Shown here: piece after piece, positions 1 to 64,000 of the stretch
Numbering within the stretch: the first letter of the stretch is position 1
How the letters are laid out: each line of letters opens with the position of its first letter
Assembly (NCBI RefSeq): GCF_009914755.1
Contig: NC_060927.1
Direction: 5' to 3' (one strand)
Source of the DNA: the human T2T-CHM13v2.0 reference genome, Homo sapiens
DNA: 64,000 bases
The notes under the pieces: model-generated
The model's database searches: none
Told to the model about the DNA's origin: nothing
The model's input: the letters and a program-made list of their open reading frames with translations, nothing else
Translations under genes and position numbers: made by a program

Positions 1-230
1 ATTTGGCTTCTGTGTGAAAGAGGCCAAAACCAGGAGCAGAAAGACCAGTTAGGAAGCTGTGACAGCAGTTGAGAGACGATGTTGTCAAAGTCTGCAGCAG
101 AACAGAACAGGGGTGACCCCACATGGACATCATCTCTGCTCTTCAGTCACCTGTAGTGCAGAGTTTTGAAGTAGGTCTGAGCATGGAACCGTAGTGGTTG
201 GGAAGGAAATGCCATTTGCCTATGGGGTGA
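1..230 (-). mobile_element. L2 LINE fragment
   Basis: 'agaccagttaggaagctg' resembles the L2 3'-region motif; highly diverged. Confidence 0.45.
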
Positions 231-537
<307 letters not shown>

Positions 538-1139
538 TTACCTTTTCATTATGTAAATACACACCCAGAAGGAGGCCTGTCTGAGCTGCACAGGACTCTG
601 GTCTGCACCTGAGCATCTTCCTTTCACTTCTGGAGTGCTTGAAGAGATCTAGACAAGACCACTTTCTTTGTGGTTTCTTGACTTGCCCACACCCCCTAGG
701 AACTTCCTCTCTCTGAGAGTGAATAGAGTCTGTCCTTAGATAGCACTTGCCTGAGGAAGCAGCCAGAAGTAAGATTTGCTATCAGTTACTAGGGAAATGA
801 TTGCTGTTGGAGCTGGCCAATTAATCAGCAGGACAGAAAGTTCTTGGATGAACTAGGACAGGCCCCAGCCATCCCTAAGGCATATCAAAAACGAGGGGAG
901 AATTGGGAGTCTTATTCACATTTCCATCTCTAGTGGCTTGGCCTAGCATAATACCTGGTACCACATTATTGTTTAATTAATAGTTCCTGAATATATTAAT
1001 GAATTAGCATAACATGAAACTCTGAATGTGGTCATGTTGGGTCAGAACTGTGGTGCGTTAAAGGCAGGATTCATCTACTTATTCATTCATCACTTACTGA
1101 ACTCCTCCTACCATAATTCAGCTTTAGTTAGGAAAGTGA

Positions 1140-1486
1140 TTCACAATATTGGTTGCATTGGAACCATCTGGAGAGTTTTAAAAATCCAGGCCAGGCACAG
1201 TGGCTCGTGCCTGTAATCCTAGTGCTTTAGGAGGCCAAGGCAGAATTGCTTGAGGGCAGGAGTTCAAGGTCACAGTGAGCTGTGCTCATGCCGCTGCACT
1301 CCAGCCTGGGCAACAGAACGAGAACCTGTCTCTAACAAAATTTTTTTTTTTAATCCTGAAACCCAGAGATACCCCAGACCAATTACACCAGAATCAAATC
1401 CAGGAGTGGTGAGTCCTCAGCATCAGTATCTTTTTTAAAGCTCTGTTCATGATTCCAATGTGCAGCCAAGTTTGAAAGCCACTGGG
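1140..1486. mobile_element. MER5-type hAT DNA transposon fossil interrupted by a short Alu monomer-like piece (about 1189-1340)
   Basis: MER5-like motifs 'ccccagaccaatt', 'gattccaatgtgcagccaagtttgaaagccactg'; Alu-like segment inside. Confidence 0.6.
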
Positions 1487-1586
1487 CTAGGTGCTGGAAA
1501 TATAAGTGAATATCACAGTGCTCCTGCCCTTGTAGGGATCAAAGTCTACGTGAAGGACACCTGAATTCATTCTGTAGAATATAGTG

Positions 1587-1881
<295 letters not shown>

Positions 1882-3299
1882 AATATAGTGGTAAATGCCT
1901 TAATAGAGATATGGAAACAATACTGTGGGAACCCAGAAGAAGAAATGCTTAGATATGGCTAAGGGATACAGGAAAGCTTCAAAAAAGAAGGAACAGTTAA
2001 GATGGACGTCGTAGAATAAATAGAAGTTCATTGACATTTTCCTTCCCTCTGCCTCCCTCCCTTCCTTTGTCTTCCCATCTTCTTTATCAACCTTTCCACC
2101 TTTCCTTTGTCCTTTTCATTCTTCTCACCTACTTTGTTTCAGATGGGCTCTGAAATAGGCCCATAAGGAGACAATAGTAAACATAAATGAAATGCTAATC
2201 TGCAAGACACATCCTCTTCCTGGAGAAGAGAATACTGTGTGTAGAGCCCCCAAAAACTGAAAGAACCTGGGGTGTTTGGGGACAGCAAGTTCATTTTTGC
2301 TGGAGTGCTGTGGGTCAAAATATGGAGGAAATGTCATACCAACAGCCTAAGGAGTTTGAACTTTTCCTTCAAGGCATTTAGGAGCAAAACAATATATGAC
2401 GAGATTTAAGACAGTGGTGTTTACCACATCTTGGGTGTTACCTGAAGTGACTGTAAATGGTACAGAGATGTACCATTAATTAAAATTGACTCTCACAGAT
2501 TTTCAAGTCTTAACTTGTATATTTCAGTCCTGATTACCTCCAAGAGAGTCTCAATTTGGTGCTGGGAGGTTTTCAACCTCCCATATAAGATGGGTTTTTA
2601 ACCCATCTTACTCTTGCTAAGGTTTCTCTTTAACAAAGCAAAGCCTTCCTCACAATATCTGGCTAGAATTAAATCACATTGTTTTATTGTCATCTTGTTT
2701 ATGCCTATGGAAAGTTCTGTAGATAACAAAAAAAATGATAACTTGTTTTTCATACGTGGTAGTGAAATAAACTTAGGCAAAAAAGTGGATCCATTTAAAT
2801 ACATATATAAAGTAAATGGTGGTATAGGAAAGACATAGATCAGCAAGAATTATAATGGGAATAAGTTAGTAACTGAAGGAGAAAAATGTGGATTTAGAAA
2901 GATTGCTTGCAGTTGACATGGGTGGGGACTAGAGGGGGTGAGATTGGAAGCAGGCTGGCCAGATAGGGGGCTGTTGCAGTATCCCAGGTGAGAGCAAACT
3001 TGAGCTTAGACCAAGTCAGCCTCCAAAGGATGAACAAAAGGAGTAGGTGGCTGGCCTCTAGAAGGCCAGTGACGGACAGGAGACACCAGAGCATGTTCTA
3101 GGGAGGTGACACTGACTGAAGTCCACTGGGTAGGTTCAGGGGAAGATGAGAGAGACCAAGTCCCAGGGCCTGACTCCAGGTCTAAGGTAGTGAAAGTACT
3201 GGGCGTGAAGACAAGAACTTTAAATTCCATTACTGGCCTTGGGTGCCAAGATGAGCTCATACACAGAAGAATCAAGGAGCAAGAGGCAGCTTGCTGCTG

Positions 3300-3750
3300 G
3301 ATCCCAAACCTGGCTGGGCACCACATTCACCAGGGGAGCTATTAAAAAACAGAGTCATCGGCACCAGTCCAGACCTACTGGATCCTACTGAATCGACTAA
3401 GCTGGATCCCAGTGTACGATATATTTCACAGTTCCTCTGATAATTCTTATGAACCCAACCTGGATGTAACCACAGTGTAAAAGCCCTTGCTACACAGTGA
3501 GGTTCGTGGGCCAACAGCATGAGCATCACCTGGGAGCTTGTTAGAGATGCAGAATCTCTGGCCCTACCTCAGACCTCCTGAGCCATTTTAATGAGACTCT
3601 CAGAAAACTTATTTGCATATGAAGGTTTAGGAAGCACTGGCCTAGACCACTGATTTGTTTAATCCTGGCTGCACACTGGATCACCTGGGGACCTTTAAAC
3701 CATAGTGGCTGGGAATCTGGGAGTGCGGCCAAGGTATCAATATGAGTTTT
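3300..3750. mobile_element. Cluster of MER5A-like DNA transposon fragments
   Basis: 'catcacctgggagcttgttagagatgcagaatctc', 'ggtttaggaagcactg' motifs. Confidence 0.6.
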
Positions 3751-4945
3751 TTTTTACATTAAGCCTTTTAGGAACACTCAGTTGTAGGAAATAATATAGA
3801 GGAATCCTGCATACACTTTACTCAATTTCCTCCAGTGGTAGCATATTACAAAACTGTAGTAAAATATCACAACCAACATATGGACATAAAGACAGTCGAG
3901 TACAGAAGAGTTCTGTCACCAATGTTGCCTTTCTATAGCCACATCCCCTTTCCTTCTCACCTCCCCCATCCCTAAACCCGGCAACCACTAATCTGTTCTC
4001 CATTTCTGTAATGGTGTCATTTCAGGAATGTTACATAAATGTCACACAGTTAGTAACCTTTTGGGACTGACTTCTTTCACTTCACATAATTCTCTGGAGA
4101 CTCATCCAAGTTGATGGGAATAGGACTGGTGCATTTCTTTTTACTACTGTGTAGTATTCCACAGTTGGTTGGTTGCTCATTCACCCATCAAAGGGTATCT
4201 GGTTGTTTCCAGCATTGAGCTATTATGAATAAAACTGCTATAAGCATTCATGTTCAGTTTTTTTTTCTGGGCAAATAAGTTTTAGTTTCTTTGAGATAAA
4301 TGTCCACGAGTGCAATTACTCAAGTTTATGGTAGTTACATGTTTAGTATTTTAAGAAACTGCCATACTCTTCCAGAATGGTTGTATCATTTTACATTCCC
4401 ATCAGAAATGTATGAGTGACACAGTTTCTCTGCAGTCTTCATCAGCATTTGGTGTTGCCACTGTCTTTTATTTTAGCCATTCTGATGGCTGTGCAGTGAT
4501 ATCTCGTTGTGGTTTTGACTTGCACTTCTCTGATGGCTAGTAATATTGAACATCTTTTCACATGCGGATGTGCCATCTGTATCATCTGTTTGATGAAATG
4601 TTTCCTCATATCATTTGCCCATTTTCTCATTGGATTGTCTGCTTTTTACTGTTGAGTTTTGAGAGTTCTTTATATATTCTGAATAGTAGTCCTTTCTTAG
4701 ATATGTGGCTGGCAAATATTTTCTCCTTGTCTTTTTATCCTCTTAACAGGGTCTTTCACAGAACGAAAATTTTCCTTTTGATGGGGTCCAATTCATTGTT
4801 TTTTCTTTTTATGGATCATGTTTTAGTCACAAGTCTAATAACGTTTTGCTTAGCTGTGGATCCTGAAGATTTCCTCTAATGTGTTTTTCTACAAGTTTTG
4901 TAGTTTACATTTTACACTTAATGGTCTGTGGAGCATTTTGAGTTA

Positions 4946-5237
4946 ATTTTTTTTTTTTTTTTTAGACTGAGTCTCGCTCTGTCACCAGGCTGGAGTGCAA
5001 TGGTGCAATCTTGGCTCACTGCAACACCGCCTCCCGGGTTCAAGCGATTCTGCCTCAGCCTTCCAAGTAGCTGGGAATACAGGTGCGTGCCACCGTGCCC
5101 AGCTAATTTTTGTATTTTTAGTAGAGACAGGGTTTCACCATGTTGGCCAGGATGGTCTCAATCTCTTGACCTCATGATCCACTTGCCTCGGCCTCCCAAA
5201 GTGCTGGGATTACAGGCATGAGCCACGGTGCCCAGCC
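4946..5237 (-). mobile_element. Alu
   Basis: Reverse Alu; 'tgagttaatttttt' on both flanks. Confidence 0.93.
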
Positions 5238-6364
5238 TGAGTTAATTTTTTTAAAAGACATATGGTTTAGGTTGTTCATTTTTTGCCTATGACGTCCAAT
5301 TGTGCCAGCACCATTTGTTGAAAATGCTTTCTCTCCTCCATTAAATTAATTTTGCACCTTTGTCAAAAATCACCTGAGAATATTTGTGTGGTTCTATTTC
5401 TATTTCTTGCCTCTCTGTTCTATTCTATTGATTTATGTGTCTATTCCTTTGCCAATACCACAAAGTCTTGATTACTGTAGCTATTAATATATAGTAGTTT
5501 TGAAATTGGGTAGGTCGATTTCTCCCATTTTATTCTCTTTTTCTCAAAATTATTTGAGTTATTCTAGTTTCTCCACCTTTCCCTATACATTTTAGAAGAG
5601 TCTTGTCTATATCCGTAAGGCATCTTGCTGATATTTTGATAAGAATTGTATTAAATCTGTACGTTAATTTGGGAAGAATTGACATATTTACTCTGTTGAG
5701 ACTTCCGATCCATAAACACTCTCCATTTATTTACATCTTTGATTTATTTCATCAGCATGTTTTAGTTTTCAGCACACAGTCCTGTACAAGTTCGTCTGAG
5801 AATGTGTTGATTTCCCTTTATTCCTTATAGATATTTTCACTGAGTATAAGAGTCTGGGCTGACAGCTCTTTTCTTTCAGCATCTGAAAAATATAATGCCA
5901 TTTTCTTCTTGTCTCTATGTTTTCTGTGGGAAATCTGCTATCATTCTCATTATGGTAAGGTGTTTTTCTCTGATACTTTCAAGTTTTTTTGTCTTTCATT
6001 TTCAAGAGTTTAATTATTATGTGCTTTGATGTATATTTGGGGGGCTTATCCTGTTTGGTTAACAGCTTCTTGATTCTATAGATTTAGGTCTCTTGCCAAA
6101 TTTGGGACATTTTCAGCCATTATTTCTCAAAGCACATTATCATTGCCACCCTCTTTCTCATCTCCTTCTGGGACTATGATTATATGAATGTTAGATCTTT
6201 TGTTATAGTCCCACAGGACCCTGGAGTTCTGTTTGTTTGTTTGTTTATTATCTCTTTTCTCTCTGATGTTCAGATTTGGGAATTTCTATTGTTTTATCTT
6301 CCAGTTCACTGATTCTTTCCTCTGTTCCTACCCTCTTGCTTTTGAGTCCATCAATTGGGTTCTT

Positions 6365-7729
6365 TTTTGTTGTTGTTGTTGTTTTTCAGGTAGAAATCAT
6401 GTTTCCTTTTAATTGAATACTTAGTTCACGTTTCCTCTCTTGCTGCTACTCTGGTAATAATTAGGTCCCCACCTCTCAAGAACATTGCACCTGACCAGAC
6501 TGAGAGCCTGTGTGAACATGGGCCCCAAACCAGGGCTTTCAGAATAACAAGGAACAGCCAAGCCAGCCTCTCCCTTCACTTAGAAAGGAACTGTGAATGG
6601 GAGGGTCCAAATCTTCATCGTCCAAACACAGAAAACCAGGAGCTCAATGCCAACATGGAAACCAAAATGTATCGGGAATGAAGTACAGTACCCCTTCACA
6701 TACTCGAGGTCAGGATGGGTTTGCAGAAATCGTATCTGACCATCTGGCCTCTGCTAGTAGAGGCCCCACCCCAGCATTTTTAGGAGAAGATGTTTTTGTT
6801 TCTATTACTTGTATTATTTCCCCAAGGGGCATAATATCTACTAAAAGGAATATAATGAATCAGAATAAATCAGCTCACTCACAAGAAACCTTCCTGGGTA
6901 ATGGTTTTTAGTTGCTGAGCTTATTCAGCACATGATTTAAAAGTGGCAAAATTCAGGGCAATCTGAGAAGAGAATTCAAAAGTGGCGGCCACAGGTTTGG
7001 GTAGGACACACATACATACAACTCCCATTTTTTTTCAGTGTATGTGTCAAGAGGTCAAGACCCCTGATCATCAAAATAAGTTATTTTGTATATTACAGTG
7101 CACAGGACAACAGAGGGAAAGACACTTTCTTGGAAGGTGACAACAAGGTCTTTTGCAAAAGGTCCACTCCAAAAGGACTGGAGCCCAGTGCCTTGTGGCC
7201 TTCATTAACTTGACCCCACCTCTTCTTTGGTTGCAGTGGCCTCAGTGGGAGCTGTTTCTTCTGCTTGTTCTGCTGGCTTCTTCTCTCTTTCCTCTTCCTC
7301 ATCCTCATCCTCTTGGGGATAGAGGTCTGGGTATTTCTGCAGGCATTCCTGCATGGCCCGGAACCGGTCTACACAGTCTGACCCCTTGATCTCCTCCGTG
7401 CTATAGTGGAAGCAGGAAAAGGCTGACTTGAACTGTTCCCCACAGGGGCCGCTGGCCATTCCCCCAAGGCATGGACGGTTCCAGTTAATGTCTTCATTGG
7501 TAGTATCAATCCATGCTCCTCGTATGGATCGTTGGGGTCATCAGCCACCAATTCTGCATTGCTTGGAGTTTCATGGTCTTCTTTGGTTATAAATATGATT
7601 CGATCCTTCCCTTCCTGCCGGCAGTAGGACATGGCTGCAGCCCTGCCCTGAGACCTTGCAGAAGCGGCGGTGGCAGCAGCTGTAGCTTCACGCCATGACC
7701 TCCCTCTCCTCAGGCAGGGCGGGCACCTC
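6365..7729 (-). pseudogene. Processed pseudogene of CHCHD4 (MIA40 mitochondrial import oxidoreductase)
   Basis: Intronless [14 protein letters not shown]...HGLILP (ATG 7632), then after a frameshift [29 protein letters not shown]...EEVGSS* (stop 7205). Long 3'UTR, ATTAAA at 6408-6413, decayed poly-A at 6365-6386, TSD TGGGTTCTT at 6356-6364 and 7730-7738. Confidence 0.95.
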
Positions 7730-7884
7730 TGGGTTCTTATTTCAATTATTATTTCCATTCTAAATTTCCATTGCTGCTTCTTTATATTTTCTGTTTCTTT
7801 GCTGAGACTTATTTTTTTCATGTGTCTCAATTGTGTTCACATTTGCATGTTGAAGCATTTTTATGATGATTACTTTAAATGTTT

Positions 7885-8198
<314 letters not shown>

Positions 8199-9121
8199 TC
8201 ATTTTTTGATGTGAAAAATGATTTTCAATTGAAATATGGAAATTTTAGGTATTATAAGACCTAGGATCATATTTAAATCTCCTGATTTATCTGCTTTTGA
8301 CTGACACTGCTGTAGCAGAGGAAGCCGGAGGACACACGGGGAGAGTATTGCTGCCTCATTACTTCCAGGTGGAGGTAGACGTCCTGGCTCCCCACTTCGC
8401 TTCTCTTGACACTTGAAGGGCGTGGCTTCCTCACTGTTGCTGAGCAGATGTGGGAGCTCCATCTCCCCACTAGGCCTCTGCAGATAAGTCCCCAGCTGGG
8501 AGGGATGAGAGTGCCTCCTCACTGCTCCCCATGCACCCCTACTGACACCAAGGGGGTGGGTGCAGGGCTTGTCACCACCTGACAGGATGCAAGTCCCGGC
8601 TCCCTGCTAGGAATGGCGGGGACGCCACCCCAGCAAGGGGAGTTGAGTCACTTCATTACAGCTTGACAAGGGTGGAAGTCTTGGCTGCCCTCCCCACTTC
8701 ACCTCATCTGGCTAGGACAGGAGCGGGGCACAGTGTTTTTCTATGGTGTTTGGCTGAAATAGAGCAGGTGTTGTCTAAAAGTTTTCTACTTTGCTAGGCA
8801 GCCTCTTTCCCAGTCCTTTGGCTGGACACAGCAGGCTTTTGTTTTGCCTGTGCCGATTGCCATTTCTGAGCTGCCAGCTACTTCAGGTCAAAATCTCTGA
8901 TGTATGTGGCCAAAAAAAAGCCCAGGGAATTCATCACTGTGTCGCTCATTGGGCCCCAATGTTCCTCACTGCTTTGCCTTTGCCTCTCCACCTGTCAGAG
9001 TCTTCTTGTGTTTGCTTTAAATATAACATCCAGAGTTTTAGTTGTACTAAGCAGAATAGAGAAAGTACCTCTACTCAATCTTCCTGAAAGAAGACATCTC
9101 AATATGTTTTAAAAGCTTTTG

Positions 9122-9413
<292 letters not shown>

Positions 9414-10093
9414 TCAGGCAGGCAGAGTTGAGAATTACTGGTATAGGCTGGCACCTCCATGAGAATAGGAACTGTGTTCATCTGGTGGCTATCATAATAT
9501 CTGTACCTGGCAAGAATATTCATCAGTGAAGATTTTGTGGATGGTTTGATGGAAGGAAGGGAGAATGAATGGATAGATAGATGAATGAATAAATGAATCA
9601 TCTGTGATTATCAGAATAGAACTAGGAACCAGATCGAGTCACACTCATCTATGCCCCTATATATAAATAACTTCTATATATAAATATATAAATAACCCCT
9701 GTATATAAATACCCTGGCCCCAGAACCAGCAAGAGGGCTTGACCAGCAGGTGGTGCTAAAGAGCCCCAGGTGTGGGATGAGGTGGCAGCTGCAGGCAGGT
9801 GTCCATCAGGTCACTTGACTGAAAGAGACAAAAGTTACAGGAACTGGTAATCACCTGGGAGCTCTCTCTTATAAATGCCGCATCTGCCTCTCTTTTTCTC
9901 CTGCCAGCTCTTTTATTTAGTTCAATATCATCAATCACTTTTTTTTTCCTCAAGAAGAGAACAGCCTGAATGACTTTGGTCTTTGAAAGTGTATTTCTCA
10001 GAGTTTAATCTCCAAGGATTCGGAACAAAATGAACACATTATTCATCCTATCCTGAAATGATACTTGTGTGTGTGCTGGGTGTGGTGGTGTAA

Positions 10094-10320
10094 TCACTGT
10101 GTCCTTGTCTCATGTTAGCACGGATATCCATATTTTCGAATTCCTTGGAATCTTTATTTAAAGCGTTTGTTTATTTTCCTCTTTTCACAGTGAAAAAGAG
10201 GATGATGTATTCACTGTATCCTTTTCTCACGTTAGCACGGATGTCCATGTTTTCAATTCCCTGGAATCTTTATTTAAAGTGTTTATTTATTTCCCTCTCT
10301 TCACAATGGAAAAGAGGATG
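10094..10320 (+). repeat. Two-copy tandem duplication, period about 117 bp
   Basis: tcactgtgtccttgtctcatgttagcacggat...aagaggatg repeats at 10094 and 10211. Confidence 0.9.
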
Positions 10321-10585
10321 GAGTGGGGGGAGTATGTGAAGTTCACTGGAAGGTCTTAGCAGATGGGTGCCACCTGGGCCTTTAAGTGAAACTTGCTCTT
10401 CAGTCACTCTGGGATCTCTTAGTGCAGGCACCAAGCCCTAAAAACTCCAGAAGCCTCTCTTTCCACATCATTAAAATGGGAGGCTGGGGGCAGAATTATT
10501 TTGGTGAGGTTACCAGCACGGTAAACGATTAAGGATTAAACGATTGAGGATTAAACGATGCAATATGGAAACTCTCCCAGCCTGA

Positions 10586-10923
<338 letters not shown>

Positions 10924-11479
10924 TCTCCCTTGCTTTTTGAGGTCAGAAAGTAAGAGATAACTGAGCTGGGCTTTTAATGCTGCCTTTGTTTGTTTGTTTG
11001 TTTGTTTGTTTGTTTTGCCATTTAGTGATAATATCCTTCAGTTTCCCTTTCCTGCACTTAGCTTTAAAAATCCCAGCCTGTCACACCAGGGCTGGGGGTT
11101 GTGGGGAGCAGACAAACAATCAAACAAGTTCAATCTCTTAAACCAAATTATAAAATGAGAAAGATCACAGATGTGCGGGAGGAAAGGGTTTGATGTAGCT
11201 CAGTCATTCCTCTCCTTCCACTTCTGATGACTAATTTAGAAGTTACGCATAACATCTCACTGCCCCTTTCACAAGAAACCATGATATCTATTTTATCTAA
11301 ATCTTGGTTCTGGCTAAAGCAGTTCTTCCGCTAAGCAACTAGTTTGTTTTCATTTAAATGAAACTGAAGAATCTTATAGCTGATCCTGTTTCCCAGCACT
11401 GGTGTAGTGAAATAGATTTTAAAAACAGACAGATCTGGAACCCAGAGCAGCCTCTTTCTTCATCCACTGAAAAATTTTA

Positions 11480-12665
11480 AAAACAACTTGATTGAGGTGT
11501 AATTTACCTATCATAAAATTCACCCATTCTAAGTGAATCATACAATTCAGTTATCGTTAGTAAATGTACAGAGTTGTATAAACATCATCAGAATCCAAGT
11601 TTAGAACATTTCTGTTTTTTCCAAAAGATCCCTTCCTGTCCCCCCCTCCACTACCAGGCAACCACTAATCTATTCTCTGTCTCTATAAATTTGCCAATTC
11701 TGGACGTTTCATATAAATGGAATCATTCAATGTGTTGCCTTTTGTGTCTGGCTTCATTCACCTAGCATGATGTTTTTCCAGTTCACCCATGGTGTAGCTT
11801 GGAACAGTACTGTGTTTCTTTTTATTGACAAATGGACCACATTTTAATCAAAATCCATTCACCAGTTGATGAACATTTGGTTTTTTTCCACTTTTTGGTG
11901 GTTATGAATAATGCTATGAGTATCTGCATACAAGTTTTTCTGTGGTCACACGATTAGTTCTCTTGGGTATATATCTAGGTGTGGAATCACTGAGTCATAT
12001 GGTAACTATGTTTAACCATTTGAAGAACTATCAGATTGCTTTTCACAGTAGCTGCACCATTTGACATTTCCACCAGCAGTGTTTCAGAGTTCTTCTTTCT
12101 CCACATCTTCACCAACACTTGTTATTGTCCTTCTTTTTAAATTATAGTCATCCTAGTCCATGTGAAGTGGTATCTCACTGTGGTTTTGATTTTCATTTCC
12201 CTAATGACTAATGATGTTGAACATCCTTTCATGTGCTTTTGAGCCATTCCTCTATCTTATTTGGTGAAATGTCTATATAAATCCTTTGCCTATTTATAAA
12301 TTGGGTTATTTATCTTCTTATGATTGAGTTGGAAGTGTTCTTTATGTATTTTGGATACATCAGATATATGATATATCAGATATATGACCTATAAATATTT
12401 TCTTCCATTCCATAGCTTTTTATTTTCTTAGTGGTACCTCTTGAAACCCAAAAGTTTCTCATCTTGATGAAGTCCAATTTAGCAGTTTTTAAAAATTCCT
12501 TATGCCTTTGGTGCTGTGTCTCAGAAATCTTTGCCTAACTCAAGGTCACAAAAATTTAGCTCATACATTTAGGACTATCATCAATTATGAGTAATTTTTG
12601 TGTATGATATAAGGGAAAGGTCTAAATTCATCCTTCTGCTGGTAGATCTCGGTTGTTCCAGCATA
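11480..12665 (-). mobile_element. L1M (L1MA/MB-like) 3' end
   Basis: Typical L1 3'UTR/ORF2-end antisense motifs ('ggttttgattttcatttccctaatgactaatgatgttgaacatc'). Confidence 0.8.
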
Positions 12666-14327
12666 TGAATTATTGCATTTTGTCTGCTGCCTTCTTCTAT
12701 CCCCTCCTCTATTTTAGCATTCCCAGAGGTGAGCAACACTCCTCCTCTTGCCCCCAGTGGCAGCCCCCCACCCCCACTTAACCCCACTTATAAAATCTGG
12801 AGATTTTGCATGAAATCTTTTAGTTTTTAAATGATGTCAATTATTCAATTGTTTCATTTGTCTTCTTGATACATCAGATATATGATATATCAGATATGTG
12901 AGACCAACAGACTGTCTTGATGGCACAACTCCAATTCCAGTGTTCCAGAAGAGAGAACTGGGCTGACTGGTTTGTTCTGGGTCAGAGATAACTTCTGGTT
13001 CAATCACGTGTGCCCAGGGGTCAGGGTTACATAGTATAACTGTGGCTGCCAGAGCCCACCCTAGGTGAAATGATGGTTCTCAGAGAGGAGGCTTGACTTG
13101 AGCTGGGAAAATACCCCAAAAGGTGTCCACTCCTGGGTCATTATCTCATATTCAGCATTCTGCATCCCCTATGAACCAGCTTGAGGTTTCTACCTGGGGG
13201 CTTACAAAATTTATTTTGTTTACCCTGTGTAGTGTTCAAGAAGACAAATGAAACAATTGAATAATTGACAGCATTTAAAAACTAAAATATTTCATGTAAA
13301 AACTCCAGATTTTGTGTTTCCTTTTAAAAACAGGCAGATCTGAGTCTGCAGCAGTTGGTAGAATGTGAGTGGCAGCTGCCCTCTTCAAGCAGAGGACAGG
13401 CTCTCCAGGTTGCCCCGATCCCTACCACTCCCTCTTGCTCCACACACAGTCCTCTGTTCTTAGTAGCTTTTCTTCTCTGACTCTGTAGCCTCTTTGCACA
13501 TGTACCTCCACCCCTGGAAAACCCACTGGGGCCACTACCTGCCCGCAAGGTCATCTGCCTCTTGCATCTTACCCAGAGGCTGACTCTGGGTAACTCCTCC
13601 AGATTCTAAGTCAGTTAGGTTCCTGTAATACTAGGCCCATAATGGCATTTTGCTATTTGCAGTCTGCTCTGTTCATCACAACCAGTGGCACTGATAAGCC
13701 TGGGTGTTTCATGGAAATTATGACCTGGCCAGACTTAATGAGATTATGCAGTACTGGAGCACCCTCATGCATGACACCTCTTTCTCAGAATTAGATCAAA
13801 GAAATTAATGTTCTGACTTACTTGACTAGAATAACCAGCCTACAAATGATGAAGAGGATAGAGAAGTTTGGACTGGGGAGTAGCAGGTGAGGCAGTTTAG
13901 AATGAATCAAGAAAGGAATCCCAAACTCTCACTTTGTACTAGAGAAAATAAAAGATGTGCTAAGCATGTGGAAAACATTTCCTTATTTTTATTTTTTTAT
14001 TGAAGGAATCTATATTTTGTTTTTTTCAAAATGAATGCAGTTAGCTCTTATTTTCCCTATTATAAAATAAAGACAATCTCATTGTTGAAATCCTGAGAAA
14101 TACCAAATATAATAAGTATCATCCAGTACCCAGAGAAAACCATGGTTGATGTAACATAACAAAGATTCACCCTGGATAGAAGCCTGTTAGTTAACAGAAT
14201 TGACATTGTCCTGTACAAACAAACCACGTACGTCTTCTATAAATTTCATCATAAGCATTTTACCACCTAATTGCTGGTGCTCTGTAATGATTATCAAGGA
14301 CCCCATGATATTCTATTCTGTAGCCAC

Positions 14328-15537
<1,210 letters not shown>

Positions 15538-15854
15538 CTACCTCAAGATACATTTAGTTCCCAAATGCCAGCTCATTTCTCTTTATTTTCTATCATAAAT
15601 AATGTTGCAGTGAGCGTCTTTGTGCATAAATCTTTATTTACATTTTAGATTACCATGAGATAAATTTTTAACTATAAAGTGTTCAGGGAAAAGTAGAAAA
15701 GTGGACCAAAAGGTATGGTACAATATTCGTCAATGGGATAAATCCTACCTCAAACTTCTTTAAGTCTGAACTTCTTTTGAAAATTATGCTTACACTTTCT
15801 GCACTTAGTACATCTCCCCTGGCTTCTGCTGTTCTGTATTGGTTTGGGTCTCTC

Positions 15855-16238
<384 letters not shown>

Positions 16239-16911
16239 TGATGGCAAGCGAAAATGCAGGGTCCCTGCTGTCAGCGAATGGGATGTCCCCATGGTGTTGC
16301 ACTTCAGAGACAGAAATAGTGGACATCCTCCATGCCCTGGAGTTGCTCCCCATTTAGTTGGAGGAGAATCAGCTAAAGAATGATAATCCCACAAGAAAGT
16401 TGATAAAAGAGGAGCATGTTAGAAGTTGAGGATACCAAGAGAAAGGAACAAGTAAGAGTTTCAAGGCAAAAGAATGTTCCAGGCAGGGAAATGGCATCAA
16501 CGTGTAAAGAAGCTTACTTACACCTTGGCCCCAGCGTGTGCTTCCAGACTCATCGTTCTGTGCTCTAGGCACTTCCAATGACTCCTCCCAATTCCTCAAA
16601 CTCAGCTGTGTACTTTGAGTCTTTCTTCTACTGAGCCTTAAATACCTCTTTCTTCCTGCTGGAGAAATTCCACCCATCCTTCAAAGCCTGGCTTGCATAT
16701 CACTTCTTCTCTGATGTCCTTTCTGACATCCGCATTTTGCCTTGAGAGAGGCAGTTCTTCCCTCTGCTGTCCAGCTACCTGCCTTGATCTTATACCAGTC
16801 ACCACGTTTGTCCCAGCTGAATTCTAGGGTTTTTAATTTAATTGTTTTGATGCTGTTTATCTTGTGTATTTCTTCGCATGCTAATTTATCAACTCTTTGA
16901 AGTCAGGGACA

Positions 16912-17350
16912 GTGTATCAATTAGGATTCGAGTTGGCTGTATGTGATAGAAAACACTAGCTAACAATGGCTTCCATGAAATAGACGTGAGGTCCAGAGGT
17001 GGGCAGTCCTCGCTGATATGGCAGCCCCATGATCATCAGGGACCTCAAGTCTGTCCCGATGGCTGCTTCACTTTCCTAATTGTGTGGCTTTTCCTTATGG
17101 TCCCAAGATGGCTGCTTAAGCACTACTCATCATATCCACAATCCAGCCAGCTAGAAGAATGAAAGGCCAAAGAAAAGTACACACCTTTATTTTAAGGCTG
17201 TTTTCTGGAAGTTGCAAACAACACTTGCATTTACATTCCATTGGAATTTAGTCACATGGTCACACCCAGCTACAAAGGAGTCTGGGAAATGTAGTTTCTA
17301 TTCCAGGCAGCTGTATACTCAGCTGAGAAGCAGAGTTCTAGTCTTAGACA
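16912..17350. mobile_element. MLT1/ERVL-MaLR LTR fragment
   Basis: 'ggtcccaagatggctgc', 'tagtcacatggtcacacccagctacaaaggagtctgggaaatgtag' motifs. Confidence 0.6.
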
Positions 17351-17797
17351 TGAGAGGAGACTATTAGCAGCTTCCACCACAGTGAAAAACAAGGAAAGGT
17401 CAAGGATGAGTCCTCTGATCCTGAATGGGCCAGGTACAGGATGGTGGTGCTCACCAAGAAATGGAAGAAAACATAACCACTGCTATTAATTGAGCACCTC
17501 ATGTATGCCAGACACTGTACTAGGTGCTTTATCTAAAACCAACGTTGCTGAGCTTTATTTAGGTAAATAATTGCATTGCCCTTGAGGAAGTTTGGAGTAT
17601 TTCTAATTTGGAATCAGATCCAGGTTGCCTCTTCTTTCATGCTTCCCATGTTGGGGAGCTTACTGTCTTTCTCAAGGTAACTTGTTGCATTGTTGGATAA
17701 CATCTTTTTTAGAAAGTTCTGCCTTACTTCGAGCTGAAAGCTGCACTCTTGGGTGGGAATGGAGTGTAGTAGTTCAGGGTGCATGTTCTTCAGTTGG

Positions 17798-18320
17798 ATC
17801 AGTGGTTCTATCCCCCAGGGGATACCTGGCAGTGTCTGGTAACATTTTGGGTTGTCATGACTGGGGGCTTGCAGCTACTGGCATCAAGTGAGTGGAGGCT
17901 AGGGATAATGGTAAATGTCATCACCCAGTACACACGACAGCTCCCCACAATGAAGAGTCATGCAGCCCAAATGTCAATGGTAGGACCAAGGTTAAGAAAC
18001 CCTGAGTTAGGGCCAGGTGTGGTGGCTAATGCCTGTAATCCCAGCACTTTGGGAGACCAAGGCAGGCAGATCACTTGAGGCCTGGAGTTTCAGACCACCC
18101 TGGCCAACATAGCAAAACCCCGTCTCTACTAAAAATACAAAAATTAGCCGGGTATGGTGCTGCACACCTGTAGTCCCAGGCACTCAGGAGGCCGAGGCAG
18201 GGGAATCACTTGAACCCGGGAGGCAGAGGTTGCAGGGAGCTGAGATCATGCCACTGCACTCCAGCCTAGGTGACTGAACGAGACTTCATCTAAAAAAAAA
18301 AATAGAGAAACCCTGAGTTA
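17798..18320 (+). mobile_element. MER20 DNA transposon followed by an Alu (18011-18303)
   Basis: 'cagtggttct...cattttgggttgtcatgactgggg...ggttaagaaaccctg'; Alu TSD agaaaccctgagttag. Confidence 0.8.
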
Positions 18321-18832
18321 GATAGACCTACGTTCAAATCTTAACTTAGCAACCACTTCCCAGCTGCGTGACCTTGAGTAAGATGCTTCACCTCCTGAGC
18401 TTGAGCTAACCATTTCCTCCTCTCCGCCCAGATATGCCTCTTGGGCTTGCGGGCATTTAGTAACTGATGTGTGAGAAGCTTGGCTCCTTACTGTTTCAGC
18501 TGCCCCCATTGGTGTCGCAGGATGTGCAAGGAGCGCTGACTGGGTTGTTTGCTGGCACATGGGCCTGATGGGATTAGACTGTAATCACTCTAGTAAAAGC
18601 CCCTCCCCACCTAATGGTTTCAGAATGGAGTCATTGCCTTAATTCAAAAATGATGGTTTGCTTGTGCACTCTTAGAGAAGATGGGTCCATTTCTGCTTTT
18701 TACCAAGTAATCGCAGAGCTTTCCCACTTCCCTGTCTCAATTGATCCTCCCAATGGTCCAGGCAGGAGGGCTTACTAGTCTCCCTACTTTAAAGGTGAGT
18801 AAACTGGCACCCCGAACTGTTTACTCAAGGTG

Positions 18833-19097
18833 CACATGCTCTCACACACACACTCTTAGACACTCACACATACACACTCACACTCACTCATACATACTCA
18901 TACACACACACTCATGTACTCAAAAACCACACACACACTTACACACACATATACACACATACACTCACACTCATACACACACTCACACATTCACACACAT
19001 ACACACAGACTCTCACACACAATCACACACATTCACACTCACACACACAAACACACATGCACATACACATTCACTCACACATTCACACACACTCATA
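18833..19097. repeat. Degenerate (CA)n low-complexity tract
   Basis: About 260 bp of CA/CACT repeats. Confidence 0.95.
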
Positions 19098-19707
19098 CAG
19101 CCCAGCAAGCAGCGGAGCAAGGGTGAGGACTCAGCTCCTGCCTCTAGAGCTCTCCCTAGGCTGCTACTCTGAGGACACAGAGCTAGGGAGAACCTACAGG
19201 TGACTGCCTTCCTTGCAGACAAGCCCTCATCTCACATGGCTCCTTTAGCTTTTATTCTCTCTGCCCAGAGCACACCCTCTGTCCAGCACTGTTTCCATAG
19301 GCATGGCTTTATCCTCAGAGAGGGCACCTCAGACCCAGCGGGATCTCCTGAGTGGCGTGTAGTGACATGGGATCCATGTCCCCAAATATCTCCCACACTC
19401 TTGGCCATAGTATCTGACTTTTCTTTGGAATTTATGCAAGGAAAACCTCAGGGACCAGATTTTTCAAAATACAGGTCCCGAAGGGAGGGAAAAGCACCTT
19501 ACATTAGTCATCTCACTGACGAGAACTATCCATTCAAGCTATTTTTTTATTCATTTCACAGTACATTGCAGACATTGTTAGATTTCACCCCTAAATGTTT
19601 AAAATGCTACAGTAATTTTTAGTTCAGTGATGACAATTCAATCATAACTTTTCTTTCTTTAAACAAAAAGGAAAAATGCAGATTTTTTTAAATAAAAACA
19701 AATCATG

Positions 19708-19918
19708 GCTGGGCACGGTGACTCACCCACCTGTAATCCCAGCACTTTGGGAGGCTTAGGAGGGCAGATGGCTTGAGCCCAGGAGTTTGAGACCAGTCTG
19801 GGCAATACAGTGAGACCCTCTCTCTACAGAAAATACAAAAAATTACCCAGGCATGGTGGTGCGTGCCTGTGGTCCCTCCCAGCTACTCAGGAGGCTGAGG
19901 TGGGAGGATTGCTTGAAT
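19708..19918 (+). mobile_element. 3'-truncated AluJ-like element
   Basis: Left arm plus partial right arm. Confidence 0.8.
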
Positions 19919-19990
19919 CATTTTCTGTCAAATATAATTGTTAGATGATAAATAGTATATACATAATTTTTAAAAAATGTTTTCTCTGAT

Positions 19991-20202
19991 GGGCACAGTG
20001 GCTCATGCCTATAATCCTAGTACTTTGGGAGGCTGAGGCAGGTGGATCACTGAGGTCAGGAGTTCGAGACCAGCCTAACCAATATGGTGAAACACCATCT
20101 CTACTAAAAATACAAAATTGGCCAGGTGTGGTGGTGCATGCCTGTAATCCCAGCTACTTGGGAGGCCGAGGCAGGAGAATTGCTTGAACCCAGGAGACAG
20201 AG
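19991..20202 (+). mobile_element. 5' part of an AluS split by the provirus
   Basis: Ends at ...gaacccaggagacagag; the Alu resumes at 28104 with ggaggctgcagtgagc. Confidence 0.92.
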
Positions 20203-20636
20203 TGTTAGAAACAAGTGCCTGGTGCCGCAAAGAAAAACAGCACGTAGGCAGAAAATTCCTCAGCAAGGCAAATTTCCTTCTGCAGGAGGATGCAGCTTGC
20301 ACCAGTCACGATCGCAAGAGCACACTGAGCAGGGTAGGGCAGGGGTTTTTATCCCTAATGCAGTTCCTAGCACTTCTGTGTCCTTTCCTCATTGGCTAAG
20401 GTTGGCCCTCCCAATCTAAGCTAATTCGATTGGCTAAGGTTTAAAATTGAATAGGGTCTATTAGGCGGGAAGGAAGAGGGACTGTCCCTTACTAGGTGGG
20501 AAGGCATATCTGGCAAAGGCGGGAAGGTTGTTTACCGAACAGGTAGCTAGGAGACAAGGAAGTATAAGGAAGTTGGTCTAAGAAACAAAGAACAGGGAAC
20601 TAAAGCTTTTCGAAGAAGAATTTATCATCTCTGACA
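20203..20636 (-). repeat. Proviral 3' LTR (434 bp)
   Basis: tgttagaaac...tctctgaca; preceded on the - strand by the polypurine tract aaaatcaagagggggaaat. Confidence 0.95.
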
Positions 20637-21977
20637 ATTTCCCCCTCTTGATTTTATAGTTTTTCCTCTTCAAAATGCCTTAGCATATCTAGGCTCTGTT
20701 GTTGTTCTTGGGTGTCAAGAAGGAAGAGTTTATCTGAATAAGGTGGGGGGGAACTAAGGGAGGTTTTGGTGAGCGCTGTTTCTATAAGTCTTTGCACTAA
20801 ACCACAAATACAGGGTATGATACAGCATCCTACAAGAATGAGCACACCTATAACGATTATAAGGGAGGTGAATATTGAGGTCATAATTCCTTTCCATTTC
20901 CCGAACCATTTCTCCATGAGGGTTGTAAAGGGGTCATCTATTCTAGAATTTTTAGCTAACTCATTTATTTGATAAGGAGGTAAGGCCTTGTAAGGCTTTT
21001 GTTATTGTTCCATCGGGGGCGGTGTTATTAGGAATAAAAGTACAACATTGGACTCCAATCGTGACACAAACTCCGCCTTTTTCAGCTAATATCACGTCAA
21101 GGGCTATTCTGTTTTTCCCAGGCTATTTGGCTGGTAAGGCCTAATTGTTCAACTGTTCCTTTAATTGCATCTCTAGTAAAATTAACAAAGTGTTGTTGAT
21201 TATAATAGATATAATTTATTCAAGCTACATTCTTGTTTACAGTTGACCACCAGAACAATATAAATTTGAAGCCTGCAGCTGTTTGATTTTGGGCTTTGAA
21301 TTCATCTGGTACCCCTCATGGTACTCCGATAGCATCTATATAAACATGAGGATCAAAGGATCCATGAGGGACGTGTCTCTTTTTACAATATTCTGTCTTC
21401 AGCTTTCTTGGTCGATGAAATGCCAAGGTGAGAGGGATAGCCAACTGAATTACAGCACAAGTGCTGCTCCAGGTACTTGGCAGAGTACCCAGCGATAGTC
21501 CCCCACAATATCACCACACATCTGCTCCGGAATGAACAAGGGCATACTGATTGGTAAGCTCTTGAAAAGGCTTGGTTTCACTGCACCCTGTTAGGTCTCC
21601 AAGGAATGCTAACTTCTCCCCCTGCCATGAAAGGCAAGAGGTGAAGTTAACATCAGGGGCTGCAGGCTGGATGGCCCTCAAGGGCTGACCCGCAGGGCTT
21701 TTGACTTCAGGGAACAGCAGTGGAAGAATCTTGCATGACTCATTACACCAGGCTGTGGGGTTCTGGAAGAGAGCTATCACACAGCTCATGCCTCGTTGGT
21801 CAGATGACCATCCAAGTGGGAAGGGGACAATTTGGGTTTCTGGCCTACCTGTCGCACAAGCCTAACAGTCGCTTTTATTTAGCTTGCGGATGGAATATTT
21901 AATCCCTTCCAACCAGGCATTTGGATCTTGATATCCTGTTTCAATAGCTAGAGTTTGCTTTAAATCTTTAACTTCTA

Positions 21978-22468
<491 letters not shown>

Positions 22469-22925
22469 TCAAGGAAGGGTAAGAACCTTGGGAAGCTGGG
22501 ATAGTAATGGAAATTTGTACAGGATTACACTGGTTATATTGGCAATTGGGAGGAGTACTCCCTTTAGTGAAACAAATGTATGGTTTCAGGAATATACAAC
22601 TATTCGTTGTGGCAGTCCATCCCTGGTTTTTGGTTGTCAATAGAACATTGGACCAACTGTGGCAGAGATGCTGAGGCTCTGCTTTAGGAGGACAAGTTTC
22701 CCAATTAACGGAATCTCCGTTAAAATCTTCCCAGACTAATTGATCCCGGTTAACAGATTTCCAGTCTGAGGAGAGCCAGGAAGGACAAAGATACTTTTCT
22801 GAAGTAAAGTTGTCTTTGACCCTGCAGATCTCCACAGGGTATAACAAGACAAGCATCGAAAGTGATAGTTTGAGGTGAGTTAGACTTAGTAACATTAATA
22901 ATAAGATGTGGGGTAGCTGGGGTAA

Positions 22926-23285
<360 letters not shown>

Positions 23286-23299
23286 GCTTTTCTCTTTAA

Positions 23300-25880
23300 C
23301 GTTACATTTTCGGGGGTAGGTACTTTGGAGAGGGGTACCCGGGTATGATGCGTCCATCCTCTCTCAACGGTCCGGACTGCTGTCTCAGTTGTGAGGAGCA
23401 CTAGGTATGGTCCTTCCCAAGTGGGTTCGAGCTTTCCCTCTTTCCAACTTCTGATAAGGATGTGATCTCCAGGCTGGTGTTGATGAACTGGTAATTCAAT
23501 GGGTGGAGTTTGTGCTAGGAGGCCTTGAGTCCTGAGGGAGGAAAGGGTAGAAGATAGACCTAACACATAGTTTCTAAGAAACTGATCTTTTGTTTCGAAT
23601 GTGGGAAGATCAGTAGTAGAATGTAGATAAGGCAATCTAAAAAGCATCTCATAAGGGGGTAGACCTATGTTTTTTCAGGGAGCAGTTCGGACTCTCAACA
23701 GGGCAATAGGCCTTTCGACTCTCCCTGATGAGGGTGGATGCACGGCATGTGGTACTCCCATTTTCTTTAGGTTGTTTGTTGGTTTTTCTGCGCACTCTGA
23801 AACGATCTGCAACTTGTCTAGCAAGGGTATAAATTCCTACGCATCCATAAACTCTGAGGACTGCATCACACATAGCTTGGGGGCCCCAGTGAGTTCCTTG
23901 ATGTAGCTGTGACAATACCTCTTGCATGAAGGGCTTAGACAGCATTTCCTTCTTGTCTGGTTGTACCCATCTTCCCTCGTGACTTTCTTTGGCTCCTATT
24001 TCTTTTAACTTTTCTTTTTCTCTGGGGGAGAAAACAGGGACTGTAGCTGGAGGGGGAAGATAAGGGGTTAGGTGGAAAATGGGTGCTGCTTGAGAAGAGG
24101 CAACATGTTTAGCCACTTGGTCAGCTAGATTATTCCCTCAGCTCTCAAAGGAAAGATTCTTCTAGTGACCTGGAACATGAACAACTGCTGTCTCTTCTGG
24201 CGGCTGTAAGTTCTCTAGTACTTGGATTATCAAGTCTCTATGGACTAAGTTTTGGCCTTTACTGTTAATAAGGCCTCGCTCTGCCCAAATTTTCCCAAAG
24301 GCGTGGACTACTCCAAAGGCATACGTGGAGTCAGTATAAATAGTTCCTTCCTGGTTTTGCAGAAATTTTAAGGCTTGATTTAGTGTAAACAACTCACATG
24401 TTTGCTCAGACCAGTCATTAGGTAGGGTGTCTCCGTCTACTGCTGAGTACCTGTTATGCCTTTTCCCTTTTATTACTTGAGAAGAACCATCTACAAAAAG
24501 GTGTCTTCCGGTTTGAAAGGGAGTTTATCTAAACATCTATGCCCAAGTTCTTCTGGTCTGGGGCATGGGTTTTTTTCTGCGTTTGAATTTCCTGTTAAGA
24601 AGGCAGCAGGGTTAAGTGAATCATCTGTAGTTCGGATTAAATCATCTTTTTCTAACAAGATAGCCTTGTATTTTAAAATTCTTGAGTCAGTAAGCAACCT
24701 TTCTGCCTTCTGATTTAGGATAGTTCTGTTCTGGTGAGGTGTGCTCACAATGGGGTTTCCTCCAAAAGTTATTTTTCTACTTTCTTCTGTTAGCAAAGTA
24801 GTTGCCGCTACAGATTGAATGCATTTGGACCATCCATGGGTTACTGGGTTAAGAATTTTTGACAGGAAGCCTACGGGTTGGGAGTGGCCTCCGTGCTTTT
24901 GGGTAAGTACTCCCAAGGCTACGCCCTTGTTTACATTGACGAAAAGATGGAATGGCTGCTTAGGGAGGGTAAAGCTAGGACAGGGGCAGTTACTAATAGA
25001 TGTTTTAACCTTTCTACCTTTTGGATTTCTGGTAATTGCCAAATGATGGGGTCTGGCTCGTCTTGTGTGAGCTTTTTGTATGAGAGTTCTGTTTCTAGGG
25101 CATAAGAGTCTATCCATAGACGGCAGTATCTGACTAATCCTCCTTCAATCCATTCAAGCCCAATTTTCCATTTGCCTTTGTAATTAAATGCCCTAAATAT
25201 TTTACTTCAGGTTCTACAAATTGGAGTTTGTTTTTCGAGGCCGTTAACCCTTCATCCCACAGAAAATGTAAGACATGGGTTGAGAAAGCTGCTACTTCTT
25301 TTCTATCATCTCCTGAAATTAGAAGATCATCCATGTACTGGAGGGGACATATGCACGAGGGCAGGGAAAATTTCTCTAGGACTTGTTCTAATATTTGACT
25401 AAGTAAATATGGAGACTCCGTAAACCCCCGGGGTAAGACTGTCCATCAGTATTGCTGTTTTCAACCGGAGTGAGGGTCTTTCCACTCAAAGGCAAGTAGG
25501 TCCTGGCTGCCCTCTGCTAATGGACAAGCCCAGAAGGCATCATTTAAATCCATTACTGTACTATCTGATTAATAGCTCTAAGGTCTTGCACTAACCAGTA
25601 TGACCTGTCTGGCTTCTTTAAAGGCAGTATTGGAGTGTTACAGGGAGACATACAGGATTTAAGAAGCCCATCATGGAGAAGACCTTCAATTACAGGTTTT
25701 AAATTTACCCTGGCTTCTAAAGGAATAGGGTATTGCTTTCTCTTTACTACTTCCCCAGGGGTTTTAAATTTAACATGAATCAGAGAAATCTGTAACTTTC
25801 CTTGATCCCATCTTTTGACCATACCTCGGGATAAATGTGTTCTTCGTCTGCGGTGGTGAGCAAGATTAGGGAGGGGAGGG
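23300..25880 (-). pseudogene. ERV pol remnant (RT, RNase H, truncated integrase)
   Basis: QYPIP...SPCNTPILP...LVQDLRAIN; QYMDDLL; IYTDS...VHVPGH; HQGTHWG; KLEPTWEGPYLVLLTT; many stops and frameshifts. Confidence 0.92.
25641..25695 (+). other. HRH1: Probable HRH1 alternative non-coding first exon (5' end approximate)
   Basis: Weak donor CAG|GTTTTA at 25695/25696; sequence matches my recollection of the 5' end of an HRH1 mRNA (not verified by alignment). Confidence 0.6.
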
Positions 25881-26233
25881 GAGGAATTTTCCGTGATTGA
25901 TTTGGAGGCCTAAGCCTAATTTTAGTATTAAATCACTTCCTAATAGATTTGTCCCTGCTTCTGGAATTAACAGAAATTTGCTGCTAGCTGATCAGTTTTC
26001 ATATTTCACTTTTGTCTCCTCTAAGATTTTTGCTCTAAATCCTTCTCCTTTTACTCCAGAGATAAAAAGTTTTTCTTGTGAACAAGTTACACTAGATGGA
26101 AGATAACAGACTGAGGAGTGAGCTGCTTCTGACTCGATTAAAAAGGTAATAAGCTTAGGTTTAGGTCCCACTTCTAAATTTACCAAGGGCTGTTGGTGGG
26201 ACTCAAGAGACAAAGATGGAGCCCCTGACCTCC
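25880..26233 (-). pseudogene. ERV protease remnant
   Basis: PLVNLEVG...ITFLIESEAAHS (degenerate LIDSGA active site)...LLIPEAGTNLLG-like segment. Confidence 0.8.
26060..26145 (+). other. HRH1: Probable HRH1 non-coding 5'UTR exon (86 nt)
   Basis: Acceptor ccttctccttttactccag| and donor AAG|GTAATA; intron to the coding-exon acceptor is 5784 nt, matching the ~5.8 kb 5'UTR intron I recall for HRH1. Confidence 0.8.
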
Positions 26234-27071
26234 CTAGTCTTCTTCAAAAGCTGTAAGTGGGATGACTTTTTCTTCTTTTTCCCATTTGGGACATTGTCTT
26301 TCAAAATGACCTATTTTTCCACATTTGAAACATTTGTTCTGTGATTTCTTAGTAATATCTCGCCAGCTATTGGTGACAAAGTGGAGCTTTAACATTCCTT
26401 GTCCGAGGGGGTCTTCTGATTCTAGGCCAGCGTATTTTTCTCATTTGCTCTTTAAGCCTTTCTAAAAATTCTGTCGGTCCCTCATCTTTTCCCTGTTTTA
26501 TATTAAAGGCCTTGGTAAGATTTTGGGTGCGGGGCACTAATTCTCAAATTCCTTTTATTACCATCTCCCTAAGGTCTCTCATATTTCCTTGATGGGCTAT
26601 ATTGTTGTTATCTCATTGAGGATCCTGGGCTGGGAATTATGTTCAGCCGCTGGAACGTTCTGACCGGGAGGATGTTCACGTTCCCGAATGGTCATAGCAG
26701 CCCTTTGTATCATGCTCCTTTCTTCTCCTGAGAATAAGATGTCTAAGATAGACATTAACTCGTCTAAAGTATATATCTGGGGTCCTAAAACTGATCGATC
26801 TGATCTGCCACTCCATAAGGGTCATCTAAGAGTGGTTTAAGCTCCTTTTTTAGGTTTAGGGGAAGGGTCTGTGGTGGCAGCTGCTTGGGGGAGAGGAAGG
26901 TTCTTCAGTCCAAACAAAACAGCAGTTTTTTATCATTTGCTGCTTTTTCTTGTGTTTGGTCCTTCCATTATCCTTCCAATATTCTAACGTTAGGCCTAGG
27001 GGACTATCAGAGGGTATATTATCATGATCATGATATTTCCTATCTTTTGTCTTACTTGCTGTATTTCCCAT
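26234..27071 (-). pseudogene. ERV gag remnant (internally deleted)
   Basis: MGNTASK myristoylation-type start; CCHC knuckle CFKCGKIGHFERQC at about 26292-26333; TAG stop at 26234-26236. Confidence 0.88.
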
Positions 27072-27629
27072 CCTGGAGAAAGAGTTTTTCCCTGAGTCCA
27101 TGGGGCTCAATCTCTCTTACTAGAGATTTCTTGCACCCTAGTGAGTCTGTGGGGCTCAACCTCTCCTACTAGAGATTTTTCACACTCTTCAGCTTTTGCT
27201 TTATCCTTCTCCATATGCTTCTCTTGCGGAAATTTTCAAGTCCCTCTTAGCATAGGCAGGTTGGTATAAACCCCACAACAGGCAAGCTGCCTTTAAGCCA
27301 TATGAGGTGACTACAGAACCAGATCCGGACTCTGCACTTGCTCTGCACTCAATTGTGTGTCTTACTCACACACTTTCAACCTCCAGGATGTCCTGACCAC
27401 CAAGGAAATACTTCACTGCCCCCAAGGTTTTTCTTACCTTGGTCTATGCACAGAGTTACCTGGTCGCCACAGTATCTGTCTGCCTTTTCTTCCCTCATTG
27501 CTAGAGTCCAGGTTTATTCATCACACCAGGTGGGTCTCGATCCCTTACCCTTGAGGCCACCGCAACAAAGCAGCGGGCTGCGTCTCCTCACGAGAAATGA
27601 TCTGAGACCCTCCCCGGAGGAGAATGGGA

Positions 27630-27647
27630 ATCCCAGATGAACCCCCA
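27630..27647 (-). promoter_or_regulatory. Primer-binding site, tRNA-Pro type
   Basis: TGGGGGTTCATCTGGGAT versus Pro PBS TGGGGGCTCGTCCGGGAT (15/18, two differences at CpGs), 4 nt after the 5' LTR. Confidence 0.85.
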
Positions 27648-27651
27648 AGTT

Positions 27652-28103
27652 TGTTAGAAACAAGTGCCTGGTGCCACAAAGAAAAACAGCACATAGGCAG
27701 AAAATTCCTCAGCAAGGCAAATTTACTTCTGCAGAAGGGTGCAGCTTGTGCTAGTCACAATCGCAAGAGCACACCAAGCAGGGTAGGGCAGGGGTTTTTA
27801 ATCCCTAATGCAGTTCCTAGCACTTCTGTGTCCTTTCCGCATTGGCTGGGGTTGGACTTCACAATCTAAGCTAATTCGATTGGCTAAGATTTAAAATTGA
27901 ATAGGGTCTATTAGGTGGGAAGGAAGAGGAACTATCCGTTACTAGGTGGGAAGGCATATCTGGACTTGTCTGGGCCTGGCGAAGGCAGGAAGGCTGTTTA
28001 CAGAACAGGTAGCTAGGAGACAAGGATGTACAAGGAAGTTGGTCTTAAGAAACAAAGAACAGAGAACTAAACCTTTTTGAAGAGGAATTTATCATCTCTG
28101 ACA
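27652..28103 (-). repeat. Proviral 5' LTR (452 bp)
   Basis: Direct repeat of 20203-20636 with about 18 extra nt; CCAAT boxes on the - strand. Confidence 0.95.
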
Positions 28104-28218
28104 GGAGGCTGCAGTGAGCTGAGATCACGCCATTGCACTCCAGCTTGGGCAATGAGAGTGAAACTCCGTCTCAAATTAAAATTAAAATTAAAAAATAAAA
28201 AATAACGTAAAATAAAAA
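28104..28218 (+). mobile_element. 3' part of the split AluS (Sp/Sq-like)
   Basis: ggaggctgcagtgagc...gggcaatgagagtgaaactcc plus A-rich tail. Confidence 0.9.
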
Positions 28219-28409
28219 ATGGTTTCTCTCCCCTCTATGTGCCAGACAATGAGGAAAAGAGAAAAAGGAGACACCTCTGGAGGCCAGGGAGCTGAGAGCC
28301 ACCTTGAGAATGCCAAGCTGGGGAAGTGTTTAGGGGAACTACTTCCTGCTTCCTTCCGAGCAAAACAGTAAAAAATAAAAATCCCTGAGACAATACTTCC
28401 TTAGCCTTA

Positions 28410-28856
28410 TGAACCCCGAAAATCTGAGATAGGTCTCAGTTAATTTGGAAAGTTTATTTTGCCAAGGTTGAGGACGCACACCCATGACACAGCAACAGGA
28501 GGTCCTGACGATGTGCCCAAAGTGGTCAGAGCACAGTTTGGTTTTATACATTCTAGGGAGACATGAGACATCAATCAATATATGCAAGATGAACATTCCT
28601 TAGGTCTGGGAAAGGCAGGACAACTGGAAGCCGGGAGGAGGCTTCCAGGTCTTAGGAAGATAAGAGACAGATGGTTGCATTCTTTTGAGTTTCTGATTAG
28701 CCTCTCCAAAAGAGGCAATCAGATATGCATTTATCTCAGTGAGCAGAGGTCTGACTTCGAACAGAATGGGAGGCGGGTTTGCCCTAAGCAGTTCCCAACT
28801 TGACTTTTCCCTTTACCTTAAGTGATTTTGGGGCCCCAAGTTATTTTCCTTTCACA
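28410..28856 (-). mobile_element. MER4-group (MER4A-like) solo LTR
   Basis: tgaaccccgaaaatctgagataggtctcagttaattt...ttttcctttcaca; minus ORF MYKTKLCSDH typical of this family. Confidence 0.8.
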
Positions 28857-29445
28857 GCCTACTTTCTTCCTTCCAGAAGTGACTGTGGACAATTCCACAG
28901 GGTTTGGACTTGATCAGGGCAGAAGGTGAAGCTGCAAGGTATTAGATGTGGGAATGGAGAAAAATACAGGCTGGAGCTGTGGGTTTGAGTGTTGTCCTCA
29001 TAGGAGGTGATGGCTGAGGGGTAGGTAAGTGAGAGGATGAGATCCCCGAGGCCGACAGCACAGAGTGACAGGAGCATAGGGCAGGACTTTGGGTCACCCA
29101 AGGAGACAGTGATGCTTTTGAAGAAGTCAGAGGAGGCCCCATCAGCAATCAGAGGATTGCTCTGATTGGCACCTCAGAGCTGGAGGACATCAAAAAATAC
29201 CGCTGTAAGAAAGAGACCTGGAAAAGTCTTTAGAGATTGTCTATCCCACCCTACCCATTTGACACATGAGAAGATGGAGGCCAAGAGATCACTGAGAAAA
29301 TAAATGGTAGAGCTTGGGCAAAATCAGTGCTGCCCAAAATGGTGTTTTTCCAACAAAGACATTTAAAAGGTTCCTTCCACAAGGATCAAACACCTTGGGG
29401 TTTTGATTTTTATCTTAAAAAATTATATAAATTTAGCCTTCTACA

Positions 29446-30903
<1,458 letters not shown>

Positions 30904-31109
30904 TACTAGCAAGGGTCTTGTTACATATTACTTGGCATGATTTATGTAATTTAAAAAAATTGTTTGTTTTTCAAATAGAAAAGTAAAATAACGAATATGC
31001 TTTTCCAATAACATAATCCCCTTCTCACTTGAGAATTTTCCTCTAAAAAGATATGCTAGATTTATTTCATGCTTTATGTGCCTCTGGTGTGTCCCCTTAT
31101 AACCTCCTC

Positions 31110-31660
31110 CATATCATTTAGGGATGGTCTCAGCTGCAAGTAAGAACTGCCACAACAGTGATGTAAGCCAAAAAAAAAAAAAAAAAAAAAAGCAAAGCCA
31201 AGCAAAACAAAGCCCATTTAATTATTTCCCATAATAATAAGTCTGGGAGAAGAAGATTCCAGAGTTGGCTCAGCAGCTTAGTGACAGCAAGGCCCTAGGC
31301 TGGCATTTTCTTGGCCTTCCCGATGGTCCCAAGATGACTCTCATGGCCTCAAACATCACTTCCTCACATCCTGTCAGGGAGAAAGAGGCAAGTGAGCAAC
31401 AACAATTTTTGTTGTTTTGATCATTTGTCAGAGAGGAAGAACGTTCCTAAAAACTCCGCCTCTGCTGTTTGACATCCTCATCCTATTCCTTGGCCATGGT
31501 GGTATCTCATGGTCACTCCTCTATCTGCCACTGTAAAGAGGAACTGGATTGCTATATTCTGCTTAGACACATGAGGATGCAGCCCACCTTCCCAGAACAT
31601 GTGCGGAATTAGATTTCTACAAACACATTTGTCTTGCTTCTGCCCAACTCTCTCACTAGA
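31110..31660. mobile_element. MLT1-type LTR fragment
   Basis: 'tggtcccaagatgactc', 'ctcatggtcactcct...ctgtaaagaggaactgg' motifs. Confidence 0.5.
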
Positions 31661-31909
31661 ATGCACATTCCATAGGGGCAAACATTTTTGTCTATTTTGT
31701 TCACAGCTATATTCTCAACACCTAGAAGAGTGACAGAAATTCAATAAATAGTTGTTAAGTGAGCAAATGAATGCATGAATAAGGAAAAGGGTACATGGCT
31801 ATTGAGTAGGTAACCAGCAGTGTTGATCACCCCCAACAGCATACAACTCCAGTCTGATGAACATCATGCTACTAAGTGGCCACTCATCACCCAAGTCTCT
31901 GACCTTACT

Positions 31910-31929
31910 TTTTCTCTCTTTTCTCCCAG
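31910..31929 (+). promoter_or_regulatory. HRH1: Splice acceptor of the HRH1 coding exon
   Basis: Polypyrimidine tract tttttctctcttttctcccAG| 35 nt upstream of the ATG. Confidence 0.9.
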
Positions 31930-31964
31930 GGAGTGAGCCATAACTGGCGGCTGCTCTTGCGCCA

Positions 31965-33428
31965 ATGAGCCTCCCCAATTCCTCCTGCCTCTTAGAAGAC
32001 AAGATGTGTGAGGGCAACAAGACCACTATGGCCAGCCCCCAGCTGATGCCCCTGGTGGTGGTCCTGAGCACTATCTGCTTGGTCACAGTAGGGCTCAACC
32101 TGCTGGTGCTGTATGCCGTACGGAGTGAGCGGAAGCTCCACACTGTGGGGAACCTGTACATCGTCAGCCTCTCGGTGGCGGACTTGATCGTGGGTGCCGT
32201 CGTCATGCCTATGAACATCCTCTACCTGCTCATGTCCAAGTGGTCACTGGGCCGTCCTCTCTGCCTCTTTTGGCTTTCCATGGACTATGTGGCCAGCACA
32301 GCGTCCATTTTCAGTGTCTTCATCCTGTGCATTGATCGCTACCGCTCTGTCCAGCAGCCCCTCAGGTACCTTAAGTATCGTACCAAGACCCGAGCCTCGG
32401 CCACCATTCTGGGGGCCTGGTTTCTCTCTTTTCTGTGGGTTATTCCCATTCTAGGCTGGAATCACTTCATGCAGCAGACCTCGGTGCGCCGAGAGGACAA
32501 GTGTGAGACAGACTTCTATGATGTCACCTGGTTCAAGGTCATGACTGCCATCATCAACTTCTACCTGCCCACCTTGCTCATGCTCTGGTTCTATGCCAAG
32601 ATCTACAAGGCCGTACGACAACACTGCCAGCACCGGGAGCTCATCAATAGGTCCCTCCCTTCCTTCTCAGAAATTAAGCTGAGGCCAGAGAACCCCAAGG
32701 GGGATGCCAAGAAACCAGGGAAGGAGTCTCCCTGGGAGGTTCTGAAAAGGAAGCCAAAAGATGCTGGTGGTGGATCTGTCTTGAAGTCACCATCCCAAAC
32801 CCCCAAGGAGATGAAATCCCCAGTTGTCTTCAGCCAAGAGGATGATAGAGAAGTAGACAAACTCTACTGCTTTCCACTTGATATTGTGCACATGCAGGCT
32901 GCGGCAGAGGGGAGTAGCAGGGACTATGTAGCCGTCAACCGGAGCCATGGCCAGCTCAAGACAGATGAGCAGGGCCTGAACACACATGGGGCCAGCGAGA
33001 TATCAGAGGATCAGATGTTAGGTGATAGCCAATCCTTCTCTCGAACGGACTCAGATACCACCACAGAGACAGCACCAGGCAAAGGCAAATTGAGGAGTGG
33101 GTCTAACACAGGCCTGGATTACATCAAGTTTACTTGGAAGAGGCTCCGCTCGCATTCAAGACAGTATGTATCTGGGTTGCACATGAACCGCGAAAGGAAG
33201 GCCGCCAAACAGTTGGGTTTTATCATGGCAGCCTTCATCCTCTGCTGGATCCCTTATTTCATCTTCTTCATGGTCATTGCCTTCTGCAAGAACTGTTGCA
33301 ATGAACATTTGCACATGTTCACCATCTGGCTGGGCTACATCAACTCCACACTGAACCCCCTCATCTACCCCTTGTGCAATGAGAACTTCAAGAAGACATT
33401 CAAGAGAATTCTGCATATTCGCTCCTAA
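31965..33428 (+). CDS. HRH1: Histamine H1 receptor, 487 aa class A GPCR, intronless CDS
   Basis: Seven hydrophobic segments; amine-binding Asp in TM3 (SMDYVAS); DRY; long ICL3; CWIPY; NPLIY; C-terminus KRILHIRS. Confidence 0.99.
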   Translation: MSLPNSSCLLEDKMCEGNKTTMASPQLMPLVVVLSTICLVTVGLNLLVLYAVRSERKLHTVGNLYIVSLSVADLIVGAVVMPMNILYLLMSKWSLGRPLCLFWLSMDYVASTASIFSVFILCIDRYRSVQQPLRYLKYRTKTRASATILGAWFLSFLWVIPILGWNHFMQQTSVRREDKCETDFYDVTWFKVMTAIINFYLPTLLMLWFYAKIYKAVRQHCQHRELINRSLPSFSEIKLRPENPKGDAKKPGKESPWEVLKRKPKDAGGGSVLKSPSQTPKEMKSPVVFSQEDDREVDKLYCFPLDIVHMQAAAEGSSRDYVAVNRSHGQLKTDEQGLNTHGASEISEDQMLGDSQSFSRTDSDTTTETAPGKGKLRSGSNTGLDYIKFTWKRLRSHSRQYVSGLHMNRERKAAKQLGFIMAAFILCWIPYFIFFMVIAFCKNCCNEHLHMFTIWLGYINSTLNPLIYPLCNENFKKTFKRILHIRS

Positions 33429-36185
<2,757 letters not shown>

Positions 36186-36331
36186 CTTGTGGACAATCTC
36201 TGACCTCTTTTGAAGATGGGCACTGCATGGACTTCCAGGAGGTGGATTTAATAGTCTTAACTCAGCATGAAAAAGATGCTGGGATGCTCCTGGCTATTTA
36301 TGCACCCTAAGTGCCATAGAGACATGCTGTT

Positions 36332-36668
<337 letters not shown>

Positions 36669-37216
36669 TTAAAGATCTTATTTGCCAATATTTATCATTC
36701 CACAATTTGTCAGGCTTTCAAAGCCTAGCTTGACGTGACATATAATTCTCATTGTGGGGAGCATGTACTCTTCTCAACTCAGATGCAAGACAAATGATGA
36801 AGGTGGATTGACCTGAATCACTGTTGCCTTGAATAAGTGTCACAGGGCCTCATGACCCTGCTGTGTCTGAGAACATTCTCTGCCTCTTTAAGTCTCCTGG
36901 GTCTGCATCTTTCTTAATGCTCCATGGTCTTGGAGCCCCAATGGTCTGCCTATCCCATTCCAGGCAGCAGAGGCAGGTCTTCTTCCTTAGCCTCACCCTA
37001 TCTTCCTGCTAACAAGGAAGCCTCATTTGTCGTCTGAGCAATCATTAGCTCTGGTCCCCATATCTATTTTGGATTCCCAGACCTTATCTGTTAATTAACA
37101 AATATTTTTCCAGCACTTCTTATGTCTGGCCTGAGCCAGAAAGACATGATTTCAACCCTGTGGAGCTACTTCAGGTTTGCAAGTGACAGAAATCAACTTT
37201 GTGAATAGTTACTAGA

Positions 37217-37585
37217 GTATCTTAAGTCTGTTTTGTGCTCCTATAACAGAATATCACAGACTGGGTAATTTATAATGAATAGAAATTTATTGGCTCACAG
37301 TTCTGGAGGCTGGTAAGTCTAATATCAATGTGCTGGCATCTGGTGAGGACCTTCCTGATGCATCATGACATGATGGAAGAGCAAAGAGAGGGCAAGAGAG
37401 AGCAAAAGGGAGCAATCCCACTCCTGTAATAAAGAACTCACTCCCATGATAACAGCATTAGTGCATTCATGAGAGTGGAAACCCATGACCTAAACACTTC
37501 TTAAAGATCCCACTTCCCAATATGATCACAATGGCAATTAAATTTTAACATGAGTTTTGGAGAGGACAAATGTTCAAGCCACATA
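37217..37585 (-). mobile_element. MaLR LTR (MST/MLT1A-like)
   Basis: 'cacagactgggtaatttataatgaatagaaatttattggctcacagttctggaggctgg'. Confidence 0.8.
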
Positions 37586-38069
37586 GCATGGCATGCTTTG
37601 TGGAATCTAGTGATACTTTGGATGACTTTGCCTTGAGGAGGGCTTGAGACAAGTCAGCCATAGGAATCTCAAGCTAAGAATTCAAGGAAACTCCCTCTCT
37701 AGGATACTGCCAATGATCTACATAAACTAATCCTATTCCCACTCTATGAACATCAGTTCAAAAGTCCCAAACTCAGGATAAAGAATCGTCCTGTGTCCAC
37801 TTTACTCCAGTCAACTCTGGAGGGGGTGGAGGCTGGGGTGGCACAGGTGGTACAAACATAGCTGGAGAATCAGCAGTTCCCAGAGAAGCAAGGATTACTG
37901 TGAGTTCGGCAGAAGCTTTAAAAGGTGTTCATTATAAAATCACAAAACCCAGCAGTAGAGTCAAACTTATAAAGAACTAACTTTAACTTAGGCTCATATA
38001 TGCTCAATAGAGTAAAGCCTAGAGGTGGTGGGTATAAGGCATGCCTTCATATAAGAGGTGACATCCCTA

Positions 38070-38441
<372 letters not shown>

Positions 38442-38613
38442 TTAAAAGCAGAGTTTGATGAGTTTTGATGAATGTGTATACCTGTGTCAGCCCTACCTCA
38501 TTTAAGCTGTAGAACATTTCTATCACCCCAGAAAGCTCCTCATGCCCATTTGTTGACCATGCCCCACTCTGCTCCTAGGAATGACTGATCTACTGATCTG
38601 ACTTCTATCACTG

Positions 38614-40279
<1,666 letters not shown>

Positions 40280-40605
40280 ACTATAGCGATTAGTTTTGCT
40301 GATTTTAGAACTTTCTATCAGTAGAATTATTTAATATGTACTCCTTTTTTCCATCAACATTTTGTCTAAGATTCCCCCACACTTCAAATGGGTTGTGAAG
40401 ACTGAGAAAGGCTTACACAAGCACAGCAAGTGTGAGAGCATTGCAGGGATGGAGATATAAAAGAGCAGTGTGTGCTTGACCAGAATTAGTTTAGTGTGAC
40501 TCAAGCATGCAGTCTGAGAGGGCAACGGCAGGAGAGGAACCTGATATAGTCAAGAGTTGGCAGTGTTGAATTTTACTTGGACTTTTTGCTCTTGGAAAAC
40601 AGTAA

Positions 40606-42179
<1,574 letters not shown>

Positions 42180-42202
42180 GTAAAGGTTAAGAAATCCTTC
42201 TT

Positions 42203-43152
<950 letters not shown>

Positions 43153-43421
43153 TTAACCTTTTTGTGCTTCAGAAAATGTTCACTACAAAGAAATACTCAT
43201 TCTCATGTCACTTAAATGACTCCTGGTTGCCTCCCTTGTTTACTGTGGCAAGGTCAAACACAGTCCTTCTGAATTCCCATTCTTTGCCTCATAAATGATT
43301 ACAGAGCTGCTTGTCTCCATTGACCAGTTGGAAAAAATGCTTATTAACCAAACTTGGGTTAAGCTTCTTTCCTTTCCCCAGGCTCCTTACTTTAACCTAC
43401 TCTCAGCTTGAACTAGCATAC

Positions 43422-43882
43422 TGTCTCATGTGTCCGTGTGAAGAGACTACCAAACAGGCTTTGTGTGAGCAACAAGGCTGTTTATTTCACCTGGGTGCAG
43501 GTGGGCTGAGTCCAAAAAGAGAGTCAGCAAAGGGTGGTGGGATTATCATTGGTTCTTATAGGTTTTGGGATAGGCGGTGGAGTTAAAAGCAATGTTTTGG
43601 GGGTAGGGGGTGGATCTCACAAAGTACATTCTCAAGGGTGGTGAGAATTACAAAGAAACTTCTTAAGGGTGGGGGAGACTATAAAAGAACCTTCTTAAGG
43701 GTGGGGGAGATTACAAAGTACATTGATCAGTTAGGGTGGGGCAGAAACAAATCACAATGGTGGAATGTCATCAGTTAAGGCTATTTTCACTTCTGCGGAT
43801 CTTCAGTTGCTGCAAGCCATCTGGATGTATACGTGCAGGTCACTGGGGATATGATGGCTTAGCTTGGGCTCAGAGACTGACA
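43422..43882 (-). mobile_element. LTR7-family (HERV-H) solo LTR nested in an older LTR fragment
   Basis: 'gtccgtgtgaagagactaccaaacaggctttgtgtgagcaac...ggcttagcttgggctcagagactgaca'; 5-bp flanks catac/cacac. Confidence 0.9.
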
Positions 43883-44054
43883 CACACAACCCCTACTGAG
43901 AATAGGTTGGCCTCAAGATAAAACATTCTCTAATCTACTATCTGATCAAGCCACCCCTTCATCCCACTTCCCATATTCGGTTGTTTCCAGCCTTGTTTAC
44001 CTGCCTTTGGGGAGGGTGGGGGGTGGGGGAACCCTCTTTTTCCCTAACCATTGA

Positions 44055-44471
<417 letters not shown>

Positions 44472-45149
44472 TGCAGTAATCCTTTCTAATAAGTATCCTT
44501 ATTAGTCTGGATTTGTTTTCTTATTTGCCAGAATCAAACAAACTTCAGATTACGTTCCTGGCCCAAAAGCCCTTTAACTTTCAGCAAGCCACCTAACTTT
44601 TCTTAGATTCTGTTCTTTCATATATAACTTGGGGATATGTTTCAGGACTCTTGTGAGGATTAGAGATGTAAAACCCTGAAAACATGGTGGCTAGTTAATT
44701 AATAGCAGTCATCGCTCTTGTTGTTATGAGTCTAGAGTGGTATATCAGAGTTAATTTGTGAAAGGCCTTACAGGCCAGACAGAGAAACTTGTCATAATCA
44801 CTGCTGTATCTTCAACACCTGTCCAGTGCTTTGCACGCGCAGAGTATCTAACCAAGTATTGAGAGGGAATAACTTTATCTCACTGACAGTGAGGAGCTGT
44901 GAGAATGATGGCTGGTTTAGAAAAGGCAGGTTGGTCACTGTCGACGTTCACTGGCCTTTTCCTACTAAAATTCTCATCTCCTGGCTCTCCACACCTGCCA
45001 CCCTGATGGCCCCTGTGCTGCGTTTGATGCCGCCTCTCCTGGAGAATGACCATGGTGATCATTCCTGTCATCCTCTGAAATCAAAAGAGAGAACGTGGGC
45101 ACTTTCTTAAAAGCCTGAAGGGAATGTAGACATTCCGACATCTGGTAAG

Positions 45150-45620
45150 GGAGACGCTCTCCATCGCTTCCCCCAGGGGCGTCACCGCCCCCTGATGCCC
45201 CGCCCTCCTCACGACTCAAGTTCCTCCCACTTAGCTCGGTGCTAGGGGCGCATTTCCCCGGCATGCCTCTGCTCCTTTGCGCACGCGCGCCGCTTCCCAG
45301 TGGCAGGCGCGGGCAGGACCGCGTTGCGTCATCGGGGCGCGCGCCTCAGAGAGAGCTGTGGTTGCCGGAAGTTGAGCGGCGGTAAGTGAGCCGCGGCGGG
45401 CGAGGGTATAGTGGGGTCTTGCTGGGCCGGTTTTGGAGGCCTGGAGTCAAGGGGCGAGCTCGCCAGGGAGGGCGAGGGTCACAGCAAGTCTCAGGATCCT
45501 CCTCTGCCAGTTTCTGGGTGGTCCTTCCTCCTCCAGGGACTCACTGATTCCGGCTGGCGCCCTTCGTCTGTAGCCGCGTCCCCTCAGACTGGTTCAGTCC
45601 GGGGTCTTCTGACTTGGAAG
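45150..45620 (+). promoter_or_regulatory. ATG7: CpG-island promoter of ATG7
   Basis: CpG-dense; GC boxes, NRF1-like GCGCACGCGC (about 45279), CRE half-site TGCGTCA (about 45325), ETS CCGGAAGT (45365-45372); gene identity from known adjacency to HRH1. Confidence 0.85.
45330..45381 (+). other. ATG7: ATG7 non-coding exon 1 (start approximate)
   Basis: Consensus donor GCG|GTAAGT at 45381/45382. Confidence 0.85.
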
Positions 45621-47129
45621 CTCGTGCTGATTTCCTAAGTCAGCCCCTCCTGTCCTCTTGGTAGGCAGTGCTCAGAATCTTCAGTGTTGGAACACGGGAG
45701 ATGGGACATTTGGATTCCCAGCCTGGCTGTGTCTGGATTTGCTGTCTCTGGCACGTTCCTTCCCCATCTAAGCTGCTTTTCCATCTGCAAAATGGGAATG
45801 ATAATCCGCCATTTGTTTAAGTGAGGAGGTTAAATAAGTTTACTTTCTGAGAAAGAAGATTCTCGATTCCTTGGTTACAGGGTTAGAAACTAATGCACAA
45901 TAAGAATCAATCCGGTAAGGTAAATATAGGTGTTAGAACATTTGTCAGAAATAGAGTCAAACTTCTAATTTTATAAGTACAGTACTAACGTACATGATGT
46001 TGGAGAAGTACAAGCCAAACCGTGTGTGTGTGCACGTGCGTGCAGTTTCCTGATTTTTAAACACTGGCGACTGATGCCATTTTTTAAAAATTGGCAAGTA
46101 ATTCTGGCGTTTAAAAACATTGGCAACTCAGTTTTTACAAAACCCTGTTCAACTGTAACCAGTCATATCTGTGGCTGTCAGTTTGGGACCTCTGGATCCC
46201 AGACTCCCTTTTTCATTGACTACTTAGATTTTTTTCTCTGACACCTCTGCCCACTGGCCAGATTTCTTCAGTGACAGAAAGCTTTCTACTTCTGGTTGCT
46301 CCTGTTTGGTCCTCCCCCAGTTCTGACTCTTAGGTTGAGCTGAAAGCAGCTACTCGGTAATCTTAGCTCACTGTTCCTCCTTCAGGCTCTTGGAATCACC
46401 CCTGCATTTAATTGCCCTATACATCATTGAAAGCTGCTAGTTTGTCTTCCTCTTCTCACCTTTTCTTCTCTAGGCTAAGCATATTTAATGTATTTGCTCA
46501 TAGTAAACTTAACAGTGACAGCAAATTTTGTCATGTTTTGTTATATCCCCAGCATATAGAGCAATGCCTAGCATATTATATATGCTCAATAAATATTTGT
46601 TGGATGAATGAATAAAACAAATATTTGCCTGTTATGTGCCTGGCATTATTGTGGGCACTGGTGATCTATCAGTAAAATAAGAAGAAAAAGAACCCTGTTT
46701 CATGGCACCTTCTAATAATAGTGGTGGTGGTGGCGGTGGCGGCATTGTCAGTAAGGGTTGGTAGGTGTTTCCGATTCTGAAACGTACAGGGTCATGGGAT
46801 GGACAGTAATTGGGGGGAAGCATAAAAGCTAGCTAGTCAGGGATGGCTTCCCTGAGGAAGTGACCTAACACTTGAATAAAGAAAAGTCCAGTCTTGGAAT
46901 GGCTCATGTTGCTAAACTGCTTTCCCATCCCCCAACGCTGCTCCAGTCTTGTTAAGCTGCTTGCAGGTGTGTGTCACCTATAGCCCTTTGCTTCTGCTGC
47001 TTCGAACATCTCCCCTTCCTCTTCCATTTATCTTGGCCAACTCCTTCCTGCCCTCATGTGACATGATTTTGAAATCCTTTAAGAGCTGAGTACTGGACTT
47101 TCCATTACTCAACCACAGGTTCCGTTTTT

Positions 47130-50333
<3,204 letters not shown>

Positions 50334-50339
50334 GAACTC

Positions 50340-51430
50340 TATCAGGGGAACCTGCCCCCAATATTTCAAGGTATGTTCTTTCTATTTTCCATAAGTGTCA
50401 GCTGGCTGAGAAATAAAGAGAAAGAGTACAAAGAGAGGAATTTTACAGCTGGGCCTCTGGGGGTGACATCACATATTGGTAGGACTGTGATGCCGACCCG
50501 AGCTGCAAAACCAGCAGGTTTTTATTAAGGACTTCAAAAGGGGAGGGGGTGTGCGAACAGGGAGTGGGTCACAAAGATCACATGCTTCTGAGGAAACAGG
50601 ACAAGGACAAAATCAGAAACTCCTGATAAGGGTCTATGTTCAGCAGTGTATGTATTGTCTTGATAAACATCTTAAACAACAGAAAACAGGGTTCGAGAGC
50701 AGAGAACTGGTCTGACCTCAAATTTACCAGGGTGGGGTTTCCCAATCCTAGTAAGCTTGAGGGTACTGCAGGAGAACAGGGCATATTTCAGTCCTTATCT
50801 CAACTGCGTAAGACAGACACTCCCAGAGCGGCCCTTTATAGACCCCCCCCCCCCCCCACCAGGAATGCATTCCTTTCCCAGGGTCTTAATTATTAATATT
50901 TCTTGCTAGGAAAAGAATTTAGTGATATCTTCCCTACTTGCACGTCTGTTTATAGGCTCTCTGCAAGAACAAAAATATGGCTGTATTCTGCCTGACCCTG
51001 TAGGCAGTCAGACCTTATGGTTGTCTTCCCTTGTTCCCTGAAAATCACTGTTATTCTGTTCTTTTTCAAGGTGCACTGATTTCATATTGTTTAAACACAC
51101 ATGTTTTACAATCAATTTGTACAGTTAACACAATAGTGGTCCTGAGGTGACTTACATTCTCAGCTTACAAAGATAACAGGATTAAGAGATTAAAGACAGG
51201 CATAAGAAATTATAAAAGTATTAATTTTTGGAACTGATAAATGTCCATATTAAAATGAAATCTTCACAATTTATGTTCAGAGATTGAAGTAAAGACAGGC
51301 ATAAGAAATTATAAAAGTATTATTTGGGAACTGATATATGTCCATATTAAAATGAAATCTTCGCAATTTATGTTTCTCTGCTGCAGTTCCAGCCGGTCCC
51401 TCCGTTCAGGGTCCGTGACTTCCCGCAACA
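50340..51430 (-). mobile_element. MER11 (HERV-K11/HML-8) solo LTR
   Basis: tatcaggggaacctgccccc...gtgacttcccgcaaca; perfect 6-bp TSD GAACTC; internal tandem repeat at about 51190-51375. Confidence 0.9.
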
Positions 51431-51478
51431 GAACTCATTTGTATTTTCTCAAACATACCATCCTGGTTTGTTCTTTCA

Positions 51479-51738
51479 TTGTTTCAGTCATCAACAAGTA
51501 TTTATTGGGCACCTGTGAGGTGCGAAGACTGGTGTTAGAAAAACAATGACGAATAGGGGAAAATGAGAAGCTGGCACGGTTCCTTTCTCATAGAATTTTT
51601 ATTTATTCATTCTTTGTTTCAGTCATCAACAAGTATTTATTGGGCACCTATGAGGTGCTAAGTCAGGTGCTAGAAAAACAATGATGAATGGGGGAAAATG
51701 AGAAGCTGACATGGTTCCTTTCTCATAGAATTTTTATT
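51479..51738 (+). repeat. Two-copy tandem duplication (period 135 bp) of an L2 3'-end fragment
   Basis: gtttcagtcatcaacaagtatttattgggcacc...catagaatttttatt at 51481 and 51616. Confidence 0.9.
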
Positions 51739-52104
51739 CTACTGAGGAGGATAACTGCATACGTGCTATGAAGGTAAGGTAGTTGGTGCTCTTTGAGGAC
51801 TAGAATACAGGAGGATCGACCTAATCCAGAGCTGAGGGAGTCAGGGAAGGCTTCCCTCAGAAGTGATGATTGAGCTGTGATTTGAAGTGAGCAAAGAAAT
51901 TCACTAGATGATGGGTATGTGGAGGTGGCCAAGAAAATTCTAAGCTTATGCAGAGGCCATGGGGTGTTTCTGCAGTTGATGATGTGGAGCTGAGTCAGCT
52001 TCCTCCCTTTGCCTGGAGAGTCCCCACTCCCTACCTCTAGCCTCCTCATCCAGGGGTCCTTGCATGGGGCTAGTGCTGTCATCTAACCCTCCCTTTCTCA
52101 ACCA

Positions 52105-52690
52105 TCAGGGGTGGGTTTAGAAGTTTGTGGAGCTGTTTTATTTTGCTTTGTTTTGTGACATTGACCAGAGGGCATTACTGCATTTATTGAGAGAGAGCCA
52201 GAGATGCTCAACATTCTGCAGTGTGCAGGGATAGCTCTAAACAAAAAAGAATTGTTCCATCCAGCATGCCAGTAGGGCCCCTGTTGAGAATCTACTTGGA
52301 TGTTCTTAAAACCTTGGGTTAAGGGTTTCTATAGGATATTCTTAAAACCTTGGCTTGGCTGGGTGTGGTGGCTCACGCCTGTAATCCCAGCACTTTGGGA
52401 GGCCGAGGCGGGTGGATCACAAGGTCAGGAGTTCGAGACCAACCTGACCAACATAGTGAAACCTTGTCTCTACTAAAAATACAAAAATTAGCCAGGCATG
52501 GTGGCGGGTGCCTGTAATCCCAGCTACTCAGGAGGCTAAGGCAGGAGAATCGCTTGAACCCGGGAGGCAGAGGTTGCAGTGAAGCCGAAATTGAGCCACC
52601 TCCCTCCAGCCTGGGTGACAGAGCAAGACTCTGTCTCAAGACTCCGTCTCAAAAAACAAAAAATAAAAAGCAAACAAACAAAAAAACCCC
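52105..52690 (+). mobile_element. MER20-like fragment followed by an AluS (about 52358-52686)
   Basis: MER20 motifs; Alu dimer. Confidence 0.75.
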
Positions 52691-52970
52691 ACCTTGGCTT
52701 AAGGGTTTCTATAGGAAACACTGTTGCCTCATCAGTCTAATTTAGATATCCCTCCTCCTATAACATTCTGTACAAACGCCAGGCTATACTGTATTTGTTT
52801 TACCTCCAAATTGCTATACTCCGATTCCTCTTCTGTTTTGTTGTCTGTTTTGGCTTCAAAATTGTTAGCTCTTTAAAGGTGGGGACCATAGTTTTTTTTT
52901 TTTTTGCCATTGAACCCTGAAATGTAGCACAGGGACAAGTATGTAACATAACTGTTTATTGAAGAAATAA

Positions 52971-53450
<480 letters not shown>

Positions 53451-53479
53451 TTCCAGTCTAGCAGACCATCTGCCTTGTC

Positions 53480-54110
53480 CAGTTGTTTTCTTGAACTTAG
53501 ATTTAGGGCCCTAGATTTACCTCTATGAAATTTCAAATCTTGTTAAAATAGGCCTGCCATTCCAGATGGTTGGAATCTTTTTTTATCCTGAATTTTAGTC
53601 ACTTGTATTGCCTGTTTCTTCTTTTGTCATGAAATTGATAAGCAAATCTATATCATTATCCAAGTTATTGGTAAAATATGGTAATAAGAATACTTTATTG
53701 AATATGTTTATTTGCCTATTCCCCCTGCTCTTAGCCCCAGCACAGGGTTCAGTGCACATGAAATACTTAGTAAATGTTGATAAATATTCATTCATGTGGA
53801 TAAATAAAATAAATTGGACAGGCCCAGAGACTAAGCCAAAGACCTACTGCTATTAGCTCCTTTCTAATTAACATTAATTAATTCAGTAACCAAGATCCTT
53901 TGAATAAGATTATTTTACCAGTTCTTAATCCCTCTAATTATGTCAGGATCCAATTCCTGTATCTTCACCTTGTCTACCGGGATTTCTAGAGCAGCCTTGT
54001 GAGAGACATTTCTGAGACCTGTATGTCCTGCGTCTATGATTCTTCCCTGATCAAGGTAGGAATGCAGTTACTCTGTCATGACTTTTTCTTAGAGAAACCA
54101 TATTGGCCTC
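53480..54110 (-). mobile_element. Probable L3/CR1 LINE fossil with an L2 tail insert
   Basis: 'aaattgataagc...atccaagttattggtaaaatatg...ggacaggcccagagac' resembles CR1 RT antisense motifs. Confidence 0.5.
53947..54055 (+). other. ATG7: Probable ATG7 alternative 5'UTR exon (109 nt)
   Basis: tgtcAG| acceptor and AAG|GTAGGA donor; size fits my recollection of the ATG7 leader exon structure. Confidence 0.6.
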
Positions 54111-54292
54111 TTGTGATTACTTAGGGCTGCCTCATACAGTTATGCAGGCTGTGCACTGCACAAGAGGCCACATCAAAGGGGGTTCCATTTATATCATAGG
54201 TATCATGGGTGCATTTTTGTAATGACAGTGGCAGAGAAGGCTACCATGTCTTGAGCTAATCTAATCAGTATATTACAACATTTCTCTAACTA

Positions 54293-54765
<473 letters not shown>

Positions 54766-55145
54766 TCAAACATTTTGAAAATCGGAAATCAGGCCTTTGC
54801 TTGGCCCAGTTTTAAAGTACTTCTCCCGTTTCTCAGGATTCTTTAAACATACCAGAAATGAAAACCACAGAGATGTAATTATTTAGAAGCAAGCCTTCAT
54901 AACTCAGCCAGCTTTTAGGAAACCATCATAGATTTTAGTTGTTGGTTGGCATAGGGCTCCACAGTGATTTAGACAAATCCAGGTGGGTGTCTCTCAGATG
55001 AACAGAGAAATGGGCAACACTGTTGATCAGTGGAGGTAACAAAAGGACTCAGAAGGAGGCACACTCCCCTCCATCTTCCTGGCATTATTGCTTCCTCTCT
55101 CCTCTTTCCCACATTTTCTCAGCTGTCACTGTCCCTCCCATGTAG

Positions 55146-55391
55146 GCTTCTCAAACCCCATAATGCTGGTATCCAGTGCATCCGTTCTCAAAAACTGAAG
55201 CTGATGGACACCAGATTGCATGTGAAGGTGAAGGATATTATAGCAGAAGGAAACCAAAATAAAAGAAAAACAGCTCCTGGAAGTAACCAATGAGAAGGAC
55301 AGATAAGAGTTTGAAGACTGTGGATGTGACTGCTTGTTCCCTGGTTGACACACTGAAGAAGAAATCATGTTGATTCAGAGTTGGCTTGGAG
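55146..55391 (+). other. ATG7: Probable ATG7 alternative 5'UTR exon (246 nt)
   Basis: Pyrimidine-rich acceptor ccctcccatgtAG| and donor GAG|GTGAGG. Confidence 0.65.
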
Positions 55392-56309
55392 GTGAGGAGG
55401 ACAACTCACCCATCATAGCAATTTTCCTAACTGCCAGTGTGATCAGCTGTTACCACAGAAATCACCTGAAAGCACAGTCACAAACCAATTTGGCTGACTT
55501 GATGATTTGATGTCTTGTGGAGATGTTAGTTTTGCTCAGGGACATCTTGACTCTAATGCAACTTTTAAAAGGAAGTGAGGTTTCTGTACCCAGCTGGTTT
55601 CCCTGTAGGAGTCCTGAGTTCTCATCTTCCGGTAGAGCCTACTCTTTCTTCTAAGTTTAGAACTTTTTCCCTTCTTTTGGAAGAGAAGGCTTTAAACCTC
55701 CCTCTTTAACAGCCTTGCAGATTGTTTCTGAAACTCATGAGGTTGCAGAAGCATCATTTGTCTATAAAATGTGCATTGGCTCCATATGCCAAAGCAGCCC
55801 CCTCCCGACTCCTGGTGATCTCTACCTCCTTTTTACACATCAGCAGCTAAGAACATATGCTGTTTGTCAGCGGGACTTGGTCATGTGGTTTGGTGCTTAT
55901 TTTAATGACTGCCAGAGCTTGCAGCCCTGCAGCTGGGAAAATGAGAATAGAAGCCTGCTCTGTGTGCTCCATTTTGGCCCAGAGAAGGCACTTCAGGGCC
56001 AAATTGCAGTTATTCTGGCACTTCTGCTAAGTGAATGGCCCCACATGGGCTCAGAGAAATCGGACACTGAGTGCTCGCTGCCCTTTAGAACTTGTTCTTT
56101 TGGACTTCTCGATGACCTGTAGTGGGAGACTGACCATTTCCTTTTAATTAAGCCTCTGTTGTGCTTGCAGAGCTCTTTTGAGGGAGGTAGGCTTTAAATG
56201 AGGCATGTTTTAGGCAGAGGAAATTTTCATAGTGAGCATGGGGAAGGGGAACCACATTAGTCAGGCATTGTTGGCTAATATGGGGCAGTGACAAGAAAAA
56301 CTACCAGCA

Positions 56310-57019
<710 letters not shown>

Positions 57020-57499
57020 CTAGCTTCCCCTAAAGACAGGTTCTTTTTGTTTTTGTTTTTTTCTCTCCCTCTGTTTTTTATTTTCTACAATTACTTCTTC
57101 ACTTTAAAGTGAATTACTTCTTCATTTAAAAAATCCTGTATTTCTTCATTAAAAAATATCCTACACTTCTTCATTTTAAAAAATCCTATACTGGCTTGAT
57201 TATTTGCTGTGTCCAATCCTAGAGGGAGAATGGTTGGGCGGTCTCACTCCAGGAAGCACTCCTGCTTCAATTAATTCTATAAGCAGCCAAGCCAAAATAA
57301 TTCCATCCTTAGCTTCTTTAGTCACAAAATGCCAGAAAACTTTATGGAAATGATTTCTCATTTAGGCTCCTTATTTAGAGTAATGAATTGCTTTTTACCA
57401 AAGCTAAATTTAAGTAGGTCATCTGTTAACTGTTGGATGAATAAATGAAGGTTCTCTTCGTAGGACTGGTATGGTTTAAAGATAGGGGTTTTGTTCTAC

Positions 57500-60012
<2,513 letters not shown>

Positions 60013-60866
60013 GATAAAAGGTTTCTAAAATTCATCCTAGTAATGTTTGAGAGCCACTCACAAGGGATTAGGGACATTGAAAGGAATATGAGCCAGGATC
60101 TGTATTTGTAGAGTTTACAATCAAGTTTGGTGGAGGCAAACAGGTAAGCAAAGAGTTGAAAAACAATACCAAATGTCTAGGTGGCTTAGAGCCAGGAGTG
60201 ATTAAATATAGCTGCCAGGGGAGGAGTATGAGGGGAGTGAAGACAGGCGAGGCACCTCTGAGAAGGCTTTCCTGAGCAGGTCACCTCTGAGCTGCTCTGT
60301 GAATGCCAGGCAGTCACAGAAGCAAGGTGAGGGAGAACAGGGAACGCTTTTCAGACAGAGGGGCTGTGAGTTCTAGGCCATGGGGGCCTGAGAGCGGCTG
60401 CTAAGGAGCATCAAGTCAGAGGTGAGGAGTGACAGGGCCGTGGGGTAGAACTAGAAAAGTCGGAAGGCAGCAGCGGGGGTCTGGGAGAAAGCATAAGGAA
60501 ACCATCAGAGGTGTAGTCATATGCCTGCTTAAGATGTAGAATGCTGCTGATGCAGTCTTTCCGGAACGTTATGAGCCTTAATAAATATCAAATGAGCTTC
60601 GTCTTGGCTTAATGATGCTGAGAGATGTGTGAATGTTTTGAGTAGACTGTATTTACCAGTTCATAAAGAAGTATTTGCAGCATTACAAGGTGCCTATTGC
60701 AGGCCAGCAGATGTGGCCTTAGAATCTGGCCTTCGCCCTCAGCGCCCTCACTGATCTTTACTGCCCTTTAAAAAGATTATGCCAAAAATATCAGTCTTCC
60801 TCAAAACAAAATATACTATTGGCACCTTCAAAGAATCAAAAGATAACAGGTTTGGAAGATCATTTA

Positions 60867-61066
60867 GTCCAGGAGTCAGCAAACTATAGCCTGTGGATCA
60901 AGTCCTGCCCGAGGCCTTTTTTTGTGCAGTCCAGGAGCTAAGAATGGTTTTTGCATTTTTTTAAGGGTTGTAAAAAAAATAAAATACACAGCAGACTGTT
61001 TGAGGCCTGCAGTGCCTTAAAATATTTACTATCTGGCCTTCTTCAGGAAAAGCTTGCCAGACCCTG
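60867..61066. mobile_element. MER58 DNA transposon
   Basis: caggagtcagcaaactatagcc...aaaatatttactatctggcc...ttgccagaccctg with terminal inverted repeats. Confidence 0.8.
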
Positions 61067-62561
61067 GTCTTGTCTGACTGCCTGATACAGCAATCCTTTG
61101 TGCAGTATTACGTGGCAAATAATCATCCAATATATGCTTGAACACTTCTGCTAATGGAGAACTCATTATCTCTCTGATCTATTTCCTGTTTGGACAATTC
61201 AAGCTATTAGTAATTTTTAAACTGCTGAAATTTATCTTACTATATAGCATCCATCCATTGGCCCTTTGTGCGAAAAGAGAGCTATTATTTCATTTCAACC
61301 TTTACTGAGCTCTTAATATGATCCAGGCACTGTGCTCAGTCCTGAAGAAAGATGAGTAAGACATGGTGCTTGTTTCAAGGATCTCCCAGCTATGATTTCT
61401 TGGAACCAAAGCAGTTGAGCTGCTAGTCTTTTATCTCTCTCTTTGTCTTCTTGCCATTGGGTTAGGACTTTTTTCTTTAATTATTTTAGTTATTTCTGTA
61501 TTGTTTTATATACATAATACAAACTTTAAGAGGCAAAAAAGGTCATGCAGTGAAAATAAGTCTCCCCACACTCCTCTCTCCTCACCTCCTAGCAGCTTTC
61601 TTGGGAGGCAACCGCCACTGCACATTTCCTGTGGGGATTTGATCTTAAAAAACAAAAGATTTAGATCCATGTGGACAGAAACTTTTGGTAAGTACTCATT
61701 CAGTGACATTTTCTGAGCTCCTACTTGTGCTGAGTGTGACTGAGTTTTATTTTCATTAAAGTCTGAAATTTGCACCAAGTTTGGGTGGTAGACACAGCCC
61801 CGGGGGATTGTATTGGTTAACCACACACGCTGCTATTTCAGTTTAATCTTGACTGAACTTCTTGGCTACTGCAGGCTTTCTTACACCACTAGAGTTCTTG
61901 CTCATTACAGTGTTGAATCCCTATCAAAACCTTTCCTGTTTAATTGGCAGTGACACAATCCCATCTTGTGTAACTCAGGATGTTTCACATCCTGAAATAG
62001 TTTGAAATAAAATTGAAACACACTTACATTGATGCCTATGTTAATTTCTTTCCTTGACTGTGTCTGAATATAATGTTGAAGTGTGATAGAAACAATCCTT
62101 TATCTTTCTAAGCTAAGCAGAGGCCGAAGTTTCACTTGCACTGTCCAGGGTTATACAGGCAAGCCTTACTTTTTCAGGAAGTAGGTAATGTTTGGATTTA
62201 GATTAGTGACACATGAATAACTCTATCTATGACTCACTTCCCCCCAAATTCCCCTCCGACCATTACTTCTTAAATCTTCCCTTCCAGCTTAAGCGCTGTA
62301 GTGATGTTACATAGACGTGTATGTTCCTAAGTGATACCTTTACCATAGATTGTCCTGTTTAGGTATTTCCAGAAGATTCCTCATCATGCTGATGTTGCTT
62401 AAGACTTTTCTGTTTTCAGCCTGTCATGGAACGGTTTCAGCAGCTCAACATCAACTATATCCTCTTATGAAATAGGCCCTTGGATTCTGTTCAGAATTTC
62501 CCTAAGGCCAAATAAGTCAGAAAATATTTGAAGGATGTGCCTCTTATGCAAATTACTTTTG

Positions 62562-62805
62562 TGCAATCATGGATCACTGCAGCCTCAACCTCCTGGTGGG
62601 CTCGAGCTATCTTCCTACCTCAGCTTCCCGAGTTGTTGGGACTACCGATGCGCCCTGCAATGCCCGGCAAATTTTAAAACTTTTTTTGTAGAAATGGGGT
62701 CTCACCATGTTGCCCAGGCTCGTCTCAAACTCCTGGGCTCAAGCGATCCTCCTGCCTCAGCCTCCCAAAGAGTTAGGATTATGGGCATGGACCACTGCAC
62801 TGGGC
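62562..62805 (-). mobile_element. AluJ-like element
   Basis: Diverged reverse Alu. Confidence 0.8.
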
Positions 62806-63928
<1,123 letters not shown>

Positions 63929-64000
63929 ATGTCTGTTATCTTTTAAGTAGTCATCCTTAGTCGCTTTTACCCAGCTACCGAAGTGCTGTAGAATAGAGTT

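What the first reader, a model, noticed from the sequence alone, without database searches (positions are those of the whole stretch)
24600..31964. HRH1 proximal 5'UTR exons and promoter appear to be exapted from the antisense strand of a provirus's protease/RT coding sequence
Seen in sequence: an 86-nt segment (26060-26145) bounded by a good acceptor and an AAG|GTAATA donor lies exactly antisense to the protease active-site codons. A donor at 25695 lies antisense to the RT N-terminus. Both are internal viral sequence, 1.5 kb or more from either LTR. Recalled knowledge (unverified): an HRH1 mRNA begins CAGGGAGACATACAGG...TTACAG|AGATAAAAAG...AAAAG|GGAGTGAGCC, and a ~5.8 kb 5'UTR intron was described; the intron here is 5784 nt. 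Inference: this HRH1 promoter is non-LTR retroviral DNA and therefore primate-restricted. A perfect AP-1 site (TGAGTCA, 24683-24689) lies in pol about 950 bp upstream. ERV exaptation usually involves LTRs, so an internal antisense promoter would be unusual.
Basis: partly seen in the sequence, partly recalled or inferred. Interest (0 to 1): 0.8.

Follow-up and report, generated by a model that had tools for sequence, protein, structure and literature searches.

The report
HRH1 promoter inside an old provirus

Summary
A decayed gamma-like provirus lies on the minus strand at 20203-28103. It has 434/452-nt LTRs (92.6% identical), a polypurine tract, a gag zinc knuckle and protease, RT, RNase H, integrase and env remnants. 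It inserted into an Alu with a 4-bp duplication.

HRH1 exon 25626-25695 is antisense to the RT N-terminus. Exon 26060-26145 is antisense to the degenerate protease active site. Both are at least 1.5 kb from an LTR, and the last 5'UTR intron is 5784 nt.

These are the published exons H and I of the H/I/K variant. The 22-nt Ku86-binding "B1" oligo of Mizuguchi 2012 maps exactly to 25575-25596, which puts +1 at about 25640. The whole 2.1-kb reporter promoter, including the AP-1/Ets-1 region A, is therefore pol-antisense DNA.

Comparison with up to 29 paralogous copies shows that both donor GTs and B1 are shared across the family. The TATA-like TTTAAAG, the CA at the start site and a 73-bp deletion are private to this copy. 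The acceptor AG is absent from its five closest relatives.

The perfect TGAGTCA occurs at chance frequency and lies outside the functional region A. The SPAM1 promoter (2005) is a direct precedent, so this is a new member of a known kind. I found no paper stating the ERV origin for HRH1.

The parts
19985..20202 (+). 5' part of the Alu that the provirus split; its last 4 nt, 20199-20202 (AGAG), form one copy of the target-site duplication
   Evidence: D2, D5: 20106-20202 aligns in register with Alu 22171-22267
20203..20636 (-). 3' LTR (434 nt, TG...CA)
   Evidence: 402 of 434 aligned bases match the 5' LTR
20637..20650 (-). Polypurine tract directly upstream of the 3' LTR
   Evidence: purine run ...aagagggggaaat before TGTCAG
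20654..21001 (-). env remnant: C-terminal transmembrane-subunit ORF with a hydrophobic anchor
   Evidence: ORF text; no Pfam hit, so assigned by position and by reading the sequence only
22038..22383 (+). Alu inserted into the provirus in the env region
   Evidence: D2, D5, D7; hub repeat mask
22921..23291 (.). Second Alu-like insertion inside the provirus, at the env/integrase border
   Evidence: Hub repeat mask; (D10); Alu-type ORF text
23258..24137 (-). Integrase remnants
   Evidence: MLVIN_C 3.6e-11; zf-H2C2 0.0023 (below the curated cutoff)
24162..24524 (-). RNase H remnant
   Evidence: RNase_H 5.6e-12
24491..25909 (-). Reverse transcriptase remnants in several frames (YMDD present)
   Evidence: RVT_1 4.4e-15, RT_RNaseH 5.1e-10; MMLV RT 1.5e-14
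24503..24680 (+). Published promoter region A (-1137/-960). Holds an Ets-1 site (about 24582-24592) and AP-1 sites (about 24615-24623 and 24635-24645). Placed by arithmetic from the B1 anchor.
   Evidence: The motif types at the predicted places fit (TGAATCA; TTTCC).
24683..24689 (+). Perfect TGAGTCA at -957/-951, just outside region A
   Evidence: Identical in 10 of 18 paralogs that cover it.
25557..25560 (.). Junction of a 73-bp deletion private to this copy (-83/-80), with 4 nt of microhomology
   Evidence: all 19 paralogs with both flanks carry extra sequence, exactly 73 nt in 15 of them
25575..25596 (+). Published Ku86/Ku70/PARP-1-binding element B1 (-65/-44), antisense to the RT codons WLVQDLRA
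   Evidence: (exact unique match)
25617..25623 (+). TATA-like TTTAAAG, -23/-17 from +1=25640. A25621 is private to this copy.
   Evidence: C in 28 and T in 1 of 29 paralogs. Its function is my inference.
25626..25695 (+). HRH1 exon H, a first exon. The RefSeq 5' end is 25626; the published +1 is about 25640/25641.
   Evidence: Hub annotation
26060..26145 (+). HRH1 exon I (86 nt)
   Evidence: Hub annotation
25992..26243 (-). Protease remnant with a degenerate active site (ESE in place of the DTG of XMRV protease)
   Evidence: best PDB match XMRV protease, E=0.47; position between NC and RT
26234..26440 (-). gag nucleocapsid zinc knuckle
   Evidence: zf-CCHC 4.1e-7
26856..27116 (-). Start of gag (MGNTAS... 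about 27071)
   Evidence: no domain hit
27630..27647 (-). Primer-binding-site-like 18-mer starting TGG, 4 nt after the 5' LTR
   Evidence: tRNA type not tested; it looks proline-type from recall.
27652..28103 (-). 5' LTR (452 nt). It lies in the HRH1 I-K intron and points away from exon K.
28104..28225 (+). 3' part of the split Alu with its A-rich tail; 28104-28107 (GGAG) is the second copy of the target-site duplication
   Evidence: D12: 28105-28149 aligns in register with 22265-22309
31930..31964 (+). 5'UTR part of coding exon K. The acceptor is ...TTTTCTCCCAG|GGA and the CDS starts at 31965. This is outside the provirus.
   Evidence: Hub annotation

Best explanation
About 17-30 million years ago a gammaretrovirus-like ERV integrated in antisense orientation about 4 kb upstream of the HRH1 coding exon, into an Alu. 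Its sense strand is A-rich and it has a Pro-like primer site.

The T-rich antisense strand of its pro-pol region already carried two GT donors, the sequence now called B1 and several AP-1-like heptamers. A few changes are seen in this copy and in few or none of its relatives: C>A making TTTAAAG, T>C making CA at the start site, T>C at donor H position -3, T>A making the exon I acceptor AG, and a 73-bp deletion.

RNA polymerase II now starts at about 25626-25641 on the plus strand. The transcript splices H > I > K, giving an HRH1 mRNA with a 191-nt 5'UTR of which 156 nt are retroviral.

In HeLa cells this promoter responds to histamine and PMA. The response runs through Ets-1 and AP-1 at region A (antisense to the RT-connection/RNase H coding DNA) and through release of Ku86 from B1 (antisense to the RT codons LVQDLR).

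Shown here: the anatomy, the mapping of the published elements and the comparison with paralogs. Shown in print: promoter activity, factor binding and H/I/K expression. Inferred: the order and timing of the mutations, the role of TTTAAAG and any benefit to the host.
For: - **Provirus.** LTR pair, TG..CA ends, polypurine tract and PBS-like 18-mer. Domain order is zf-CCHC, protease-like, RVT_1, RT_RNaseH, RNase_H, MLVIN_C; 6 of 14 ORF pieces gave retroviral Pfam hits. PDB matches to MMLV RT (1.5e-14) and XMRV protease (0.47).
- **Integration site.** An Alu is split with a 4-bp overlap of register (D5/D12).
- **TSS inside pol.** No AG precedes 25626. The B1 oligo matches 25575-25596 uniquely, giving +1 at about 25640. 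ChIP primers map to 25472-25487 and 25709-25730.
- **Published function.** p2029 and its deletions, EMSA, ChIP and siRNA (Results part 1 of 2; Methods). This is the promoter of the H/I/K variant, which is expressed in HeLa (passages).
- **Paralogs.** 29 loci and 29, partly the same places. Donor H G/T are shared by 28/29 and 29/29, and donor I GT by 25/29. B1 is identical in 4 and one mismatch off in 8 of the 17 close copies. A25621 is in 0/29, C25641 in 1/29 and C25693 in 4/29. The acceptor AG is in 6/29 and in 0 of the 5 closest. The 73-bp deletion is in 0/19.
- **Private substitutions.** They affect 15 of 740 positions, and 3 fall among 32 signal positions (P=0.023).
Against: - H/I/K is not the main transcript. 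A/K, B/K and F/K are described as the common variants, and H/I/K was not detected in U-373 MG. In airway smooth muscle, 85% of transcripts join a far-upstream exon to the coding exon. RefSeq Select uses the far-upstream exon (hub).
- TTTAAAG lies only 17-23 nt from +1=25640, and 3-9 nt from the RefSeq 5' end, so it is too close for a canonical TATA box.
- The signal positions in the P=0.023 test were chosen after I had seen the table, so the value is only indicative.
- The acceptor AG also occurs in 6 of 29 related copies. It sits at a wobble position of a Ser codon, so it may predate integration.
- Deleting -221 to -65 did not change reporter activity, so the 73-bp deletion junction is probably neutral.
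- Region A sites were placed by arithmetic. The paper's ChIP forward primer, labelled -221, starts at -168 on my scale, so its numbering is not fully linear.
- Rats, which should lack this provirus, also raise H1R mRNA after histamine. The promoter is therefore not needed for that response in general.
- No reads, CAGE data or orthologous genomes were available here.
Confidence: 0.85

Rival explanations
1. The origin is the same, but there is no organismal function. On this view H/I/K is opportunistic transcription from a derepressed ERV fragment, seen mainly in transformed or hypomethylated cells such as HeLa, and contributes little receptor because of low abundance and two upstream ORFs.
For: - H/I/K is a minority variant and is absent from U-373 MG.
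- 85% of airway smooth-muscle transcripts use a distant exon.
- The ERV-derived UTR holds two uORFs of 14 and 18 codons; the first sits in an A(-3)/G(+4) context.
- An HRH1 promoter is reported hypomethylated in gastric cancer cells of 10 of 14 patients, though which promoter is not stated (passages).
- All functional work I read was done in HeLa.
Against: - The TSS was mapped and the variant found by two other groups, cited as De Backer 1998 and Swan 2006. I could read neither paper.
- RefSeq keeps the exons.
- The promoter is specifically inducible, and endogenous Ku86 occupies it by ChIP.
- Three private substitutions fall on signal positions, although that test is post hoc.
Confidence: 0.3
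2. The promoter is a conventional LTR promoter, or an LTR acting bidirectionally, and the internal exons are only spliced in.
For: LTRs are the usual ERV promoters (Discussion of Dunn & Mager). The 5' LTR carries CCAAT and TATA-like motifs (alignment).
Against: - Both LTRs are on the opposite strand. The 5' LTR (27652-28103) lies downstream of exons H and I, inside the I-K intron. The 3' LTR is 4990 nt upstream of exon H.
- Exon H is not preceded by an acceptor.
- Reporter fragments reaching at most -2029 (about 23611), with no LTR, are active, and 65 nt upstream of +1 suffice.
Confidence: 0.02
3. The exons are older host sequence, and the likeness to retroviral genes is coincidental or is a host-derived insert in the virus.
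For: Pfam found nothing in the two ORF pieces directly opposite the exons (proteins 10 and 11).
Against: - The same stretch (25557-26300) aligns at 83-91% to 17 other loci in the genome and at 72-79% to 12 more, collinear with pol on both sides.
- The MMLV RT match is 1.5e-14.
- The whole unit is bounded by LTRs and a target-site duplication inside an Alu.
Confidence: 0.01

Closest known systems
SPAM1/PH-20 promoters inside an antisense ERV1 (MER34) pol fragment (Dunn & Mager 2005, PMC1079825; abstract, sections 5 and 10 read)
   Same: - The host-gene TSS lies in retroviral pol-coding DNA, not in an LTR.
- The ERV is antisense to the gene.
- Only the 5'UTR is affected.
[quoted passage not shown]
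- The authors proposed the same scenario: chance near-sites on the antisense strand, improved by substitution.
   Different: - The SPAM1 ERV predates the primate-rodent split and is a small fragment; the HRH1 ERV is a near-full-length provirus with both LTRs, dated here to about 17-30 My.
- SPAM1's is the main, testis-specific promoter; HRH1's is a minor inducible alternative one.
- In HRH1 a second exon comes from the protease region.
- In HRH1, close paralogs allow the derived bases to be pointed out.
L1 antisense-promoter chimeric transcripts such as L1-MET (passages)
   Same: An internal, antisense promoter of a retroelement drives a spliced transcript into downstream host exons.
   Different: The L1 antisense promoter is a built-in feature of the element, shared by many copies. 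In HRH1 the start-site context is private to one copy.
LTR-derived alternative promoters of human genes (passages; listing)
   Same: ERV DNA supplies a tissue-restricted alternative first exon.
   Different: LTRs bring a ready-made promoter. Here the LTRs are not involved.
L2-HRH1 (NM_001098211), another TE-containing HRH1 5' variant (Kiyose 2022, PMC9380957; two passages read)
   Same: Same gene, with a TE-derived 5' untranslated exon and an unchanged protein.
   Different: A different element (L2), a different and distant exon, and no claim about exons H/I or an ERV.

Membership tests
Class I (gamma-like) endogenous provirus | Two LTRs in direct orientation with TG...CA ends | tested here: met
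   452 and 434 nt, 402/434 identical, three gap events
Class I (gamma-like) endogenous provirus | Short target-site duplication (4 bp for gammaretroviruses, from established knowledge) | tested here: met
   The two halves of the split Alu overlap by 4 nt of register (D5, D12). The copies read CTCC and CTCT in provirus orientation, 3 of 4 alike.
Class I (gamma-like) endogenous provirus | gag-pro-pol-env order with matching domains | tested here: met
   (zf-CCHC, RVT_1, RT_RNaseH, RNase_H, MLVIN_C above cutoffs). env is assigned only by position. All genes are broken by stops, frameshifts, two Alu insertions and a 73-bp deletion.
Class I (gamma-like) endogenous provirus | Primer-binding site after the 5' LTR and polypurine tract before the 3' LTR | tested here: inconclusive
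   An 18-mer starting TGG lies 4 nt after the LTR, and a purine run precedes the 3' LTR. The tRNA type was not tested; 'proline-like' is recall.
HERVIPADP supergroup (HERVIP / HERVADP of Vargiu 2016) | A content of the sense strand above 31% | tested here: met
   31.1% overall and 31.9% without the Alu inserts, against the statement in Vargiu 2016 (passage)
HERVIPADP supergroup (HERVIP / HERVADP of Vargiu 2016) | LTR divergence 10-19% reported for the group | tested here: not met
   7.4% raw, K2P 0.0785. I therefore do not file it there and leave the family name open.
HERVIPADP supergroup (HERVIP / HERVADP of Vargiu 2016) | Match to the Repbase/Dfam models (HERVIP10F/LTR10F or HERVP71A/LTR71) | not testable with these tools
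   No repeat library is held. The paper's locus table is an .xls file that could not be read.
TE-derived alternative promoter of a host gene | The transcription start lies inside the element | tested here: met
   The RefSeq exon starts at 25626 after GC, not AG. The published +1 is about 25640 by the B1 anchor. Both lie inside 20637-27651.
TE-derived alternative promoter of a host gene | The chimeric transcript splices to the host coding exon | tested here: met
   Hub annotation, GT-AG sites at all three junctions and RT-PCR of H/I/K in HeLa reported. No reads were examined here.
TE-derived alternative promoter of a host gene | The element's DNA drives a reporter | tested here: met
   Published constructs p2029 to p65, mapped here to about 23611-25640, all of it internal ERV sequence. 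The experiments are theirs; the mapping is mine.
Exaptation in the strict (adaptive) sense | Purifying selection or loss-of-function phenotype | not testable with these tools
   No orthologous primate sequences or variation data are held.
ERV pol-antisense promoter (SPAM1 type) | TSS and at least one bound factor site lie within pol-derived, antisense DNA | tested here: met
   B1 is antisense to WLVQDLRA of RT. Region A is antisense to the RT-connection/RNase H region.
LTR-driven promoter | TSS within an LTR | tested here: not met
   The nearest LTR edge is 1507 nt from exon I and 1957 nt from exon H, on the other strand.

The most novel reading that the evidence does not exclude
A promoter was born de novo from antisense reverse-transcriptase-coding DNA in the catarrhine lineage. 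It was completed by a handful of substitutions private to this copy: a TATA-like heptamer, a CA start and a splice acceptor. It now supplies the PKC-delta/ERK-responsive, AP-1/Ets-1/Ku86-controlled HRH1 isoform of human peripheral cells.

If so, the cis-elements dissected for over a decade as 'the' H1R promoter, and used to screen anti-allergic compounds, have no sequence counterpart in the rat and guinea-pig models used alongside them.
Probability: 0.3. Interest if true: 0.6.

Novelty: new member of a known kind. Interest (0 to 1): 0.45.

Why it matters
1. **A second case of promoter birth from viral coding sequence.** Unlike SPAM1, this one comes with close paralogs. Those show which signals were already latent in the family's antisense strand (both donors, B1, several AP-1-like heptamers) and which are private to the locus.

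2. **A consequence for allergy research.** The HRH1 promoter characterised biochemically (AP-1, Ets-1, Ku86/PARP-1) is very probably primate-specific DNA. The papers I read do not mention this (0 hits for retrovir/LTR/transpos in PMC3512088), and they pair the human promoter data with rat experiments. Rodent up-regulation of H1R must use other cis-elements.

3. **A testable translational effect.** The ERV-derived 5'UTR adds two upstream ORFs. These could lower translation of this isoform.

None of this changes the receptor protein, and the isoform is a minor one.

Tried and rejected
- **LTR as the promoter.** Rejected on position, strand and the published minimal constructs.
- **The perfect TGAGTCA as a notable feature.** It occurs at chance frequency, is identical in 10 of 18 paralogs and lies outside functional region A.
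- **Pfam on the two ORF pieces opposite the exons.** No hits. I replaced this with PDB phmmer.
- **Naming the ERV family.** The locus tables of Vargiu 2016 are .xls files and unreadable. A search of the other four supplement files for four coordinate prefixes, which I estimated from recalled hg19 gene coordinates, found nothing, and one file timed out. The family name is left open.
- **tRNA type of the primer site.** Not tested.
- **De Backer 1998.** Not held. Swan 2006 was not found in the library. Both are known to me only through citations.
- **Enrichment test of private substitutions.** The signal positions were defined, so I treat P=0.023 as a hint only.
- **The 73-bp deletion as the event that created the promoter.** Not supported, because removing -221 to -65 left reporter activity unchanged.
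- **Search for a printed statement of the ERV origin.** Six full-text searches: 5 papers; 14; 21; 2; 13; 10. Judged by title and abstract start, none was relevant, and the two that I opened did not mention it. Supplements and subscription journals were not covered.

Full report
**What is there.**
Between 20203 and 28103 the minus strand carries a near-full-length, thoroughly decayed provirus.
- **LTRs.** Direct repeats at 20203-20636 and 27652-28103 (families D3, D6, D8, D9) align as LTRs of 434 and 452 nt. They share 402 of 434 aligned bases (92.6%), with 24 transitions, 8 transversions and three gap events; K2P is 0.0785. Both start TGTCAG and end AACA.
- **Flanking signals.** A purine run precedes the 3' LTR. 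An 18-mer starting TGG follows the 5' LTR after 4 nt.
- **Coding remnants.** Of 14 minus-strand ORF pieces scanned against Pfam, 5 gave retroviral domains above the curated cutoffs: zf-CCHC 4e-7, RVT_1 4e-15, RT_RNaseH 5e-10, RNase_H 6e-12 and MLVIN_C 4e-11. One gave zf-H2C2 below its cutoff, one gave a sub-cutoff Med1 hit that I regard as spurious, and 7 gave nothing. The domains lie in the order gag-pro-pol.
- **Insertion site.** The flanks are the two halves of one Alu. 20106-20202 and 28105-28149 align in register to another Alu in the window at 22171-22267 and 22265-22309 (D5 and D12). Four Alu positions are therefore present twice, as CTCC/CTCT in provirus orientation. A 4-bp duplication is what gammaretroviruses make (established knowledge).
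- **Later damage.** Two later Alu insertions (22038-22383 and 22921-23291) and many stops and frameshifts break env, integrase and the rest (hub mask).

All parts check out.
- **Exon I** (26060-26145, 86 nt) has acceptor ...TTTTACTCCAG|AGA and donor AAG|GTAATA. It is antisense to TFLIESEAAHSSV...FIS of ORF 25992-26243(-). The best PDB match of that ORF is the XMRV protease, with LIESEAAHS opposite LVDTGAQHS. At E=0.47 this is weak alone, but it sits where a protease belongs.
- **Exon H** (25626-25695, 70 nt) ends at donor CAG|GTTTTA. It is antisense to PVIEGLLHDGLLKSCMSPCNTPIL, part of a stretch that matches the N-terminus of MMLV RT at 1.5e-14.
- **Distances.** The exons are 1507 nt or more from either LTR. 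The I-K intron is 5784 nt.
- **First exon.** Exon H follows GC, not AG, so it is a first exon.

**It is a known promoter.**
The affinity oligonucleotide for 'region B1 (-65/-44)' in Mizuguchi et al. 2012 (PMC3512088; I read the outline, Results part 1 of 2, Methods, figure legends and two term searches) matches the window once, at 25575-25596.
- **Reporter fragment.** Their 2.1-kb fragment p2029 then spans from about 23611, entirely inside the ERV's integrase-RNase H-RT region.
- **Region A.** Region A (-1137/-960) falls at 24503-24680. At the predicted places of the EMSA-proven sites I find TGAATCA (AP-1a), TTAAATCA (AP-1b) and GAATTTCC (the 'NF-kB-like' site that binds Ets-1).
- **B1.** This element binds Ku86/Ku70/PARP-1, and its release activates transcription. 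It is the antisense of the RT codons W-L-V-Q-D-L-R-A.
- **Identity of the variant.** Passages of Mizuguchi et al. 2021 (PMC8929123) identify this as the promoter of the 'H/I/K' splice variant of Swan et al. 2006. They report H/I/K in HeLa but not in U-373 MG cells, and they name A/K, B/K and F/K as the common variants.
- **Abundance elsewhere.** A 2007 paper from the Swan group (PMC2117012, passages) says 85% of airway smooth-muscle transcripts join one distant exon to the coding exon.
- **Caveat on numbering.** The 2012 paper's ChIP forward primer, described as amplifying -221/-44, starts at 25472, which is -168 on my scale. The reverse primer is at 25709-25730. The paper's numbering is therefore not strictly linear, and my placement of region A rests on arithmetic plus motif type.

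**The AP-1 site.**
TGAGTCA at 24683-24689 is real. The window holds 11 such heptamers against 12.6 +/- 3.4 expected. This one lies at -957/-951, inside construct p960, which had lost much of the PMA response. It is identical in 10 of the 18 paralogs that cover it. It is a family feature rather than a local one, and it is not the site shown to matter.

**What the paralogs add.**
Searching the window's own genome with 25400-26250 gave 60 matches (536 candidates, 40 scored) and 29 loci besides the window itself. Searching with 25960-26260 gave 40 matches and 29 loci, partly the same places. Seventeen loci are 83-91% identical and the rest 72-79%.

Shared with the family:

| Feature | Paralogs sharing the HRH1 state |
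|---|---|
| Donor H G / T | 28/29 and 29/29 |
| Donor I GT | 25/29 |
| B1 element | identical in 4, one mismatch in 8, of 17 close copies |

Private or nearly private to the HRH1 copy:

| Feature | Paralog states |
|---|---|
| A25621 (turns TTTACAG into TTTAAAG) | C in 28, T in 1 of 29 |
| C25641 (makes CA at the mapped start) | T in 28 of 29 |
| C25693 (donor H position -3) | T in 23, G in 2, C in 4 of 29 |
| 73-bp deletion at 25557-25560 | all 19 paralogs with both flanks have extra sequence; exactly 73 nt in 15 |
| Acceptor AG of exon I | AG in 6 of 29, in 0 of the 5 closest; TG in 17, GG in 3, CG in 2, CA in 1 |

- On the viral strand, A26058 is the wobble base of a Ser codon. That explains why the position varies between copies.
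- A25621 and C25641 change conserved RT residues: the PLK here lies where MMLV RT has PVK in the alignment, and the Cys lies in SPCNTP. This fits a change made after coding constraint was lost, but does not prove it.
- With a strict definition, 15 of 740 positions are private substitutions and 3 of them fall in 32 'signal' positions (hypergeometric P=0.023). I chose those positions after seeing the table, so this is only a hint.
- The deletion junction lies in -221/-65, which is dispensable in reporters.

**Age and family.**
K2P 0.0785 gives 17-30 My at 2.3-1.3e-9 per site per year (the rates are recalled). The rule of thumb in Vargiu 2016 (percent divergence x 2.5; passage) gives about 18-20 My. 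Together with the Alu target (Alus are primate-specific, established knowledge), this makes exons H and I catarrhine- or hominoid-restricted by inference. I could not look at other species.

The sense strand is 31-32% A. Vargiu 2016 reports that level for HERVIP, HERVADP and a few other groups. The primer site looks proline-type from recall. However, the group's reported LTR divergence (10-19%) is higher than this copy's, and no repeat library was available. I leave the family name open.

**Mechanism, and how sure.**
- **Shown here:** the provirus, the antisense placement of the exons, and the exact mapping of published cis-elements into pol.
- **Shown in print:** promoter activity, factor binding and expression of the spliced variant.
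- **Inferred:** a T-rich antisense strand with latent donors and factor-like sites needed only a few substitutions to become a start site plus two exons. TTTAAAG may help position initiation, though its spacing (-23/-17) is short. The two upstream ORFs of 14 and 18 codons in the ERV-derived leader may damp translation.
- **Not shown:** whether the host benefits. Rats also up-regulate H1R after histamine, so the response does not depend on this DNA in general.

**Comparison and novelty.**
Dunn & Mager 2005 described exactly this kind of event for SPAM1: a TSS in an antisense ERV1 pol fragment. They called it contrary to all earlier examples, and they proposed the same 'near-sites improved by substitution' scenario. 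HRH1 is therefore a further member of a known, rare kind.

Another HRH1 5' variant containing an L2 element is in print. Six full-text searches found no paper linking HRH1 exons H/I or this promoter to an ERV. The 2012 promoter paper contains none of the words retrovir, LTR or transpos. Supplementary tables of genome-wide TE-promoter catalogues, and the two original gene-structure papers, could not be read. The overlap would also be plain in any browser with a repeat track. The claim of being unpublished is therefore weak.

Noticed in passing
window 25673-25675 and 26096-26098: The ERV-derived leader carries two upstream ORFs. One has 14 codons, starts in exon H in an A(-3)/G(+4) context and ends in exon I. 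The other has 18 codons, starts in exon I and ends in exon K 28 nt before the HRH1 ATG. The first ATG is present in 9 of 29 paralogs and the second in 14 of 18.
   Followed up: partly
window 27093-27188: A tandem duplication of about 47-49 nt (83% alike) lies in the proviral leader just upstream of the gag start (D11).
   Followed up: no
L008-L012, L014, L015, L017, L022-L024: In eleven of the 17 close paralogs, homology to the window stops at about 26015-26042, inside the protease region. This suggests a subfamily with a deleted or replaced pro-gag segment.
   Followed up: no
G000:C15 80.24-82.98 Mb (L028-L030 and two further places): Five near-identical copies of a related ERV (73% identical to the query) sit within 2.8 Mb of contig 15 in both orientations. 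They look like part of a segmental duplication.
   Followed up: no
window 27652-28103: The 5' LTR lies inside the HRH1 I-K intron and points toward exons I and H. Any residual LTR activity would make RNA antisense to the H/I/K 5' end.
   Followed up: no
window 25472-25487: The ChIP forward primer of PMC3512088, described as amplifying -221/-44, starts at -168 relative to the +1 implied by that paper's own B1 oligo. Published promoter coordinates should be used with a tolerance of about 50 nt.
   Followed up: yes
window 19001-19109: An imperfect CA-rich microsatellite lies just upstream of the split Alu (D1).
   Followed up: no
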